A DNA stretch of 63,001 nucleotides from Minisyncoccia bacterium (GTDB lineage: Bacteria; Patescibacteriota; Minisyncoccia; Phycocordibacterales; UBA918). A model generated the notes under the pieces. It saw only the letters and a program-made list of their open reading frames with translations, searched no databases and had not been told where the DNA came from. Shown here one piece after another: positions 1 through 63,001 of this stretch (the first letter of the stretch is position 1; each line of letters begins with the position of its first letter). The position numbers and the translations under genes were made by a program. Where the stretch lies: contig JBGSYZ010000012.1 in the NCBI GenBank assembly GCA_041750655.1, positions 1-63,001 of the forward strand. Direction: 5' to 3'.

Positions 1-231
1 GCCCGCTTCTTTATTTTCTGGAGTTATATCATTAAAAATAACACTGGCTGGAGTGCTTTTAGTAATATCTTGAGCAGACTGGTGGACGGCTCGCTCCGCG
101 AGCCGTCCCAAACCAAAGGAGGCCATTGCAATAGTAATCAACAAAACCGTTAAAAAAAGCTTATCCTCAGCCAAAAAATTATGCAGATGAGACTTGAATT
201 TATCCCAGATATCTTGTATACTCTCGCCCAT
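1..231 (-). CDS. Partial membrane-anchored protein of a conserved CPR type (runs off the window start)
   Basis: Not in the ORF track. Read by hand from ATG at 231: MGESIQDIWDKFKSHLHNFLAEDKLFLTVLLITIAMASFGLGRLAE..., open to base 1, with one hydrophobic helix. TATAAT lies 7 nt upstream of the ATG. Confidence 0.75.
   Translation of the reverse strand, partial: MGESIQDIWDKFKSHLHNFLAEDKLFLTVLLITIAMASFGLGRLAERAVHQSAQDITKSTPASVIFNDITPENKEAG
194..222 (+). promoter_or_regulatory. Sigma70-type promoter for rpmA
   Basis: TTGAAT-17 nt-TATACT. Confidence 0.55.
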
Positions 232-267
232 TACATTCATTATACCAACTTAATTATCATTTAATTT

Positions 268-546
268 ATGGCGCATAGAAAAGCCGGTGGTTCGGCCAAA
301 AACCTTAGCGACTCAATGCCGAAGTATCTCGGTGTTAAGCGAGCAGACGGACAAGAAGTAAAGACAGGACAAGTTATCGTTAAACAACGAGGGACAAAAA
401 TCGAAGCTGGAAAAAATGTAAAAGTTGGTAATGACCATACGCTATTCGCTATGGCTGATGGCAAGGTAACCTTCCGTCAAATGCGAAAAACTACGTTCAC
501 TGGGCACACGAAAACAAAGAAAATTGTTGACGTTGTAGCCGCTTAA
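268..546 (+). CDS. rpmA: 50S ribosomal protein L27
   Basis: [20 protein letters not shown]...[12 protein letters not shown], the L27 signature. Confidence 0.97.
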
Positions 547-562
547 TACACAAAATACAAAT

Positions 563-595
563 AAAAGAGCCGCGCCTTTTAGGCGCGGCTCTTTT
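563..595. terminator. Bidirectional intrinsic terminator
   Basis: AAAAGAGCCGCGCCT-TTT-AGGCGCGGCTCTTTT between convergent genes. Confidence 0.85.
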
Positions 596-608
596 GTTTG
601 TAGTCAAC

Positions 609-1322
609 CTATTCAGCCTTTTCCTCACGAGAAATAGTAATCGATTCAATCACTACAGGTTCAATTGGCAAATCTCTTTGATTTGTTTCGGTAGTAGCGA
701 TGGCATCAACTACATCCATGCCCTCGACCACCCTTCCAAAGACCGGATGTTTCGATGATAGTGGTTGTTTATCAAAATCAAGTGGCGTGTTGTCTACGAG
801 GTTGATGAAGAACTGACTACCACCTGAATTTGGTTGACCAGTATTGGCCATAGCGATAGTCCCTCGTTTATTAGTGAGTAAGTCACCTTCCACAAATTCA
901 TCCTGAATAGTGTACCCCGGACCACCAGTGCCATACGTAAGTTCGTTTTCTGTTTTGGTGTTTGGATCACCACCTTGAATCATAAAATTGTTAATAACTC
1001 GATGAAACTTAGTGTTATTGTAAAAACCTTCTTCCGCCAACTTGGTAAAATTACCAACAGTTACCGGCATTTGGTCCTCAAATAGTTCTAGAGTTATTGT
1101 ACCCTTATTTGTCTTGATTATTGCCTGTGGATTCATATCATTGGTGATTGGTGCTTTAACTATTTTTAATTCTTCAGGTGATAATGGGGTGTTTGAATCA
1201 CCTTTGGTGCTATCAAGGAATAAATCTTTCTGCGGAGTTTTGTTGTCGAGCCAAAATGAAAGTCCACCAATCAAAACGGCACAGGTGACGAGCATGGCAG
1301 GGATTGGTTTCCAATTTCCCAT
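609..1322 (-). CDS. Cyclophilin-type peptidyl-prolyl isomerase with N-terminal membrane anchor
   Basis: FHRVINNFMIQGGDP, GTIAMAN, NSGGSQFFINL, HPVFGRV; hydrophobic N-terminus. Confidence 0.93.
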   Translation of the reverse strand: MGNWKPIPAMLVTCAVLIGGLSFWLDNKTPQKDLFLDSTKGDSNTPLSPEELKIVKAPITNDMNPQAIIKTNKGTITLELFEDQMPVTVGNFTKLAEEGFYNNTKFHRVINNFMIQGGDPNTKTENELTYGTGGPGYTIQDEFVEGDLLTNKRGTIAMANTGQPNSGGSQFFINLVDNTPLDFDKQPLSSKHPVFGRVVEGMDVVDAIATTETNQRDLPIEPVVIESITISREEKAE

Positions 1323-1326
1323 ACTA

Positions 1327-1767
1327 CTATTTACTCGTTACCGACAATGTAAAAGTAGCCTTCTTTTCACCATCACTCAAAACAACTGCATGTTCACCTA
1401 CAGACTTTATAGGTGCTTCCAAAACAACTTGATTGGCTGCTACAGCAAACCCGAGACCAGTTAGTTCCTCGGCGATTTCAGCTGACTTAAGACCCTTAAA
1501 TAAGTGCCCCTTATCATTAGCCTCGACGGTGATAGTTTGGCTAGAATCAGCGATACGTACAACCACATCTGCAAATGATTCACTGGCAGCCATTTGCTCG
1601 GCCTCTGTTCGCGCCTTGCGAGCCTCAACTCGCTTCAAATTTTCTGGAGTGGCAGGTTCGGCTTGTTTGTTTGGAATAAGCTTATTTAAAGCATGTCCAT
1701 TAGGAACATCAACCACGCTGAAGCGTCGGCCGACATTTGCTACGTCTTGTAAGAGAATTACTTTCAT
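1327..1767 (-). CDS. rplI: 50S ribosomal protein L9
   Basis: MKVILLQDV..VG....V.VPNGHALN.LIP, C-terminal PIKSVGEH. Confidence 0.95.
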   Translation of the reverse strand: MKVILLQDVANVGRRFSVVDVPNGHALNKLIPNKQAEPATPENLKRVEARKARTEAEQMAASESFADVVVRIADSSQTITVEANDKGHLFKGLKSAEIAEELTGLGFAVAANQVVLEAPIKSVGEHAVVLSDGEKKATFTLSVTSK

Positions 1768-1820
1768 ATCAATGCAAATTAGGATTATTGTGCCCGGGCA
1801 TAATAGCTGAAAATCAGCCG

Positions 1821-3155
1821 TTATTCAAGCTGTTCGGTCGTTGTCGTGGCTGGAACATACGTACCTTTTAAGAAAGACAGAGCGGTATCAAGCTGAACAT
1901 CTTCACCATTTTCTAACTTTTCTGGGTCTCGAGGTACTAATATGTCTGGTTTGAGGCCACCATCAGAAATAGATACCCCGTCAGGTGTCAGCCAACGAGC
2001 CACTGTTACCTTTAGTGATGAACCATCATTTAGTTCGACTAGTTCCTGAACTAAACCTTTACCAAACGTGTCTTCACCAATAAGAGTTGCAACCCCATGT
2101 GCACTCAGTGCGCCGGCCAGAATTTCTGAAGCAGAGGCTGAGCCTCTATCAACCAACACTACGATTGAATCAGGAGCAAACGTTCTTAAAGTTTTACCTG
2201 AACTACGATACAAGACGTCTTCTTTTTCAGCTCGTCCAAAGCTTTCTTCCACCACCACTTTACCAACTGGTAAGAAGTAACTAGCAATAGACACTGCACT
2301 CTGCAAGAATCCACCAGGGTTGCCACGTAAGTCGATAATCATCTTGTCGGCACCACTATTTACAAACTCACGCATGGCCGTTTGCATTTTCATTTCTGAA
2401 AGAGCATTGAAATTGTATAAACTAACAATAAAGATACCCTCTTTCATTTCTGTCTTTACAGTTGGAATATCAATGATGGCTCTGGTTACTACGACCTCCT
2501 TAAATTCTGTCAGGCCTTCACGATAAATAGATAAGGTAACATCAGTGCCAGCTTCACCACGAATCATTTTTACCGCCTCATCAATACTCATCCTATCTGT
2601 AGATTTACCATCAATAGTAATGATTTTATCGCCTGAAAGTAGACCAGCTTTTTCAGCCGGTGTTCCTTCTAGTGGAGCGATAATAGTAATCACTCCATCA
2701 CGAATACCAACTTCCATCCCCACTCCACCAAAGTTTCCAGAAATATCTTCTTCAAAAGCCGCGGCATCGACTGGCGGCAAATACACTGTGTACGGGTCAC
2801 CATAACTAGCCACAAGTCCATCGATGGCTCCTCGAATTTTATCTTCATTGGTTAAATTATCTGTCGTACTGCCAGACACAAATTTCTGATCGAGTAAGTT
2901 CCAAACGTGCCAAAATTCATCCAAATCTACACCTTCGGCGGGAGCGTCGCTTTGATTGGCAAACAACGAACCAAGACCGGCTTCCATATTGCTATCAGTG
3001 CCGAAGTGAAAACCTGAAAAGAAGGCTGTTGCAATCAAAAAAATCGAGAGACCAGCTCCTAAAAATATTCCACCTTTTTTATCATCAGCTATTTCTGACT
3101 CTTCCCTGTTAGTACTCGTATCAGGGGTTTTAATATCCATCTGCATAGTGGTCAT
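1821..3155 (-). CDS. S41 family C-terminal processing peptidase with PDZ domain
   Basis: GVGMEVG PDZ motif, DLRGNPGG, SASASEILAGAL, TFGKG.VQ; start moved to the ATG at 3155. Confidence 0.93.
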   Translation of the reverse strand: MTTMQMDIKTPDTSTNREESEIADDKKGGIFLGAGLSIFLIATAFFSGFHFGTDSNMEAGLGSLFANQSDAPAEGVDLDEFWHVWNLLDQKFVSGSTTDNLTNEDKIRGAIDGLVASYGDPYTVYLPPVDAAAFEEDISGNFGGVGMEVGIRDGVITIIAPLEGTPAEKAGLLSGDKIITIDGKSTDRMSIDEAVKMIRGEAGTDVTLSIYREGLTEFKEVVVTRAIIDIPTVKTEMKEGIFIVSLYNFNALSEMKMQTAMREFVNSGADKMIIDLRGNPGGFLQSAVSIASYFLPVGKVVVEESFGRAEKEDVLYRSSGKTLRTFAPDSIVVLVDRGSASASEILAGALSAHGVATLIGEDTFGKGLVQELVELNDGSSLKVTVARWLTPDGVSISDGGLKPDILVPRDPEKLENGEDVQLDTALSFLKGTYVPATTTTEQLE

Positions 3156-3256
3156 TATGCCACAACCAACGCCAGTCTTAAAATAATTTCTCTGAACAAA
3201 AAGTTTTATACAAAACAAACGTCAGATAATGAAACAACCATGATAAAATTATTGGT

Positions 3257-4168
3257 ATGATAGAACGTTTCAATGGCGGCAAATTAACTTGGATTGATAT
3301 GGTCAATCCAACCAGCGAAGAAATTCGTGAAGTTATGGAGGAAGCTAATCTCCCTCCTGAACTAGTAAACGATTTGAGCTCACCTATTCCCCGTTCATCA
3401 GCGGTTTCTGTTGGTGGTGTTGTTAAGGTGACTCTCGACTATCCGATTGTAAAACGCACTGATATAAATCACCCGCATGAGATAAAACTTTTAGCCTCAA
3501 AAAGCCACCTAATAAGTGTCCACTTTGAAGATATTGAAGCTATTCATCGTTTTAAGAAAGAATTCGAATTACTGGCAATATTAAAAAACACCAAGAGCAA
3601 AGCTTCAGGTGGGCACCTCCTCAACGCCATAATGATGTTTTTATATAGTTCTCTTAATGCCAAGCTTGATTATCTAGAATCAAAGTTGATAGATGTCGAA
3701 AATGAAATATTCAAAGGTCGTGAAAAAGAAATGGTATTTGAAATTTCCAACATCAGTCGACGCATTATCACCTTCAAACATGTACTTGCTACTCATGGAC
3801 ACGTACTGGAAGATTTGTCCGAAGCTATGGAAAAAACTTTTACCAAAGAGCACAAGGCAGGGGTGTCGGAATTACTCGATCAATTTACATTCCTGTCACG
3901 ACGAGTTAAAACTATCAACGAAACAATGGATGAATTACGTGACACTAACATGGCACTCTTGACCACAAAACAAAACGAAACCATGAAAATTCTCACCATC
4001 CTTGCCTTCATTACGTTCCCTCTCACCCTCTTCACGTCAATGTTTGGTATGAATACTTCAACCACTCCAATTATTGGCCAACCGGGCGACTTTTGGATTA
4101 TTGTAGCCATCATGGCTGTCGTGTCGGTTGGTTTCTTTGTGTATTTTAAGTATAAAGATTGGATCTAG
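3257..4168 (+). CDS. corA: CorA family Mg2+ transporter
   Basis: GMN motif (MFGMN) between two C-terminal transmembrane helices. Confidence 0.9.
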   Translation: MIERFNGGKLTWIDMVNPTSEEIREVMEEANLPPELVNDLSSPIPRSSAVSVGGVVKVTLDYPIVKRTDINHPHEIKLLASKSHLISVHFEDIEAIHRFKKEFELLAILKNTKSKASGGHLLNAIMMFLYSSLNAKLDYLESKLIDVENEIFKGREKEMVFEISNISRRIITFKHVLATHGHVLEDLSEAMEKTFTKEHKAGVSELLDQFTFLSRRVKTINETMDELRDTNMALLTTKQNETMKILTILAFITFPLTLFTSMFGMNTSTTPIIGQPGDFWIIVAIMAVVSVGFFVYFKYKDWI

Positions 4169-4184
4169 AGCCCCCTTCGGGGCT

Positions 4185-4323
4185 CTAGATCCGTTCCTGC
4201 CTCCAGGCAGGAAACGCGATGTGAGGCTTGATGCCGAACCAGCGTTAGGAGGAAAGGAGCTCCACATATAGTTAACACCAAATTGCCGAAGTGAACTAGA
4301 TCCGGTCCTGCCTCCAGGCAGGA
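4185..4323 (+). repeat. Two 28-bp direct repeats (4185-4212, 4296-4323) with a palindromic core
   Basis: CTAGATCCG(T/G)TCCTGCCTCCAGGCAGGA, one mismatch. Confidence 0.9.
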
Positions 4324-4414
4324 TTGCCGATCTGTTGCGTTAGCAACAGCAGGCGAAGGAGGAATACGAACTTTAGCTTTTAGTTTAAAGCTGTGTTTCG
4401 ACACCTAAAAGCGA

Positions 4415-4438
4415 AAGGCCGGTTCACGAACCGGCCTT
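4415..4438 (-). terminator. Probable terminator of the XRE gene
   Basis: AAGGCCGGTT-CACG-AACCGGCCTT, followed by T-rich sequence on the minus strand. Confidence 0.65.
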
Positions 4439-4452
4439 AACGAGCATAGTTT

Positions 4453-4668
4453 TTATATTATCTTCACTTTCTCCGCGATTTCACCCGGCATCTGTGAAAT
4501 GACGAACAAGTAGGTCGTCGACGTCATGTCTGGCAAACGTATGCCCTGTTCCCAGTTTCGAATCGAATGTATTGGGACACGAAACATTCTCCCAAACTCA
4601 TCCTGACTCAAACCAAGTTCTTTACGCAAGGTCTTGAGTGACTCCGATACATTGTTTACATCAAACAT
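4453..4668 (-). CDS. XRE/HigA-like helix-turn-helix protein
   Basis: LRKELGLSQDEFGRMF.V....IRNWEQG.R.P; TTGACA-16-TAATGT promoter and GGGAG SD upstream. Confidence 0.85.
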   Translation of the reverse strand: MFDVNNVSESLKTLRKELGLSQDEFGRMFRVPIHSIRNWEQGIRLPDMTSTTYLFVISQMPGEIAEKVKII

Positions 4669-4832
4669 TCTGTAATCTCCCAGAAAAATCTATTTCCTAT
4701 ACATTACAATATATACTAAATTTGTCAATAACAAGTTCCAGCGATTCCTTCTATGAAAGGAAGGAATCGGGAACGAAAGGCGCACATTGTCGCTTGCGCT
4801 CTGTGTGCTTCTTTCTGTTATACTACCCCCAC

Positions 4833-6281
4833 ATGTTCAACCTATTTTCCAAAAAAATAGAAATCTCTAAAGAGCCAATCTGGCTTCTAAACTCCGCTTC
4901 CAACAAAAAGGAGGTTTTTGAACCATTGAAACCCGGCTACGCTAAAGTCTACTCTTGCGGCCCAACAGTGTATGACAACGTGCATATCGGAAACTTGCGC
5001 GCCTTTTTCATGGCTGACATTCTCAAACGCACTTTGATGTGGAATGGCTATCGGGTTCAAAGCACCATGAACTTTACTGATTTTGGCCACCTGACCGATG
5101 ACGCCGACGCCGGTGAAGACAAAATGATGAAAGGTCTTAAACGAGACGGTGAGCCAGTCACGTTAGAAGCAATGCGAGCAATGGCCGATACATACATTGA
5201 TAGATTTCTAGAAGACGCTACAGAAATGCGTTTCCTACCACCAACCGATTGGACCCGAGCCAGTGACTACGTAAAACAACAAATCAGTCTCATTGAAACC
5301 CTAGAAGAAAAAGGCTATACCTACGAAACTAGCGATGGTATTTATTTTGATATTTCCCGTTTCCCTACCTACGGTGTCTTAGGCAATATCGATGTAAGCA
5401 AAATGAAAGACGGTGCCCGCGTCGAGGTTAATCCAGAGAAAAGACACCCAGCTGATTTTGCTCTTTGGAAAAAAGGCGAATTGGGCTGGGATAGTCGGTG
5501 GGGCAAAGGTTTTCCTGGTTGGCACATCGAATGTTCGGCCATGGCTATGGCTACGCTTGGCAAACAAATGGATATCCATACTGGTGGCGAAGATAATAAG
5601 TATACGCACCACAACGCCGAGATTGCTCAATCAGAAAGTATTACTGGCAAACAATTTTCCAAGTACTGGCTACACAGTGCGTTCATGAATATCGATAACA
5701 CTAAGATTGCTAAAAGTATTGGCAACGCTATTTCCTTAAAACAACTGCGTGACCTCGGTTTTACTGGCAATGATTATCGCTACTGGCTATTGACGTCCCA
5801 CTACCGCTCCCCTATCAATTTCACCACTGATGCTCTGAAAGCTAGCAAACAAGCACTGTTTCGTCTTAAGCGCCACCTATTTGAAGAATACAAAAATGCT
5901 AAAGGAAAAATCAATCAAGAATATTTAACTAAGTTTACCAAAGCGATTAATGATGATTTAGACACACCTAAAGCGGTGGCAGTGGTCTGGGAATTAATAA
6001 AGGACGCCTCGATACCTGCTGGTGATAAGGTAACAACAATCAAAAAATTCGACGACGTGCTTGCTGTTGGCCTGTCTGATAAAGCCGAGGATGTAGTGCG
6101 AGAACTCGGAGTAATTGATATGGATGAAGTCCCTGCGGCTGTACAACAACTCATAAATGAACGAGAAGCAGCCCGCGCCGTGCGCAACTGGGAGGAAGCT
6201 GACCGGCTTCGTGAAGCTATTAATCTCAAAGGTTTTACTCTCGAAGATACGCCCGATGGACCTAAAATTTCTAAAGTATAA
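4833..6281 (+). CDS. cysS: Cysteine--tRNA ligase
   Basis: CGPTVYDNVHIGN (HIGH-like), GFPGWHIECSAM, DIHTGGED; start moved to 4833. Confidence 0.97.
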   Translation: MFNLFSKKIEISKEPIWLLNSASNKKEVFEPLKPGYAKVYSCGPTVYDNVHIGNLRAFFMADILKRTLMWNGYRVQSTMNFTDFGHLTDDADAGEDKMMKGLKRDGEPVTLEAMRAMADTYIDRFLEDATEMRFLPPTDWTRASDYVKQQISLIETLEEKGYTYETSDGIYFDISRFPTYGVLGNIDVSKMKDGARVEVNPEKRHPADFALWKKGELGWDSRWGKGFPGWHIECSAMAMATLGKQMDIHTGGEDNKYTHHNAEIAQSESITGKQFSKYWLHSAFMNIDNTKIAKSIGNAISLKQLRDLGFTGNDYRYWLLTSHYRSPINFTTDALKASKQALFRLKRHLFEEYKNAKGKINQEYLTKFTKAINDDLDTPKAVAVVWELIKDASIPAGDKVTTIKKFDDVLAVGLSDKAEDVVRELGVIDMDEVPAAVQQLINEREAARAVRNWEEADRLREAINLKGFTLEDTPDGPKISKV

Positions 6282-6295
6282 AAATTGGGAGGGCG

Positions 6296-6445
6296 TTAGC
6301 CCTCCCTCTTCATAATCTCTTCAAACAGCCAGATCAAGAATACTGCAATTAAAAGAGACGTTAGAACTGGGTTCATTTCAAACACCCACCTCAATACTCC
6401 CCAAAATGCTGCTGAAGCCTTAAAGAGTGCCTCGGAATCGCCCAT
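6296..6445 (-). CDS. 49-aa hydrophobic small protein (not in the ORF track)
   Basis: MGDSEALFKASAAFWGVLRWVFEMNPVLTSLLIAVFLIWLFEEIMKREG; TTGGAA-17-TATACT promoter, AAGGGA SD-like site, hairpin over the stop codon. Confidence 0.6.
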   Translation of the reverse strand: MGDSEALFKASAAFWGVLRWVFEMNPVLTSLLIAVFLIWLFEEIMKREG

Positions 6446-6550
6446 GATTTATCCCTTCATTTCTTTTTGCAGTATACACAACTTATTCTTAGTTTCCAAC
6501 AGATTTGTAAAAAGCGGTCAATATGAATATCGTGATAGAATGCTTTTGCT

Positions 6551-7933
6551 ATGGCAGACAGACCAGAAACTAATAAACGACTGCGTACTCTTCCCCATGA
6601 TTTGGATGCTGAGCGCGCCCTTTTGGGCGCGCTCATGCTTAAGCCTGAAGCTCTCCACGATGTATCGGTTACTGTCCAGCCCGAAAGTTTTTACGCCGAG
6701 AAACACAAAGAAATTTACCGAGCTATTCTCGAGTTGTTCACCAAAGGCGACCCGATTGATGTTCTCTCCATTACCACTCGATTAAAGAAAAACGAGCAAC
6801 TCGAACGTATTGGTGGAGCCAACTATATTGCAGAGATTATGGAAGCGGTACCGGCAGCGGGTAACGCTTCATATTACGGAACTCTTGTACAAGACAAGTC
6901 AATTCTGCGTGGACTCATCTACGCCGCCGATGATATTTCTGAACTGGGTTTTTCCAACCCCGATAATATCGACGAAACCCTCGATCAAGCAGAGAAAAAA
7001 GTTTACAACGTTACTAACTCCCCTACCACCCAAAAATTTAAAGTTATTGGTAGTTCACTAAGTGAGGCTTGGGAACGTTTTGAACACCTCAGTGCCAACA
7101 AGGGCGAAATGCGCGGCGTACCCAGTGGCTTTGCCGCTCTTGATAACCTGCTCTCAGGTTTTCAGAAGTCCGACCTCATTATTCTTGCCGCCCGACCATC
7201 AGTTGGTAAGACTACTATTGCCCTCGATATCGCTCGCAACGCCGCTCTTAAACACGGAAAGTCGGTGGGTATCTTCTCACTTGAGATGAGTGACCAGCAG
7301 TTGGTTGATCGCCTCCTGGCTGCCGAAGCTGGTGTGGACTCTTGGAAACTCCGCACCGGCCGTCTTTCTACTGACCAAGAATTTGAAGCAGTGCAAGACG
7401 CGATGGGCCGCCTCTCTGATGCGCCGATTCATATTGACGACCAACCAGGTAACAATATTTTAAAAATGCGTTCGGCCGCCCGCCGCCTCAAGAATGAACA
7501 TGGTCTTGATTTTTTGATTGTTGACTACCTTCAGCTGATGAGCCCGACCAGCACCAAAGCCAGCGATTCTATGGTGCAACAAGTAACTGAAATCTCACGC
7601 TCGCTCAAAATTCTCGCTCGCGAACTTGATGTGCCAGTCATGGCTCTTTCTCAACTTTCTCGAGCGGTCGAGCAGCGTGGTGGCAAGCCACGCCTCTCTG
7701 ACCTTCGTGATTCTGGTTCTATCGAACAAGATGCCGATGTCGTGATGTTTATTCACCGGGAAGACAAGATAAACAAAGAATCAGAACGCCCGAACATAGC
7801 GGAGATTCTTGTAGAAAAACACCGTAACGGCCCAGTCGGTATGGCCGAACTGTATTTTGATGCCAAGCATGTGCGCTACCTCAGCATCGACACCCACCAC
7901 TCAGCACCAGGAGGAGACAGCGACGACTTCTAG
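6551..7933 (+). CDS. dnaB: Replicative DNA helicase
   Basis: ARPSVGKT, SLEMS, IVDYLQLM, SQLSR, LRDSGSIEQDAD, KHRNGP. Confidence 0.98.
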   Translation: MADRPETNKRLRTLPHDLDAERALLGALMLKPEALHDVSVTVQPESFYAEKHKEIYRAILELFTKGDPIDVLSITTRLKKNEQLERIGGANYIAEIMEAVPAAGNASYYGTLVQDKSILRGLIYAADDISELGFSNPDNIDETLDQAEKKVYNVTNSPTTQKFKVIGSSLSEAWERFEHLSANKGEMRGVPSGFAALDNLLSGFQKSDLIILAARPSVGKTTIALDIARNAALKHGKSVGIFSLEMSDQQLVDRLLAAEAGVDSWKLRTGRLSTDQEFEAVQDAMGRLSDAPIHIDDQPGNNILKMRSAARRLKNEHGLDFLIVDYLQLMSPTSTKASDSMVQQVTEISRSLKILARELDVPVMALSQLSRAVEQRGGKPRLSDLRDSGSIEQDADVVMFIHREDKINKESERPNIAEILVEKHRNGPVGMAELYFDAKHVRYLSIDTHHSAPGGDSDDF

Positions 7934-7953
7934 ATGATAAAATACCTTCCTAC

Positions 7954-8568
7954 ATGAATTCTTTCGACAAACTCATTGCTCAATTTGAGAAATTTCCCGG
8001 TATTGGGGCTCGCCAAGCGAGACGCTTTGTATTTCATATTCTTACACTCCCGAAAGAAGAGGCTACTGAACTGGCTGAGCTGATTACCAACCTCCAAGGC
8101 ACCGTTATCGAATGTACTGGCTGTCGTCGTTTCTTTGCTCAAAATGGTGGTGGTACGGAGTGCGCCATTTGTTCTGACTTCTCTCGCGATGTCACAAAGC
8201 TGATGGTGGTTGAACGCGACTCAGACATCCAAGCTATCGAACGAGCTGGTCAGTACGACGGTTTCTACTTTGTACTCGGTGGCACTCTCCCGCTTCTTGA
8301 TAGTAAAGAAAAAAATGTCTTGCGAGGTAATGGTTTAAAGAAAGTAGTCAGCGAACGCTTAGAAAAGGGTTTGGTTGAAATAATTTTAGCTTTCTCCGTT
8401 AACCCAGATGGCGAAAATACCCAACGTTACGTTGAGTCGCTACTTAAAGAAGATTTGATTGATACAACAGTAAAAATATCCCACCTCGGCCGTGGCCTCT
8501 CGACCGGCTCAGAGCTAGAATATGCTGACCCCGAAACTATCAAGAACGCTTTAAAAAGTCGTTTTTAG
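7954..8568 (+). CDS. recR: Recombination mediator RecR
   Basis: PGIGARQARR, C4 zinc finger, Toprim domain, GRGL.TG.ELEYAD. Confidence 0.95.
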   Translation: MNSFDKLIAQFEKFPGIGARQARRFVFHILTLPKEEATELAELITNLQGTVIECTGCRRFFAQNGGGTECAICSDFSRDVTKLMVVERDSDIQAIERAGQYDGFYFVLGGTLPLLDSKEKNVLRGNGLKKVVSERLEKGLVEIILAFSVNPDGENTQRYVESLLKEDLIDTTVKISHLGRGLSTGSELEYADPETIKNALKSRF

Positions 8569-8576
8569 TAACTGTA

Positions 8577-8604
8577 TTGCTAAATTTTCGTAAGACGGTA
8601 TAAT
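8577..8604 (+). promoter_or_regulatory. Sigma70 promoter of the small ORF at 8632
   Basis: TTGCTA-16-TATAAT. Confidence 0.65.
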
Positions 8605-8631
8605 CTCCAGTCGAAATCGGGAGGAGGAAAA

Positions 8632-8730
8632 ATGAACCAAGCAAACCCAAAAGAGCCACAGTGGCTCACTGACCTGCGCCGCAGCATTGCTGCCGGTGGG
8701 ACCAGGTTCGGCGCCCGCGTCGAAAAGTAA
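8632..8730 (+). CDS. 32-aa small protein (not in the ORF track)
   Basis: MNQANPKEPQWLTDLRRSIAAGGTRFGARVEK; GGAGGAGG SD, own promoter and terminator. Confidence 0.65.
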   Translation: MNQANPKEPQWLTDLRRSIAAGGTRFGARVEK

Positions 8731-8734
8731 CACA

Positions 8735-8766
8735 GAGGCGTGCCCCAGGGCACGCCTCTTTTTTTA
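8735..8766 (+). terminator. Intrinsic terminator
   Basis: AGAGGCGTGCCC-CA-GGGCACGCCTCT followed by a T run. Confidence 0.85.
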
Positions 8767-8911
8767 ATTCATAAAGATAATTAATATATCTTGTTTATTT
8801 AAATTCTAGATTTTGATACAAGAACAAGGCATGAGAAAACCTGGGAGGTTTTTGCAAGAAGTTAACAACTGCGTTAGCAGTGATAACTTGAACAGCTTCT
8901 GTAAGAAGAAA

Positions 8912-8957
8912 GAAAATGGCCCGAGGTGAACTTATTGTTCAGTGACGGGCCATTTTC
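8912..8957. terminator. Hairpin downstream of rplU
   Basis: GAAAATGGCCCG / CGGGCCATTTTC 12-bp stem with an inner TGAAC/GTTCA stem. Confidence 0.6.
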
Positions 8958-8994
8958 TGTAGTCCAACAAAGTTATTGTGTTGAAATCAGAGAT

Positions 8995-9417
8995 TTAAAG
9001 GGACTCTATTTTTACCTGAGCATAATGCTGTCGGTGACCTTGTTTACGATTACGGTTACTTTTAGCTTTGTAGCGAAGAATTGTTATCTTTGGCCCTTTC
9101 TTTTCCTTTAGGTACGTCGCGGTGACTTTAGCGCCTTTGATGTATGGAGTACCAACGGTAACGTCTTTGCCATTATCACTTAAAAGAACGTTTTCAAAAG
9201 TGATTTTGTCACCTTCTTTGTGATCTCCTTCGAGTAATTCAACTTCCAGAACATCACCTACTGAAACAATATATTGCTTACCGCCAGTTTCAATTACTGA
9301 AAAATCCTCAGACATTGTCTTTGCTACTTTTTTGGCCGGAGCCTTCTTGGTTGCTGCTTTAGGAGCTACTTTTTTAGTAGTTTTTTTGGCAGTCTTTTTT
9401 ACTGTTGTTTCAGCCAT
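8995..9417 (-). CDS. rplU: 50S ribosomal protein L21 with Lys/Ala-rich N-terminal extension
   Basis: VIETGGKQY.V..GD, GTPYIKGAKV.A, GHRQ.Y..VKI; start at 9417 or 9429. Confidence 0.95.
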   Translation of the reverse strand: MAETTVKKTAKKTTKKVAPKAATKKAPAKKVAKTMSEDFSVIETGGKQYIVSVGDVLEVELLEGDHKEGDKITFENVLLSDNGKDVTVGTPYIKGAKVTATYLKEKKGPKITILRYKAKSNRNRKQGHRQHYAQVKIESL

Positions 9418-9503
9418 AGTGGGCGCCATAGTACAAGATATCCTTGATTTTTGCAATAGTTTGGGTATTGTTGGTTTAGAAGATATGGCACAAGGAGAAA
9501 AAC

Positions 9504-9950
9504 ATGCCTGATTTTGGAAGCTTTGAAAAAACTATAAAAATTCTGGGTGACCAGAGGGTTGGAGTGCACCTATCACCAAGTGTTCAAAAACAATTTCAAA
9601 TACCAGTGCGAAGTGACCTGTATTTGATAAAAAAATTTGGTCGAGTGTCGCTACCGGAGTCGCTTGAACAAATATTTGTGACAGGTTACAGTCGTGCCTT
9701 TTCACACAACGTCTACCGAGACTATCGTGATTTACATAGAATGGTAGCAGCAAAAGGTACTCATCGTGGTTATTTATTCTCTTGGGATCCAAAACGACCC
9801 AACAGGACATGTAAAAATCTTTGGAAAACTGTTTCCTCGACTCGGAGCAAAAGCCTACTGGAACAAGAGTTCGCCGCTCGGCTATACACTGACGTCTTTA
9901 TAGCCGCAGTACTGACCTGCCCAATTACGGACAAAGATATTTTTGTCTAG
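9504..9950 (+). CDS. Hypothetical protein (148 aa)
   Basis: AAGGAG SD; terminator CGCCGTGCCCG/CGGGCACGGCG at 9957-9983. Confidence 0.7.
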   Translation: MPDFGSFEKTIKILGDQRVGVHLSPSVQKQFQIPVRSDLYLIKKFGRVSLPESLEQIFVTGYSRAFSHNVYRDYRDLHRMVAAKGTHRGYLFSWDPKRPNRTCKNLWKTVSSTRSKSLLEQEFAARLYTDVFIAAVLTCPITDKDIFV

Positions 9951-10008
9951 CTCCACCGCCGTGCCCGATTCTCGGGCACGGCGTATTTGTTTTTTCGTAA
10001 AAGAGCTA

Positions 10009-10155
10009 GTGTTTAAAATAAATGTGGTGATTTTGGAGACTTGCGCAGAAAGGGTCGACTTCGCAAGAAGTCGACCCTTTCGAGCATAGAGACAATTTTT
10101 ATTACTAAAAAAATTGGACTCGTGTCTCTAAAATTGCCACATTTATTTTAAACAC
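10009..10155 (+). ncRNA. Candidate structured RNA or MITE-like element
   Basis: 32-bp outer inverted repeat whose 3 mismatches are all G-U on the + strand; inner 15-bp hairpin with GCAA tetraloop. Confidence 0.45.
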
Positions 10156-10306
10156 GAACGAGTTTTTTTGCATTGGACTCGAGTCTCCAATTTATTATTT
10201 CAAAATATAAGCTAAGTTAGAGTTAGGTTTCCTTCCTCCTATTTCCTCATAAATATCGGAAATTTCTGCTGGGGCAGGACCAGAATAAAAGCAAAGTAGT
10301 TTGCTT

Positions 10307-11401
10307 TTATTCCTGCTTAGCTGGTTTATCTAACTCCATCACCTCAACACTCGATGTTCCATCGGTAATCCGCACTACGTCTTTTTCAATTTTATTGAGC
10401 TCCTTATAACCAGCGTTGTAGTGGTTAACTGTCGTTGAAAGTGAGTTACCCAGCTTTTGGTAATAATCCTCATACTTCCCTATGTGAGTATGTAATTTCT
10501 CCACATTCTTAATAATATCCTTAGCCTTATCTTCAATCTCCATTGCCTTAAGTCCTTGGAGTACTGTTTGTAAGTAGGCCAAGAACGAAGTCGGCGAGAC
10601 AATAATCACTTTATACGTCCCCGCCGCTCGCTGAATTAAATTCTCTTCCGAACCAAAAGCCGCCGGGTTAGCCAGCAAATCGTAGTAAATTCCCTCATGA
10701 GGAATAAACATAAAGGCAAAGTCAGTCGTGCCATCGGTCGGGCGGATATACTTCGATGTTTCGGTTATCCTTAGCTTTAGATCATTGAGGAATAACTTGC
10801 CCAGGCGAGCCTTTTCGGTAGCATCGTCAGTCTCGGCCATTCGGTTGTAATTTTCAAGCGAGAATTTTGAATCAATCGGAATGACTTTTCCTTTCACAAA
10901 TACAACGGCGTCTGGAATTAGTTTACTACCTTCGCCATCTTCACCGAGCTGGTACTGCATGGCGTAGCTTTCGGGCGGCAATACATTTTGCAACACCGTC
11001 TCCAAATAATACTCACCAAGAATTCCTCGCTGCTTTGGGTTTTTTAAAATATTTTGTAGTTCCTTGAGTTGGTCGGCCACGGCAAACACCTGCTTACTGC
11101 TTTCACCCACTTCAGTCACCCCTTTGACCACACTGCGCAACTGTTCGTTTACCTCCCGATTAATATCTTTGATGAGCTCACGACTCTCTTGAAATTGCGC
11201 CCGACTACCCTCTTGCATCAGCTTATTGTTCTCCCCTAAACGGATATCGACAGTTTTCCGCATTTCTTCTAATTGCTGTTGGAGCAACAACATACTAGCT
11301 GAGTCATCTTTTTTTTCTTCTTTCTTTATAAAAAAAACGTACACCAAAACTGCCAAAATAATGGCTAAAAGTAATAATAAAATTAATTCAGTAGGTGTCA
11401 T
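10307..11401 (-). CDS. rmuC: DNA recombination protein RmuC
   Basis: RG.LGE..LE.VL, PDAVV...IPIDSKF, DFAFMFIPHEG, VSPTSFLAYL; N-terminal TM helix. Confidence 0.93.
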   Translation of the reverse strand: MTPTELILLLLLAIILAVLVYVFFIKKEEKKDDSASMLLLQQQLEEMRKTVDIRLGENNKLMQEGSRAQFQESRELIKDINREVNEQLRSVVKGVTEVGESSKQVFAVADQLKELQNILKNPKQRGILGEYYLETVLQNVLPPESYAMQYQLGEDGEGSKLIPDAVVFVKGKVIPIDSKFSLENYNRMAETDDATEKARLGKLFLNDLKLRITETSKYIRPTDGTTDFAFMFIPHEGIYYDLLANPAAFGSEENLIQRAAGTYKVIIVSPTSFLAYLQTVLQGLKAMEIEDKAKDIIKNVEKLHTHIGKYEDYYQKLGNSLSTTVNHYNAGYKELNKIEKDVVRITDGTSSVEVMELDKPAKQE

Positions 11402-11549
11402 TGTATGAGTAAATCTACATCCCCTTGCGGGGGCGTACCTAAGAGCTGGACTTTCACCGGGTTTCTCGGGGATTCTCGTTTGTACGCGCTACTATAATCC
11501 CTTGTTCGCAGGGCAATTTTAACACATTATTTTTGGGCTGGAATATCTT

Positions 11550-14237
11550 TTATTTTTTTGAACGCTCAAAGAAAGCCCACTTGGCTGACTCAATCGTCGC
11601 TAAAGTAAGAACGCTAAACAGTAAGACGAGCATAAATTCCGACAGTGATATAGTTTCGTATGAAAGGACGTGTTTAAGGAAAGGCACGGTAACGGCCATA
11701 ACTAACAACAACAGACTAATCATGAAAGACCCAACAAAGAAAATGTTGTCCCGCAGTGGAACTTTCCAGAGAGGAACTGTTAATGAACGAAAAGCAAATG
11801 CGATAAACAAAGAATCCATAGAAACGGCCAAGAACATCACACTGCGCAATTCTTCAATTGGTAGCTGCATTGAGCGAACAATAAAATATAAAGAAACGAG
11901 AAGTAAACCAAGAATCACTACTACGACAGATATAAACTTCATCATTTCTTTAGAGAGGATTCCTTCCGCTCGTATATCCTGGGGTTTACGCTTCATCGCT
12001 CCTTTCTCGCCGCGTTCAAACGCGAAAGCCACACTCATCAAACCTTCCTCGATAACATTAGCCCAGAGTATTTGAGATGGGAGAATTGGCACTGGTGCGC
12101 CAATGAGCAAGGCGGCACCTATCAGCACTACTTCGGACAGACTGGTAGAAAGCAGATAGCCAACAATTTTTCGTAAGTTGCTGATGATACGCCGACCTTC
12201 TTCTATGGCAGCGTGGACGGTGGCGAAGGAGTCGTTTACTAACACCAAATCAGACGCCTCCTTCGCCACTTCGGTCCCCGACCCAATAGCGACTCCAATA
12301 TTGGCCTTGCGTAAGGCCGGAGCATCGTTGATGCCATCACCGGTCATCGCCACCACTTCTCCAGCTTCTTGTAGAACTTGCGCTAGACGCAGTTTTTGTT
12401 TTGGTAATACTCGGGCAAAAACACTGACATTTCTAAGTACATCGAGTAGTTCGCCATCACTCATTTTCTCTAACTCCAGACCAGTCAACGCAATTGAATC
12501 CTGATTCGCAATACCAACTTTTCGAGCAATCGAAAGTGCTGTCTCTGGATTATCCCCCGTCACCAAGGCAATCTTGGCTCCGGCCCCCAACACTCCAGCA
12601 ATTGCGTCTGCCACCCCTTCACGGACTGGGTCGGCCAATACCACTACCCCAATAAACACCAGCCCATCCAACATACCCTCGGTCTGCTCCGGAATGTCCG
12701 TATAATTTACAGCGCGATATCCAACCCCTACGAGACGCTTACCTTCTTTGGTAGCTACTTCAATTTCCGACTCAATCTGCTCTCGAACCTCATCGGTCAG
12801 TGGTGCTACACCAGAGCTAGTACGCACCGACTCTGCAAATTCAAGTAAATACTCTGGCGCACCATTTACACACAGTCGAAAACTGTCTGCATATGGCGTC
12901 AATCCAGCTGCAAAACGATTCTCGGAAGTAAACGCTAAATAATCAATCCGACGTCCCCGAGCAGTATCACTGTCCATATTGATGTCAATACTGTGAGCAG
13001 ATTCTAAAATAGAAGTCTCAACTGGATCGCCCCGTAGTTCGGATTTGTTTTCTTCTTCTATCACATCAATAAATGCGGCAGTGGCACATAAAGCCGTATC
13101 AAAAAGGTCTCGAGCTACTATGTCGTCTTTCCATTTTGGTCCCACTCCATGATAGGTTCGTTCACTATGGATAATGCCAGCTACAGCCATTTTGGCTTGG
13201 GTGAGCGTCCCGGTTTTGTCGGTGAGGACATATGTAGTAGAGCCAAGTGTTTCAGCTGCCAATAGATTACGGACCAAACCACCCCGCTTCAAAAGCGCCT
13301 CCATCCCTACAGCTAGAATAATAGTCACCGCCGCTGGTAACCCTTCTGGTACGGACGCCACCGCAATAGCAATCGCGGTCAATAACATATTGGTGACACT
13401 CTGGCCTTGAATAATACCAATGATAAAAATCAGTACTACTAATACTGAAATAATAATAAGCATAATTCGTGACACACGCTCCATTTCTTTTTGTAGGGGT
13501 GTTTCTGGATCCTCTACAGCATCAATATCCTCAGCCAAAGAACCGACTTCGGTGGTGTCTCCAGTGGCTACTACCACCCCAGACCCTGAACCTTTACTAA
13601 CAAAAGTCCCCATCCAAGCCATAGAGTAACGTTCAGCAAACGGTGCTCCTACCGCTACTGGTTCAACTGATTTATTTACAGCCAACCATTCACCGGTCAT
13701 GGCTGCTTCATTGATGGCTAACTTCTTAGTTTTTAAAAGCCGCATATCTGCGGGCACTTGCCCACCATCGCTTAATTGCACAATATCACCAGGAACGAGT
13801 TCTGAGGCTTCTATCTGGTGCAAACCACCATTTCTATACACCGTCGCCATTTTTACCTGGGAACTAGCCAAGGTATCAAACGCCCGTGATGCTTTCCCTT
13901 CTTGAAGTACTCCGACGACAACCGCAATTGCGAGTGCAAAAGCAATTACTCCGGCGTCAATAAATTCTTGGAAGGCTAGGGTCAGAAAAAAAGCTACCAC
14001 CAAAACAATCGCTAGCGGACTTCGCAACTGCTTGTAGATAGTGACTACGAGTGATTCTTTTTTCTTTTTAGTGAAAGAGTTTGTTCCGTACTTTTTTCTT
14101 CTTTCGATAATTTCAGGCGCCGATAGACCATGTTCGGACACTCCCAAAAGCGAAAGAACTTCGTGAATCTCTTTCGCGTGCCAGTCCGACACTGTGGAAG
14201 ATTCACGTAAAAGATACTCCGTTTGAGACGAACTCAT
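11550..14237 (-). CDS. Cation-transporting P-type ATPase (Ca2+-type)
   Basis: DKTGT phosphorylation site, PEGLPA, TGDN, MTGDGINDAPAL. Confidence 0.95.
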   Translation of the reverse strand: MSSSQTEYLLRESSTVSDWHAKEIHEVLSLLGVSEHGLSAPEIIERRKKYGTNSFTKKKKESLVVTIYKQLRSPLAIVLVVAFFLTLAFQEFIDAGVIAFALAIAVVVGVLQEGKASRAFDTLASSQVKMATVYRNGGLHQIEASELVPGDIVQLSDGGQVPADMRLLKTKKLAINEAAMTGEWLAVNKSVEPVAVGAPFAERYSMAWMGTFVSKGSGSGVVVATGDTTEVGSLAEDIDAVEDPETPLQKEMERVSRIMLIIISVLVVLIFIIGIIQGQSVTNMLLTAIAIAVASVPEGLPAAVTIILAVGMEALLKRGGLVRNLLAAETLGSTTYVLTDKTGTLTQAKMAVAGIIHSERTYHGVGPKWKDDIVARDLFDTALCATAAFIDVIEEENKSELRGDPVETSILESAHSIDINMDSDTARGRRIDYLAFTSENRFAAGLTPYADSFRLCVNGAPEYLLEFAESVRTSSGVAPLTDEVREQIESEIEVATKEGKRLVGVGYRAVNYTDIPEQTEGMLDGLVFIGVVVLADPVREGVADAIAGVLGAGAKIALVTGDNPETALSIARKVGIANQDSIALTGLELEKMSDGELLDVLRNVSVFARVLPKQKLRLAQVLQEAGEVVAMTGDGINDAPALRKANIGVAIGSGTEVAKEASDLVLVNDSFATVHAAIEEGRRIISNLRKIVGYLLSTSLSEVVLIGAALLIGAPVPILPSQILWANVIEEGLMSVAFAFERGEKGAMKRKPQDIRAEGILSKEMMKFISVVVVILGLLLVSLYFIVRSMQLPIEELRSVMFLAVSMDSLFIAFAFRSLTVPLWKVPLRDNIFFVGSFMISLLLLVMAVTVPFLKHVLSYETISLSEFMLVLLFSVLTLATIESAKWAFFERSKK

Positions 14238-14280
14238 ATGATGGTATTATAGCAATACAAATCAGGTAAAAATTGAAATT

Positions 14281-14733
14281 ATGTCATTACACGAGGATAT
14301 TAAGGGTGAACTCAAAGAAGCGATGAAAGCGAAAGAAGCTACTCGCCTATCTGTTATCAGAGGTATGCTGACTGCTTTTACTAACGAGCTTGTCGCCACC
14401 AACCGCACACCCCAGGACATACTAAAAGATGATGAGGTGTTAGCTGTTATCAAACGACTAGCTAAACAACGCAAAGAATCTATCGTGCAATACGAAGCGG
14501 CAGGTCGCCAAGAATTGGCTGATCCAGAAAAAGACGAACTCAAAATCCTCGAAGCGTACCTCCCCCAGCTTATGAGCCAGGAAGAAATCAAACCAATCGC
14601 CGAAGCTAAAAAAGCCGAGCTCGGTGTTGAAGATAAATCAAAGATGGGAATTCTCATTGGTGCAGTGATGAAAGAACTTGGTGGTAAGGCTGATGGTGGT
14701 GATGTGAAAGTAGTCGTAGAAAGTTTATTTTAG
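14281..14733 (+). CDS. GatB/YqeY domain protein
   Basis: KEAMKAK...RLS..R, KQRKES...Y..AGR.EL...E..E...L..YLP, GKADG. Confidence 0.92.
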   Translation: MSLHEDIKGELKEAMKAKEATRLSVIRGMLTAFTNELVATNRTPQDILKDDEVLAVIKRLAKQRKESIVQYEAAGRQELADPEKDELKILEAYLPQLMSQEEIKPIAEAKKAELGVEDKSKMGILIGAVMKELGGKADGGDVKVVVESLF

Positions 14734-14750
14734 TAATAGTTAATTAAATT

Positions 14751-14942
14751 ATGGAAGGAATAGAATCAACCAAGTACTTACAAGAGATAATGATGCTTGG
14801 TAATCACCTAGAGCAAGAAGGAATAGACGTGCATGATACTGAAGCTGTTTTGGAAGCAGCAAAGGATCTGTTTGGAGAAGGACAGCCAGAACACGAGGTA
14901 GAGGAAATTGTCAGTGAATTCTTTACGGACCAGCAAGGCTAG
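14751..14942 (+). CDS. Small acidic hypothetical protein
   Basis: 63-aa ORF filling the intergenic gap. Confidence 0.55.
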   Translation: MEGIESTKYLQEIMMLGNHLEQEGIDVHDTEAVLEAAKDLFGEGQPEHEVEEIVSEFFTDQQG

Positions 14943-15002
14943 TATTTACTTTTTTTATATTTATTGTATACTCTCGCCAGAAAAAAATGACGGAGTGTTT
15001 AC

Positions 15003-15248
15003 ATGAATAACCCTACGCGATACCCTTTCTTCTCCCCGACGGGTTCATACCTGAAGGTACGCCGTGAAGACACTTCGGTCATCATTGAACAGGGTGACCT
15101 CCAGCCTTACAAACTCAGAAGTTTCGAGTATGGCCAGCAGAAAAACCCACTCGAGCAAGCAGCCCAGTGGAAAATCGAAGAAAAGGACCCACTTATCATC
15201 GACGATGAGGACGACTTTTCTCTCATCGATGATGAAGACAAGCCATAA
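15003..15248 (+). CDS. Hypothetical protein (81 aa)
   Basis: TATACT -10 box and GGAG SD upstream. Confidence 0.55.
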   Translation: MNNPTRYPFFSPTGSYLKVRREDTSVIIEQGDLQPYKLRSFEYGQQKNPLEQAAQWKIEEKDPLIIDDEDDFSLIDDEDKP

Positions 15249-15263
15249 AAATAGGAGGCTTTC

Positions 15264-15893
15264 TTGAATAAACAAATGTTCAAGCGTGGAGATGGTTGTA
15301 TACTCGCCACTCTTTACTACGATAACGACTCGTACACAGTTAGTATCGAACCCAAACCAAACGGGTTTGAAGCAACTGATGTTCGAGATACGGGCAACAA
15401 ACGAGTCACTGGCGAGAAAAAAAACCAACTTATGAGCGTGGCTGTTCGTGAACTTATGATTTGGTACAGATCAAAACTTACTCAACCAAGCCATGTGAGG
15501 GTACCCTTTGGTGAGCGAGTGTCAGTGGCCTTTGCACTTACCTTATACCAACTTGAGGATGACGTAAGAGCCAAACTGACACCACTGGGACGATACGACC
15601 TCCGGCTACTTGAACAAACGGCCGTAGATATTTCAGCCAGTATCAAGAAGGCCAATATTGACGCGAAAGCGACATCACGAAAACTTGAGTCTGGTTACGT
15701 AAACGAACTAAAGCGTGACCAACTCAAGCGACTGGGTAAAATTGTTCTTTGCAACCCAGAACGAAGAGACTTCTACAGCTCAGTATTGTCACGAGTATTT
15801 GCCTGGAAAGGCGGTAGAATACCTCGAGAAGACTACGAAACCGCACAAAGATACCTACCGGGTCTTCTAATAGCGTTTTCGTTACAAGGATAG
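15264..15893 (+). CDS. Hypothetical protein (209 aa)
   Basis: AGGAGG SD before a TTG start; terminator hairpin at 15920-15948. Confidence 0.7.
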   Translation: MNKQMFKRGDGCILATLYYDNDSYTVSIEPKPNGFEATDVRDTGNKRVTGEKKNQLMSVAVRELMIWYRSKLTQPSHVRVPFGERVSVAFALTLYQLEDDVRAKLTPLGRYDLRLLEQTAVDISASIKKANIDAKATSRKLESGYVNELKRDQLKRLGKIVLCNPERRDFYSSVLSRVFAWKGGRIPREDYETAQRYLPGLLIAFSLQG

Positions 15894-15953
15894 AATATAA
15901 ACCGCGAGGCAGCGGCAAGAAACCCGAACGTGATTCACGTTCGGGTTTTAACT

Positions 15954-16652
15954 TTACATTTCTTCAATTTTTCTAGCATTTTTGATATCAAACTTCCCAA
16001 CCTTGGTGCGGCGTAAATTTCTGAGTGTAGCTGGGTATCCAAGCCGCCTACCAAGCTCTTCACAAAGTGAACGGATGTAGGTGCCGGAAGCAACGTAGAA
16101 GCGGATGGTGGCGACGGCTTTGCCGTTGCCACTCTCTACGCTCAGTAATTCCGCTTCATAAACCCTCATCTCACGCATTGGCACATCACTAACCTCCTCT
16201 CCTTTTTTCTCTGCCGCTCGCGCTCGCTTGTACATTGCTACCCCGTCTTTTTTAATGGCTGAGTAGGCAGAAACTGGCAGGGTGATAGTGCCTATCATTT
16301 CACGAAGTGAGGAGGAGATTTTGCTTCGCAAAATCTCCTCCGCTTCCACTACCTCTTTTTCGGCTGTCACTTCCCCTTCCATATCGCCGGTAGTCCTTCG
16401 TTCACCCAGCAATACTTCGGCAACATACTCTTTGTCTAGTTTTATATACTCTTGGAGTTTTTTGGTGCCTGCACCAACTCCGATTATCATTAATCCCGTC
16501 GCCAGTGGGTCCAGTGTCCCTGCATGACCCATTTTGGGTGCTTTTGCACCGTTATGCGCCGTGCTGTAGGCACGGCGCAAACGACGAATAACATCAAACG
16601 AAGTAATGCCCGCTGGTTTATCAATTAATAATATTTCTGGCCACTCTGACAT
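15954..16652 (-). CDS. truB: tRNA pseudouridine(55) synthase
   Basis: DKPAGITSFDV, GHAGTLDPLATG, SGTYIRSL, LRRTKVG. Confidence 0.96.
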   Translation of the reverse strand: MSEWPEILLIDKPAGITSFDVIRRLRRAYSTAHNGAKAPKMGHAGTLDPLATGLMIIGVGAGTKKLQEYIKLDKEYVAEVLLGERRTTGDMEGEVTAEKEVVEAEEILRSKISSSLREMIGTITLPVSAYSAIKKDGVAMYKRARAAEKKGEEVSDVPMREMRVYEAELLSVESGNGKAVATIRFYVASGTYIRSLCEELGRRLGYPATLRNLRRTKVGKFDIKNARKIEEM

Positions 16653-16661
16653 GGCCGCAGT

Positions 16662-17615
16662 TTAGATGAACTCCGAGAGTTTTACAACAAAAAAAGCAAA
16701 AAACAGAAGCATCATCATTCCCTCCCAACGCATTATCTGTCGAGCTAAACCATTGACGAAGAAAATTGAAGATGCTGCCAATAATACAATTACTCCTAAT
16801 TGCATCACTACTTCATCTGCTATTAATGTCGAAATAAGGCCTGGAATACCAATAACGACTAAAATATTAAACGCATTAGAACCAAAAATGTTACCAATAG
16901 CTAACTCGGATTCGCCTGATTTAATTGCTTGAATAGTTACAAACAACTCAGGTAAAGAGGTGCCGAGAGCTATAGCTGCAATAGAAACTAAGCCTACTGG
17001 CACGTTAGCGGCAGTGGCTATATTGATAACCATTTCCACGGTATAGTTTGCACCAACCAGAACAAAGAAAAGGCCCATTAAAATAAATGCCACTGATTTG
17101 GCTTCAAGTCGTGGTCTATGTCGCTTTTTATCGTGAACCAAATCAACCTTATCGTCTCCTTCAGCCTCATACATGAGGTAATACACATAGGCACAGAAAG
17201 TACCCAGCAGAAGAACAGATTCAATTCTGTCGATGACTCCATCATGTACCACTAATAAAAAATGGGCAGTAGCAATAAAAAAGATTGGTAACTCAGTCTT
17301 GATCAAGTCTCTTTTGATGATAATTCGACCGCCAAATGCGGCCAACACTCCCACAATTAAAAGAATATTAGTGATGTTTGAGCCGACAGCATTAGCAATA
17401 ACAATCTCGCCGGCGCCGTTTAAAGCTGCAGCGATAGAAGACGCCAGCTCAGGCAGTGATGTCCCAAACCCCACTATCAAAACACCTATAGCGAAGGTGC
17501 TCATACCGAGCGAGGCCCCCATCTGCTTTGCACCAATAATAAACATATCCGCCCCACGCACCAGTGCAAACAACGCTGCTGCCAATACAGCTAGCCAAAT
17601 AGAAATTTCAATCAT
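16662..17615 (-). CDS. Ca2+/Na+ antiporter (YrbG family)
   Basis: Two alpha-repeats GTSLPE with GSN..NI. Confidence 0.93.
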
Positions 17616-17633
17616 GGATTATATTGTAACCCA

Positions 17634-18878
17634 TTAGAGTACTAAGGCATTTGGATTAAGCACAAGAATAAGTCCGAGTAGAAGCATCAAGGCCCCACCA
17701 ATAAGAAGTGAGAGCTGCGCATACCGATGTCCATGAGCCTCGAGCTTGGAGAAGCCCCACACAGCTAAGCCAAACACAATAAGATCGTCTACCATGTACC
17801 CAAAGGTGTATATTAGAATGTAGAATTGTTGCTCAAAGAACGATAACGCATTGAGCTCTAAAATCTTGGTGTATGCTTGTGGAATACCAATTGAACACGC
17901 AAATTCAATAATATTGACTGAAAATGCAATCACAATTATTGCTCCGATTGTCGCTATGGTAAGCGGTTGATTTACAATCGCCTGGAAGCGACTAATGGTT
18001 TTGCTCTGTGTTTCAATATCACTGATATCACACACCAACGCCACTTCACGATTTTTATACCATCGGAAAAGAAAGAAGGCTCCACCACCCAAAGCGAGTA
18101 GGCCAACTAATGGCGTAACGATTTGATCTAACGCGACAAAGTCCCACACCTTATACCAAACGTTAAGAATCAAGTTATACATCACCGCCTCAGCCACAAT
18201 AAATAAGCCGGCTAAGAAAATCATTTTCTTACGACTACCAGCTTGTGAGAGCAATACCAAGAAAGTCACCAACACCCACATCGCACATGGATTGAAGCCG
18301 TCAATCACCCCCAGTAAAGCTGACAAGGTAAACAGTGAGAAAGTTTTAAGGTCAACTATTCCAATAAACGGCAAATCAAAAACATACACCTCACTAGCTG
18401 CTGCGTCACATTCAGCGTCTGTACAACCGCTACCAGCTTCAACGGTCTGAGCCGGAGCTCTATCTAAGTGCTCTTGGGGAGTCCGGATATCGGTGGCATC
18501 AATATTCTCTGCTGCCACAAGAATCTGTTTCCCGGTTGTTTCAACTCCATTAAAACCAACAAAGGCTTTCTCCCCCACTATCGTAATCGGCGTTACTTTC
18601 GATGTTTCGTGTTTTTCAGCAATTCCTTCCCAGAGTTTTTTCGCTGCTGCATCGTCAACAATATTTAAATAAATATAGGGGATATTTTCTTTTTCAAGCC
18701 ACTCCTTTTCGGCTTTACAAAATCCACAGTCATCACGACCAAACATGTATATTACTGCGGCTGACACCGGCTCGCTATCGCTCGCCGGCGCGGTTTCTTG
18801 AGCTACTACTCCTAGTGGTTGAAAAATAAATAGTAAAAGAAAAATAAGGCCCAATAACGGCCGTGTGTACGTTGTCAT
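17634..18878 (-). CDS. Glutaredoxin-like domain (CGFC) fused to a CcdA/DsbD-like membrane domain
   Basis: Signal peptide, DDCGFCK, TM region with DGFNPCAMW and IEFACSIG. Confidence 0.75.
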   Translation of the reverse strand: MTTYTRPLLGLIFLLLFIFQPLGVVAQETAPASDSEPVSAAVIYMFGRDDCGFCKAEKEWLEKENIPYIYLNIVDDAAAKKLWEGIAEKHETSKVTPITIVGEKAFVGFNGVETTGKQILVAAENIDATDIRTPQEHLDRAPAQTVEAGSGCTDAECDAAASEVYVFDLPFIGIVDLKTFSLFTLSALLGVIDGFNPCAMWVLVTFLVLLSQAGSRKKMIFLAGLFIVAEAVMYNLILNVWYKVWDFVALDQIVTPLVGLLALGGGAFFLFRWYKNREVALVCDISDIETQSKTISRFQAIVNQPLTIATIGAIIVIAFSVNIIEFACSIGIPQAYTKILELNALSFFEQQFYILIYTFGYMVDDLIVFGLAVWGFSKLEAHGHRYAQLSLLIGGALMLLLGLILVLNPNALVL

Positions 18879-18949
18879 ATATGCACTATCCTAACAGATT
18901 ATTGAGTATAAAAAAATGATGGCCGGGCGCGTACGCGCCCGGCCATGGA

Positions 18950-19243
18950 TTAATTATGAATTCCGTCCCATTCATGAAGTTTTTGTGGTTTTTTCTCGTT
19001 CAACCAAATTTCCATCACATTGGCTACAGCGCCAAGCTTGGTACCAGTCACAAAACGCTGGATTATACTAATTAATTTAGCCAATGTTTCAGAATCAGGG
19101 ATTATCGAATCTCCCTCTATACCTTCCAGTAATACATTGAGGAGTTTTTGTACTTCATCATTGTAAAATCTTTCACCGAGCACCTCAGGATTATCAAGAG
19201 TTTTTTGAAGCCACTCTTTGGTGTAGATTGGATACTCTGCCAT
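18950..19243 (-). CDS. Hypothetical protein
   Basis: ORF; probable start ATG 19243 with GGAG SD; terminator-like hairpin at about 18920-18946. Confidence 0.6.
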   Translation of the reverse strand: MAEYPIYTKEWLQKTLDNPEVLGERFYNDEVQKLLNVLLEGIEGDSIIPDSETLAKLISIIQRFVTGTKLGAVANVMEIWLNEKKPQKLHEWDGIHN

Positions 19244-19298
19244 CTCATTCTCCACTGCATCTACGTCTAGAAAACTAGATTTATTGTGGTTTGTCAAT

Positions 19299-19383
19299 AA
19301 AAGCCGCTCTCATCACTTTTGAATAGACTTCCCTAACCCAATGCCCGCAGGGCGTCTATGAGAAAGTGATGAGAGCGGCTTTT
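19299..19383 (-). ncRNA. Structured element, family 2, copy 1
   Basis: 21-bp perfect inverted repeat enclosing ATAGAC-GCCC.TGC.GGGC-14 nt-GTCTAT. Confidence 0.5.
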
Positions 19384-19387
19384 TAAA

Positions 19388-27955: not shown

Positions 27956-29695
27956 ATGAGTTCCTTGGAGGAAGTACAGAATAAAGTTATTGAACGTGGT
28001 GAAAAACCTCAGAAAGACCCGATGGGTCATCTTTATGTAGAGGAAATGCTTCGCAATGCCGACTTCCAAGGAGACATCTCCACCAACAAAGAAGACTTGG
28101 AGGCTTTTAGCACCGACGAAAGTATTTTTTCTGTCCGTCCGCAAATCGTTATTGCTCCAAAAACTAAAAAAGATTTAGAAATAGCGGTGAAGGTTATCGA
28201 CGTGCATACTGCCACCTTTCCTACTCTTTCCTTGACCCCTCGGGCCGCTGGTACCGGACTTTCTGGGGGTTCACTGACTGACTCTATTGTTGTAGATGTA
28301 AAAAAATATTTAAACAACGTTGGTGAATACAATGAAAAAGACGGAACCATCACCGTCGGCCCGGGCGTGATGTTTCCGGTGGTAGAAAAAATCCTTAAAA
28401 CTCATGGTCGCTACCTGCCCGCTTTCCCAGCAAGTAAAGACATTTGTGCCATTGGTGGGTGTGTGGGTAACAACTGTGCTGGCCCAGACTCACTGCGTTT
28501 CGGACACTTTGCCGAATCAGTCGCTAGCTTGGAAGTAGTTTTAAAAGACGGCAACACCTACACCCTCAAACCACTTTCCTACAACGGCTATAAAGCGCTT
28601 ATCCAACAAAAAAATGCTCATGCCGAAATCGCTAAAGCGGTCTACGAACTCATTAAAAAAAATGAAAAAGAGCTCCACGACGCTCGCCCCCACACCAAGA
28701 AAAACACGGCAGGCTACGCGCTGTGGGATGTGGTCACTCCATCGATCAAAGAGTTTGAAAAAGGTGAAGGCACGTTTGATCTCACCCGTTTAGTTTCTGG
28801 AAGCCAGGGTACGATTGGTATTCTTTCTAGTATCACTCTCAAAACTGAACCAATCCATGATCATACGGTACTTTTGACGGTGCCGGTGTACCAACTTGAA
28901 AAGGCTGGTGAACTTATTACCCACGTATTGCAATATAATCCCATTAACGTCGAGTTATTTGATGGTGCCAGTATGGATTTGGCTGTCCAAAACCCGTACT
29001 TCTTCCGTGACCGGATTCCTGGCTTTAATTTCTACCGATTTTTACTTTCTCTGTACACCACCTATAATTTTACATACAAGCGCAAGGCTCCAGAGTTTAC
29101 TCTCCTTATCACCATCGATACCGAAGCGACCGAACACTCAGCTAATGAAATCGTAGCCGCCACTAAGAAAGCGACGGGCTTACCAATTCGAATTGTAAAT
29201 GGCACACATAAAAAAGATATGTTCTGGCAAGTTCGAAACGCTAGTTATACCCTTTCAAAACTTCAAGACCTTACTAAACGTCCGGCTGCTTTCCTAGAAG
29301 ACATGACCGTCCCACCTGAAAATATTTCTCCTTTCTTTACCGATATTAAAAAGCTTCTCAAGAAACACAATGTAACAGCCGCTGTTCATGGCCATGGAGG
29401 TAACGGTCACTTACACTTCTATCCGCTGTTGGATTTTACTCAAAATCAGGGTGATAAAGTAGAGGCAATGTCGGAGGACTTCTTTAAAACAGCCATTAAG
29501 TACGGTGGTAATATTTGTGGCGAACATAATGACGGTATAATCCGCACTCCCCAGCTTTCTAAAATCTTTAACAAGAAAACGCTTGATTTATTCAAGGAGC
29601 TTGAACATCTGTTTGATCCTAAAGATATTTTTAACCCCGGCAAGAAAGTTAATCCTCGCTACGATATTAAGAAGTATTTGCGACACACTAATTAA
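27956..29695 (+). CDS. FAD-linked oxidase (GlcD/D-lactate dehydrogenase-like)
   Basis: RAAGTGLSGG, IGG.VGNN..G, SQGT.GI, HGHGGNGHLH, GEHNDG, NPGK. Confidence 0.9.
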   Translation: MSSLEEVQNKVIERGEKPQKDPMGHLYVEEMLRNADFQGDISTNKEDLEAFSTDESIFSVRPQIVIAPKTKKDLEIAVKVIDVHTATFPTLSLTPRAAGTGLSGGSLTDSIVVDVKKYLNNVGEYNEKDGTITVGPGVMFPVVEKILKTHGRYLPAFPASKDICAIGGCVGNNCAGPDSLRFGHFAESVASLEVVLKDGNTYTLKPLSYNGYKALIQQKNAHAEIAKAVYELIKKNEKELHDARPHTKKNTAGYALWDVVTPSIKEFEKGEGTFDLTRLVSGSQGTIGILSSITLKTEPIHDHTVLLTVPVYQLEKAGELITHVLQYNPINVELFDGASMDLAVQNPYFFRDRIPGFNFYRFLLSLYTTYNFTYKRKAPEFTLLITIDTEATEHSANEIVAATKKATGLPIRIVNGTHKKDMFWQVRNASYTLSKLQDLTKRPAAFLEDMTVPPENISPFFTDIKKLLKKHNVTAAVHGHGGNGHLHFYPLLDFTQNQGDKVEAMSEDFFKTAIKYGGNICGEHNDGIIRTPQLSKIFNKKTLDLFKELEHLFDPKDIFNPGKKVNPRYDIKKYLRHTN

Positions 29696-29841
29696 CTCCT
29701 CTTCCCCGCCACTCACTTTTTTGGTATAAATGGCAGGCGTTTTAAAGCTTTTTAATTTTAATACGTAGTAAGCTTACAAACCTTTTTGGAGATTTGTGAG
29801 TATATTGCTTAAACAATATTTTGGTTTTGTATTGCACTCAA

Positions 29842-29922
29842 CTAATAATATTTCCCAAATATTATTAGCCATCGTCTAACGGCTAGGATTGAAACAATAT
29901 GGGATATTGTTTCAAGGTTCTC
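29842..29922 (+). other. 20-nt copy of the tRNA-Glu 5' end between two perfect 12-bp hairpins
   Basis: 29869-29888 is identical to 29996-30015. Confidence 0.85.
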
Positions 29923-29991
29923 CCCTAAAATTTCAATTTTATGGATGAGAAAATTTACTTAGCTATTTACAAATAAATACAAATATATATT

Positions 29992-30063
29992 GGCCCCATC
30001 GTCTAACGGCTAGGACATATGGTTCTCATCCATAAAATCGGAGTTCGATTCTCCGTGGGGTCA
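29992..30063 (+). tRNA. tRNA-Glu (CTC)
   Basis: Cloverleaf: GGCCCCA/TGGGGTC acceptor stem, TATGG-TTCTCAT-CCATA anticodon arm, CGGAG-TTCGATT-CTCCG T arm; CCA not encoded. Confidence 0.95.
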
Positions 30064-31589
30064 CATTCAGAAACTTGGTCAGAAGTAAGCGCAAAATCTG
30101 GGCGCGCCGAAGGCGCGCTGTATGGCGAGGAAATGAAATCCGTCTTGCGGGCGCGGGCGAATTCGGAGGGCGGGCAAAATGAGATCGAAATAGTTTTGTC
30201 TTTCAGCGCGGGGTTCGTTCCAAAAGAACGAAGAAAATCTCGCATCTCATGGAGATTTTCACTGGTTGCCAGAAACCCCGCGCGTTTTGAATCCAAAATC
30301 CATTTCCGCAGGGGTTCGACCCAATTCTTTCTCTCGGCTCGGGCAGATGAAGATTTTGCTTGAAGCGAGCTTTTTTGACGCATGAGCGCGTCCTTTTTCG
30401 TCAGATATATATCGCGCTCAATGTCGTGGTTTAGGTATAAATCAACAAGTGCGTCGAGCTTCGCTTCAAGCATTTTCAAATCTTCCTTCATCTGCCCGAG
30501 CCGATTTCCCGAAGCGTGGATTTCGTCGTGCTCAAAAACTCCAACTTTTTTGAGCATATAATCTGCCCACGCTTCGGGAAGCGACACTGTTTGAAGCTGT
30601 TCTCTAACTTGGAGAGCGAGCGCATCTTCCATTAAATATCTCTGACCACATTTTCCTTTCTTTTTCGTACAACGATAATAACGATAGCGACCACCCATTT
30701 TTCCAGTACACCACTGCGCGGTTATCATACTTCCACACTCCCCACAACGAAAAAGTCCGGTGAAAGGAAAATTGTGAGATATTTTGCTATGCCTCGGATG
30801 CGCTCGCACGAGAAGTTGTTTCTGCACAGCTTCAAACAGTGTCGGAGAAAGAATTGGCGCAAAGCTTCCGGGAAAATACTCCTCACGATGTTTTGTAAAT
30901 CCCAAGTAGGCACGATTAGTCAGTATTCTTTTCACGGAAGCTTTGCCAAGTGGCGTTCCGGACTTTTGAGCAACACCGTGGTCAGCCAAAAATTGCGACA
31001 GTGAAATGAGGGTATGTGTTCCTTTTACATACTCACCAAACGCGCGGACAATAATTTTAGATTTCACCGGATCAGGTTCGATATTGCGCGTGGTGGGGTT
31101 GTTCACATACCCGAATGGAGCGCGGGTTAGCCATTCTCCTCGTCGCAATTTTTGGCGCATACCTCGCTCCACATTTTGCTTCAAATTGTCAGAATAATAT
31201 TTACTTTGTCCGAACGCCACTTGAAGCATAAAGAGCCCCTGCGGTGTTGGTTCAAACCAAAATGTCGGAAAACGCAAAGAGACGATTTTTGAAGTGTCTA
31301 CGGCGTAAATGATGCGTCCTCCGTCAATACTATTTCTCGCTAGTCGGTCAGGATGCCACGCGAGAATACCAACATTGCCTAACTTTTCAATTTTGAGCAT
31401 CATTTCGCCGAACACTTCTCGTCCCGGACTCTTTGCGCTTTTCGACTCTTGAAATTCCTCAAGAATTTCAAGATTTTCTCTGCTCGCAAATTCACGAAGC
31501 TCCACAAGTTGAGCTGGAATACTCATAACTTGTTTATCATCATCTTCGGTGCTCTTGCGAGCGTAGAGAAAATATTTTGGTTTGTTCAT
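30003..31589 (-). CDS. Large serine recombinase (resolvase, recombinase and zinc-ribbon domains)
   Basis: YARKS catalytic motif, DRLARN, CGECG...YYRC..C, coiled coil; C-terminus reads through the antisense tRNA. Confidence 0.93.
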   Translation of the reverse strand: MNKPKYFLYARKSTEDDDKQVMSIPAQLVELREFASRENLEILEEFQESKSAKSPGREVFGEMMLKIEKLGNVGILAWHPDRLARNSIDGGRIIYAVDTSKIVSLRFPTFWFEPTPQGLFMLQVAFGQSKYYSDNLKQNVERGMRQKLRRGEWLTRAPFGYVNNPTTRNIEPDPVKSKIIVRAFGEYVKGTHTLISLSQFLADHGVAQKSGTPLGKASVKRILTNRAYLGFTKHREEYFPGSFAPILSPTLFEAVQKQLLVRAHPRHSKISHNFPFTGLFRCGECGSMITAQWCTGKMGGRYRYYRCTKKKGKCGQRYLMEDALALQVREQLQTVSLPEAWADYMLKKVGVFEHDEIHASGNRLGQMKEDLKMLEAKLDALVDLYLNHDIERDIYLTKKDALMRQKSSLQAKSSSARAERKNWVEPLRKWILDSKRAGFLATSENLHEMRDFLRSFGTNPALKDKTISISFCPPSEFARARKTDFISSPYSAPSARPDFALTSDQVSECDPTENRTPILWMRTICPSR

Positions 31590-31808
31590 AAATAGATTTT
31601 GGATTCAAAAAAGGAAACTATTAAGATCTCATTTCTTGCTTTCCGCCCGCCCTCCGAATTCGCCCGCGCCCGCAAGACGGATTTCATTTCCTCGCCATAC
31701 AGCGCGCCTTCGGCGCGCCCAGATTTTGCGCTTACTTCTGACCAAGTTTCTGAATGTGATCTAATCATATCCTTTGCGCGAACCTTTTTCCAACAGAACT
31801 CTGACTAA
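30061..31808. mobile_element. tRNA-anchored serine-recombinase element bounded by inverted repeats
   Basis: 30061-30175 is the exact reverse complement of 31645-31759; recombinase gene between them. Confidence 0.7.
31599..31808 (+). pseudogene. Inverted duplicate of the recombinase 3' end carrying an alternative C-terminus
   Basis: Encodes PPSEFARARK...QVSECD identical to the recombinase, then LIISFARTFFQQNSD*. Confidence 0.75.
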
Positions 31809-31835
31809 TGATATACTTACCACTCAAATCAGAAC

Positions 31836-32564
31836 ATGAAACTCATATCCCTAAATATTGAAGGTTTTAAACACCTAGACTTAGTCCAACCATTCCTAAA
31901 GAATGAATTAGCTGACACAATTTGTCTCATGGAAGCTCCTCAGAGTTTCCAAAACTGGTTTGTAGCCGAAGGTTATCAATGCACTTTTGCTCCTATGTGT
32001 TTAAAAATTCATAGCGGAGAACCGTACCCTGAAGGAATTTTAGTAGCTACTAAATTGGCTCATACAGCAGAAGTGATTCCATATTTTAAACCCACTACTG
32101 ATATTGTTACCTACGACCACAAAAGAAGACGAGAAACCCAAAATCATTTCGTATTATATTTTGAAACAGACGGTATCAATATAGCCACCACCCACTTTAC
32201 GTGGAATCCGAAGGGTGAAATCGCTGACGAATATCAGACCTTGGACATGAAAGAAATGTTACAGGCTCTAGAGAAAAAACCGGCCCATGTATTGTGTGGC
32301 GATTTGAACATACCACGAAATATTAATACTCTGTACGATGTGTTAAAAAATAAATACCATGACAACATTCCTTATCAATACTATTCTAGTCTAGATAATG
32401 AATTACACCGAAAAGGTAAAGCGCAAGAATTTAAAAAGTTATTTGATAGTTTTATGGTTGACTATTTGTTTACCCAAGAACCATACGAAACGACAGATAC
32501 TAGACTGGTATTTGGTGTGAGTGACCACGCAGCTATAGTGAGTAATGTTAGTAAAAGAAAATAA
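31836..32564 (+). CDS. Endonuclease/exonuclease/phosphatase family protein
   Basis: SLNIEG, CLME, CGDLN, VDYLF, SDHAAI. Confidence 0.88.
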   Translation: MKLISLNIEGFKHLDLVQPFLKNELADTICLMEAPQSFQNWFVAEGYQCTFAPMCLKIHSGEPYPEGILVATKLAHTAEVIPYFKPTTDIVTYDHKRRRETQNHFVLYFETDGINIATTHFTWNPKGEIADEYQTLDMKEMLQALEKKPAHVLCGDLNIPRNINTLYDVLKNKYHDNIPYQYYSSLDNELHRKGKAQEFKKLFDSFMVDYLFTQEPYETTDTRLVFGVSDHAAIVSNVSKRK

Positions 32565-32581
32565 CCTGATATACTGCTTGC

Positions 32582-33109
32582 GTGCAAACATTAAACGATA
32601 CCACCCCAGAAAAAATATCCCTTCAAAACCAAGCTTTTAGAATTGGTATGTTGTGGCGCATAGCCTACGGTAGTTTTCGTGTACTTGTAGGTTTGATGCT
32701 GGTCCAATTCATTCATCAACCGTTTCCTGATTTTCTGCGCACTATTTTTAGAAATGAATTAATAGAAAACCCCAATGATCTTTTTGCTACTCAGTTGTTG
32801 AATTTTTTTAGTCACCATGATTTTACAATAACTTTTTTCTTTGCTTTTTATATAATTTTTTGGGGTGTGATGGATATTTTTCTATCTATCTGTCTACTTA
32901 AACACCAGCATTGGGCGTTTCCATTCAGTTTGTTTTTGATTGCTTCCTTTATGATATATGAAATCTTGCGTTTTCTTCATACTCATTCGATAACTTTGTT
33001 AATTTTACTCACTATTGATAGTGTGGTTTTTTGGTTAATTTATCGAGAATATAAAAATAGATGGCCAATAATCAAGATGCCTTGGAATAGTAAAAAAGTG
33101 TCTGATTAA
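32582..33109 (+). CDS. Membrane protein, DUF2127-like
   Basis: Four hydrophobic segments, WAFP......F..YEI.R; AT-rich. Confidence 0.7.
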   Translation: MQTLNDTTPEKISLQNQAFRIGMLWRIAYGSFRVLVGLMLVQFIHQPFPDFLRTIFRNELIENPNDLFATQLLNFFSHHDFTITFFFAFYIIFWGVMDIFLSICLLKHQHWAFPFSLFLIASFMIYEILRFLHTHSITLLILLTIDSVVFWLIYREYKNRWPIIKMPWNSKKVSD

Positions 33110-33190
33110 TACCTATTAAATTCTATCCTTGCAGTAGCAATGGATACAAGCTATAAAAGAGTAAGAACAGACCTCTCGAAGGAGGACAAA

Positions 33191-33688
33191 ATGTCGTTAG
33201 GCTCGTTGGAAATTGACGAAACTCATCCTATTGATATAGCTGAAGTTCTGGCGGAGTTCCACAATTGGCAATTTAATAGAGTTGATGATGATCAATTAGC
33301 CATGACTATAGAGGATCAGTGGCAAAAGTACTCAATTACTCTTGCTTGGTGTGGTGGAGATGAAACCCTACGTCTAATTTGCACATTTGAACTGGACCCG
33401 CCTGAAGATAGATTGTCTGCTCTTTACCAAACACTAAACCTTACGAACGATTTGGTTTGGTGTGGATCTTTTAGTTTTTGGAATGACCAAAAACTGATGG
33501 TGTGGCGGTATGGACTGTCACTTGCCGGTGTGCAAGTAGCTAGCCAGGCCCAAATTGACAAAATGATTATCGAAGCGGTGGAAAATTCTGAACGATTTTA
33601 TCCTTCGTTTCAACTCGTTTGTTGGGGAGACAACAGTCCAGCACAGGCCATGGATATTGCTATGACTAAGGCGTATGGCCGAGCGTAG
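33191..33688 (+). CDS. YbjN-domain protein of alphaproteobacterial type
   Basis: HPIDI.E.LA....W.F.R..DDQ.AM....QW..YSITLAW...DETLRLICTFE...AYGRA recalled from Rhodobacterales proteins; GGAGGA SD before ATG 33191. Confidence 0.8.
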   Translation: MSLGSLEIDETHPIDIAEVLAEFHNWQFNRVDDDQLAMTIEDQWQKYSITLAWCGGDETLRLICTFELDPPEDRLSALYQTLNLTNDLVWCGSFSFWNDQKLMVWRYGLSLAGVQVASQAQIDKMIIEAVENSERFYPSFQLVCWGDNSPAQAMDIAMTKAYGRA

Positions 33689-33751
33689 AACAACTGGGTC
33701 GCCCTTGCGAAAGCTTGGGCGACCTTTTACTTTAAATTATTTATTTTACTT

Positions 33752-33903
33752 ACCTATTCCCTTGCCTGACGGCATTGGAAATTCCCAGCAAAGCTGGGAT
33801 CGGAAAAATCGCTAAGCAGTTATCTATTGTCCACCTATTCCCTTGCCTGACGGCATTGGGAATTCCCAGCAAAGCTGGGACTGGAAGAATCGCTAAGCAG
33901 TTA
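33752..33903. repeat. Two 71-bp tandem repeats (period 81)
   Basis: 33752-33822 and 33833-33903, 4 mismatches. Confidence 0.92.
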
Positions 33904-35190
33904 GCGATTCTTCCAAGCGTCGGATTGTCGCACTAGTAATTCTCCAGCTTTCTCAGGTTCAGACATTATTTCTTCAACTAATTTCTCCAACCTAATCCCT
34001 TGTGAACCTTTAACCAGAATCATATCGCCAGGGTGAAGCATCTCTTGGAGTTCCTTACCCGCTCGCTCTACCTCTTCATATTGAAAAATAACTTTCTCCG
34101 ACATTCCATGCTCAAGAGCTCCTCTGGCAATACCACGCGCCCGTACTCCCACAGTTATTAGCACATCAGCTGTATGGGCCACTAATTCCCCCATTCGCTC
34201 ATGCTCACGTACTGAGTATTGCCCAAGCTCTAACATATCGCCCAAAACCGCTATGCGTCGCTTTACTCCCTTTAGCTCTTTAAGTGTCTGAAGTGCACGT
34301 TCACACGCCACTGGTGAAGAATTATACGTATCATCAAGTACTGTAGTTTCTTTTATACCAGGAATTAAGCGCATTCGTCCGGCAGGTGGCAAATGATCAC
34401 GTAGTGCACGTGTAGCATCTTCAATTGATATACCAAACAACGAACCAACTGCTGCTGCTGCTGCATAATTATACGCGTGCTGAACACCAAGTGATCCCTG
34501 CACGTACATGAGCGAAGCTGTATCTAGATGAGTTAGAGTAAATTCGAGTGCTTTAGCGTTACCTTTTTCGTAGATTACTTTGTCTGAAGACGCCGTAAAT
34601 TGTGAAAGCGAGTAGCGACTGTAACCAATCGCTTGCTGGTGGATACTTTCTGCAATCCGTCGAACTTTTTCGTCATCCTGGTTATAGACCAAGACTCCTT
34701 CTGGTTTTAGCGCATCAACCAGAACTCTTTTTTCAGCTATTACAGCTTCTGGAGTAGCAAAATATTCTACATGGACAGGCACGTCAGGCAGTCTGGTAAG
34801 AACCACTACATCTGGTTGAATCCAGCTCATAAGTTTCGCCATGTCGCCTGGTCTATCAACCCCCATCTCCAACACTAAGACATCAGGATAATCGCTGGGG
34901 TGGATTGCAGTCAAGAATCCATCAATAATATTTTTTAGCCACAAAATAGGATTATTCCACCCATTAGGTAAACCCAGCACGGACAACGGAACACCAAGTT
35001 CGGAGTTAAAACTTTTTTCACTTTTTCGTACGCGGACATGACCTTTCAGTACCGCATAAATTGCGTCCTTCGTTGAAGTTTTACCAACACTACCAGTGAT
35101 ACCAATAACTTTTGGTTTAGTTCGTTTTAATAGCATTCGTGCTTCCCACGACAAAATAGCAACGACGATATTTTTGAATAGGTTTTTCAT
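33901..35190 (-). CDS. murF: UDP-MurNAc-tripeptide--D-Ala-D-Ala ligase
   Basis: GITGSVGKT, DTYNSSP, LGDMLELG, LVKGSQG; dcw context. Confidence 0.9.
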   Translation of the reverse strand: MKNLFKNIVVAILSWEARMLLKRTKPKVIGITGSVGKTSTKDAIYAVLKGHVRVRKSEKSFNSELGVPLSVLGLPNGWNNPILWLKNIIDGFLTAIHPSDYPDVLVLEMGVDRPGDMAKLMSWIQPDVVVLTRLPDVPVHVEYFATPEAVIAEKRVLVDALKPEGVLVYNQDDEKVRRIAESIHQQAIGYSRYSLSQFTASSDKVIYEKGNAKALEFTLTHLDTASLMYVQGSLGVQHAYNYAAAAAVGSLFGISIEDATRALRDHLPPAGRMRLIPGIKETTVLDDTYNSSPVACERALQTLKELKGVKRRIAVLGDMLELGQYSVREHERMGELVAHTADVLITVGVRARGIARGALEHGMSEKVIFQYEEVERAGKELQEMLHPGDMILVKGSQGIRLEKLVEEIMSEPEKAGELLVRQSDAWKNR

Positions 35191-35196
35191 ACAAGA

Positions 35197-36906
35197 TTAG
35201 CGGTCTGGCGGAACAGAATAATAGTTTACCAAAAACTCAGTTATATCAATAAAAGGGTCGGTCAATGTTTCAGACGCGTAGCGCACCCCTTTAGGTTCTA
35301 CAGTATACAGGAAAACGAGAAATTCTGGGTCATAGGCTGGGAAATAACCAAAAAATGAATGTAAATAACGGTCATCATAGTATCCACCATTGACCCGATC
35401 AGCGATTTGCGCAGTTCCAGTTTTGGCCGCTACTGAGTAATTATCGAGCTTGACGGTCCCTCCCCGCAAGGCGTCATCTACCACAGTAACCAACATCCTG
35501 GATATCTCCTCACTCGTTTTTTCACTAAACACTCGCTCGCCTTCTGGGTATGTTATTGGTTGAACAGTTCCGTCTTCAAAACGAAGTTCTTTTACCAAGT
35601 GCGGTGTGACCAAGGTGCCTCCATTACCTAATGCCGCCAGTGCCCGGGCTGTTTCGATGGGTGTTTGAGCAATTCCTTGTCCGAAAGAAGCAGTGGCGTA
35701 CTCAACATTGCGCGGTGAATCAAGGTTACTGATTAAACCATACACTTCTCCTGGCAAATCAATTCCAGTTTCTGTTCCTAATTTTAATTTTTTAAAGTAG
35801 TTACTAAAATTTTTATTTCCCATTTTATTGACGACAAATGACACTCCAGTATTTAAAGATTGATTGAGTACTTCCTGCATTGACACTGTACCTCTACCCT
35901 TTCCATCGTAATTGCAAATGGCATAGTCTTCGATCTCAATACAACCAGGATCGTAGTAGGTAGTATTAGCGGTAACAGCACCGCTATCAAGACCTGCGGC
36001 CATGGTCAGCGCTTTCATAATAGAACCCATCTCTTGTACATCTTCTACCAGCGGGTTGCGAAAATCCTCAATCGGTACGTCGGTGCGGTCATTGAGATTA
36101 AAGTTTGGGGCGGCTCCCATCGCGTATACTTCTCCGGTTTTAGGATTCATAATAATCCCGGCTGTAAGCTTACTTCCCCATTCTGTCTGCACGTCTTCAA
36201 GACGATTTTGCAGGTACCGGGTGACTGTTGGTTCAATGGTAGTAACAATGTCACCCCGACGGGCTGGAGTATTATCAAACACAATTCCACCTAAGTTGCT
36301 AAACATTTCTGCAAAGAAATTTACTGACAGTCGTTCGTCATTGCGACGAAGAATATCTTCATAGTACCGCTCTAAACCATAGCGCCCAGAAAGATCATCG
36401 CCACTATAGCCCACAAAGCCGATGGTTCTAGCCGCCACATCGTCACCAGGGTAATACCGCCATTGTGTTCGATAAAGCTGTATCCCGGGCAGGTCGAATT
36501 TTGCAATAGCAGTGGCGTCATCTTCTACTACTCTTTGATACAACTCAACGTACACTCGTTCTTTATTTGAGACTTTGTTTATAAAATCATCTTTTTCAAT
36601 ATCTAAAATTGTGCTTATTTTTTCATACGCTTCGCTCGCATTGGTAACGAGTTGTGGATTAGCGGTCAGTACGTACCCTGATTGGACGGTAGCCGCCGAC
36701 ACTAAATCCCCATCTTTGGTAGTAAAGTAAATGCTTCCTCGCGAATATAAATCACGTACCGTATGTACGTACTGAGCTTCTCCTCTGGAAACATAGGTTT
36801 CACCATTGGCAATTTGAATATTGTACAATCGACCAACCAAGACAAGAGCTAGTAGTAATATACCAGCAGAAATTATTCGTATTCTAATGACGGCTCTATC
36901 TCTCAT
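35197..36906 (-). CDS. ftsI: Class B penicillin-binding protein, FtsI-like
   Basis: SxxK (SIMK), SLN, KTGT; follows the ftsL-like gene. Confidence 0.85.
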   Translation of the reverse strand: MRDRAVIRIRIISAGILLLALVLVGRLYNIQIANGETYVSRGEAQYVHTVRDLYSRGSIYFTTKDGDLVSAATVQSGYVLTANPQLVTNASEAYEKISTILDIEKDDFINKVSNKERVYVELYQRVVEDDATAIAKFDLPGIQLYRTQWRYYPGDDVAARTIGFVGYSGDDLSGRYGLERYYEDILRRNDERLSVNFFAEMFSNLGGIVFDNTPARRGDIVTTIEPTVTRYLQNRLEDVQTEWGSKLTAGIIMNPKTGEVYAMGAAPNFNLNDRTDVPIEDFRNPLVEDVQEMGSIMKALTMAAGLDSGAVTANTTYYDPGCIEIEDYAICNYDGKGRGTVSMQEVLNQSLNTGVSFVVNKMGNKNFSNYFKKLKLGTETGIDLPGEVYGLISNLDSPRNVEYATASFGQGIAQTPIETARALAALGNGGTLVTPHLVKELRFEDGTVQPITYPEGERVFSEKTSEEISRMLVTVVDDALRGGTVKLDNYSVAAKTGTAQIADRVNGGYYDDRYLHSFFGYFPAYDPEFLVFLYTVEPKGVRYASETLTDPFIDITEFLVNYYSVPPDR

Positions 36907-37222
36907 TTAAAGTTGTATTAAGTACCAAGCTTGAAGCTTTGCGGTTTATATACACTTTTTTTTCTGCTTTATTATATCCATCTAAAGTAGCCACACTGGC
37001 GCTCAAACTATGTTGGGCCTCAATATAGGAACTTTCTAATGAGGCAATTTTAGAATTAACTTCCTTAATGTTCTGATTAACTTCTTGACGTATTACCACA
37101 TGAATAATCGAGACACTTAAAAAATATAAGTACAAACCAATGAGTGCAAAAAGAACCCCACCCAAAGCAATAATCCAGGTTTCTTTTTTACTTTTTAGTA
37201 ATTTTCTCACTAATATGTTCAT
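36896..37222 (-). CDS. FtsL-like cell division protein
   Basis: TM helix plus coiled coil, located between rsmH and ftsI. Confidence 0.7.
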   Translation of the reverse strand: MNILVRKLLKSKKETWIIALGGVLFALIGLYLYFLSVSIIHVVIRQEVNQNIKEVNSKIASLESSYIEAQHSLSASVATLDGYNKAEKKVYINRKASSLVLNTTLNER

Positions 37223-38112
37223 ATTTTTTCTACAATTCTCAGTTTTGCGCTGCGAGCGCGCGGGTTATCCTGTAATTCTTCAGCCGAAGCTGTAACTGGT
37301 TTTTTGGTGACAAGCACAGCTTGTCCGTCGTCCTTAAGAGACCTAAATCGGTGTTTAACAACTCGGTCTTCTAAACTATGAAAAGTGATGACGGCTAATC
37401 GTCCTTGTGGTTCAAGGATGGAAAAGGCTGCATCTATGAATTTTTCAACCACCTCAAGCTCATCATTGACTACTATGCGTAAGGCCTGGAAGGTCTTGGT
37501 AGCCGGATGGATACGAACTCTGGGATTCTTTTTTATCACTCTGGAGATAACCTCAGCCAATTGACCAGAAGACACAATTGGTGCTTCTTCTCTTGCTTCT
37601 ACTATTGCTTTGGCAATTTTTCGCGACTGTCTTTCTTCGCCGTAGGCATAAATGACATTAGCGATATCTTCTTCTTTCCAGTCGTTCACTACATCATGGG
37701 CAGTAAACGCGTAGTCGGAAGGATTCCCGTAAGTCATATAAAGCGGTTCATTTACTTGGAAAGAAAAACCTTTTCCTCCTTCCGCAAACTGCTCCATTCG
37801 CCAACCGAGGTCAGCTAGAATTCCTTGTATGTTTTTGAGTTTGTGTTTTGTAACGACCGTTGCGACATCCTTGAAGTTTGCACACTCGAGATATATGTGA
37901 GCCTCTGATTTGGGTACTCCTTTTTTAAGAAAAGTATCTAAGGCTGTTTGATCAGCATCTATTCCTAAGAAAGAATTGTCTGAGCCAAGTTGTGAAATTA
38001 TTTCAGCACTATGACCCCCACTCCCTACGGTGGCGTCGATGTAGGTCCCTGACCTTTGTATATTGAGCGCACCAACTGCTTCAGTGCGCAGTACGGTGTG
38101 ATGAAGATTCAT
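37219..38112 (-). CDS. rsmH: 16S rRNA C1402 N4-methyltransferase
   Basis: DATVGSGGHS, HPATKTFQALRI, ITFHSLEDR, NPRARSAKLR. Confidence 0.97.
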   Translation of the reverse strand: MNLHHTVLRTEAVGALNIQRSGTYIDATVGSGGHSAEIISQLGSDNSFLGIDADQTALDTFLKKGVPKSEAHIYLECANFKDVATVVTKHKLKNIQGILADLGWRMEQFAEGGKGFSFQVNEPLYMTYGNPSDYAFTAHDVVNDWKEEDIANVIYAYGEERQSRKIAKAIVEAREEAPIVSSGQLAEVISRVIKKNPRVRIHPATKTFQALRIVVNDELEVVEKFIDAAFSILEPQGRLAVITFHSLEDRVVKHRFRSLKDDGQAVLVTKKPVTASAEELQDNPRARSAKLRIVEKI

Positions 38113-38129
38113 TTTGATTTGAAGATAGA

Positions 38130-38564
38130 CTAGAGGACGCCGATTTCACCAAGCTTCTCTGCTAACGCATCAGCCTGTTTCTCAATCCGACGTTTGTACT
38201 CTGTCCATTTCTTCTCATCCCAAATTTCTACCCGAGAATGTATACCAGCGAGAACTACCTTGTTCTTCAACCCGGCAAAATCGTGTAAAAAGTCTGGCAC
38301 GAGAATACGTCCAACACTATCTACCTCCGCTTCAACCGCTCCCGAAAGGAAGAATCGGTTAAACCCTCTTGTATCCGCCTGGCCGAGTGGAAGTTCAGAT
38401 ACCTTATCGGTTATCTTCTTCCACTCGGCATTTGGATACACAAAGAGACAGTTATCTAAGCCACGCGTAATGACGAGTTTTTTTCCAAGCTCCCTTCTCC
38501 ATTTACTGGGGAGGGACAGCCGACGCTTGGGGTCCAACGTATGTTTGTATTCGCCAATTAACAT
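38130..38564 (-). CDS. mraZ: Transcriptional regulator MraZ
   Basis: GEY.HTLD.KRR, D..GRIL.P, EIWD. Confidence 0.97.
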   Translation of the reverse strand: MLIGEYKHTLDPKRRLSLPSKWRRELGKKLVITRGLDNCLFVYPNAEWKKITDKVSELPLGQADTRGFNRFFLSGAVEAEVDSVGRILVPDFLHDFAGLKNKVVLAGIHSRVEIWDEKKWTEYKRRIEKQADALAEKLGEIGVL

Positions 38565-38684
38565 GATTTAGATACGGTCGAGACTAGCTCACAAGACGAG
38601 AGACATCTTTTGCTCTCCACAAGCATTTTGATCTCTCCCTGCTTGTGAGCTAGTTTTCTTTCAATAATTACTAATGTAACTATC

Positions 38685-38736
38685 TTACCACTATCTCCCA
38701 CCACGTGCACATTATATAACACCTCATCCCACCACG
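38685..38736 (-). promoter_or_regulatory. mraZ promoter with repeated GTGG-containing boxes (probable MraZ operators)
   Basis: CGTGGTGGGA twice (38696-38705, 38727-38736) flanking TATAAT; MraZ is known to bind direct GTGG/TGGG-type repeats. Confidence 0.65.
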
Positions 38737-38776
38737 TCACACAGTTATGCACACCTGGCCACCTGGTTAAGAAAGT

Positions 38777-38871
38777 AAAACAACCGGAAGGTATTTAAAA
38801 CACGAGTCGAGCTCTCCGCTCAGGAGTTTAGGAGACCCCTTCCGCGAGGTTTTAAAACCTTCCGGTTGTTT
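38777..38871. repeat. Long inverted-repeat element
   Basis: AAAACAACCGGAAGGT(A)TTTAAAAC arms with a 1-nt bulge. Confidence 0.8.
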
Positions 38872-38965
38872 TTTCTACGAAACAAAATTTAATTTAAAAG
38901 TCGGCGAGCTGTGCTCACCGCCCAAACAAAAACCGCCCCATCATTGCTGTGGGGCGGGTGGAGGT

Positions 38966-39232
38966 TCATTCAGAACCGAACAGTTCATTTTCGTCTTTCT
39001 TAAGTTCTTCAAGAGATTTAACCAACAATGTCGCCTCTCCGACAAACGTTCGAAGTTGTTCAGGCGAAAACACAAGACTAATCCGTTGTTTTTCAATCCC
39101 ATCTCCATGACACATTGAAATCAGTACTTCTCCTGAATCACCATTTGGAGAATCTGGAACGGCCATTTCGCCAGTTATTTCAAGATCTTTTACCTCTGTG
39201 AAATTTAGCGTCGCTTCATACACAGTTATCAT
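38966..39232 (-). CDS. Small acidic hypothetical protein
   Basis: AAGGAGG SD; terminator-like CCGCCCCA/TGGGGCGG downstream. Confidence 0.7.
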   Translation of the reverse strand: MITVYEATLNFTEVKDLEITGEMAVPDSPNGDSGEVLISMCHGDGIEKQRISLVFSPEQLRTFVGEATLLVKSLEELKKDENELFGSE

Positions 39233-39281
39233 CCTGTCCTCCTTTTACTAAACACTAAAGTACCCTATATATTATTTTAGT

Positions 39282-40736
39282 CTAGTCTTTCGGGCGCATC
39301 AGCGGGAAGAGCTGAGTTTCGCGCAGTGGCTTCCCTGCCAAGAACGCAAAGAGGCGTTCACCAAACCCAAAGCCGCAGGTTGGTGGCATGCCGTATTCAA
39401 GCATTTCTACAAATTCCCAGTCGGGCATCATCGCTTCTTCATCTCCCGCCTCGAGAAGTGTACGCTGCACTTCAAAGCGCTCGCGTTGATCTATCGGGTC
39501 ATTGAGCTCACTGTACCCCCTCCCGACTTCGCTACCAGCGATAATCGGCTGGAACATTTCGACCGTGTTACCATCGGCCCGAGCTTTCGCTAGCGGTGCT
39601 ACTAGCTTGGGATGATTTACTAAGAACGCTGGACCAGCGATGTTCTTGCGACAGTACTTCCAGAGCGTGTCAGTCAGTCGTTCGCGGTTGTCACCTTCGT
39701 ACTCTACGTTAAGTTCCCCAAGCTTCTGTTTCATTTCACTTTCTGAGGCGGTGATGATGTTGATACTCGTTTGCTTTTCGATTTCTCCAACGTAATCAAT
39801 TTCTACCCATTCAGCGGCGAGATCAAAACTATGCCCGCGGGCTTCAAATTTTGTTGTGCCAAATACTTTTTCTGCAATCTCAATATACAGTTCACGCACC
39901 AATTTCATTCCATCGCGATAATCAGCATACGCCCAGTAGAATTCCATGTTGGTAAATTCCTGGAGGTGCTCTGGACTGGTGCCTTCATTGCGGTACGCTT
40001 TACCAATTTCGAAGGTTTTATCAAAACCGCCGGCCATGAGTCGCTTCTGCCACAGCTCACCAATTGAAATACGCAGATACACATCCATATCAAAATCGTT
40101 GTGATGAGTTTTAAACGGTCGGGCTTCGGCGCCACCGGTAGTATGTTCGAGTGTTGGTGTCTCCACCTCCAAAAAACCATGCTGCTTCATAAACGCGCGG
40201 GTGACATCCCAGAACTTGGCCTTCTTCACAAACATCTCCCTCTGCTCTTCATTTAAAAGCAAATCAAGATAACGCTTTCGGTAGCGTTCATCTTCGTCTT
40301 TGATACCAAAGTGTTCGGTCGGGATACTTTGTAAAGCCTTTCCGAGCACTCGCCAGTTCTTTACTAAAATTGCCTGGGTCTCGCGCTTAGTCACATAGGC
40401 CGGACCAGTGATTTCGATAAAGTCGCCGGTGCTCATGGTTTCCAGAAGCTGGCTGAAAAGTTCTTCACCCAGTTCATCTTTCTGGCAAAAACCCTGAATC
40501 TTGCCAGAGCCGTCCATAACATCAATAAACGCTAAGGCGCCGTGTTCGCGCATAGCCATAATTCGTCCAGCCACAGTGACCGACTCTTGGGTGGTATTTA
40601 AATTATCAAAATTAGCCAAAACCTCACATACTTGGTGAGTAGCATTGGCTTTACTGGGGTACGGATTGATACCAAGCTCGCGCAAGCGGGCAATCTTCTT
40701 CTCGCGGTCTGCACGGAGATCTTCAATGTTAGACAT
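39282..40736 (-). CDS. lysS: Lysine--tRNA ligase (class II)
   Basis: FLEVETP, YRNEG...HLQEFT.ME, LEYGMPP..G.G.GERL; start moved to 40736. Confidence 0.97.
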   Translation of the reverse strand: MSNIEDLRADREKKIARLRELGINPYPSKANATHQVCEVLANFDNLNTTQESVTVAGRIMAMREHGALAFIDVMDGSGKIQGFCQKDELGEELFSQLLETMSTGDFIEITGPAYVTKRETQAILVKNWRVLGKALQSIPTEHFGIKDEDERYRKRYLDLLLNEEQREMFVKKAKFWDVTRAFMKQHGFLEVETPTLEHTTGGAEARPFKTHHNDFDMDVYLRISIGELWQKRLMAGGFDKTFEIGKAYRNEGTSPEHLQEFTNMEFYWAYADYRDGMKLVRELYIEIAEKVFGTTKFEARGHSFDLAAEWVEIDYVGEIEKQTSINIITASESEMKQKLGELNVEYEGDNRERLTDTLWKYCRKNIAGPAFLVNHPKLVAPLAKARADGNTVEMFQPIIAGSEVGRGYSELNDPIDQRERFEVQRTLLEAGDEEAMMPDWEFVEMLEYGMPPTCGFGFGERLFAFLAGKPLRETQLFPLMRPKD

Positions 40737-40768
40737 GGCTCTAATCCTAACGTACAGACAACAAATTG

Positions 40769-40800
40769 AAAAGCCCGGCGCCAATGGCGCCGGGCTTTTC
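40769..40800. terminator. Terminator between greA and lysS
   Basis: AAAAGCCCGGCGCC-AAT-GGCGCCGGGCTTTT. Confidence 0.75.
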
Positions 40801-40807
40801 ATTTTAG

Positions 40808-41278
40808 TTATTCAACTTTCAATATTTTGTAACTTTGTTTTCCTCCCGGTGTATCGAATACAAACGTATCCCCCTTGCTCTTACCCATTAAAGCTTCTCC
40901 TAATGGTGAGAGGTACGAAAGCTTATGTTCATGAATATTAGCTTCTTCTGAACCGACAATAGTGTACGTCAAAGTATTTTTTTCTCCCGTCTTTTGAATA
41001 GATACAGCTGAACCAAGTCCAATCACCCCACCTTTTTTATCATGAGCCACAATCTTGGCTTCTTTAATTACCTGCTCCAAGTGCTGGATACGCTCTTCAA
41101 TAGCTGCTTGCATGTCACGAGCTTCTTGGTACTCGGCATTTTCAGAGAGGTCACCAAGACTACGGGCATACTCAAGTGACTCGGCTACTTCTTTACGACG
41201 AGTGGTTTTGAGGTGTTCTAATTCCTTCTTTAGCTCTTCAAACTTCTCCGGGGTCAAAAATTCTTGTACATCTGTCAT
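40808..41278 (-). CDS. greA: Transcription elongation factor GreA
   Basis: GDLSENAEYQEAR, SPLG.AL.GK; TTGACT-16-TATAAT promoter. Confidence 0.97.
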   Translation of the reverse strand: MTDVQEFLTPEKFEELKKELEHLKTTRRKEVAESLEYARSLGDLSENAEYQEARDMQAAIEERIQHLEQVIKEAKIVAHDKKGGVIGLGSAVSIQKTGEKNTLTYTIVGSEEANIHEHKLSYLSPLGEALMGKSKGDTFVFDTPGGKQSYKILKVE

Positions 41279-41331
41279 AGGATTGAAATTAAATTGTGTC
41301 CCCAATTATACGTAGGGTGAGCATGAAGTCA

Positions 41332-41466
41332 AACCCGACCCTAACTTTCTCGTTGTGTACGAATAGGACAAGCTATACAGACCGTATTATTTTGATGCAA
41401 ATTGTAAATAATCAACTAATCTAGAGTGCTACCACCCAAGAGATTACGAGAAAGTTAGGGTGGGTT
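41332..41466. repeat. Long inverted-repeat element
   Basis: AACCC(G)ACCCTAACTTTCTCGT / ACGAGAAAGTTAGGGTGGGTT. Confidence 0.8.
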
Positions 41467-41507
41467 CACATTGTAGGTACATTATTGTTTTGTGGCAGAC
41501 GACAAAG

Positions 41508-43205
41508 TTACTCGCTAACAGTGGTGTCTATTCCCAAATACTCAGGACGGTTGGTGTGTATCCAATCCATCACACTACCCATAATTGTTGTCGCTCCAAG
41601 CTTATTGCTCCTTGGCGCATGTTCCATCATCAAAATAAACGCGTACTTAGGATCTTCGTACGGCCAGAAGCCAGCGGCCCATGAGTTTACATACCGATTA
41701 CCCGCTCCGACTTCGGCTGTACCGGATTTGGCGGCTACTTTTATGTATTTTTTTTCAAGTCCTCGGGCTGTTCCACCAGGATAATTCGTGGTCATGTTCA
41801 TCGCCTCATGAATGACTTTCAAGGTGGCTGGATCAAGCTCTATTCGCTCGGATTCCCCCACCACGTCTTTCCCTAAGTGCGGTTTAAAGAACGTACCTCC
41901 GTTAGCAATAGCCGCATATGCCCGCAACATCTGAATCGGAGTAACCTGCCAACCAAACTGACCAATAGAGGTGTTGTAGGTATCCCCCAAGCGCCAATCC
42001 TCACCAAAGGCTTCTTCTTTCCATGCCGGACTTGGTACCGTCCCTGATTGTTCACCAAGAAGAGCAATGTCGGTCGTTTGGCCAAATTTGAATAAATCAT
42101 AGTACTCATTCATTTTATTTATTCCCAGGCCTCGTTGTGAGCCATAACCACCGCTGATGTAATACATGTACACATTACTAGAAAAAGCGAGCGATTCGCG
42201 AGCATTCATTCGGCCATGGGCACGCCAGTCAGTAAAGACCGATGGTTGACTTGGTATGTATGGATTAGGAATCACAATCTGACCGGTACTTACAATGGAA
42301 GTCTCTGGGGTGATAATCCCTTCCATAAGCGCTCCGTACACCAAAAACGGTTTTACTACCGAACCAGGAGTATACACACCACCAATCACTTTATTTAAAA
42401 ACGGCAATCTTTCATCGTTCGTGTATTGATTTATTAAATCAATATCATCTCCATCGGCCATCACTTCAGGGTCAAAGGAAGGATAGCTGGTCATAGCTAA
42501 AATTTCCCCAGTGGTAACATCCATAATGGCTCCTGCTCCACTTCGAAAACCAGCCTTTAGGGATGAAGTGGCAATAATGTTATACATGGCTTCGCTTAAT
42601 TCAGCGTCGACTGACAAGGTAATTTCTTCACCCGGTTTTGGCAAATCAACTACACTACTAGAAATAACATCACCGTGAGCATTAACCTCCACTAACTGCG
42701 ATCCATTTACCCCAGCTAAAATATTATTGAACGATTCTTCTACACCGCTGCGACCCAAATACTCGGTTCGAAAATAAAATCCCTTTTTATCTTTTTTAGG
42801 GTAACTTACAAAACCTATCAATTGTCCAAGGCCTTGTCGATCAGTATAAGCTCGTACCGGAAAGCCATATTCACCGGTAGTATCAATTTCATTCCAAGCC
42901 AATAATTCACCATTACGGTCATAGATAACTCCTCGCTCGGCAATAATGATTGCTTCGGACAGTTTATTTTGTTCACTTTGTTCACGATAATCATCTCCAG
43001 CCAGGACCTGAAGTGAAAAAGCTCGCCACGTAAAGGTGCTCGCAATAAGTGTAAAAAGAACACCAATGATAAATATACTTCTGTTTCTAATTGGTGTTTC
43101 AATACGACCCTCTGCGCGACGGGTATCAAACGAAGGTAGGTTTGAAGAATCAAGAAGAATTTCGTCAAACTCAAATAATGGTTTTTTTGTACGAAATAAT
43201 TTCAT
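41508..43205 (-). CDS. mrdA: Penicillin-binding protein 2 (elongasome)
   Basis: SVVK, SSN, KSGT; downstream of mreBCD. Confidence 0.88.
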   Translation of the reverse strand: MKLFRTKKPLFEFDEILLDSSNLPSFDTRRAEGRIETPIRNRSIFIIGVLFTLIASTFTWRAFSLQVLAGDDYREQSEQNKLSEAIIIAERGVIYDRNGELLAWNEIDTTGEYGFPVRAYTDRQGLGQLIGFVSYPKKDKKGFYFRTEYLGRSGVEESFNNILAGVNGSQLVEVNAHGDVISSSVVDLPKPGEEITLSVDAELSEAMYNIIATSSLKAGFRSGAGAIMDVTTGEILAMTSYPSFDPEVMADGDDIDLINQYTNDERLPFLNKVIGGVYTPGSVVKPFLVYGALMEGIITPETSIVSTGQIVIPNPYIPSQPSVFTDWRAHGRMNARESLAFSSNVYMYYISGGYGSQRGLGINKMNEYYDLFKFGQTTDIALLGEQSGTVPSPAWKEEAFGEDWRLGDTYNTSIGQFGWQVTPIQMLRAYAAIANGGTFFKPHLGKDVVGESERIELDPATLKVIHEAMNMTTNYPGGTARGLEKKYIKVAAKSGTAEVGAGNRYVNSWAAGFWPYEDPKYAFILMMEHAPRSNKLGATTIMGSVMDWIHTNRPEYLGIDTTVSE

Positions 43206-43450
43206 GCTGTAGTTTCAATGGTGAGATACGGGCGAATGAGCTCAGCAACCACCAATACCCCGGCAGTAGCTAACACATACAACGGTACATATGAGTAGTA
43301 TAAACCAAACTGAGCATCAATAATGGCCGCCACAATCAAACACATATAACCACGATACCGAAGAGCGATAACAAAAGAAACAGCTAGAAAAAAACTCATT
43401 GGTAAAAGTAGTGCAAAAATATATGATACAACTAGTAAAACATAATACAT
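43202..43450 (-). CDS. MreD-like small membrane protein
   Basis: Hydrophobic; located between mreC and mrdA. Confidence 0.6.
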   Translation of the reverse strand: MYYVLLVVSYIFALLLPMSFFLAVSFVIALRYRGYMCLIVAAIIDAQFGLYYSYVPLYVLATAGVLVVAELIRPYLTIETTA

Positions 43451-43452
43451 AG

Positions 43453-44382
43453 TTATTCTGATGAGGTTGTGCTTGGGGTAGATATTACTGTAGAAGTAGC
43501 AGAACTAGTAGCATGATTGATTGGTACGTCTACAATTAATTGCGAATTAATAGTTTCAGTTACCGCTGCCGCCGCAGCTTCAAAAGTAATCGTATCGATA
43601 GCGTCAAGACTAACCGTTACTGCCCGCAGTGTTTGAATTGGGGTACCGACAGTCACATAACCATTTTGTACTGGTTCAGCTGGAATTGAAATCACCTCCT
43701 CAACTGAGCCATACACACCACTACCTAGAGCCGGTACCACTACTAAATTACCGACATCGAGATGAATTCCTTGGGGCACATTTACCTTCAACACCCCACC
43801 GCCTTCACCGACTGCAGTGGCATACACATTGGGGCCAATTACGAACACTGACGATTCAATTCCGGGCGAACTGGCGAGAGCCACCAAGGCGCTATCTGGG
43901 TACGCACGAGCAATTAAGCCAACCGCTTTATCACCATTGATATATACGACTGCGTTTTCTTTTATGCCATCATTACTTCCCCTGTCTATCAATAAAGCAT
44001 CAAACGGTAGCTGGGGTGGTCGTCCTATTATGTTAGAGAGTAGTCGCGGTGAACTGGTGCCTGAGACCATCGACAACAATTGTTGGTTTTCTGCCACAAG
44101 ATTAGCTAATGTTTTTCTATCACCATCATAACTAGCAATTTTTGATTTAAGTTCAGTGATCTCGTCCTGCAACATTTTTCTATCACGAAAATATGAAGGG
44201 ATAGTGCCACTAGAGGTAAAGAGCCAGTTTGAAACTGAAAAAACGCTCCCGTTGGCAAACGAAGCCACATTTCCAAGCCACGGACGAAATAAAATAACCA
44301 CTAGCGCCAAACCCAACGCTACCAGAATAATGCGTTTGGTGTGAGGTTTGTTATTTAAGCTGTTGTGATAGTTCGCCTTCAT
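43453..44382 (-). CDS. mreC: Rod shape-determining protein MreC
   Basis: TM helix, coiled coil, IDRGS.DGI; follows mreB. Confidence 0.88.
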   Translation of the reverse strand: MKANYHNSLNNKPHTKRIILVALGLALVVILFRPWLGNVASFANGSVFSVSNWLFTSSGTIPSYFRDRKMLQDEITELKSKIASYDGDRKTLANLVAENQQLLSMVSGTSSPRLLSNIIGRPPQLPFDALLIDRGSNDGIKENAVVYINGDKAVGLIARAYPDSALVALASSPGIESSVFVIGPNVYATAVGEGGGVLKVNVPQGIHLDVGNLVVVPALGSGVYGSVEEVISIPAEPVQNGYVTVGTPIQTLRAVTVSLDAIDTITFEAAAAAVTETINSQLIVDVPINHATSSATSTVISTPSTTSSE

Positions 44383-45430
44383 TGTCTATAAGTATGTCTT
44401 CATAATACTCTAAATCTTCTAAGACAATACCAGTTCCGCGTACAACGGCTCGCAAAGGATCAGGCACCACAATAACCGGTACCTGTAGTACCTCCTCAAG
44501 CAATTCTCCAATACCGAGGATAAGAGCTCCACCGCCCGATAAGTGAACACCACGTTGCATAATATCAGCCAAAATTTCTGGTGGTGTTTCCTCAAGTACG
44601 TTACGGACTGACTCCACGATAGAATTTACTGAATTAGAAATAGCTTCGCGTATGTCGGTGTCGGTAATAACCACTTCTCGTGGTAAACCGGTCACTACAT
44701 CACGCCCACGTACTACCAAATCTTTAGAGTGCTCACTTTTAAGAATATTAGCCAAACCAATCTTGGCATCTTCAGCAGTTTTATCTCCAACCAACACTTT
44801 AAATTGAGTTCTAATGTAGCTAACGATATTAGCATTAAGATGATCCCCTGCTACCCGAAGATTTTTTGACACCACCACACCATTAAGAGAAATTACGGCG
44901 ATATCGGTATTACCGCCTCCAATATCAATAATCATGCTGCCGGAAGCTTTACCGATAGGTAGTTTGGCACCGATGGCCGCTGCCATTGGTTCTTCGATTA
45001 GAAACACATCTCGCGCCCCAGCATTTTTCACTGCATCACGTACAGCCCGCATTTCTACGTTAGTGATACCTGATGGCACACCCACTACCACACGTGGAGC
45101 AATAAAATTTCTGGTTTCACTACGTACTTTAGTAATAAGATACGCAATCATTTCCTCAGTCACCTCAAAATCTGAAATAACTCCTTCGATAAGCGGACGT
45201 ACCACTTCGATATGGGCTGGTGTACGACCAAGCATAGTCTTGGCTTCATTACCCACTGCTACCAACTGGCCAGTCTTTTTATTAATAGCGACAATAGTCG
45301 GCTCATTGAGAACTATACCTTTACCCTTAACATACACAAGAGTATTAGCCGTTCCTAAATCAATACCTATATCAGTTGAAACTGAACCAATAAGTAGACT
45401 GAGAAATTTTTTACCTCGTTTAATTGCCAT
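44351..45430 (-). CDS. mreB: Rod shape-determining protein MreB
   Basis: GIDLGTAN, EEPMAAAIG, DIGGG, LSGGGAL. Confidence 0.96.
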   Translation of the reverse strand: MAIKRGKKFLSLLIGSVSTDIGIDLGTANTLVYVKGKGIVLNEPTIVAINKKTGQLVAVGNEAKTMLGRTPAHIEVVRPLIEGVISDFEVTEEMIAYLITKVRSETRNFIAPRVVVGVPSGITNVEMRAVRDAVKNAGARDVFLIEEPMAAAIGAKLPIGKASGSMIIDIGGGNTDIAVISLNGVVVSKNLRVAGDHLNANIVSYIRTQFKVLVGDKTAEDAKIGLANILKSEHSKDLVVRGRDVVTGLPREVVITDTDIREAISNSVNSIVESVRNVLEETPPEILADIMQRGVHLSGGGALILGIGELLEEVLQVPVIVVPDPLRAVVRGTGIVLEDLEYYEDILIDNEGELSQQLK

Positions 45431-45435
45431 AAGAA

Positions 45436-46698
45436 TTACGCTTCTGTAGCGAAATCATCGTATAATTCATCTTCCATCAAAAAGCGCACTTCTCCACCCT
45501 TACGTGTCACTACCTCAAACTGACCTTCTTCTTTGGTTTTTTTTGAGGCCACTACACGATATGGCATACCAAGTAAATCTGAGTCAGCAAATTTTTCGCC
45601 GGCCCGGGCTTCGATACGGTCATCGTATAGCACTTCAACTCCACGCTTTTTAAGTGAGTCGTAAACACCATCGGCAAAATCTTTTATCTCACTATCGTCA
45701 AGATTTAAACCAACTAAATGTACTGTAAACGGAGCAATGCTCTCCGGCCAGATAATTCCTTTCTCGTCGGAAAGTAAATCAACTACCGTTCCCATTGCTC
45801 GAGCCGGCCCAATACCATATGAGCCCATAATAACTGGCACTTCCTCACCTGCTTCATTTTTGTAAGTCAGACCAATTGCTTCTGAAAATTTAGTACCTAA
45901 AGAGAAAATATTTCCCACCTCAATACTTTTACGTTTCTCAAGTTCGTCTTTGGTTACACCAAGCTCAGAGAGATCCGCCTCTGCGAGCACCTCTTCATTT
46001 ACCGCTATTCCTTTAGCTTCATTTACATACACAATATCTTCCCCGGCTTCAGCGAGTGTTTGGAATTCATGGCTAAATTTGGTGAATGCTCCACCAGAAG
46101 CAAAAGTTTTGTACGTTTTATCTCCTATACCAATACGATCAAAGACATTTTTATAGGCAATGGCATACGCTTCATAAATCTCAGCGTGTTGTTCTTCAGT
46201 GGCACAAAATGTATATAGGTCTTTCATCCAGAACTCTCGAGTTCTCATAATTCCACTTTTGGCTCGCATTTCGTTTCGGAATTTTGTTTGAATATGATAC
46301 GCCGAAAACGGAAGGTCTTTGTATGAAGAAACATACTTGGACATAATCTCTGTAATTACTTCTTCATGTGTCCATGCAAAACCAATATCACCGCCGGCTT
46401 TTAATTCACCTTTAAACCAGACATCAACTTTATCATCATCCCAACGATCACTTTTTTTCCAAAGTTCTGGATCTTGGAGACTCGGCATATACATTTCTTG
46501 AGCACCAACCGCATTCATTTCTTCACGAATGATTGTATTAATTTTTTCAATTACCTTAAGTCCGAGCGGAAGAAAGGTGTAGACTCCGGCCATGTTTTTA
46601 TAGACATAGCCGCCACGAATGAGAAGCTGGGCATTCTTCGCCACCTCATCCGCTGGGGCCTCTTTCAAGGTTTTCGTAAATAGTTGAGTTTGTTTCAT
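45436..46698 (-). CDS. proS: Proline--tRNA ligase (short bacterial type, no insertion editing domain)
   Basis: QTKFRNE.R...G.MRTREF.MKD.Y, EVGNIF.LG, MGSYGIG. Confidence 0.95.
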   Translation of the reverse strand: MKQTQLFTKTLKEAPADEVAKNAQLLIRGGYVYKNMAGVYTFLPLGLKVIEKINTIIREEMNAVGAQEMYMPSLQDPELWKKSDRWDDDKVDVWFKGELKAGGDIGFAWTHEEVITEIMSKYVSSYKDLPFSAYHIQTKFRNEMRAKSGIMRTREFWMKDLYTFCATEEQHAEIYEAYAIAYKNVFDRIGIGDKTYKTFASGGAFTKFSHEFQTLAEAGEDIVYVNEAKGIAVNEEVLAEADLSELGVTKDELEKRKSIEVGNIFSLGTKFSEAIGLTYKNEAGEEVPVIMGSYGIGPARAMGTVVDLLSDEKGIIWPESIAPFTVHLVGLNLDDSEIKDFADGVYDSLKKRGVEVLYDDRIEARAGEKFADSDLLGMPYRVVASKKTKEEGQFEVVTRKGGEVRFLMEDELYDDFATEA

Positions 46699-46842
46699 AT
46701 TTTAGTAGTTAATCATTAGTAAAATAGCCATTAGTTAATGAGTACCACTATGGGCATTGGAAACAAAAATACCATCATAAGAGTCTTATACTATCGGTAA
46801 AACCCCGAAGCTTCAAGTTTTTCGTCACCCATTGAACTTTTT

Positions 46843-46968
46843 CCGAAATTGAAAAATTATGCTGGATGCGAGGCGTAGGAGGAAAATTGTTGGAGGCGTA
46901 TGTTTATACGTTGACAACTATTTTACCGAACTACAACAAAGCAGACGGTACAATTTTTACAATTTCGG
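46843..46968 (+). ncRNA. Structured element, family 1, copy A
   Basis: GA-TGC-GAGGC...GAGG-CGTAT.ATACG-TTGA...AACAAA-GCA-GA inside an AT-rich inverted repeat. Confidence 0.6.
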
Positions 46969-46970
46969 TT

Positions 46971-48062
46971 TTAGATAAGTTTAGCAATGTCTGACCAAGT
47001 CACCGCCACCATCAGAGCAATCAATAAAAAGAATCCGATAGTGTTAAGACGGGCGACCCAAACTGGTTTAATCGGCGAACCCTTAACTACCTCAATAGCC
47101 ACAAACAATAATCTACCTCCATCAAGTGCCGGAAAAGGTAGTAAATTTATAACCGCTAAGTTTACAGAAATAAGAGCAGTAAAAAGAAGTAGTGAAGTCA
47201 AACCAAACTGGGAAGCCTCTTCAACCAAACCAACAATGCCGATCGGACCAGCCACTCCAGACAGATCTGCACGGAATAACAGTGTGTCATAGAGTAATTT
47301 GCTAATACCGGTAGTAACGGCAATTAATGTGTGAAAAGTTTGTTTTGTCCCTTCAATTACAGCGATATGAATCGGTTCTCTCACCACATCAATCATTGCC
47401 AAAGCCACACCCATGACTGCTCTATCGGGCATTTCTTCTACTAAACCAGTAATAGGAGTCACCGGAACCGTCTTTTCTTCTCCTGCGTAGGTATAGGTAA
47501 CTTCAAGAGACTGGTTTGGTCTATCCTCAGTAAAGGCTTGGAATGAAGACACATTGAGGATTTGGTCAGACTCACCGTTTGACGAAAGACCAGTGATTAC
47601 TGCCCCGCGAGGCAAACCAGCTTCTGCTGCTGGACTGTCAGTGATCACTTCAGACACAATCAAGCGTGCATCGGCTGTTGCTTCTGCTTCATCGACGACG
47701 GTAGGAATGCCGAGAGCAAAAACAAGAACAAACAATAGCCAAGCAAACATCATATTCATCATTACACCGGCAATAAGTACCATGCTTTGTTGGAGTGGTG
47801 ATTTGGCGATAAAAGAACGGTCACGGTCTGGTGAGGATGCGGCATCAGCCGTATCCTCACCAAAGATTTTAACGAACCCTCCAATCGGTAGAAGATTGAA
47901 AGAATATTCGGTTTCACCTCTTTTGATACTAGCTACTTTAGGAGGAAAACCGATTCCAAACTCATCAACTCGCATACCTGTCTTTTTGGCTACCCAAAAA
48001 TGACCGAACTCATGCACTAACACCAGTACAAAAATTACAATAAAAAATAAGATGACTGACAT
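46971..48062 (-). CDS. rseP: RIP metalloprotease RseP
   Basis: HEFGH, PDZ domain, NLLPFPALDGG. Confidence 0.94.
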   Translation of the reverse strand: MSVILFFIVIFVLVLVHEFGHFWVAKKTGMRVDEFGIGFPPKVASIKRGETEYSFNLLPIGGFVKIFGEDTADAASSPDRDRSFIAKSPLQQSMVLIAGVMMNMMFAWLLFVLVFALGIPTVVDEAEATADARLIVSEVITDSPAAEAGLPRGAVITGLSSNGESDQILNVSSFQAFTEDRPNQSLEVTYTYAGEEKTVPVTPITGLVEEMPDRAVMGVALAMIDVVREPIHIAVIEGTKQTFHTLIAVTTGISKLLYDTLLFRADLSGVAGPIGIVGLVEEASQFGLTSLLLFTALISVNLAVINLLPFPALDGGRLLFVAIEVVKGSPIKPVWVARLNTIGFFLLIALMVAVTWSDIAKLI

Positions 48063-48084
48063 AGATGCAATTCTGAATTATTGA

Positions 48085-48639
48085 TTAAACTGAAGTAATA
48101 TTTTTCTCTTTGGCAGTATAGAGAGAATCTAGCGAATTGTTGGCTGCATCAACTTCTTTTTGGATTGACTCTTTTAAGCGGAATTTTTCATCCTCACTCA
48201 ACTCACCATCTTTTTCGGCTTTTTCAACCTGTTTCATGATTTCGTCACGAGCGTTACGTAATGACACTCTGGCTTCTTCGTGTTTATGCTTTGCAACTTT
48301 AGCCAACTGGGTTCGGCGTTCACCGGTAAGTTCTGGAAATATCACCCGCAAACCTGTACTATCTGTAACTACTGAAAGACCCAAATCAGCATCAATAATA
48401 GCGCGCTCCACTGCAGCGACCTGGCTCGCGTCCCAAACCGAAACACGCAGTGTGCGAGCATCTTCTACCCCAACGGTGCCAACTTGATTAAGCGGCATTT
48501 TCGCCCCATAGGAATCAACCCGAACCGCATCCAATAATGTAGCGGAAGCTTCGCCGGTTCGTATACTGGCAAATTCTTTTCCAAGCCAATCGACTATTTC
48601 TTTGGCTCGTTCTGTAAATGTAGAAGTATCAAAATTCAT
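48085..48639 (-). CDS. frr: Ribosome recycling factor
   Basis: IRTG.A, V.SYG, P.LT.ERR, R.ARD. Confidence 0.95.
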   Translation of the reverse strand: MNFDTSTFTERAKEIVDWLGKEFASIRTGEASATLLDAVRVDSYGAKMPLNQVGTVGVEDARTLRVSVWDASQVAAVERAIIDADLGLSVVTDSTGLRVIFPELTGERRTQLAKVAKHKHEEARVSLRNARDEIMKQVEKAEKDGELSEDEKFRLKESIQKEVDAANNSLDSLYTAKEKNITSV

Positions 48640-48688
48640 ATGTGGTTATTCTAGCCATTTAAGTAAATATTCACAAGTAATATAAGAT

Positions 48689-49270
48689 TTATATAATTAA
48701 CGCTAAGTGTTCCAACAGCATTTTGGCTGATGCCCCAGGTCCTTGAATATGTTTTGTAACGAACAGCACCTCTTTAGCAATTGACGTAGATAATTTTTTT
48801 TCAATACATAATTGTTCAATTCCTTGCAATAGACCCTGTTGCCACGCTGTGTCTTTGGCGGTTGTTTTTTCGGCAATTAATTCCAGTCTTTCCGTACACC
48901 CTAATCTCATAAAACCTTCTGAAATGTCAGAAACCCTAGCTTTTTCTGTGCTAAAAATTTGAAACCGTGAACGAAGAGTTGGCAACAACCGGGAATGATC
49001 TGAAATTACAAAGTGGAAACTAGTATGTACTGGTGGTTCTTCTAACACTTTAAGTAGAGCATTTTGGGCTTCAATATTTATTTGATCGGACACCACGACT
49101 ATCGCTCGGTTACCACCGCTGGACAAGGGTTGGCTGTAGGCTTGATTAATTAATTGACGCACTGTGCCAATCGACAGTTTCGGCTCTACTATTTCTACAA
49201 AATCAACTTTGTCGATATACGACAAATCTGGCAAAGACTCTCTAGAAATATATAAATTGGCGTGATGCAT
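48689..49270 (-). CDS. DNA polymerase III delta'-like subunit (short)
   Basis: EAQNALLKVLEEPP, LLPTLRSR. Confidence 0.85.
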   Translation of the reverse strand: MHHANLYISRESLPDLSYIDKVDFVEIVEPKLSIGTVRQLINQAYSQPLSSGGNRAIVVVSDQINIEAQNALLKVLEEPPVHTSFHFVISDHSRLLPTLRSRFQIFSTEKARVSDISEGFMRLGCTERLELIAEKTTAKDTAWQQGLLQGIEQLCIEKKLSTSIAKEVLFVTKHIQGPGASAKMLLEHLALII

Positions 49271-49291
49271 TAACTCTATTATGCCAATATT

Positions 49292-50893
49292 TTAGCGTTT
49301 TGCATCTTTAAGCACTTTACGAACCACCCGACGTAGAAAATGATCAAAGGTTTCTGAGTGTTGAGGAACGATTGATTGTTCGTACCGCCAACCATTAATA
49401 TAATCGTTGATGCTTTGCTGGATCTCACCAGTCGCCCCAGTAAATGTGCCATTCATGATTGAAATCATTGTATTGTCTTTGATGCTGACATACAAAGGAT
49501 GATCAATCCCTCCTGGACCCATACCAAAAAGACCGCTGCCTTTAAATATTTTCCATTCCGACAATAATTGAGTGAGGCCAATTGTAATGTCGGGAGTCAT
49601 TAAGTCTTCACTCGTTTCAGCATGATGCAGCGTGGCAGATTTTACTTTGACGCTGGTTGCAGACGTATCTTGAGATATCGGAGGTGGTGGCGGTGTTGGA
49701 CGTATTTCCCTCTCAGTTGGCGGTACTGGTGGGGATAACTTTTGAGGTATTCCAACACTACGCGCTGGCCTTGAAAAACCATACGTGGGGATATCTTGCA
49801 GCGGCATTCCTCCGAGTTGACGTTCTTCTTTTTTTTCTGATGGCACTACTTGAGTATCTACTGACTCAGAAACTTGTTCGGCAGCCACTTTTTTCCACAT
49901 CTCTTCGTCTTGTACTAGATTCTCTTTTATACCTTGAGGAATCAAAGGACTGACTGGTGTTGGTATAACAGATTCTGATTGTGGAGCTGGAGTTGCTGGT
50001 TCAGCTATAGGTTGTTCTGGTTGTACGGGCAAAGTAGTAGTGTTCACATGGGTAACAGGAATGTGATTTGGCGATGGTTCAAAATCTGGTTTTATACCAC
50101 GCTCAGCCACACCCTTTACCGCCACAAACGCCTTTTCCAAATTTGCCATCGCTTGAGTCGCTTCTTCTTTAGTACCGCTGTTAGTTTTTTTCATCGCCTC
50201 AAGTAGCGAAGTCATATACTGTTTACCGACTGCGTTATCTATATCAACCAAATTAACGGGATTCCCCACCAAGGTGATCACTTCTCTTTTTATCTCCAAT
50301 ATTCTATCGATACTACTTTTTTCAGCTACTGGCGTTGAGACCGACTCAAGGGTCGGTACTTGAGATGAAGCCGGAGTAGGTTGAACAAGGGGCTCAACTG
50401 CTGGCGCAGCAGCTACTGGTGGGACAGTAGTAGTACCTGCTGTATTTTGTACCGCCGGTGTTGGCGTAACTACTGGCGGCTGTGCTGGCGATGTCGCAGT
50501 TTTGGGTGATTTTGGTTTGTCAAAACTTGGAACCGGGCGACTTCCAGAAAAACCGAAAGGTTTTGTTGGTTTTGGTTCTGGTTTTTGGTCAGCAGGTTTT
50601 TCACCTCCAACCTCTACTACAGGCTCAGCATCTTTAGCAGCTGGTTTGGAGCCAGGGATAAGAGCTAGGCTAGAAAGAATTGCTTCTAATTCATCTCGTA
50701 CCCCCGAATCTCCTCCTGTTTGGGCATATTTAAGAACCATTTCTCGGATAGTGGTTTTAGTTTGCGCAGAGAGACTAGAGGTACGGAGTTGTTTTAGAAG
50801 ATTAGCAATACCTTGCTGAGTTTCCAAGTCAAAAGCAGCAGCAGTTTTTGCTGCAGAAGCTACATGTGAAGAACTACCCGATACCTCCGGCAT
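49292..50893 (-). CDS. Pro/Ala-rich hypothetical protein (533 aa)
   Basis: Long ORF; TGTTACAAT 9 nt upstream of the ATG. Confidence 0.8.
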   Translation of the reverse strand: MPEVSGSSSHVASAAKTAAAFDLETQQGIANLLKQLRTSSLSAQTKTTIREMVLKYAQTGGDSGVRDELEAILSSLALIPGSKPAAKDAEPVVEVGGEKPADQKPEPKPTKPFGFSGSRPVPSFDKPKSPKTATSPAQPPVVTPTPAVQNTAGTTTVPPVAAAPAVEPLVQPTPASSQVPTLESVSTPVAEKSSIDRILEIKREVITLVGNPVNLVDIDNAVGKQYMTSLLEAMKKTNSGTKEEATQAMANLEKAFVAVKGVAERGIKPDFEPSPNHIPVTHVNTTTLPVQPEQPIAEPATPAPQSESVIPTPVSPLIPQGIKENLVQDEEMWKKVAAEQVSESVDTQVVPSEKKEERQLGGMPLQDIPTYGFSRPARSVGIPQKLSPPVPPTEREIRPTPPPPPISQDTSATSVKVKSATLHHAETSEDLMTPDITIGLTQLLSEWKIFKGSGLFGMGPGGIDHPLYVSIKDNTMISIMNGTFTGATGEIQQSINDYINGWRYEQSIVPQHSETFDHFLRRVVRKVLKDAKR

Positions 50894-50958
50894 AATACTT
50901 TCATTGTAACACCTTACATTTTTTAGCGAACACTTTTGTGGTTACGCGCTGTGTATAT

Positions 50959-52479
50959 TTAGATGCCAAGTAGGCGGGTACGAGTTCCTTCGGTGTTAGT
51001 TTCTGTTCCGTGACGCTGGGCCTTGATTATTCCTTGGTAAAGTTTTGGAACGTACTCACCAAGTATCATATGTGGTTCTAAATGTGGAGCAAATCCTCCG
51101 GCCCGTTGTTGTAGGTTAGCTAACCATATCCGTGATTTATCACTGGTGTCTTTGGTGCGCAAAAAATCGTCTACTCGCATTTCAGAAAGAGCTCTAACTA
51201 CACCGAAATATTTACCTTCGGCCCATTCTGTTTGCATGCCTTTATTGCGTAATTCCTTCAACATTAAATTTTCGGCAGCTGAAGCAATTTCGGCCATGTC
51301 TTCTATTTCATTGTTTCTATCTTGTATCGACTCTTGTCGATATACTCTAGCTTCAGAATCTTCTCTAGTTTCATCTGGTAAATCCTCAAATGGCAATTCA
51401 GGTTTATCGTTTTCGGCAAAAACTTCATGGACTGTTTCTGTTGGAGTTATTACTTCACCAGTATCATCAATCATATTATTTTGATACATTTCAAATTCAA
51501 AAATGGCTTCATGGAGATCATGCAAACGTTGCATTTTTTCAGCTAACAATTCTTCGGAAAAAACCTTCACTTTGTCTTTATATTCTTGAATTAGGTTTTT
51601 AATCTCATCCTTAACACGGCGATACTTTTTTCGAGTTTGTAAATCAGCTTTCCAGGCATCTACTTCTTGAGTTAGTGAGTTAAGATCAGTATCAAGTCTT
51701 ATTATTTCCTTTTCTATTTCAGAAAAATCAGTTGATTCGTTATTTGTAGCTACTTCAACTTTGGGCGTTTCACCTATCTTTTCTTCACTAACTTTTAAAA
51801 ATCTTTTAAGTGGCTCTGGACTAGCTGTTGTGTTTCCATTTTCGGAGACATGTGTGCGTCTTTCAACTATTTCTCCTTCTGGCTCATTCAACACTGCTTC
51901 CTTTGTATCATCTAAATTAACTACTGTTTCTGCTCCACCGAGTGGTTCTTTGGTTGGTACTTTTACTTCCTCTGAAGGTTTAGTGTTAATATTTGCAACC
52001 TTAGGTACTGTATTAAGATTAGCAGCGCTTTCTCGCATACGATTTATAATTCTGTCTATTTGAGCATCATCAGTCGGCACTTCAACTACGTTTGACCGCT
52101 CATCACTCTCGGTTGTCAGTTCTTCTGCCTCAACAACTTCAGATGTAACTGCATCTAGAATATCAATCTTACTGTCTTCAACGATTGGTTCAATAGAATC
52201 TACTGCTTCCTCTTTGTCGTCCTCTGGCTCGGTAGCCAAAGCTTCTGCTTCAACCACTGTTTCGTTCTCTTCTTCAAACTCATCATCAGATTCCCAATTA
52301 TTAATAACGGCCTGCATAACTTCATACTCTGTTCGGTAGTCTGGCACTTCTGGTTTAAAGGCTGGATTAACAAAACTCGTATCAATACCTAAGCGCTTAG
52401 CACCAGATTGTTCACGAGAAAAATCAGGATACCTCTCCTGGAAACTTTTTCTTCCTGTTTTTTGTTGAGCACCTTCCAT
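50959..52479 (-). CDS. Acidic coiled-coil hypothetical protein (506 aa)
   Basis: Long Glu-rich ORF. Confidence 0.8.
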   Translation of the reverse strand: MEGAQQKTGRKSFQERYPDFSREQSGAKRLGIDTSFVNPAFKPEVPDYRTEYEVMQAVINNWESDDEFEEENETVVEAEALATEPEDDKEEAVDSIEPIVEDSKIDILDAVTSEVVEAEELTTESDERSNVVEVPTDDAQIDRIINRMRESAANLNTVPKVANINTKPSEEVKVPTKEPLGGAETVVNLDDTKEAVLNEPEGEIVERRTHVSENGNTTASPEPLKRFLKVSEEKIGETPKVEVATNNESTDFSEIEKEIIRLDTDLNSLTQEVDAWKADLQTRKKYRRVKDEIKNLIQEYKDKVKVFSEELLAEKMQRLHDLHEAIFEFEMYQNNMIDDTGEVITPTETVHEVFAENDKPELPFEDLPDETREDSEARVYRQESIQDRNNEIEDMAEIASAAENLMLKELRNKGMQTEWAEGKYFGVVRALSEMRVDDFLRTKDTSDKSRIWLANLQQRAGGFAPHLEPHMILGEYVPKLYQGIIKAQRHGTETNTEGTRTRLLGI

Positions 52480-52494
52480 AATGTCACTACTATA

Positions 52495-55278
52495 TCACCT
52501 CGAGCCAAGTGGGCGTGGGGATGCAGCCGCCTGCGGTGGCTGCATCTTTTGGTACCGAGCCTGAATTTCCGCCTCCACTTCACCTCGCGGGCGTCCATAA
52601 CGAGCTAAACTATTAGCAATCAGCTGTGGTACTCTTGAACTCTCAACTTCTGGTGGTGGTAAGGTATTCATACTAAACGGCGGGGTCGGCACACCGTTAG
52701 CTAGAATACGCATATAGGCTTGGTAGTTAGGAATATTCATAATTTCATTAGCCGCAAAAACGGTACCTAACTGGTGCTCTAAAAACTGAGCGTCTTCCGG
52801 ACCAACCCGAAAGACAGCCATCGAGCCGACGTTTCCGAAAACGGCATCCCGAATCTTTTCATCAAGCTGCGCTATAAATTGATGAGCCACCACCAGTCCT
52901 AGTTTGTACTTACGCGCTTCAGAAAGAATTGCTGAAATAGATGGTGTAGACACATTCTGAAACTCATCAATATGTAAGAAAAATGGAGGTAAATTCATAC
53001 CCGGGCTATCAACCCGTGATAACGCCGCCATAAGAATTTTGCCGACCACAATCATCCCAATGAGATTGGCATTGATTTCACCCAAACGACCCTTGGACAG
53101 GTTAACTAAAAGTATCTTGCGAGTATCCATCACATCGCGGAAGTTGAAGGTTGATTCTTGCTGCCCAATGATTGGACGAATGTAATCGTTGGCCGTAAAG
53201 ACGTCAAACTTAGAAACGATATACGGCACGATATTTTCAAGCGAAGCTTCTCCGCCCGCTTTCGTCGCAATTTCTCGCCAGAATTGCGTCACCACCGGGT
53301 TAGTCGCGTGCTCGAGTTTCATACGACGATAACTAGCATCACTCATCACTCGCGAGATATCCATCAATGTATTACCGCTTTCGGGGTGATCCATGACCAA
53401 CAATGTGGCGTTGCGGAAGTATTGCTCAAACATCGGTCCCATGCTTTCTGGATTAGCACCGTACAATTTTTGGAATATTGAAAAAAGCTCATTGACGACA
53501 AAGGTTTTTTGCTCGGGTTTGTTTTTATCGTACTCAAGCATGTTGAGCCCGACCACTTGTTCCATCTGTGATGGATCAAAATAAATCACGTCTTTTTCAC
53601 GTTCTTTGGGTACGGCTGCCAGTACATCCTCAATGTCGGTTCCGTGTGGGTCAATCATACACACCCCAGCACCAGCTAAAATATCTTGGATGATCAGATT
53701 CTTCATAAACACCGACTTACCAGTACCGGTTTGTCCGATGATATAAAAGTGTCGCATCCGGTCGAGCTCAGTCACGTAGACTGGACTCTCCACCCCACGG
53801 TGGGCATTAGTGCCCAACAGGGTACCTTCAGCCGGCATCTCGGTGGGGGCGGCGGCTGTTTTAGCATGTGTTTGTTTAAATTGTGGCGCCGCCCCCACCC
53901 CACTTTCTGGCAAGTGGAAAATAGTGGCGAGCTCATGTTCTGAGAGCGGTACCACGCTCTTTTTATCAAATTCCCGAAAGGAAAAAGCTTTTATGGCTTT
54001 ACTTAATGGCTTCACCCCGGTAATGCGGTTGAAAACAAACGTGTTTCCTTCCATGTTTTGGTACTGATTAAACGTCGCTTCCATTTCAGAAAGAATTTGT
54101 GTTGCGCGAATCTGGGTCTTGGCCGACACCACTAAACGAATATTGGTATCGAAAACTGGGTAGCGAATTTTTTCTCGGAAAAGCTCAATGGCCCGAGTAT
54201 TTATTTCTTTCGGTTTTTCTACTTCGTTGGTATTTTTGTTTTTCGAAGCACTTTTAAACATCTCTTTCATGGTCAACATCATTTCCCCACCAAGTGTACT
54301 TTTAGCAATAGAATCCTTGACCGACATACCACCCTCGATACGTTCGATTATTTTTTCGTAACTCTTGGTATACATGTGGTCATTCGGTTTGACTACAATC
54401 TGCACCGACGCCCCGCCTCCTTCCTTTTCTATTTTTGAAAAAGCATTGATGAGCACCATGAACGGATCAGACTGAAACTCGTCGCTCTGGCGGATTGGGT
54501 AGATAGGGTGCTTTTTTAAATCTACTGTCGCCAGCGCCGACTCTCCGCCTTCAACAAAAATATTATAGTCATGGACCTGTTCGGTTAATCGCACTCCTGG
54601 GAAAAGAGACAGAATTTGTTTTTCAAAAAGGTCAATGTGTTCGCTCGGTATCGCGACGTAAAGCACAATATCGTTACTGCCTTCCGCTACAGCAAGCTCC
54701 ATCACGTAGTGAGCATTACTCACACTTCCCACGGAGCGCATGCCCGCAAAAAATTGCTGCATGGTTCCAACCAACTCCAGTAAGCTGTGCCCGCTATCTT
54801 CTTTGTTGATGCGACCAGGCATGGCTACTTCAAAAAGCGTCATATGTAGCACTTGCCATGGCGGCACCCCTTCTTTAAAATCTTGGAGTTCTTTGCCTGA
54901 TCGAATATGCTCTACCAAACGACGATGTACTTCATCAGTGAGATACGCATCCTTTTGGGTTTCCAGAAGCATGAGGGCATGATGTACGCCTTTCTCAAGA
55001 GCAATAGCTACCACTTCTTCTACTTTATCCCGAGCACTTTCTATTTGGGCCAATGATTGCGCGACAACTTCGTCTGGCTTCTCAAAATCTTTTTGTAAGA
55101 CTGACTGCGGGGTGAAGGTCACGTAGTCACGAAGTTCCTGTTTGCCAATAGTTTCCACATCAGCCTTATCGGCCTCGAGATTACGCCCTAAAAGCACTCG
55201 CTCCTGCTCAGCAATCTGCTCACGTAAAAAAGCAATCTCCTCCTCGGGAGAACCAAATTGTTCTTGCGGCCGCTCCAT
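52495..55278 (-). CDS. VirD4/TraG-like (HerA/FtsK superfamily) coupling ATPase
   Basis: Walker A GQTGTGKS, IDPHG, Walker B IDEFQN, SEARKY. Confidence 0.88.
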   Translation of the reverse strand: MERPQEQFGSPEEEIAFLREQIAEQERVLLGRNLEADKADVETIGKQELRDYVTFTPQSVLQKDFEKPDEVVAQSLAQIESARDKVEEVVAIALEKGVHHALMLLETQKDAYLTDEVHRRLVEHIRSGKELQDFKEGVPPWQVLHMTLFEVAMPGRINKEDSGHSLLELVGTMQQFFAGMRSVGSVSNAHYVMELAVAEGSNDIVLYVAIPSEHIDLFEKQILSLFPGVRLTEQVHDYNIFVEGGESALATVDLKKHPIYPIRQSDEFQSDPFMVLINAFSKIEKEGGGASVQIVVKPNDHMYTKSYEKIIERIEGGMSVKDSIAKSTLGGEMMLTMKEMFKSASKNKNTNEVEKPKEINTRAIELFREKIRYPVFDTNIRLVVSAKTQIRATQILSEMEATFNQYQNMEGNTFVFNRITGVKPLSKAIKAFSFREFDKKSVVPLSEHELATIFHLPESGVGAAPQFKQTHAKTAAAPTEMPAEGTLLGTNAHRGVESPVYVTELDRMRHFYIIGQTGTGKSVFMKNLIIQDILAGAGVCMIDPHGTDIEDVLAAVPKEREKDVIYFDPSQMEQVVGLNMLEYDKNKPEQKTFVVNELFSIFQKLYGANPESMGPMFEQYFRNATLLVMDHPESGNTLMDISRVMSDASYRRMKLEHATNPVVTQFWREIATKAGGEASLENIVPYIVSKFDVFTANDYIRPIIGQQESTFNFRDVMDTRKILLVNLSKGRLGEINANLIGMIVVGKILMAALSRVDSPGMNLPPFFLHIDEFQNVSTPSISAILSEARKYKLGLVVAHQFIAQLDEKIRDAVFGNVGSMAVFRVGPEDAQFLEHQLGTVFAANEIMNIPNYQAYMRILANGVPTPPFSMNTLPPPEVESSRVPQLIANSLARYGRPRGEVEAEIQARYQKMQPPQAAASPRPLGSR

Positions 55279-55335
55279 ATATGTATATGGTACCGCGAAA
55301 GCACTTTTAAATCGTGGCTTTATTCACTGTAAATA

Positions 55336-55860
55336 TTAATCTTCACTATCTCGGAAGTGTGCGTTTTCAGGAAGTGACACGTCAATAAATTCAAATGACA
55401 CCCCCAGATCCTTCATTTGGGCAACGGGATCATCGACTCGCTCAACTTCTATAGGTAACGCGGGGTCATGAGTAATAATTTCTAACTCACCTAAACCTTC
55501 TTTGTGAATAAATTTATCTTCCTCAAAATGGTACACATAGCCACCTTCACCATATAGTACTTCAAGACTATGTTCGAGTGATTCGACACCGATTATTGCA
55601 AGCTTTTTATTGTCTTCGTAGAGACTCACTGCCATGGCATATTCCGCTTTAAAATCATAACCTTCAATTGGTTTAGATTTTTCAGTATAAGCCAAGGCGA
55701 CCCAACGATGAAGTGTGGCGTGGAATGATTCCTCATCAAATATCACCTCTTCAACCCCACTTTCATTGGTACGAGTACGTACTTGTCGCTTAGGTTTTGC
55801 TTCTTCAGAATCAAATTTTTCGTGCGTACCGTGAAAAACGGTTTTGGGAATTTTTTCCAT
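55336..55860 (-). CDS. Hypothetical protein, possible ADP-ribosyltransferase-like fold
   Basis: VFHGT...FHAT....VA.AY...GYVY spacing. Confidence 0.7.
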   Translation of the reverse strand: MEKIPKTVFHGTHEKFDSEEAKPKRQVRTRTNESGVEEVIFDEESFHATLHRWVALAYTEKSKPIEGYDFKAEYAMAVSLYEDNKKLAIIGVESLEHSLEVLYGEGGYVYHFEEDKFIHKEGLGELEIITHDPALPIEVERVDDPVAQMKDLGVSFEFIDVSLPENAHFRDSED

Positions 55861-55878
55861 ATTTTTTATCAAAGTTTA

Positions 55879-56002
55879 CCAAATACTAAATTTTAAGATG
55901 AGTACGAGGCGTGCGAGCAGCACAGCTCGAAGTGTACTACTTGTACAGTGAGAGTTGTGCCACGAAGTACAACGAAGTAATCGCTTAAAATTTAGTATTT
56001 GG
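55879..56002 (+). ncRNA. Structured element, family 1, copy C
   Basis: 19-bp perfect inverted repeat around TAC-GAGGC...GAAG-TGTAC.GTACA-GTGA...AACGAA-GTA. Confidence 0.6.
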
Positions 56003-56020
56003 CAGCAAAGGATTTATTTG

Positions 56021-56112
56021 CTGGCAGATGCGCGAAACGACAAGATTTAGGAAGGAGGCGTATAAGCATACGGTGACTGACTAAATCGCAGTCGTGACAA
56101 AGCAGATGCTAG
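56021..56112 (+). ncRNA. Structured element, family 1, copy B
   Basis: GA-TGC-GCGAA...GAGG-CGTAT.ATACG-GTGA...GACAAA-GCA-GA. Confidence 0.6.
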
Positions 56113-56116
56113 AAAA

Positions 56117-57130
56117 TCAATACTTTGCCTCGATGGCGCGCTTATAGGCGTCCAGATGCTCAAGAGCCTCCCCCGTCCCTTTCGCCACACAGAAAAGTGC
56201 TTGGTCGGCCAGATGCGCCTTCACTCCGGTGCGCCGTTTGATAAGCTCGGGGAAATTACGCAACTGTGACGTACCACCAGTCATAATGATACCGCCGTCG
56301 ATGATATCTGAGGCGAGCTCTGGTGGCGTATCTTGAAAGACATCTTTTATAGTCTGTACCATGTCGCGGAGCTCTCGTGAAATAGCTCGCACAATTTCGT
56401 TGGTCCGAATCGTGATAGTCCGTGGCAAACCGGTCAAAATATCCCGACCATTTATGTCCATAGAAAGTTCTTCTTCCAGCGGCAAAGCTGAGCCAATATT
56501 TATTTTTACATCTTCAGCAGTTTTTTCACCGATGCTGAGATTATAATTTTTCTTGATGTACTCAATGATAGCCGCATCAATACGATTACCCGCACATTTC
56601 ACTGACCGCGAAGCGACGATGCCCCCGAGCGAAATCACCGCCACGTCGATAGTGCCACCGCCACAGTCTACAATCATATGGCCTTGAGCTTCATAAATAG
56701 GCACCTGGGCGCCGATGGCTGCCAGAATTGGCTCTTTCACCACGTATGCGTAGCGGGCACCGGCGTTCATCGCCGCTTCGACCACTGCCCGCTTCTCGGT
56801 AGAAGATACCCCGGCTGGCACCGATACCATCACTTCAGGACGAAATAATTGATAGCGACCAAGCACCTTACGTAAAAAGTAGCGCAGCATAATTTCGGTC
56901 ACCCGATAATCAGCGATTACACCGTCGCGCATCGGACGGTACGCCCGAATATTCTCAGGAGTCCGACCAATCATTTCTTTGGCCTCTGCCCCCACGGCTA
57001 ACACCTCATTGTTATCAGAGATAGCCACCACCGATGGCTCATTCAAGACAACGCCTTGACCGGGGATAAACACTAAGACACTTGTGGTACCTAAGTCGAT
57101 ACCAACTTTGGGAGTAAGTTTGTTAAACAT
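56117..57130 (-). CDS. mreB: Second MreB/Mbl paralog
   Basis: GIDLGTT, EPILAAIGA, DCGGGT, TGGTSQL; start moved to 57130. Confidence 0.93.
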   Translation of the reverse strand: MFNKLTPKVGIDLGTTSVLVFIPGQGVVLNEPSVVAISDNNEVLAVGAEAKEMIGRTPENIRAYRPMRDGVIADYRVTEIMLRYFLRKVLGRYQLFRPEVMVSVPAGVSSTEKRAVVEAAMNAGARYAYVVKEPILAAIGAQVPIYEAQGHMIVDCGGGTIDVAVISLGGIVASRSVKCAGNRIDAAIIEYIKKNYNLSIGEKTAEDVKINIGSALPLEEELSMDINGRDILTGLPRTITIRTNEIVRAISRELRDMVQTIKDVFQDTPPELASDIIDGGIIMTGGTSQLRNFPELIKRRTGVKAHLADQALFCVAKGTGEALEHLDAYKRAIEAKY

Positions 57131-57207
57131 TGAATATGAATTGTATAGCTTTTTCTGCACAATTGAAAGGGAACCCGACATAGCGTATCTGCTATACTAC
57201 TCTCAAT

Positions 57208-58719
57208 ATGGACAAAACATCACAGTACATCGGAGCGCGTATCGCCGATCTACGGGAAGCTCAAGGTCTGACCCAAACTGATTTAGCTAAGAAGCTTAAA
57301 ACCACCCAAAGCGCAGTGGCGCGAATTGAAGCTGGTAAACAAAATATTAGCGCTGATATGTTGCAGAAAATCGGTACGGCTCTGAAGAAAAATTTAGTCA
57401 CTCTCTCGCCTGGAACCGTCAACCTTTCTATCGAAGGCGGTCAGAAACTCAAAGGTACCGTTGTGACCAACACCAGCAAGAACGGCGCTGTCGCCCTACT
57501 GTGTGCTTCCCTCTTAAATCACGGCACCACGCGCTTGCGCCGCATGCCGCGGATTGAGGAAGTGCATCGCTTGATTGAAGTTCTTCATAGCCTCGGGGTG
57601 AAGGTCGACTGGGATGGTTCAGATGTGGTTATCAAACGCCCAAAAGAATTAAAATTTAAAAACATTGACGTGGAAGCCGCCAAAAAAACCCGGAGCATTA
57701 TTATGTTTATTGGCCCCCTCTTGCACCAACTTTCAAAATTCTCTTTGCCCCAATCTGGCGGTTGTAAGCTTGGTAGTCGTACCGTCCGTCCACACTTCTT
57801 TGCGCTTGAACATTTCGGAACTGATATCAAGGTGACAGAAAATTCTTTTGACGTCACCACTAAAGTCAAAAAAGCGAATGAAATTATCTTGTACGAAAGT
57901 GGTGACACTGTCACCGAAAATACTCTCATGGCCGCAGCTCTATCAAGTTCCACCACCATTATTAAGTATGCGAGCGCCAACTACATGGTGCAAGAGCTGT
58001 GTGCCTTTCTGATTATGTGCGGAGTAAAGATTGAAGGAATCGGCACCACCACCCTTACAGTGACTGGTGTAGAAAGTATTAATCTGGATATTGATTACAC
58101 ATTATCGGAAGACCCGACGGACAGTATGTTCTTCTTAGCCGCAGCGGCGGTGACGAATTCGAGCTTAACCATTGAACGTTGTCCAATTGAATTTCTTGAG
58201 CTCGAACTTTTAGTTTTAACCAAAATGGGCTTTAAGTATTCAGCTAGTAAGCCGTATCTTTCACACAACGGTCTAACTAAACTCGTCGATATCAAAACCA
58301 AACCTTCCAAACTCATCGCTCCACCAGAGAAGATTGCACCACGACCGTATCCAGGCATCAACATCGACAACCTTCCCTTCTTCGCTGTGATCGCTACCCA
58401 AGCGGCAGGACAAACTCTAATCCATGACTGGGTGTACGAAAAGCGCGCTATTTATTTTACGGAGCTCGATAAACTCGGGGCAGAGACGGTTCTGGCCGAC
58501 CCACACCGCATCTTCATCACTGGCCCAACCAACCTTCATGCCGCCGAACTCGTCTGCCCGCCTGCTTTACGCCCGGCTACTATTCTACTGATTGCGATGC
58601 TTGGCGCTAAAGGTCACTCGGTTTTACGCAACATCTATAGCATCAACCGCGGCTATGAACGATTAGTTGACCGTCTCCAGGCTTTGGGTGCGAAGGTAAA
58701 GTATTTGGAGGAGTTCTAG
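57208..58719 (+). CDS. murA: UDP-GlcNAc 1-carboxyvinyltransferase with N-terminal XRE HTH
   Basis: LRE..GLTQTDLA...TTQSAVARIEAG, then SKNGA, GGCKLGSR (catalytic Cys), RGYE. Confidence 0.92.
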   Translation: MDKTSQYIGARIADLREAQGLTQTDLAKKLKTTQSAVARIEAGKQNISADMLQKIGTALKKNLVTLSPGTVNLSIEGGQKLKGTVVTNTSKNGAVALLCASLLNHGTTRLRRMPRIEEVHRLIEVLHSLGVKVDWDGSDVVIKRPKELKFKNIDVEAAKKTRSIIMFIGPLLHQLSKFSLPQSGGCKLGSRTVRPHFFALEHFGTDIKVTENSFDVTTKVKKANEIILYESGDTVTENTLMAAALSSSTTIIKYASANYMVQELCAFLIMCGVKIEGIGTTTLTVTGVESINLDIDYTLSEDPTDSMFFLAAAAVTNSSLTIERCPIEFLELELLVLTKMGFKYSASKPYLSHNGLTKLVDIKTKPSKLIAPPEKIAPRPYPGINIDNLPFFAVIATQAAGQTLIHDWVYEKRAIYFTELDKLGAETVLADPHRIFITGPTNLHAAELVCPPALRPATILLIAMLGAKGHSVLRNIYSINRGYERLVDRLQALGAKVKYLEEF

Positions 58720-58738
58720 AAATAACCGACAAAACAGA

Positions 58739-58770
58739 GAGCCGCGCCTATGGGCGCGGCTCAACTTTTT
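58739..58770. terminator. Terminator with the same 10-bp stem as 563-595
   Basis: GAGCCGCGCC-TATG-GGCGCGGCTC. Confidence 0.8.
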
Positions 58771-59195
58771 TAGTCACCGGATATGACATAAACATGAACT
58801 CGTTTACACTCCAAACACCTATACCCCACTCCTTCAGAACTAAGACCAGCACCACTACAAAGACTGGTTTCGAAAGCATCCATAAACTCTGTACGATTTT
58901 CCTTAATATCTTGTTTGTCAGCTCGTACAAGTTCTGTCTTGCAATCAATACAAATAGGCAAAACGCTCCGCGACTTACTTTTAGTACCACATTTCTTACA
59001 AACAAGTTCTTGCACGTAACCCTGCCAACCTTGACTAAGCATTGTTTGCCCAAGAATAGTATGTCGTTGAGAAATCAAGCTAAAGTCATGGTCACATTTT
59101 GAGATTGCCTCGTAAAGTTCACGCTGAGCTTTCTCAGCAGCTAATCTTTTTTCACTAATTGTTTCGTCGGCGCACGAATAGCCAGTACCTGACAT
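58770..59195 (-). CDS. Hypothetical Cys-rich, probably zinc-binding protein
   Basis: CKKC, CIDC, CLEC plus C-D-H; AAGGA SD before ATG 59195. Confidence 0.65.
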   Translation of the reverse strand: MSGTGYSCADETISEKRLAAEKAQRELYEAISKCDHDFSLISQRHTILGQTMLSQGWQGYVQELVCKKCGTKSKSRSVLPICIDCKTELVRADKQDIKENRTEFMDAFETSLCSGAGLSSEGVGYRCLECKRVHVYVISGD

Positions 59196-59334
59196 TTTTA
59201 TTTCCTTTCTTATTTCTGACCAAAACATATCACTTAATTTATATTTTTTCCACTCCAAAATAGTCGGCCAGCGACGCTCACCGACTATTTTCCTATAATT
59301 ACGAAGAACAACGGTAATTTGATACAATGGAAGA

Positions 59335-61224
59335 ATGTACGTCGTTGAGGTAATACCATTAAAAAAAGGGATTCAATTAGAGTCCCTAACCTATTTCTCT
59401 TCCCAACCGTATGAGTTTGGTACCATTCTCACTATACCGGTGCGAAGCAAAGAAGCCAGAGCGGTGGTGGTGAATTGTGTTGAAGCTTCTTCCGCCAAAA
59501 CTGCCCTACGCGCGGCCACTTTTTCTCTTCGCAAATTACCACCACAAACTGAGACCAGTTCCCTAGCGCCAGGCTTAATCAAAACTGCTGAAACTCTGCA
59601 AAAAGAATACCCCTTTAAACTCGGAACTATTTTATTCTCACTGCTACCAAGTGAAATCAAAAACGGTCAACAGCGTTTCCCTCAGATGTACGCCCACGCC
59701 CCATCCCTTCCAGATAAAAGACAACCCGAAATCTTACTCGCGTCTCGCCACGATCGGTATGTTGCCTATCGGAGCCTCATTCGAAATACTTTTGCCCATG
59801 GTGGTTCAGTTTTATTGGTTGTTCCGACCATAGCCCACATTGATGATATGGTGCGACATGTGAGCGCTGGTATAGCTGACAGAGTCCTGGCTCTGCAATC
59901 AGGCACAGTCAGAAAAAGAACGACTGGCTACGAGGCGTACGAAGATTGCTCAAAAGCCAAGGTTATTGTGTGTACCCCCACTCATGCTTTTCTTGATAGA
60001 CACGACGTAACAACCATAATCATCGACCACGCACGCAGTCAACACTTCAATGGCCGCACCCAACCATACCTCGATTACCGCACCGCACTCGTCACCTACG
60101 CCGCCGAAACCCAAAAAAGAATTGTCCTGGCCGACACTGTTCTTCGTAGCGAAGAAGAAGCCAAGCTGCGTTCGGGTATATACATCGAGCATGACGAACA
60201 TCCAAAACGTTTGGCTCTACCAGCTAAACTTGTTCATGTGCAAAGACCAAAACGGGAACAAGGCCAAACCTACAACTTAATTACCCCCAAGATAACGGAG
60301 CACATCGACAAAACCCTCAATGCCCGGCGTAACATTTTTATTTACGCTCCTCGCCGCGGACTAGCACCAATAGTTACATGTGCAGATTGTGGTCATATTT
60401 TTATCTGCAAAGATTCCGGAGCTCCCTACACTCTCATGAAAACCATGGAAGGTGGTGAAGAAAAGCGATGGTTTGTCGCCAAAACTACCGGCCAAAAAGT
60501 ACCGGCAGCTGATGTCTGCCCAGTCTGTAACTCCTGGAAATTACGCGAGCAAGGGATAGGAATTCAAAAGGTATATGACACTGTTCGTTCGCTTTTCTCA
60601 CAGTACCCAACCATACTTTTTGATAGTGAAACTGCCAAAACTTCCAAAAAAGCCGAACTGTTGATGAAATCTTTTTACAAAGAAAAAGGTGCTATTCTCA
60701 TTGGTACGTCGATGGTCTTCCCGTACCTAACCGATCCGGTACATACCAGTATTGTTTCTTCACTTGAGGCGGTACGAGCCACACCGACGTGGCGCAGCCA
60801 GGAAGAATTTTTTGCGCTTCTCATGACTCTACGTGAACTATCAACAGACACCGTGATGATTCAAAGCAAAGAAGAGGCGGATGATACCGTCGAGCTCGCT
60901 AAAAAAGGCATGGTCGAACAGTTTTATACCGAAGAACTGGAGCTACGAAAAATCCTCAACTACCCACCGCATGCCCGGTTTATTCATCTGACTTGGCGCG
61001 GCCGCCTACCGGCTAGCCGCGCCTTCGGCGAAAAAATAAAACTCCAGTTCAACGCCTTTAATATAAAATGCTACGCCGACCCGAGTACCACTGGCGAACT
61101 ACGCACCTTCTACGCGCTTATCCGCGTCGCGGAAACCGATTGGCCCGACACTCGCCTCATGCGCCTGTTGCGTTCCCTCCCGCCATCGGTGCGGATAATG
61201 CTCAACCCAGACAGGATTATTTAG
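59335..61224 (+). CDS. priA: PriA-like primosomal protein lacking helicase motifs
   Basis: N-terminal 3'-DNA-binding-domain-like region, RRG, CADC...CPVC, PPHARFI; no GxxGSGKT. Confidence 0.8.
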   Translation: MYVVEVIPLKKGIQLESLTYFSSQPYEFGTILTIPVRSKEARAVVVNCVEASSAKTALRAATFSLRKLPPQTETSSLAPGLIKTAETLQKEYPFKLGTILFSLLPSEIKNGQQRFPQMYAHAPSLPDKRQPEILLASRHDRYVAYRSLIRNTFAHGGSVLLVVPTIAHIDDMVRHVSAGIADRVLALQSGTVRKRTTGYEAYEDCSKAKVIVCTPTHAFLDRHDVTTIIIDHARSQHFNGRTQPYLDYRTALVTYAAETQKRIVLADTVLRSEEEAKLRSGIYIEHDEHPKRLALPAKLVHVQRPKREQGQTYNLITPKITEHIDKTLNARRNIFIYAPRRGLAPIVTCADCGHIFICKDSGAPYTLMKTMEGGEEKRWFVAKTTGQKVPAADVCPVCNSWKLREQGIGIQKVYDTVRSLFSQYPTILFDSETAKTSKKAELLMKSFYKEKGAILIGTSMVFPYLTDPVHTSIVSSLEAVRATPTWRSQEEFFALLMTLRELSTDTVMIQSKEEADDTVELAKKGMVEQFYTEELELRKILNYPPHARFIHLTWRGRLPASRAFGEKIKLQFNAFNIKCYADPSTTGELRTFYALIRVAETDWPDTRLMRLLRSLPPSVRIMLNPDRII

Positions 61225-61285
61225 CTTGACAAAACTTTTGAGTGTGGTTTTCTATTCTCAGATATCTTTCAAAAGGAATGACGGG

Positions 61286-62002
61286 ATGACAATCGAATGT
61301 GGCTATAACGTAGTTTTTCAGTTCACCGATGCCGCTGGGCCCCTAAGTGGAAGCATGGAATGGATGAACTTTGGTACCAAAGAGGAATTCCGTGAGTGGT
61401 ACGAACCTCTAAAAGTAGCCTTGCTCAATGAAGTGTACGCTGAAGGGATCTCTGGCGCTGAGGCTGAAAAGTTGGCTACAGAGAACAAGCCGGTTCTGAT
61501 TCCACTTGAAGAGCGAATCAGACTGGCGCAAGAAAATGTACCTGAGGGCGCTAAGCCGCCGGCGGATAGTTTCAAGCTTTCACAACTAAGTATTAGTGGA
61601 AAGAAGGACGGACTGAGCCCAGTGGGCGTTGTTCCTTTACACTTGCGTGGCTTGGTTCTGCTGGCTATAGAGATGGAAGAAACCTTTAGCACTGAGCAAC
61701 ACCGGCGGTGCGTTGAAGAATTTGGCAAACTTGAATACGACAAAGAAGGCCCCGAGTTTCAAATTTACTGCGAAATAGAGAAAGACCCGTTTTTTGCTGG
61801 CCTACATATTGTCATGAAGTATTTTGCCGAAGCACTGGAAGTTGAATTTCCAGCTATTGCTGCCAATGAAAAACGTGGGAGAATGTTCCATATTGGAGAA
61901 GACTGGTTGGTATACACTGCACCAGAAATCCCCTACCGGGATGAAGAACACCGGCGTCAGATTCAAACAGCTGCAAAAAGACTAAGGGAATTACTTAAGT
62001 AA
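61286..62002 (+). CDS. Hypothetical protein
   Basis: Long ORF; hairpin plus T run at about 62019-62050. Confidence 0.7.
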   Translation: MTIECGYNVVFQFTDAAGPLSGSMEWMNFGTKEEFREWYEPLKVALLNEVYAEGISGAEAEKLATENKPVLIPLEERIRLAQENVPEGAKPPADSFKLSQLSISGKKDGLSPVGVVPLHLRGLVLLAIEMEETFSTEQHRRCVEEFGKLEYDKEGPEFQIYCEIEKDPFFAGLHIVMKYFAEALEVEFPAIAANEKRGRMFHIGEDWLVYTAPEIPYRDEEHRRQIQTAAKRLRELLK

Positions 62003-62081
62003 AAATAATTCATTATAGGACGACGCGCTTTGCGCGCCGTCTTTTTCTTTTGCCAACAATACGTTATAGTTGCATACATAT

Positions 62082-62609
62082 ATGGCCACATTAGTACCCG
62101 AAAACCACCCTGCTCTACACGCTATTGCCGAAGATATTACTCCTGAAGAGATAGAAAACGGCACCGTCGCTAAGCTGATTAAGGATATGAAGGAAGCGCT
62201 GAAAACCTATAGCGTTGATGGTTTTGTGGCGGTTGCCATTGCGGCGCCACAGATTGGCATCAGCAAACGCTTATTTCTTATAGACGACCAGAGTAAAGAG
62301 CGCGAAGACCGTCTTCCACCTATCGTGGCTATCAATCCTAAAATCATCAAAGCTTCTAAAAAAAGTGAAGTTGCTGGCGAGGGTTGTCTGTCTATCCCCG
62401 ATTACTATGGCCTCGTGAAGCGTTCAACTAACGTCACCATGCGCGCTCTTGATGAAAATGGTAAAGAGTTTGAACGCGGTGCCGGCGGCCTCCTCGCTCG
62501 TATTATTCAACACGAAAGCAATCACCTTGATGGCATCCTTTTTACAGAGATTGCAGAAAGGGTTTGGCACAAAGACGAGCTCGGCAATCCCGCTGTAACT
62601 GATGTTTAA
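62082..62609 (+). CDS. def: Peptide deformylase
   Basis: AIAAPQIG, EGCLS, QHESNHLDG. Confidence 0.95.
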   Translation: MATLVPENHPALHAIAEDITPEEIENGTVAKLIKDMKEALKTYSVDGFVAVAIAAPQIGISKRLFLIDDQSKEREDRLPPIVAINPKIIKASKKSEVAGEGCLSIPDYYGLVKRSTNVTMRALDENGKEFERGAGGLLARIIQHESNHLDGILFTEIAERVWHKDELGNPAVTDV

Positions 62610-63001
62610 ATGAATATTTTAAATAATATAAAAATAGCGTACTTTGGTGGCGAGCCGCTTGGCGTACCGGTTTTAAGAGAACTAATGGAGTGTGGTATAA
62701 AGCCAGAGCTAATTGTCTGCAACCCTGACAAACCAAGTGGTCGTGGTCACAAACTCACTGCTCCGCCGATTAAAGTATGTGCGGAAGAAAATGAAATTGC
62801 CGTCTTTCAACCAAACAGTTTGAAAGACCGGGAACTACTAACTGAAAAATTGTCTTCGTACGACTTATTTGTAGTGGTAGCGTACAACCACCTTATGCCC
62901 AAATGGCTAATTGAGTTACCGAAGTATAAAACTATTAACGTACATCCGTCGATGTTACCACTGCGTCGTGGGCCGAACCCTATCCGTAGCGGGGGGGGGG
63001 G
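62610..63001 (+). CDS. fmt: Methionyl-tRNA formyltransferase (partial, runs off the window)
   Basis: Translated by hand: ...PDKPSGRG.KL..PPIK...VVVAY...INVHPSMLP..RG..PI; follows def. Confidence 0.93.
   Translation, partial: MNILNNIKIAYFGGEPLGVPVLRELMECGIKPELIVCNPDKPSGRGHKLTAPPIKVCAEENEIAVFQPNSLKDRELLTEKLSSYDLFVVVAYNHLMPKWLIELPKYKTINVHPSMLPLRRGPNPIRSGGG

What the first reader, a model, noticed from the sequence alone, without database searches (positions are those of the whole stretch)
29842..29922. Hairpin-bracketed 20-nt copy of tRNA-Glu just upstream of the recombinase target
Seen: CTAATAATATTT-CCC-AAATATTATTAG, then CCATCGTCTAACGGCTAGGA (identical to tRNA positions 29996-30015), then TTGAAACAATAT-GGG-ATATTGTTTCAA, then GGTTCTC, which matches the tRNA anticodon arm. 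The two hairpins have complementary loops (CCC and GGG) and abut the tRNA-derived segment exactly. Inferred options: a tRNA pseudogene disrupted by hairpin insertion, a scar of an earlier integration, or a short guide-like RNA addressing the tRNA/att site. The last is speculative; I know of no RNA guidance in large serine recombinases.
Basis: partly seen in the sequence, partly recalled or inferred. Interest (0 to 1): 0.65.

Follow-up and report, generated by a model that had tools for sequence, protein, structure and literature searches.

The report
Hairpin-capped tRNA stump before tRNA-Glu
The short tRNA copy between two hairpins is the leftover front end of a glutamate tRNA gene, capped on both sides by a small hairpin repeat that recurs beside many tRNA genes in these ultra-small bacteria; nothing links it to the neighbouring recombinase as a guide.

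Summary
Two perfect 12-bp/3-nt-loop hairpins (29842-29868, 29889-29915) flank an exact 20-nt copy of tRNA-Glu(CTC) positions 5-24.

- **More structure:** a degenerate sense copy of tRNA 30-47 follows, then a perfect antisense copy of tRNA 32-47, a 40-nt AT-rich spacer and the intact tRNA.
- **Hairpin 1:** it is the usual leader hairpin of this genome (box GTATTGCACTCAA, 12-bp stem, CCC loop). The same kind abuts the first base of tRNA-Ala (two genes), Glu(TTC), Trp, Arg and tmRNA.
- **Hairpin 2:** it is the same family in the opposite orientation. It opens a gene-less module of about 105 nt, also seen upstream of tRNA-Glu in four other species and of tRNA-Thr in this genome and three further species. 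The anticodon-derived segment there matches the local tRNA.
- **Recombinase:** the layout occurs without a serine recombinase, and recombinase-linked tRNA-Glu loci occur without it.
- **Close relative:** it keeps the same promoter and tRNA but lacks the whole structure.

Best reading: the stump of a tRNA gene plus a hairpin-capped tRNA-associated module, carried in the tRNA leader. How it arose and what the hairpins do remain open. No transcript data could be obtained.

The parts
29716..29733 (+). Promoter-like extended -10 (TTTTTTGGTATAAAT) followed by a G+C-rich discriminator; inferred start of the tRNA-Glu primary transcript
   Evidence: The motif recurs upstream of tRNA-Glu across the genus. 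It is conserved in the close metagenome relative L090, where it lies about 50 nt from the tRNA. The strict -35/-10 scan does not call it. Transcription was not measured.
29829..29841 (+). Leader box GTATTGCACTCAA, which precedes leader hairpins of this genome
   Evidence: The same box (GAGTAYTGYRCTCAA) lies directly before the CCC hairpins of tRNA-Ala (two genes), tRNA-Glu(TTC) and tRNA-Trp, and in shorter form before tmRNA.
29842..29868 (+). hp1: 12-bp perfect stem with CCC loop; leader hairpin of the kind that abuts tRNA position 1
   Evidence: The homologous hairpin abuts tRNA-Glu(TTC) at C10:45628-45654. G124 has the same box and CCC hairpin abutting a tRNA-Glu stump.
29869..29888 (+). Stump: exact copy of tRNA-Glu positions 5-24 (acceptor 5' strand in part, plus D-arm)
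   Evidence: 20 of 20 identical to 29996-30015. The equivalent copies in G007 (1-24), G041 (1-24, one mismatch) and G101 (decayed) stand in the same place.
29889..29915 (+). hp2: 12-bp perfect stem with GGG loop; same hairpin family inverted; left end of the short 5' module
   Evidence: Counterparts in G007, G112, G041 and G101, and in tRNA-Thr and tRNA-Ser modules, have different stems that all pair: 98.6% of cells paired, 11 of 12 pairs changed on both sides.
29916..29931 (+). Degenerate sense copy of tRNA 30-47 (GGTTCTC--CCCTAAAAT)
   Evidence: Local alignment, 15 of 18.
29936..29951 (+). Perfect antisense copy of tRNA 32-47 (ATTTTATGGATGAGAA); with 29916-29931 it forms an imperfect palindrome
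   Evidence: no shuffle of 2000 reached the score. The analogous palindrome GTTTTCATC-AAT-GATGAAAAC stands before tRNA-Glu(TTC) and GTTTTG-TCT-CAAAAC before tRNA-Thr.
29952..29991 (+). AT-rich spacer up to the tRNA
   Evidence: Variable between species. The right end in other modules carries AATTAAATA.
29992..30064 (+). Intact tRNA-Glu(CTC)
   Evidence: ARAGORN; Rfam RF00005, 58.3 bits.
30003..31589 (-). Context only: large serine recombinase gene whose reading frame ends inside the tRNA
   Evidence: Pfam Resolvase, Recombinase and Zn_ribbon_recom. A 115-bp perfect inverted repeat spans 30061-30175 and 31645-31759.

Best explanation
The feature is a composite in the 5' leader of the tRNA-Glu(CTC) gene, made of three things.

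1. A native leader. A promoter at about 29716-29733 and a box plus CCC hairpin (hp1) once abutted position 1 of a tRNA-Glu gene.
2. The stump of that gene's 5' end, positions 5-24.
3. A gene-less module of about 105 nt that begins with the same hairpin inverted (hp2). It continues with a sense/antisense palindrome derived from the tRNA's own anticodon arm and a spacer, and it is followed by a complete tRNA.

The module belongs to a recurrent family. In that family a 27-nt hairpin (12 bp plus GGG or CCC) caps the broken end of partial tRNA copies lying beside intact tRNA genes.

Inferred steps, not shown:
- The arrangement arose at the DNA level, by an insertion or duplication entering the tRNA gene after position 24 and regenerating the gene. 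The machinery is unknown, acts in trans and recognises structure.
- The stump is a by-product that decays.
- The hairpin and the palindrome are the constrained parts.
- The whole region is transcribed as a leader and removed when RNase P cuts at tRNA position 1.

It is neither part of the serine recombinase's attachment site nor a guide for it.
For: Family membership
- Twelve CCC/GGG-loop hairpins with stems of exactly 12 bp occur in this genome. They abut position 1 of tRNA-Ala (two genes), tRNA-Glu(TTC), tRNA-Arg and tmRNA, and tRNA-Trp with one mismatch. All but the tRNA-Arg copy share the box, which is shorter before tmRNA.
- hp1 carries that box, and its region aligns with the tRNA-Glu(TTC) leader.

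Recurrence
- The order 5' copy, GGG hairpin, anticodon palindrome, spacer, tRNA is found upstream of tRNA-Glu in G007, G112, G041 and G101.
- It is also found upstream of tRNA-Thr(TGT) in G000, G019, G064 and G067.
- A related order stands upstream of tRNA-Ser.
- Longer variants with the same palindrome geometry (sense copy at -64 to -69, antisense copy at -50 to -59) stand upstream of tRNA-Glu(CTC) in G092, G124 and G073.

Constraint
- Hairpin stems differ between loci yet pair in 98.6% of cells, with 11 of 12 pairs changed on both sides. No shuffle of 500 reached this.
- In G101 the 5' copy has decayed while the hairpin and palindrome are intact.

Gain or loss
- A close relative is colinear at 80% nucleotide identity up to 29753 and has the same promoter. 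Its tRNA lies 40 nt further on, with no hp1, stump or hp2.
- Of 34 tRNA-Glu loci in the genus, 4 have the short module, 2-3 the long one and 27 none.

Independence from the recombinase.

RNase P RNA is present.
Against: - No mover was identified. Y1 (IS200/RAYT-type) transposase is absent from this 98.8%-complete genome, although 18 of 31 relatives have it.
- A plain insertion model does not explain why the interior of the module carries sequence matched to the local tRNA.
- Conservation of the hairpin and palindrome while the spacer diverges suggests a host-level function more than a passive scar.
- Predicted minimum-free-energy folds pair the antisense stretch with the real tRNA in G000 and G007, which fits an RNA role.
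- Part of the hairpin set used for covariation was found by searching for palindromes, which inflates the paired fraction.
Confidence: 0.55

Rival explanations
1. A functional leader RNA. The module is kept because, as part of the pre-tRNA, it controls folding or maturation. The antisense stretch would clamp the anticodon arm of the nascent tRNA. The 12-bp hairpins with a fixed loop would act as processing or protein-binding signals measured from the loop.
For: - Perfect pairing is maintained through compensatory changes.
- The hairpin and palindrome are conserved while the spacer and stump decay.
- The antisense stretch matches the real tRNA at 16 of 16 positions (ours) and 14 of 14 (G007).
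- Minimum-free-energy folds of the G000 and G007 precursors pair it with the tRNA.
- Hairpins abutting position 1 are common in tmRNA leaders across the genus, 13 of 28 by a strict rule.
Against: - Distribution is patchy: most tRNA-Glu genes of the genus, and a close relative, do without it.
- The hairpin occurs in both orientations relative to transcription, so an RNA loop reader would see CCC in one case and GGG in the other.
- There is no significant strand bias of G-U over A-C mismatches outside the loop-closing pair: 10 against 5, p = 0.3.
- In G041 and at tRNA-Thr the predicted fold leaves the tRNA free.
- The local sense copy is transcribed first and can sequester the antisense stretch.
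- An earlier scan note on a similar 'fold-back leader' reading was later marked down.
Confidence: 0.2
2. A one-off local accident. A tandem duplication of the tRNA-Glu 5' region was followed by decay, and the palindromes were created and perfected by template switching. It would have no family and no function.
For: - Partial tRNA genes are common by-products of rearrangement and integration (PMC9897764, abstract).
- The stump lacks its first four bases and the sense anticodon copy is degenerate.
- Tandem slippage clearly occurs in neighbouring leaders, for example the three 80-nt units upstream of tRNA-Ala.
Against: - The same ordered architecture, with a homologous hairpin, recurs at other tRNAs and in other species.
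- The hairpin family has a consensus (TGAAAYAGTCT-GGG-AGACTRTTTCA), occurs in 62 of 128 genomes, and gives about 105 hits against about 15 for the control pattern.
Confidence: 0.08
3. Recombinase-related. The region is a second or pseudo attachment site of the adjacent large serine recombinase, or encodes an RNA that addresses it to tRNA-Glu. The inverted copies at 29936-29951 and 30023-30038 could serve as inversion sites.
For: - It lies next to a serine recombinase gene whose frame ends inside the tRNA.
- G041 has both the module and such a recombinase, and G092 has a 74%-identical recombinase and a long module.
- The 16-bp inverted repeat is real.
Against: - The module occurs without the recombinase (G007, G101, and tRNA-Thr on C17) and the recombinase without the module (G109, G015, G133, G060, G022).
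- The recombinase junction, marked by the start of the 115-bp repeat, is at the tRNA 3' end.
- Inversion between the 16-bp repeats would split the tRNA and create no new gene (inference from the sequence).
- No RNA cofactor is known for large serine recombinases (established knowledge).
Confidence: 0.03

Closest known systems
tRNA-linked repeats (TLRs) of Escherichia coli
   Same: Gene-less units inside tRNA or rRNA operons. Each carries an exact copy of 18-19 bp of the neighbouring stable-RNA gene's end. They are co-transcribed and occur in one to five copies per locus. Most have no known function (PMC8144298, introduction and discussion).
   Different: TLRs lie downstream and repeat the 3' end. 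Here the unit lies upstream and repeats the 5' part (to position 24). It also carries a family-specific 12-bp hairpin and a sense/antisense anticodon palindrome. There is no sequence relationship.
Partial tRNA genes at junctions of integrated elements (attL/attR duplications)
   Same: A direct repeat of a tRNA segment flanks inserted DNA while one intact tRNA is kept. The locus is an integration hot spot with a recombinase next door. Partial tRNA genes are typically by-products of integration (PMC9897764, abstract).
   Different: The DNA between the repeats is only about 103 nt and encodes nothing. The repeat is the 5' part, so the promoter is displaced. The insert carries sequence matched to the local tRNA. 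The adjacent serine recombinase joins at the other end of the tRNA.
REP/REPIN and other small palindromic repeats (mobilised by RAYT Y1 transposases); IS200/IS605-derived PATEs
   Same: A dispersed family of short perfect or near-perfect hairpins with a weak consensus, found in intergenic DNA in both orientations and sometimes in inverted pairs.
   Different: No Y1 transposase is found in this genome. The hairpins sit specifically at boundaries of tRNA-derived sequence. Stem length (12 bp) and loop (GGG or CCC) are fixed while stem sequence drifts with compensation.
Large serine recombinase att sites (phiC31, Bxb1, A118 type)
   Same: Imperfect inverted repeats lie next to a large serine recombinase gene.
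   Different: There is no co-occurrence with the recombinase across loci. The geometry is unlike 40-50-bp att sites centred on a dinucleotide. The junction is elsewhere (30061).
tRNA-mimicking leader modules noted earlier in this scan (unpublished AI notes e1-1034738, e1-2516436, e1-1142963)
   Same: A copy of the tRNA's first 24 or so bases, then a co-varying hairpin and an antisense stretch to the same tRNA, in the leader of tRNA genes of Patescibacteria.
   Different: Those notes concern other tRNAs and genomes and are unverified. This locus adds three things: a second hairpin (the native leader hairpin), a link of all module types to one 27-nt hairpin family, and an empty-site relative.

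Membership tests
E. coli-type tRNA-linked repeats | Lies within a tRNA or rRNA transcription unit | tested here: inconclusive
   It lies between a conserved stable-RNA-type promoter and the tRNA. Transcription was not measured.
E. coli-type tRNA-linked repeats | Ends in 18-19 bp identical to the 3' end of the gene immediately upstream (PMC8144298) | tested here: not met
   The copy is of positions 5-24 (the 5' part) and lies upstream of the gene.
att-site duplication of an integrase-borne element | Direct repeats of a tRNA segment flank the inserted DNA | tested here: met
   A 20-nt exact direct repeat spans 29869-29888 and 29996-30015. G007 has 26 nt.
att-site duplication of an integrase-borne element | The DNA between the repeats carries the integrase and cargo | tested here: not met
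   Only 107 nt (29889-29995) lie between the repeats, with no ORF. No 3'-half remnant of a tRNA was found within about 10-15 kb.
REP/REPIN-RAYT system | Dispersed family of extragenic palindromes | tested here: met
   Twelve hairpins with perfect stems of exactly 12 bp in G000, and 26 with 11 or more of 12 pairs. The family occurs in 62 of 128 genus genomes.
REP/REPIN-RAYT system | A cognate Y1 (RAYT) transposase gene in the genome | tested here: not met
   PF01797 gives no match in G000, which is 98.8% complete. It is present in 18 of 31 relatives.
Serine-recombinase att site or recombinase guide | Co-occurs with the recombinase across loci | tested here: not met
   The module occurs without the recombinase and the recombinase without the module.
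Serine-recombinase att site or recombinase guide | Lies at the recombination junction | tested here: not met
   The junction is marked by the 115-bp inverted repeat starting at 30061, at the tRNA 3' end.
Any curated RNA family (Rfam 15) | Covariance-model match | tested here: not met
   Only the tRNA itself matched in 29000-31000. Leaders of six other loci gave nothing beyond tRNA, tmRNA and 5S.
Hairpin-capped 5' modules of tRNA genes (this genus; unpublished) | Copy of the tRNA 5' part ending near position 24 | tested here: met
Hairpin-capped 5' modules of tRNA genes (this genus; unpublished) | Immediately followed by a 12-bp hairpin with GGG loop, stems co-varying | tested here: met
Hairpin-capped 5' modules of tRNA genes (this genus; unpublished) | Sense plus antisense copy of the local tRNA's anticodon arm about 50-70 nt upstream of the tRNA | tested here: met
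   The segment matches the local anticodon: CTC here, TTC in G007, G041 and G101, TGT at tRNA-Thr.

The most novel reading that the evidence does not exclude
The 27-nt hairpin and the tRNA-matched sense/antisense segment may be the working parts of an undescribed class of gene-less elements. These would home to the junctions between cloverleaf arms of tRNA genes: before position 1, and after positions 18, 24-25 and about 47. They would regenerate the gene as they enter. Base pairing with the target, as RNA or single-stranded DNA, would choose the site, so insertion would be guided by nucleic acid and served by a still unknown host or element enzyme.
Probability: 0.15. Interest if true: 0.8.

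Novelty: new variant of a known kind. Interest (0 to 1): 0.45.

Why it matters
- The recombinase does not need, and is not accompanied by, this structure. That removes a tempting but unsupported idea, RNA guidance of a large serine recombinase.
- tRNA genes of these tiny genomes are embedded in a repertoire of small structured modules that share one hairpin. The modules copy parts of the tRNA they sit beside. I found no description of this in Rfam or in the papers searched.
- If the hairpin proves to be a recognition element, for a processing enzyme or for an insertion machinery, it would explain a large share of the non-coding DNA around stable-RNA genes in Patescibacteria.
- It also matters for annotation: stumps like this one can be miscalled as tRNA genes or att sites.

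Tried and rejected
- **Rfam:** scans of the region and of six other leaders found only tRNA, tmRNA and 5S.
- **Large element with its own tRNA inserted at position 24:** rejected. No 3'-half remnant of a native tRNA turned up within about 10-15 kb on either side.
- **Inverted full pseudo-tRNA between the stump and the gene:** only positions 32-47 are significantly matched.
- **Strand bias of wobble pairs, to decide between RNA and DNA:** not significant once the loop-closing pair is excluded.
- **Resident Y1 transposase as mover:** absent from this genome.
- **Loss of RNase P as a reason for leader hairpins:** RNase P RNA is present.
- **Strict -35/-10 promoter scan:** it calls nothing in 29600-30150. 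The promoter assignment therefore rests on conservation only.
- **Literature searches for a prior description:** none found.

Full report
**Observation.**
- hp1 is at 29842-29868 (12 bp, CCC loop).
- An exact 20-nt copy of tRNA-Glu(CTC) positions 5-24 is at 29869-29888.
- hp2 is at 29889-29915 (12 bp, GGG loop), followed by GGTTCTC.
- The tRNA itself is at 29992-30064.

Alignment adds two pieces. The sense copy continues, degenerate, through tRNA position 47 (29916-29931, 15 of 18). After TTCA comes a perfect antisense copy of positions 32-47 (29936-29951), whose score none of 2000 shuffles reached. Simulated genomes give 0-1 perfect stems of 12 bp or more with a 3-nt loop, so the hairpins are not chance.

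**What hp1 is.** A scan of the whole 906-kb genome found twelve CCC/GGG-loop hairpins with perfect stems of exactly 12 bp.
- Read with a CCC loop, five of them end at or within three bases of position 1 of a stable RNA: tRNA-Ala(TGC), tRNA-Ala(GGC), tRNA-Glu(TTC), tRNA-Arg(TCG) and tmRNA. tRNA-Trp has the same hairpin with one mismatch.
- All but the tRNA-Arg copy are preceded by the box GAGTAYTGYRCTCAA, which is shorter before tmRNA.
- hp1 has that box (29829-29841). Its region aligns with the leader of the paralogous tRNA-Glu(TTC) on contig 10.
- hp1 is therefore the ordinary leader hairpin of a tRNA gene, and the 20-mer is what remains of that gene's 5' end, lacking its first four bases.
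- In G124 the same box and CCC hairpin abut a tRNA-Glu stump.
- Upstream of tRNA-Ala and tRNA-Trp the box and half-hairpin are repeated in tandem units of about 55-80 nt.
- Across the genus, tmRNA leaders often form a hairpin that abuts or includes the first G residues: 13 of 28 by a strict rule.

**What hp2 is.** hp2 is the same hairpin family in the opposite orientation, which is why the loops are complementary. It opens a recurrent module.
- In G007, G112, G041 and G101 the tRNA-Glu(TTC) gene is preceded by a copy of its first 24 bases. A 12-bp GGG hairpin with a different but perfectly paired stem follows (ATGAAATTATGT, ATAAAACAGTAT, ATGAAAGAGTAT). Then come CCGYAGG, the palindrome GTTTTCATC-AAT-GATGAAAAC, a diverged spacer and the tRNA.
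- In this genome, tRNA-Thr(TGT) on contig 17 has the same order. Positions 3-25 are followed by TTGAAATGATTT-GGG-AAACCATTTCAA, GTTTTG-TCT-CAAAACCGTTG, a spacer ending in AATTAAATA and then the tRNA. G019, G064 and G067 have it too.
- The palindrome always matches the local anticodon arm: CTC here, TTC or TGT elsewhere.
- Longer variants upstream of tRNA-Glu(CTC) in G092, G124 and G073 keep the palindrome at the same distance from the tRNA.
- The pattern TGAAA-N6-GGG-N6-TTTCA occurs in 62 of 128 genomes of the genus. It gives about 105 hits against about 15 for the control, almost all of them palindromes.
- In the loci fetched, the hairpin caps the broken end of partial tRNA copies of several kinds: after positions 18, 24-25 or about 47, or before 3'-end copies.
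- On 18 hairpins from different loci, 98.6% of cells pair and 11 of 12 pairs show changes on both sides. No shuffle of 500 reached this. Part of that set was found by a palindrome search, which inflates the figure.

**Relation to the recombinase.** The ORF at 31589-30003 (minus strand) is a large serine recombinase. Its frame ends inside the tRNA, and a 115-bp perfect inverted repeat starts at 30061, at the tRNA 3' end. The module does not track this enzyme.
- It occurs upstream of tRNA-Thr on a contig without any homologue.
- It occurs in G007 and G101 without one in the flanks.
- tRNA-Glu loci with an adjacent serine recombinase in G109, G015, G133, G060 and G022 have a plain promoter and short leader.
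- G041 and G092 have both.

**Gain or loss.** A metagenome contig encodes the same FAD-linked oxidase at 90% amino-acid identity. It is colinear with the window at about 80% nucleotide identity from 25353 to 29753, that is, through the promoter TTTTTGGTATAAAT and about 15 nt beyond it.
- There the tRNA-Glu(CTC) follows after 40 nt. hp1, the stump, hp2 and the palindrome are all absent.
- In the window the tRNA follows after 239 nt.
- Of 34 distinct tRNA-Glu loci in the genus, 4 carry the short module, 2-3 the long one and 27 none.

The structure is therefore a variable addition, not a fixed part of the gene.

**Mechanism.**
- Shown: the parts, their family membership, their recurrence with sequence matched to the local tRNA, their independence from the recombinase, and their absence in a close relative.
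- Inferred: the arrangement arose at the DNA level by an event that entered the gene after position 24 and regenerated it. This left the old 5' end as a stump, which decays in G101 and is truncated here. The region would be transcribed from the displaced promoter and discarded by RNase P, whose RNA is present.
- Unexplained: who makes the event. No Y1 transposase is present in this genome.
- Unexplained: why the interior carries sense and antisense copies of the local anticodon arm.
- Unexplained: why the hairpin and palindrome stay intact while the spacer diverges.
- That conservation, and predicted folds in which the antisense stretch pairs with the real tRNA in G000 and G007, keep an RNA-level role alive as the main rival.
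- Against the RNA-level role stand the patchy distribution, the use of both orientations, and the lack of a significant wobble-pair strand bias.

**Comparison with known systems.**
- The closest published analogue is the tRNA-linked repeats of E. coli. These are gene-less, co-transcribed units that copy 18-19 bp of the neighbouring gene's 3' end, mostly of unknown function (PMC8144298). This feature fails their defining geometry, because it copies the 5' part and lies upstream.
- It resembles att-site duplications (PMC9897764) but encloses no genes.
- It resembles REP-like palindromes but lacks a cognate transposase and is tied to tRNA boundaries.
- Nothing matches in Rfam, and literature searches found no description.
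- Earlier unverified notes of this scan describe the same architecture upstream of other tRNAs. I treated them as leads and re-derived the architecture here.

**Limits.** There are no transcript data. The promoter is inferred from conservation only. Only one genome per species was searched, so recent insertion polymorphism could not be examined.

Noticed in passing
L090 4312-4353 (metagenome relative of the window): The 40-nt leader of the relative's tRNA-Glu(CTC) is a perfect 19-bp fold-back (CGATGGGACCGAATTCGCC-GTAG-GGCGAATTCGGTCCCATCG). Its 3' arm includes the first 10 bases of the tRNA.
   Followed up: no
window 29992-30064 vs L090 4344-4417: The tRNA-Glu(CTC) differs at 11 of 72 positions, mostly as compensated pairs in stems (acceptor, anticodon, T). 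The flanks are about 80% identical. The acceptor and T arm match the tRNA beside the 74%-identical recombinase of G092 instead. This suggests replacement or fast turnover of the tRNA body.
   Followed up: partly
own genome C9:18277-18600, C5:41577-41740, C11:118828-118989: Tandem arrays of 55-80-nt units stand upstream of tRNA-Ala(GGC), tRNA-Ala(TGC) and tRNA-Trp. Each unit holds the box GAGTAYTGYRCTCAA plus the 5' arm and CCC loop of the hairpin. The first unit in C9 follows a promoter-like TTTTTTGGTAATAT. Each 5' arm can also pair with an upstream copy of the 3' arm.
   Followed up: partly
own genome, many contigs: At least 12 tRNA genes of this genome have exact partial copies (11-23 nt) of themselves within 700 nt. 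These include 5' copies upstream of tRNA-Ser (three genes), Asn, Lys(CTT) and Thr(TGT), and 3'-end copies behind Ile, Ala, Leu, Val and Thr.
   Followed up: partly
L094-L123 (tmRNA loci of 30 genus genomes): tmRNA leaders commonly form a 12-21-bp hairpin that abuts or includes the first G residues of tmRNA (13 of 28 by a strict rule). Four are of the 12-bp CCC/TCC type; three of those follow a CTCAA box.
   Followed up: partly
L006 (G007) about 1265-1249, minus strand: About 250 nt downstream of G007's tRNA-Glu lies GATTCTCCGTAAGATCA, a partial direct copy of the tRNA 3' end. It sits next to a GTACTGGTCCTGTAAGGACC motif that recurs in this genome, and looks like the remnant of an element integrated at the 3' end.
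   Followed up: no
own genome C10:1-1308, C14:28916-29044, C16:11-409: Further serine-recombinase homologues or fragments lie at contig ends. One is next to tRNA-Gln(CTG) on C14.
   Followed up: no
own genome C10:23262-23688: RNase P RNA matches the bacterial type-A model over its full length but at 89 bits, below the family's gathering score of 100.
   Followed up: no
own genome C9:19007-19398: Rfam finds a tRNA (37.5 bits) at C9:19325-19398 (minus strand) that ARAGORN did not report. A CCC/GGG hairpin (19175-19201) lies between it and the 5S rRNA gene.
   Followed up: no
L073 (G021) 1389-1560: A tRNA-Arg-like second copy carries the 27-nt GGG hairpin where the variable loop would be. tRNA-derived sequence lies on both sides, so the hairpin alone can be the inserted unit.
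   Followed up: no

What the first reader, a model, noticed from the sequence alone, without database searches (positions are those of the whole stretch)
30003..31808. Serine recombinase between 115-bp inverted repeats that could swap its own C-terminus
Seen: 30061-30175 is the exact reverse complement of 31645-31759. The left copy lies inside the recombinase 3' end and begins at the last 3 nt of tRNA-Glu. The right copy sits just upstream of the start codon, on the opposite strand. In the present orientation the protein ends ...VSECD-PTENRTPILWMRTICPSR*, read through the antisense tRNA. The right copy continues ...VSECD-LIISFARTFFQQNSD*. Inverting the DNA between the repeats would give a + strand gene with the second tail, no longer antisense to the tRNA. 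Homology decays in blocks beyond the perfect repeat: 30285-30300 matches 31596-31611, and GATCTCATTT is shared after a deletion of roughly 85 nt. That pattern favours a biological origin over an assembly artefact. Known: large serine recombinases can integrate at tRNA genes, and integration sites within an integrase gene can alter its C-terminus. Inferred: left = attL-like junction, right = extra attP-like site in inverted orientation, giving a compact phase-variable switch controlling recombinase C-terminus and antisense tRNA transcription.
Basis: partly seen in the sequence, partly recalled or inferred. Interest (0 to 1): 0.82.

Follow-up and report, generated by a model that had tools for sequence, protein, structure and literature searches.

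The report
tRNA-docked serine integrase cassette, mirrored attP
This is a cut-down copy of a widespread, apparently undescribed mobile element of ultra-small (Patescibacteria) bacteria, whose serine integrase carries its attachment site inside its own gene, so that inserting at a tRNA gene swaps the enzyme's tail while a mirror copy of the site upstream keeps the original tail.

Summary
30061-30175 and 31645-31759 are perfect 115-nt inverted repeats around an intact 528-aa large serine recombinase (LSR). The left arm starts in the last bases of tRNA-Glu(CUC).

It is neither chance nor an assembly artefact. A second, 44%-identical LSR in the same genome has the same layout at tRNA-Gln. So do about 130 of 171 related loci from Patescibacteria genomes and metagenomes.

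Comparison shows that the left arm plus tRNA is an attL. The right arm plus the next 50 nt is an intact, inverted copy of the element's attP. The attP core lies 17 codons before the native stop. Integration therefore replaces a conserved C-terminal helix (..LIISFARTFF..) with tRNA-antisense read-through.

The two arms evolve in concert. The opposite linkage is rare in other assemblies: the tRNA lies on the 5' side in 2 loci, and the gene reads into the native tail in 7.

This copy has no cargo and no attR, so it is a stranded cassette.

An inversion catalysed by the LSR itself is the less likely mechanism.

The parts
29992..30064 (+). tRNA-Glu(CUC). This is a host gene. Its T arm and acceptor 3' end form the B-type half of attL.
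   Evidence: ARAGORN and Rfam RF00005 at 58.3 bits. It is the only tRNA-Glu(CTC) in the genome. tRNA sequences differ between hosts that carry near-identical elements.
30061..30175 (.). Left arm ('b') of the perfect 115-nt inverted repeat. It is the element-side half of attL. On the - strand it encodes LSR residues about 472-509.
   Evidence: (I1). The outer 17 nt are conserved across the family: tCACAaA..gAaACTTC, coding EVSxC.
30061..30064 (.). Core shared by attL and the internal attP (TCA(C)/(G)TGA), which holds the presumed crossover dinucleotide.
   Evidence: Identity between the two junctions ends here. In elements at other tRNAs the terminal 3-6 nt change with the tRNA 3' end: TGTGA for Glu, TGCGG for Ser, TGTGC for Arg, TGTGG for Ala.
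30003..31589 (-). Large serine recombinase gene, 528 aa, intact. Its last 19 codons (30003-30062) are read-through antisense to the tRNA.
   Evidence: Pfam Resolvase 1.5e-19, Recombinase 2.6e-11, Zn_ribbon_recom 4.6e-11. R11, S13, D81, R82, R85 and four Cys are invariant in 96 relatives. Foldseek top hits are the SPbeta, LI, Bxb1 and phiC31 integrases. dN/dS of the body is 0.12.
30102..30118 (.). GC hairpin inside the left arm (GCGCGCC-GAA-GGCGCGC). Its mirror copy is at 31702-31718.
   Evidence: Read from the sequence. Family-wide, the longest perfect stem has a median of 7 bp against 4 in shuffles, and stem sequences differ between elements.
31590..31644 (+). Decayed inverted copy of the LSR 3' region (WILDSK...ISF), with a gap of about 85 nt and a 10-nt insert next to the arm. 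It also serves as the LSR 5' leader.
   Evidence: I3, I6. The alignment of L003, L008, L009 and L010 shows the same layout in relatives.
31645..31759 (.). Right arm ('b'') of the inverted repeat. It forms one half of the internal inverted attP.
   Evidence: I1.
31760..31809 (+). The 'a' arm. It is the other half of the internal attP and encodes the native LSR tail LIISFARTFFQQNSD*. It is truncated at 31809.
   Evidence: It is in frame with the arm. The consensus is T..TA.CcTTTGCgCGAAC. Homology to L039 ends at 31809 and to L037 at 31790, and there is no second copy in the genome or window.
31764..31793 (-). Promoter-like site TTGGAA-18 nt-TATGAT inside the 'a' arm, pointing through the right arm at the LSR start.
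   Evidence: Consensus scan only. Function is inferred.
31599..31808 (+). 69-codon open frame through the right arm and tail. It is not an independent gene.
   Evidence: A start codon upstream of the arm exists in only 42 of 100 relatives, and the open length upstream of the arm varies from 0 to 39 codons.

Best explanation
The region 30061-31809 is a stripped-down copy of a family of small integrative elements of Patescibacteria. These elements insert at the 3' end of tRNA genes using a large serine recombinase (LSR).

Shown:
- The element's attachment site attP lies inside the LSR gene, 17 codons before the native stop.
- Integration into tRNA-Glu has therefore cut off a conserved C-terminal helix (LIISFARTFF...). 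The gene now reads into the antisense strand of the tRNA.
- The left arm plus the tRNA is attL.
- Just upstream of the LSR start sits a second, inverted and uncut attP: the right arm plus 50 nt. It still encodes the native tail.
- In complete relatives this internal attP is followed by about 2 kb or more of cargo and then by attR. Here the cargo and attR are missing, so the cassette cannot leave by attL x attR.

Inferred:
- The free form is a circle with two inverted attP-bearing repeats, laid out like the yeast 2-micron plasmid.
- The two 115-nt arms are kept identical by homologous recombination or gene conversion.
- An occasional crossover between the arms flips the gene and re-attaches the native tail.
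- Tail loss on integration changes the activity or stability of the enzyme and locks the element in place. Flipping would re-arm it.
For: Architecture:
- It recurs. A second LSR in the same genome (44% identical) has a 127-nt perfect repeat at tRNA-Gln, across the C14/C10 contig junction.
- Repeats of 113-140 nt next to a tRNA are seen in relatives.
- In 132 of 171 loci the LSR 3' arm abuts a tRNA 3' end, covering 12 amino-acid types of tRNA plus one with anticodon tta.

Mobility:
- Copies 94% identical at the nucleotide level share homology only over 29991-31790, and their flanks are unrelated.
- Copies with 89-90% amino-acid identity occur in other families of the order, against 77% in the same genus.

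Site assignment:
- In L054, L091, L111 and L112, attL, the internal attP and attR share a 3-6 nt core. The outer repeat is 100% identical in three of the four.
- The core changes with the target tRNA.
- The 'a' arm carries CGAAC at +20 from the core. The tRNA T loop carries CGAAC at +14. This fits the 5-bp register shift of the zinc-ribbon domain between attP and attB half-sites reported for phiC31.

Native tail:
- It is in frame and open for at least 14 aa in 98 of 106 loci, against 24 and 11 in the other two frames. The motif is EVSxC[DGA]x[IL][ILV][ST]FART[FYH]F.
- The LSR reads directly into this tail in L045, L130, L132 and L177.
- AlphaFold models it as a helix (residues 503-523, pLDDT about 78) after a disordered linker. 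The window's own protein has pLDDT below 50 from residue 458 to the end.

Concerted evolution of the arms:
- Of 109 elements, 59 have 0 mismatches between their arms and 21 have 1.
- Elements with 85-90% identical LSR bodies have arms that are only 65-83% alike.

Opposite linkage:
- L050 (k127) and L109 (k141) have tRNA, arm, then the LSR 5' end.

Stranded copy:
- The 'a' arm stops at 31809 and has no partner anywhere in the genome.
Against: - No read-level test was possible in this genome, so both orientations are not shown here.
- The skew of 132 loci against 2-9 argues against free flip-flop.
- L050 and L109 are short contigs that break in the other arm. They could reflect integration through the second attP rather than inversion in place.
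- The free circular form with two attP copies was not observed. No relative was found in IMG/VR.
- Assemblers can pop bubbles and so make nearly identical arms look identical, which inflates the count of zero-mismatch elements.
- Ten of 109 elements have 7-21 arm mismatches with an open LSR frame, which is not explained.
- The 'a' arm is under overlapping constraints: DNA site, coding, and possibly a promoter. Tail conservation is therefore not pure protein-level evidence. dN/dS for the tail is noisy (0.75 over 44 pairs, including two loci with truncated tails).
- The functional effect of the tail is entirely inferred.
Confidence: 0.7

Rival explanations
1. The LSR itself recombines the two 115-nt repeats (attL x inverted attP) at appreciable frequency. 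This gives a regulated phase-variable switch that alternates the enzyme's C-terminus and turns antisense transcription of the tRNA on and off.
For: - Both linkages exist in nature.
- The arms are perfect and evolve in concert.
- The two junctions share the core and the whole b half-site.
- No separate directionality factor is evident in the small islands inspected.
Against: - Serine integrases are known to pair attP only with attB, and attL-bound dimers are auto-inhibited (phiC31 and SPbeta structures, and established knowledge).
- A conservative crossover at a fixed dinucleotide cannot homogenise 115 nt, so gene conversion is needed anyway.
- The orientation skew is 132 against 2-9.
- There is no read evidence in this genome.
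Confidence: 0.15
2. Inert relic. The cassette is a dead end left by deletion of the rest of an island. The repeat, the spare tail and the intact ORF persist only because the deletion is recent. Nothing flips and the protein does nothing here.
For: - There is no attR and no cargo. The 'a' arm is truncated at 31809.
- Other genomes show independent truncations of the 'a' arm at 8, 13 or 17 nt: L038, L128 and L009.
- Some relatives have decayed arms with 7-21 mismatches.
Against: - The ORF is intact, with all catalytic and zinc-binding residues.
- The arms have 0 mismatches and the tail frame is intact.
- Several truncated cassettes also keep perfect arms: L038 and L128.
- The LSR body is under strong purifying selection across integrated copies, with dN/dS 0.12.
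Confidence: 0.12
3. IS-like transposon. The 115-nt repeats are terminal inverted repeats of a 1.7-kb element (30061-31759), and the serine recombinase is its transposase.
For: - The unit shared with unrelated genomes is only about 1.8 kb.
- The repeats bracket a single recombinase gene.
Against: - Homology and the conserved coding tail run 30-50 nt beyond the right repeat.
- Complete islands end at the 'a' arm, not at the repeat.
- The genome holds only the two arms and no further copies.
- One end always lies at a tRNA 3' end with a matching core, as in site-specific integration.
Confidence: 0.02
4. Assembly artefact: a chimeric or fold-back join created the right copy.
For: - This is a metagenome-assembled genome.
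- Contigs of this family often break at the repeat, for example at the C14/C10 junction.
Against: - The same layout occurs in well over 100 independent assemblies from different assemblers and sites, including a closed chromosome, CP060229.
- The right copy has its own diverged inner flank and its own conserved tail.
Confidence: 0.01

Closest known systems
Large serine integrases of phages and integrative elements (phiC31, Bxb1, Listeria A118/LI, SPbeta SprA)
   Same: - Same domain set and fold.
- Conservative integration that gives attL and attR with a short shared core.
- A P-type half-site whose outer motif lies about 5-6 bp further from the core than in the B-type half-site.
   Different: - attP lies inside the integrase ORF, so integration swaps its C-terminal helix.
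- A second, inverted attP is kept next to the gene as a perfect long repeat.
- The target is the extreme 3' end of many different tRNAs, with the core co-varying.
- No directionality factor gene is evident.
- The carrier is a 2-8 kb island rather than a phage, and none was found in IMG/VR.
Integration-dependent immunity of mycobacteriophage BPs and relatives (PMC4557955)
   Same: attP sits in the 3' end of a regulatory gene. The integrated and free forms therefore make proteins with different C-termini, which couples protein behaviour to integration state.
   Different: - There the split gene is the repressor, the integrase is a tyrosine recombinase, and the removed tail is an ssrA-like degradation tag.
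- Here the split gene is the serine recombinase itself, and the role of the tail is unknown.
Yeast 2-micron plasmid FLP/FRT flip-flop (and large inverted repeats of plastid genomes)
   Same: - Two long, perfectly identical inverted repeats, each holding a recombination site, separate two unique segments. One segment holds the recombinase gene.
- The arms are kept identical by recombination.
   Different: - FLP is a tyrosine recombinase that acts on the two identical sites.
- Here the circle is inferred rather than seen, the enzyme is an LSR that should not pair two attP sites, and the element lives integrated at a tRNA.
Hin/Gin/Cin/Pin DNA invertase switches and intragenic invertons
   Same: A recombinase gene within or beside a segment bounded by inverted repeats. 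Inversion would exchange a protein's C-terminal coding end.
   Different: - Those use small serine invertases, 26-bp sites and a Fis-bound enhancer, and both orientations are common in populations.
- Here the enzyme is an LSR, the repeats are 115-140 nt, and one orientation dominates.
Engineered integrase-RDF fusions (PMC5737554)
   Same: A module tethered to the integrase C-terminus through a flexible linker decides which sites are recombined. This family has a disordered linker, encoded by the arm, followed by a conserved terminal helix.
   Different: The fusions are artificial. Nothing yet shows that the natural tail affects directionality.

Membership tests
Large serine recombinase / serine integrase | N-terminal resolvase catalytic domain with the serine nucleophile and the Arg/Asp set | tested here: met
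   PF00239 at 1.5e-19. R11, S13, D81, R82 and R85 are invariant in 96 relatives.
Large serine recombinase / serine integrase | Recombinase domain plus a zinc ribbon with four Cys and an embedded coiled coil | tested here: met
   PF07508 and PF13408. C282, C285, C307 and C314 are invariant. Long helices span 339-422 in both models. Foldseek E-values of 1e-11 to 1e-8 to the SPbeta, LI and Bxb1 integrases.
Large serine recombinase / serine integrase | Conservative attP x attB integration that leaves attL and attR sharing a short central core | tested here: met
   In L054, L091, L111 and L112, attL, the internal attP and attR share 3-6 nt at the boundary. The window has attL and the internal attP sharing TCA. 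The 2-nt staggered cut itself cannot be tested here.
Large serine recombinase / serine integrase | Excision needs a separate recombination directionality factor | not testable with these tools
   No conserved small cargo gene was seen in the islands inspected. Directionality factors have no common fold, so absence cannot be shown.
Hin/Gin-type invertase switch | Small (about 190 aa) serine recombinase with a C-terminal helix-turn-helix | tested here: not met
   The protein has 528 aa with the LSR domain set.
Hin/Gin-type invertase switch | Short (about 26 bp) imperfect inverted crossover sites | tested here: not met
   The arms are 115 nt and perfect, and 113-140 nt in relatives.
Hin/Gin-type invertase switch | Both orientations coexist in a population | tested here: inconclusive
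Across other assemblies, 2 loci have the tRNA on the 5' side and 7 read into the native tail, against 132 in the usual orientation.
Integration-dependent switch (BPs type) | attP inside the 3' end of a gene, so that integration changes the product's C-terminus | tested here: met
   The core lies 17 codons before the native stop. The native tail is in frame in 98 of 106 loci.
Integration-dependent switch (BPs type) | The removed C-terminus is a degradation tag, the split gene is the repressor, and the integrase is a tyrosine recombinase | tested here: not met
   The split gene is the serine recombinase itself. The tail ..FARTFFQQNSD has no ssrA-like ending, and its role is untested.
IS or transposon with terminal inverted repeats (including the serine transposons IS607 and Tn4451/TnpX) | The element ends coincide with the repeats, and there are several copies per genome | tested here: not met
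   Homology and the coding tail extend 30-50 nt beyond the right arm. The genome holds only the two arms. Islands end at the 'a' arm.
2-micron-like flip-flop replicon | Circular form with two identical inverted repeats that separate two unique segments | not tested
   This is inferred from the integrated layout host|a-cargo-a'|b-LSR-b'|tRNA. No circular contig was recovered, and there was no hit in IMG/VR.

The most novel reading that the evidence does not exclude
The conserved C-terminal helix is a built-in directionality or activity module that stands in for a separate directionality factor.

- The free element makes the full enzyme, which integrates.
- Integration through the attP inside the gene cuts off the helix and locks the island in place.
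- A rare flip across the mirrored attP (or re-joining on excision) restores the helix and re-arms the enzyme.

The element would then control the direction of a serine integrase by rewriting the integrase gene itself.
Probability: 0.2. Interest if true: 0.85.

Novelty: new variant of a known kind. Interest (0 to 1): 0.6.

Why it matters
Serine integrases are major genome-engineering tools. How they choose direction is an active structural question.

A natural family in which integration edits the integrase's own C-terminus, with a spare copy of the site and tail kept in mirror image, would be a new kind of control logic. It can be tested directly with two protein versions and three site pairs.

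The family also offers hundreds of related integrases aimed at the 3' ends of at least 12 tRNA types, with a core that co-varies with the target. That is useful for understanding and redesigning site choice.

It also describes a main component of the little-known mobilome of Patescibacteria, whose genomes of about 1 Mb were thought to be poor in mobile elements.

The copy in this window is a degraded member, so it illustrates the family rather than being the best specimen.

Tried and rejected
- Empty site in close relatives: the neighbouring Exo_endo_phos gene is at most 49% identical within the genus, so no usable empty tRNA-Glu site was found.
- Distal partner of the 'a' arm (attR) in this genome: none was found by blastn-short against all 17 contigs or by a degenerate pattern in the window, where hits were at chance level. 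The region before murF shows nothing like it.
- The 69-codon + frame as a separate small gene: rejected. There is no conserved start and the open length varies.
- Known RNA family in the repeat: only the tRNA passes. The other matches are far below the gathering score.
- Phage origin: no relative in IMG/VR.
- Second contig with the complementary junction in the genome behind L050 or L109: none.
- IS-like reading and artefact reading: rejected (see rival explanations).
- Literature: five full-text searches found no description of this architecture. One search was the search for the known analogue. The library lacks most subscription journals, so this is not proof of absence.
Full report
**1. 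The observation**

The window holds a perfect 115-nt inverted repeat, 30061-30175 and 31645-31759. These are its only two copies in the 906-kb, 17-contig genome.

tRNA-Glu(CUC) lies at 29992-30064 (Rfam 58 bits), so the left arm begins in its last 3-4 nt.

Between the arms the minus strand carries a 528-aa ORF, 30003-31589. It has the three Pfam domains of large serine recombinases (LSRs). It ends ...VSECDPTENRTPILWMRTICPSR*, and the last 19 codons are antisense to the tRNA.

The plus-strand frame through the right arm continues ...VSECDLIISFARTFFQQNSD*.

The weaker block homology inside the arms is also present (I3 and I6).

**2. Not chance and not an artefact**

The same genome holds a second LSR that is 44% identical. 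It spans the overlap of contigs C14 and C10, lies against tRNA-Gln(CUG) in the same orientation, and is bracketed by its own perfect 127-nt inverted repeat.

In 60 related genomes the closest homologues show repeats of 113-138 nt next to tRNA-Glu, tRNA-Leu and others.

All named hosts are Patescibacteria.

I classified 171 loci:
- In 132 the LSR 3' arm abuts the 3' end of a tRNA. The tRNAs cover 12 amino-acid types plus one with anticodon tta.
- In 103 of these the other arm is followed by the tail motif.

**3. It is mobile, and its limits**

The nearest relative, L037, is 94% identical at the nucleotide level. It shares homology with the window only over 29991-31790, and its flanks are unrelated.

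The tRNAs themselves differ between hosts. The element therefore starts at the tRNA 3' end.

Copies with 89-90% amino-acid identity sit in other families of the order, while a genome of the same genus has a copy that is only 77% identical.

On the right, homology runs 30-50 nt beyond the repeat. The best case is L039, to 31809.

**4. What the two junctions are**

Four relatives contain whole islands within the fetched flanks. With the LSR on the plus strand their layout is:

host | a -> cargo (about 0.2-2.4 kb) <- a' | b -> LSR -> b' | tRNA

Here b and b' are the repeat seen in the window. The a and a' arms are a second inverted repeat, 158-241 nt long and 100% identical in three of the four.

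The three boundaries are b'|tRNA, b|a' and host|a. They share 3-6 nt: TGA, TTGTGC, GCGG and TTGCGG in the four islands.

This is the signature of conservative site-specific integration:
- b'|tRNA is attL.
- host|a is attR.
- b|a' is an uncut copy of the attP junction (b'|a) in inverted orientation.

The terminal bases of the b arm change with the target tRNA: TGTGA at Glu, TGCGG at Ser, TGTGC at Arg, TGTGG at Ala. The core is therefore matched to the tRNA end, and integration rebuilds the tRNA.

The 'a' arm has a strongly conserved CGAAC at +20 from the boundary. The tRNA T loop supplies CGAAC at +14. A 5-bp outward register shift of the zinc-ribbon domain on attP relative to attB half-sites is reported for phiC31. 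The observed 6-nt shift fits an 'a' arm that mimics the T loop as a P-type half-site. This last step is an inference.

**5. attP lies inside the integrase gene**

I read each locus in the frame set by its LSR ORF. The sequence beyond the upstream arm stays open for at least 14 codons in 98 of 106 loci, against 24 and 11 in the other two frames.

It encodes a conserved motif, EVSxC[D/G/A]x[I/L][I/L/V][S/T]FART[F/Y/H]F[E/Q]..stop. Variation falls at synonymous positions (GCG/GCA/GCT, ACC/ACT).

In L045, L130, L132 and L177 the LSR reads directly into this tail.

L130 has an 85-nt deletion that shifts the frame through the arm. It also has a 2-nt shorter spacer that puts ARTYF back in frame. This suggests the arm encodes a tolerant linker and the tail is what is selected.

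dN/dS is 0.12 for the LSR body and 0.43 for the arm.

AlphaFold2 was run with 96 family sequences:
- It models the native tail as a helix (residues 503-523, pLDDT about 78) after a disordered stretch.
- The window's own read-through protein has pLDDT below 50 from residue 458 to the end, with no terminal helix.
- The tail columns of the alignments hold few sequences, so this is supportive only.

The 69-codon plus-strand frame in the window is not a gene of its own. Only 42 of 100 relatives have a start codon upstream of the arm.

**6. The arms evolve in concert**

Of 109 elements with both arms complete, 59 have no mismatch, 21 have one and 9 have two.

Elements whose LSR bodies are 85-90% identical have arms that are only 65-83% alike. 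For example, the window and L040 differ at 20 of 115 arm positions, yet each has perfect arms.

The arms therefore diverge quickly between elements but stay identical within each one. That requires copying between arms, by gene conversion or recombination.

A fixed-point conservative crossover by the LSR cannot do this. Homologous recombination can, and each crossover would flip the gene.

Caveats:
- Bubble-popping by assemblers may erase one or two real differences.
- Ten elements have 7-21 mismatches with an open LSR frame, which I cannot explain.

**7. Does it flip?**

Indirect evidence from other assemblies:
- L050 (MEGAHIT k127) and L109 (k141) have tRNA-Glu, the arm and then the LSR 5' leader and start. 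Their k-mers are longer than the 115-nt arm in L050.
- Seven loci have the LSR joined to the native tail.
- These contigs are short and break in the other arm, as expected for minority forms. They could equally come from integration through the other attP or from free elements.
- The genome behind L050 has no complementary contig.

The skew of 132 against 2-9 means the two states are not equivalent. The read-through state is the stable one.

**8. This copy**

The 'a' arm stops at 31809, just after the tail's stop codon. No partner exists in the genome or window.

Other genomes carry independent truncations of the 'a' arm after 8, 13 or 17 nt: L038, L128 and L009.

The window therefore holds a cassette that has lost its cargo and attR. 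It cannot excise by attL x attR.

Its ORF, catalytic residues, zinc ligands, arms and spare tail are all intact.

The three plus-strand genes to the right (Exo_endo_phos, DUF2127, YbjN) lie between the cassette and the murF/PBP cluster. They could be host genes or residual cargo. I could not decide which.

**9. Mechanism, with status**

Shown by comparison:
- The identities of attL, the internal attP and attR.
- attP lies inside the ORF.
- The native tail is conserved.
- The arms evolve in concert.
- The element is mobile.
- This copy has lost attR.

Inferred:
- The free form is a circle with two inverted attP-bearing repeats.
- Tail loss on integration alters the enzyme.
- Rare recombination between the arms, probably of the RecA type, restores the tail.
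- A promoter-like TTGGAA-18-TATGAT in the 'a' arm drives the LSR.

**10. Comparison with known systems**

The protein is a member of the large serine recombinases.

The system differs from described serine-integrase elements in three ways: attP inside the integrase ORF, a mirrored spare attP kept as a long perfect repeat, and multi-tRNA targeting with a co-varying core.

It works somewhat like three known systems:
- The integration-dependent immunity of phage BPs (PMC4557955).
- The 2-micron plasmid.
- Engineered integrase-RDF fusions (PMC5737554).

It is not a Hin-type switch and not an IS.

Five literature searches, one of them for the known analogue, found no description of it.

Earlier agents of this scan reached similar readings in other genomes. 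I re-derived the junction logic and the tail conservation independently here.

**Verdict**

The attL plus spare-attP reading is supported. The phase switch is unproven, and if it exists it is probably driven by homologous recombination and is rare. This is a new variant of a known kind, and this copy is a degraded member.

Noticed in passing
G000 contigs C14:28764-29045 joined to C10:1-1526 (not in the window): A second cassette of the same design lies across a contig break with a 46-nt overlap. It consists of tRNA-Gln(CUG), a 127-nt perfect inverted repeat, and a 496-aa LSR 44% identical to the window's. Its alternative tail is different (..SILFRRHSQLVLARDA*).
   Followed up: partly
G000 contig C16:23-427: A third, more distant LSR fragment (33% identity over residues 218-346) lies at a contig start.
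   Followed up: no
window 29869-29951: A scrambled tRNA-Glu remnant lies just upstream of the intact tRNA. It has a 20-nt exact copy of tRNA positions 5-24 (29869-29888), then a 27-nt hairpin, then GGTTCTC, then an inverted copy of the anticodon arm (29929-29951, matching 30023-30045 at 87%). It is probably a decayed duplicate tRNA. No link to the cassette was shown.
   Followed up: partly
window 30102-30118 and 31702-31718; family-wide: A GC-rich hairpin lies in the middle of each arm. It is kept across the family with different stem sequences, for example GCGCGCC/GGCGCGC, GCGTCGC/GCGACGC and GTTGGTGGCTC/GAGCCACCAAC. The median stem is 7 bp against 4 in shuffles. It overlaps the peptide AP(S/Q)AR. 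Its function is unknown; it could be an RNA stem or a pause or terminator.
   Followed up: partly
L130:186-1667: A variant LSR (95% identical over 438 aa) has an 85-nt deletion that makes it read the arm in another frame. A 2-nt shorter spacer restores the ..QARTYFQNK* tail in frame.
   Followed up: partly
L101:1832-1905: One family member sits at a tRNA with anticodon tta, which ARAGORN calls 'tRNA-Stop'. This would be a possible UAA-reading tRNA in a Paceibacteria genome.
   Followed up: no
L040, L057, L076, L081, L097, L099, L115 (contig starts): Many contigs begin 48-52 nt outside the upstream arm, at about the end of the tail. This suggests a recurrent assembly-graph branch there, from population heterogeneity or from the start of the longer 'a' repeat.
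   Followed up: no
L042, L043, L088, L152 and others: Some elements have 12-21 mismatches between their arms although the LSR frame is open. They may be old stranded copies, or hybrids of two element variants.
   Followed up: no
window 31836-33688: Three plus-strand genes (Exo_endo_phos, DUF2127, YbjN) with low G+C (35% at 32-33 kb) lie between the cassette and the murF/PBP cluster. They may be residual cargo or host accessory genes.
   Followed up: partly

What the first reader, a model, noticed from the sequence alone, without database searches (positions are those of the whole stretch)
46843..56112. Dispersed family of about 90-nt structured elements with covarying stems (3 copies)
Seen: copies at 46843-46968 (A), 55879-56002 (C) and 56021-56112 (B) share one skeleton despite different stem sequences: GA-TRC-[GAGGC/GCGAA]-stem-RA-stem-GA(A/G)G-5 bp hairpin-(G/T)TGA-stem'-G(A/C)A-stem'-[AACAAA/AACGAA/GACAAA]-GYA. 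Compensatory changes include TGC/GCA vs TAC/GTA, GTAG/CTAC vs GTGC/GTAC vs ACGAC/GTCGT, and apical CGTAT/ATACG vs TGTAC/GTACA. The purine-rich internal loops stay conserved and include tandem-GA, kink-turn-like motifs. G-U pairs fall on the + strand, antisense to all flanking genes. A and C are enclosed by unrelated AT-rich inverted repeats. Inferred: an RNA or ssDNA fold under selection, for example a protein-binding repeat, sRNA, ribozyme or non-autonomous mobile element. I do not recognise it as a named family.
Basis: partly seen in the sequence, partly recalled or inferred. Interest (0 to 1): 0.85.

Follow-up and report, generated by a model that had tools for sequence, protein, structure and literature searches.

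The report
Stop-codon-hugging structured hairpin repeat family
The three look-alike folded elements are real members of an uncatalogued family of small mobile hairpin repeats of ultra-small (Patescibacteria) bacteria that sit against the stop codons of housekeeping genes, yet fold best on the strand opposite the gene, for a reason still unknown.

Summary
The three copies share a rod-like fold: a 78-nt core plus a closing helix, about 124 nt in all. The stems covary strongly and the purine-rich internal loops are invariant. A covariance model finds 16 copies in this 0.9-Mb genome. It finds 1-69 copies in 23 of 24 congeners, and patchy occurrences across the class and phylum. Rfam 15 has no match. 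Mismatches are about 8-10 times more often G-U than A-C on the element strand, so that strand is the one under selection. In this genus about 90% of copies lie with their 3' end 7-27 nt from the stop codon of a convergent, housekeeping gene. The last ~10 bp of each rod are copy-specific and pair with the gene's own end. In other genera the same core sits in identical 175-183-bp units with 18-19-bp terminal inverted repeats and 3-bp direct repeats, which is MITE behaviour. Close relatives have empty sites. My best reading is a non-autonomous mobile palindromic repeat with a conserved structured core; here the copies are old. The mobilising enzyme and any function in place are unknown.

The parts
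46843..46968 (+). Copy A, a full rod (core 46866-46944). It lies 2 nt past the TAA of the rseP-like M50 protease gene, on the strand antisense to that gene.
   Evidence: Relatives L241 and L242 have an empty site here.
55879..56003 (+). Copy C, a full rod (core 55902-55980) with a perfect 19-bp closing helix. It is the second member of a tandem pair behind mreB.
56005..56127 (+). Copy B, a full rod (core 56028-56105). Its 3' arm covers the mreB stop codon (56117-56119) and the last codons of the gene.
   Evidence: The closest relative, L097, has an empty site here.
8896..8975 (+). A weak or degenerate fourth copy, about 20 nt from the stop of the convergent rplU-like gene (8995-9456, - strand).
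   Evidence: R2 score 47.7 bits, E 2e-8.
46971..48062 (-). Peptidase M50 (RseP-like) gene. Copy A abuts its stop codon.
56117..57181 (-). mreB. Its last codons and stop codon form one arm of copy B's terminal helix.

Best explanation
**What it is.** These are copies of a non-autonomous, palindromic mobile repeat confined to Patescibacteria. It is of the same general kind as MITEs and ERIC/REP-type repeats. It differs from them in being built around a conserved ~78-nt structured core.

**What is shown**
- The full-length form, seen in other genera, is 175-183 bp. It has 18-19-bp terminal inverted repeats and 3-bp direct repeats at its ends, and it occurs as identical copies. It has therefore been transposing recently as a unit.
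- In this genome and genus the form is a ~124-nt rod. The copies are old (60-80% alike), are inherited vertically at some loci, and are absent from the same loci in close relatives.
- The copies that persist lie against stop codons of housekeeping genes, in one orientation.
- The outermost ~10 bp of each rod is copy-specific. Its distal arm is an inverted copy of the gene-side flank, which often includes the stop codon and the last codons.
- Tolerated mismatches are G-U and G-A on the element strand. They would be A-C and C-U on the gene strand.

**What is inferred**
- The active or selected form is the single-stranded bottom strand. It could act as DNA during replication or repair, or as antisense RNA. 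Its conserved purine-rich loops would be read by a factor that has not been identified.
- The distal arm is made by templated copying of the target, by fold-back or template-switch synthesis across the hairpin base.
- Stop codons are favoured because AT-rich TNA-type targets there are regenerated by the duplication. They are also among the few harmless insertion sites in a genome that is about 87% coding.
For: **Family size and spread.** 16 copies in this genome. 23 of 24 congeners carry 1-69 copies, and 0 of 16 other families of the same order carry any. 27 of 300 genomes of the class in 24 genera, and 10 further genomes in other classes.

**Covariation.**

**Strand asymmetry.**. The spectrum includes G-A 88 against C-U 11. 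Mutation bias cannot explain this, because the transition product C-A (15) is much rarer than the transversion product G-A.

**Position and orientation.** 79 of 89 copies have a convergent gene at their 3' side, and 71 lie 7-27 nt from its stop. Orientation follows the gene even where GC skew points the other way. The same rule holds in another class, where 8 of 9 copies in G354 obey it.

**Neighbouring genes.** The preceding genes are housekeeping genes, some within operons, such as rpsG, secY, atpG, rpoD, ssb and mreB.

**Rod ends.** The helix ends sharply 23+/-1 nt from the core.

**Terminal helix made with the gene's own end.**
- mreB in G022: a 17-bp perfect helix, CCAAACGCTGATTTTGT/ACAAAATCAGCGTTTGG.
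- mreB in G021: GCTAAGAGGTAA/TTACCTCTTAGC.
- ROK kinase gene in G021: GCGAACCTAA/TTAGGTTCGC.
- Two pairs of copies in G018 with 91%-identical cores have unrelated terminal helices.

**Empty sites.** L097 behind mreB and L241/L242 behind rseP.

**MITE features.** Identical copies with terminal inverted repeats and 3-bp direct repeats (TTA/TAA/TGA in G179; ATA/TTA/AAT in G280 and G266).
Against: - No cognate transposase was found. No longer element in G179 carries the same terminal repeats. DDE_Tnp_1 and DDE_Tnp_1_2 are absent from most carrier genomes, including this one.
- A cut-and-paste DDE mechanism acts on double-stranded ends. It explains neither the strand-specific fold nor why the interior is more conserved than the ends across genera.
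- The copies in this genome have no terminal-repeat consensus and no direct repeats, so their mode of arrival is inferred rather than seen.
- In the active 175-bp families orientation relative to genes is mixed. The orientation lock here therefore reflects either later selection or a different mechanism.
- Orthologous rods show compensatory change in place. This points to a function at the site, which a purely selfish element does not need.
- No transcript data could be obtained.
Confidence: 0.6

Rival explanations
1. It is a host-serving cis element that works as antisense-strand RNA. Transcripts that run backwards into a gene's 3' end fold into the rod. There they are terminated, processed or bound by a protein, which shields housekeeping genes and operons from antisense transcription while letting sense transcription pass.
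For: - The fold is optimised on the antisense strand.
- Orientation follows the gene, not replication.
- Orthologous loci show compensatory change in place.
- Copies lie inside operons, where sense read-through is needed.
- About 65% of copies have an A-run and a U-run at positions -12..-10 and +10..+12, as in a bidirectional terminator.
Against: - There is no consistent promoter upstream. In tight operon spacers there is no room for one.
- The terminator scan found nothing.
- A sizeable subfamily, including copy B and most G354 copies, has the opposite polarity, U-rich on the 5' side and A-rich on the 3' side. These copies have no 3' U-tract in either direction.
- The idea does not explain the identical transposing copies in other genera.
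- Copy number runs from 0 to 69 among congeners, which is odd for a needed element.
Confidence: 0.2
2. It is a 3'-UTR or intercistronic mRNA element that acts on the gene (sense) strand. It would work like the REP/BIME hairpins of E. coli, which protect the upstream cistron from 3' exonucleases or tune expression within an operon.
For: - The element starts at or just after the stop codon and is certainly co-transcribed with the gene in operon contexts.
- The sense strand still folds into a rod.
- REP and ERIC elements provide a precedent (my own knowledge).
Against: - Mismatches are overwhelmingly the kind that pair on the antisense strand and clash on the sense strand. G-U against A-C is 168:21 in the core and 143:15 in the flanks. 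G-A against C-U is 88:11.
- A conserved G-U in 71 of 90 copies would be an A-C mismatch in the mRNA.
- Sense-strand folds are 9-15 kcal/mol weaker, with poor z-scores.
Confidence: 0.1
3. It is an attC-like single-stranded DNA recombination site. The folded bottom strand behind each gene would be the substrate of a tyrosine or HUH recombinase that exchanges gene-sized cassettes.
For: - The design matches attC: directly behind an ORF, locked to its orientation, bottom strand folded, structure conserved rather than sequence, and conserved unpaired bases including an invariant AAC.
- Gene order downstream of mreB differs where rods are present.
Against: - The AAC is unpaired and lies on the 3' side. 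There is no paired RYYYAAC/GTTRRRY box.
- Copies follow core housekeeping genes and sit inside conserved operons rather than in an array.
- RAYT-like HUH genes in congeners are flanked by their own short 20-25-nt palindromes, not by rods. This genome has no such gene.
- No integrase link was tested.
Confidence: 0.07

Closest known systems
ERIC / IRU (enterobacterial 127-bp imperfect palindromes) and other bacterial MITEs such as Correia elements (from my own knowledge)
   Same: - It is a gene-less imperfect palindrome of about 125-180 bp.
- It is dispersed in transcribed intergenic regions.
- Copy number varies widely between related genomes.
- Active forms have terminal inverted repeats and short direct repeats.
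   Different: - There is no sequence similarity to anything in 5,426 E. coli genomes.
- The interior, not the ends, is what is conserved across genera.
- Asymmetric purine-rich loops are invariant.
- In most lineages the copies are locked to stop codons in one orientation.
- The selected fold is on the strand opposite the gene.
- The terminal helix is copy-specific and built from the gene's end.
- No cognate transposase was found.
REP / BIME / REPIN elements with RAYT (Y1 HUH) transposases
   Same: - They are extragenic palindromes at gene 3' ends and inside operons.
- Their activity is strand-specific and single-stranded, which would fit the strand asymmetry seen here.
- RAYT-like genes exist in 15 of 25 congeners, and rod counts are higher in those genomes (rho 0.52, p 0.008).
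   Different: - The RAYT-like genes are flanked by their own short 20-25-nt palindromes and never by rods.
- This genome has 16 rods and no RAYT gene.
- The rods are 124 nt, diverge in sequence and carry conserved internal loops. REPs are 20-40 nt and nearly identical within a genome.
Integron attC sites
   Same: Both lie behind an ORF and are locked to its orientation. In both, the bottom strand is the folded one, structure is conserved over sequence, and unpaired bases are conserved.
   Different: - There is no R-box (paired AAC/GTT).
- The elements are not in cassette arrays.
- They follow housekeeping genes.
- The terminal helix is variable and derived from the target.

Membership tests
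MITE (non-autonomous DDE-type transposon) | Short, with no ORF | tested here: met
   The rods are 124 nt here and 175-183 bp in G179, G266, G280 and G334.
MITE (non-autonomous DDE-type transposon) | Terminal inverted repeats shared by the copies | tested here: inconclusive
   Met in G179, G266, G280, G334 and G108. In this genome the terminal 10 bp differ from copy to copy.
MITE (non-autonomous DDE-type transposon) | Target-site duplication | tested here: inconclusive
   3-bp direct repeats are present in G179, G280 and G266. None is visible at the rods of this genus.
MITE (non-autonomous DDE-type transposon) | A cognate autonomous element with the same ends | tested here: not met
   G179 has no pair of these terminal repeats spaced about 1-2 kb apart. 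DDE_Tnp_1 and DDE_Tnp_1_2 are absent from 12 of 13 carrier genomes tested. Other transposase families were not tested.
REP/REPIN-RAYT system | A RAYT gene flanked by the repeat | tested here: not met
   There are no rods within the flanks of 16 RAYT-like genes. These genes have their own short palindromes. G000 has no RAYT gene.
Integron attC | Paired R''/R' box (RYYYAAC/GTTRRRY) and a cassette array next to intI | tested here: not met
   The AAC is unpaired and on the 3' side. Copies are dispersed behind housekeeping genes. A search for intI was not run.
Kink-turn | A 3-nt bulge followed by tandem sheared G-A pairs | tested here: not met
   The tandem G-A pairs sit in symmetric loops flanked directly by Watson-Crick pairs, with no bulge.
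Any Rfam 15 family | A covariance-model match | tested here: not met
   The gathering threshold finds only a tRNA in the window. With the E-value limit raised to 10, the elements give only chance hits.
Intrinsic terminator | A stable stem followed at once by a U-tract | tested here: not met
   The scan finds none at A, B or C. A U-run at +10..+12 occurs in about 65% of copies, but the polarity is reversed in copy B and in the G354 copies.
TIGR arrays (Tas-associated) | Tandem units of two 8-12-nt spacers flanked by box C/D motifs, next to a Nop-domain gene | tested here: not met
   The anatomy described in PMC12045711 does not fit. Here the variable parts are base-paired, and the copies are dispersed.

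The most novel reading that the evidence does not exclude
The rods may be a phylum-wide, strand-specific cis element of a new kind. A folded bottom-strand module would be anchored on stop codons, kept by selection at housekeeping genes, and read by a so far unknown conserved factor. It would spread by a hairpin-based mechanism that copies about 10 nt of the target in inverted orientation to build its own closing helix. That would be an insertion chemistry different from any described transposon.
Probability: 0.2. Interest if true: 0.8.

Novelty: new variant of a known kind. Interest (0 to 1): 0.55.

Why it matters
- Patescibacteria have tiny, gene-dense genomes and are thought to carry few repeats. 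This is an abundant structured repeat family, with up to 69 copies per ~1 Mb. It sits on the stop codons of ribosomal, secretion, ATP-synthase and cell-shape genes, and no catalogue lists it.
- Annotation pipelines will miss it, and assemblies may break at it.
- Three features do not fit a plain MITE: the fold is selected on the strand opposite the mRNA, the orientation is locked to the gene, and the closing helix is templated from the gene's end. They point either to a single-strand-based way of moving or to an unrecognised function at gene ends. Both can be tested with stranded transcriptomes and with population-level insertion junctions.

Tried and rejected
- **Rfam.** Searches at the gathering threshold and at an E-value limit of 10 found nothing.
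- **TIGR-Tas arrays.** I read the paper; the anatomy differs.
- **Kink-turn.** There is no bulge.
- **Reverse transcriptase link.** RVT_1 occurs in only 6 of 26 congeners and not in this genome.
- **RAYT link.** There is a positive correlation with copy number. However, the RAYT-like genes carry their own short palindromes and no rods, so I do not accept the link.
- **IS5-type transposase.** I suspected one from the TNA direct repeats. None was found in most carrier genomes, and no longer element in G179 has the same ends.
- **A 9-bp direct repeat at one G018 copy.** It looked like a target duplication. I rejected it because the motif is natively tandem in relatives.
- **Insertion into pre-existing hairpin loops.** This could explain the copy-specific helix, and G179 has 47-bp palindromes made of the terminal repeats alone. 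But the empty sites behind rseP and mreB, and the empty G024 site, show no such hairpin. The question stays open.
- **Dedicated promoter upstream.** There is only a faint excess of TATAAT-like hexamers (19 against about 9 per bin).
- **Similarity to E. coli (ERIC), phage or plasmid DNA.** None.
- **Literature.** Four searches found no description.
Full report
**Observation**

Each folds on the + strand into the same unbranched rod, with energies far below shuffled controls (z -4.4, -3.5, -7.3). The reverse complements fold 9-15 kcal/mol less well. Rfam 15 has no family for them, either at gathering thresholds or at an E-value limit of 10.

A regex descriptor found a fourth copy on another contig. 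A hand-checked alignment of the four gave 92% paired cells, with 17 of 25 pairs changed on both sides. The covariance model R1 built from it found 16 copies in the 906-kb genome.

**Family and fold**

R1 found the element in 23 of 24 genomes of the same genus, at 1 to 69 copies each. It found none in 16 other families of the order. Record titles place the genus among Kaiserbacteria/Paceibacteria.

Ninety-one copies aligned to the model are 92.9% paired. Twenty-four of 25 pairs change on both sides, no shuffle out of 500 reaches this, and slid controls reach only 34-55%. The alignment was fitted to the model, which favours it.

Several unpaired positions are nearly invariant:
- the tandem G-A pairs at the P3/P4 junction (G38 A39 / G83 A84);
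- AAC in the 3' strand of the large loop;
- GG in its 5' strand.

The conserved unit extends 13 nt further on each side. The consensus is AAAAUUGnnnCAG / AUGnnnnAAUUUU, with a third tandem G-A at the base of P1. About 10 bp of copy-specific helix follow. The helix ends sharply 23+/-1 nt from the core, which gives a rod of about 124 nt. The tandem G-A motifs lack the 3-nt bulge that defines a kink-turn.

**Which strand**

| Region | G-U on element strand | A-C | G-A | C-U |
|---|---|---|---|---|
| Core | 168 | 21 | | |
| Flanking helices, strand-neutral scoring | 143 | 15 | 88 | 11 |
| Terminal 10 bp | 52 | 10 | | |

Transitions should produce C-A at least as often as transversions produce G-A. 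The spectrum therefore reflects selection for pairing on the element strand, not mutation bias. One pair is G-U in 71 of 90 copies.

**Position**

In this genome every good copy has its 3' end 9-30 nt from the stop codon of a gene on the opposite strand. Across 90 copies of the genus:
- 79 of 89 have such a convergent gene, and 71 of them lie 7-27 nt from the stop;
- values near 137-140 are the second member of a tandem pair, as with C behind B;
- the orientation follows the gene even in copies where local GC skew points the other way.

The genes are housekeeping ones. From reading their sequences I identify rpsG, secY, ndk, lepA, rplU, ssb, rpmE, rpoD, atpG, a YebC-like gene and an FKBP gene. 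Pfam identifies the M50 protease and MreB. Several copies lie inside conserved operons.

No consistent promoter precedes the rods. Some operon spacers leave no room for one.

**The closing helix**

The stop codon lies inside or at the end of the terminal helix in nearly all copies. Behind mreB the distal arm is the inverted complement of that species' own last codons plus stop:
- a 17-bp perfect helix in G022;
- 12 bp in G021;
- similar helices in G041, G018 and G000.

Behind a ROK-kinase gene, G021 has GCGAACCTAA/TTAGGTTCGC. The MreB tail is the same in filled and empty genomes, so the coding arm is native and the distal arm is the copy.

Two pairs of G018 copies with 91%-identical cores and identical inner stems have unrelated terminal helices. 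The helix is therefore acquired at each site and not inherited. For the second rod behind mreB in G018, the sequence copied into the distal arm is present in the empty G024 site, while the distal arm itself is not.

I infer templated copying across the hairpin base, by fold-back or template-switch synthesis. This step was not observed.

**Mobility**

*Empty sites in close relatives.* A contig whose MreB is 94% identical has a 62-nt spacer and no rod. Two metagenome contigs with 87%-identical RseP have a 144-nt spacer where G000 has 272 nt. The extra sequence starts directly after TAA. A 91% relative is filled.

*Vertical inheritance.* Rods at one locus are orthologous among subsets of species and have diverged with compensatory changes. 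G016 keeps only half a rod.

*Wider distribution.* The broader model R2 finds the core in 27 of 300 other genomes of the class, spread over 24 genera, but in none of 12 genomes of the same order. It finds 10 more genomes in other classes. This patchiness suggests horizontal spread.

*Active forms.* In G179, G266, G334 and G280 the copies are identical or 85-98% alike over 175-183 bp.
- They share one modular layout: terminal repeat GAGnTnnTTTCAAAACyC, then TTTCGTnGCGAAA, inner stem, core, inner stem, TTGCAGnAGAAA, and terminal repeat.
- They are flanked by 3-bp direct repeats: TTA, TAA or TGA in G179, and ATA, TTA or AAT in G280 and G266.
- This is MITE behaviour. In these families genes end at either junction, so orientation is not locked.
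- A TNA duplication at a stop codon regenerates the stop. This would make stop codons safe targets.

*The rule elsewhere.* In G108 and in G354 (another class), the shorter rods again sit 16-25 nt from a convergent stop. The stop-hugging, orientation-locked state is therefore general.

**Partner enzyme**

None was found.
- RVT_1 is in 6 of 26 congeners and not in this genome.
- Y1 (RAYT-like) genes are in 15 of 25. Their best NCBIfam match is the REP-associated tyrosine transposase, just under its cut-off. Rod counts are higher in the genomes that carry them (p 0.007).
- Those genes are bracketed by their own 20-25-nt palindromes and never by rods, so I do not accept the link.
- G179 has no longer element with the MITE's ends, but it does have 47-bp palindromes made of the terminal repeats alone.
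- DDE_Tnp_1 and DDE_Tnp_1_2 are absent from most carrier genomes.

**Comparison with known elements**

The closest in design are ERIC-type palindromic MITEs, REP/REPIN elements and integron attC sites. None fits as a family:
- there is no sequence match to E. coli genomes, phages or plasmids;
- there is no RAYT association;
- there is no paired AAC/GTT box and no cassette array.

The papers I could search do not describe the element. TIGR arrays, which also occur in these bacteria, have a different anatomy.

Earlier notes of this scan describe similar stop-codon hairpin repeats in other Patescibacteria. I read them after finding the stop-codon rule myself, and I treat them as leads only.

**Verdict**

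This is a real, uncatalogued, phylum-wide family. My best reading is a mobile palindromic repeat with a conserved structured core. In this genome it is represented by old, stop-codon-anchored copies. Three things are unexplained: why the bottom strand is the one that folds, why the orientation is locked, and what moves the element.

Noticed in passing
L185 (G018:C1:189001-198000) about 4380-5003; also L186, L187, L189, L191, L193 and L194: Congeners carry RAYT-like Y1 HUH genes of 200-300 aa, with the HUH motif PNHFHL and the motif GRYKS. Each gene is bracketed by its own short perfect palindromes, for example TCTTAGGGGTTTAACCCCTAAGA and CCCGGAGGTCCGTCCTCCGGG. This is a separate REP/RAYT-like system in Patescibacteria.
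   Followed up: partly
G179:C3:67294-67340 and G179:C6:7823-7870: These are 47-bp palindromes made only of the MITE's terminal repeats, without the core. They may be the empty vehicle into whose centre the ~128-nt rod was once inserted, or they may be internal deletion products.
   Followed up: no
window 48085-55872: Gene order breaks exactly at the rods behind mreB. Relatives have a conserved '...QFSSPEEE...' gene there. G000 instead has a 178-aa ORF followed by a HerA/TraG-like ATPase (52495-55278) and other genes, and the block is bounded by copy A at its far end.
   Followed up: partly
L097 (PHFX01000279.1): A 2.9-kb contig filed under 'Candidatus Brocadia sp. WS118' encodes an MreB 94% identical to this Patescibacteria gene. 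It is probably a mis-binned contig.
   Followed up: no
L076 (G005, downstream of mreB): A different nested hairpin starts at the mreB stop codon. Its outer helix is GTTATAGGTTGGAGG...CCTCCAACCTATAAC, and it encloses two GC-rich hairpins. The habit of enclosing material in a helix anchored at the stop codon is therefore not limited to this family.
   Followed up: no
L067 (G016, downstream of mreB): Only the distal half of a rod remains here. Its terminal arm still matches the mreB end of relatives rather than that of G016 itself. It is a fossil of the ancestral gene end.
   Followed up: no
window 46680-47000 compared with L240: In G000 the proximal arm of copy A (CCGAAATTGTAAAAATTG) resembles the rseP gene end of the 91% relative L240 (CCAAAATTATATAAACC). 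In L240 that gene end itself forms the arm. This suggests either a 16-nt duplication in G000 or a deletion in L240 between direct repeats.
   Followed up: partly
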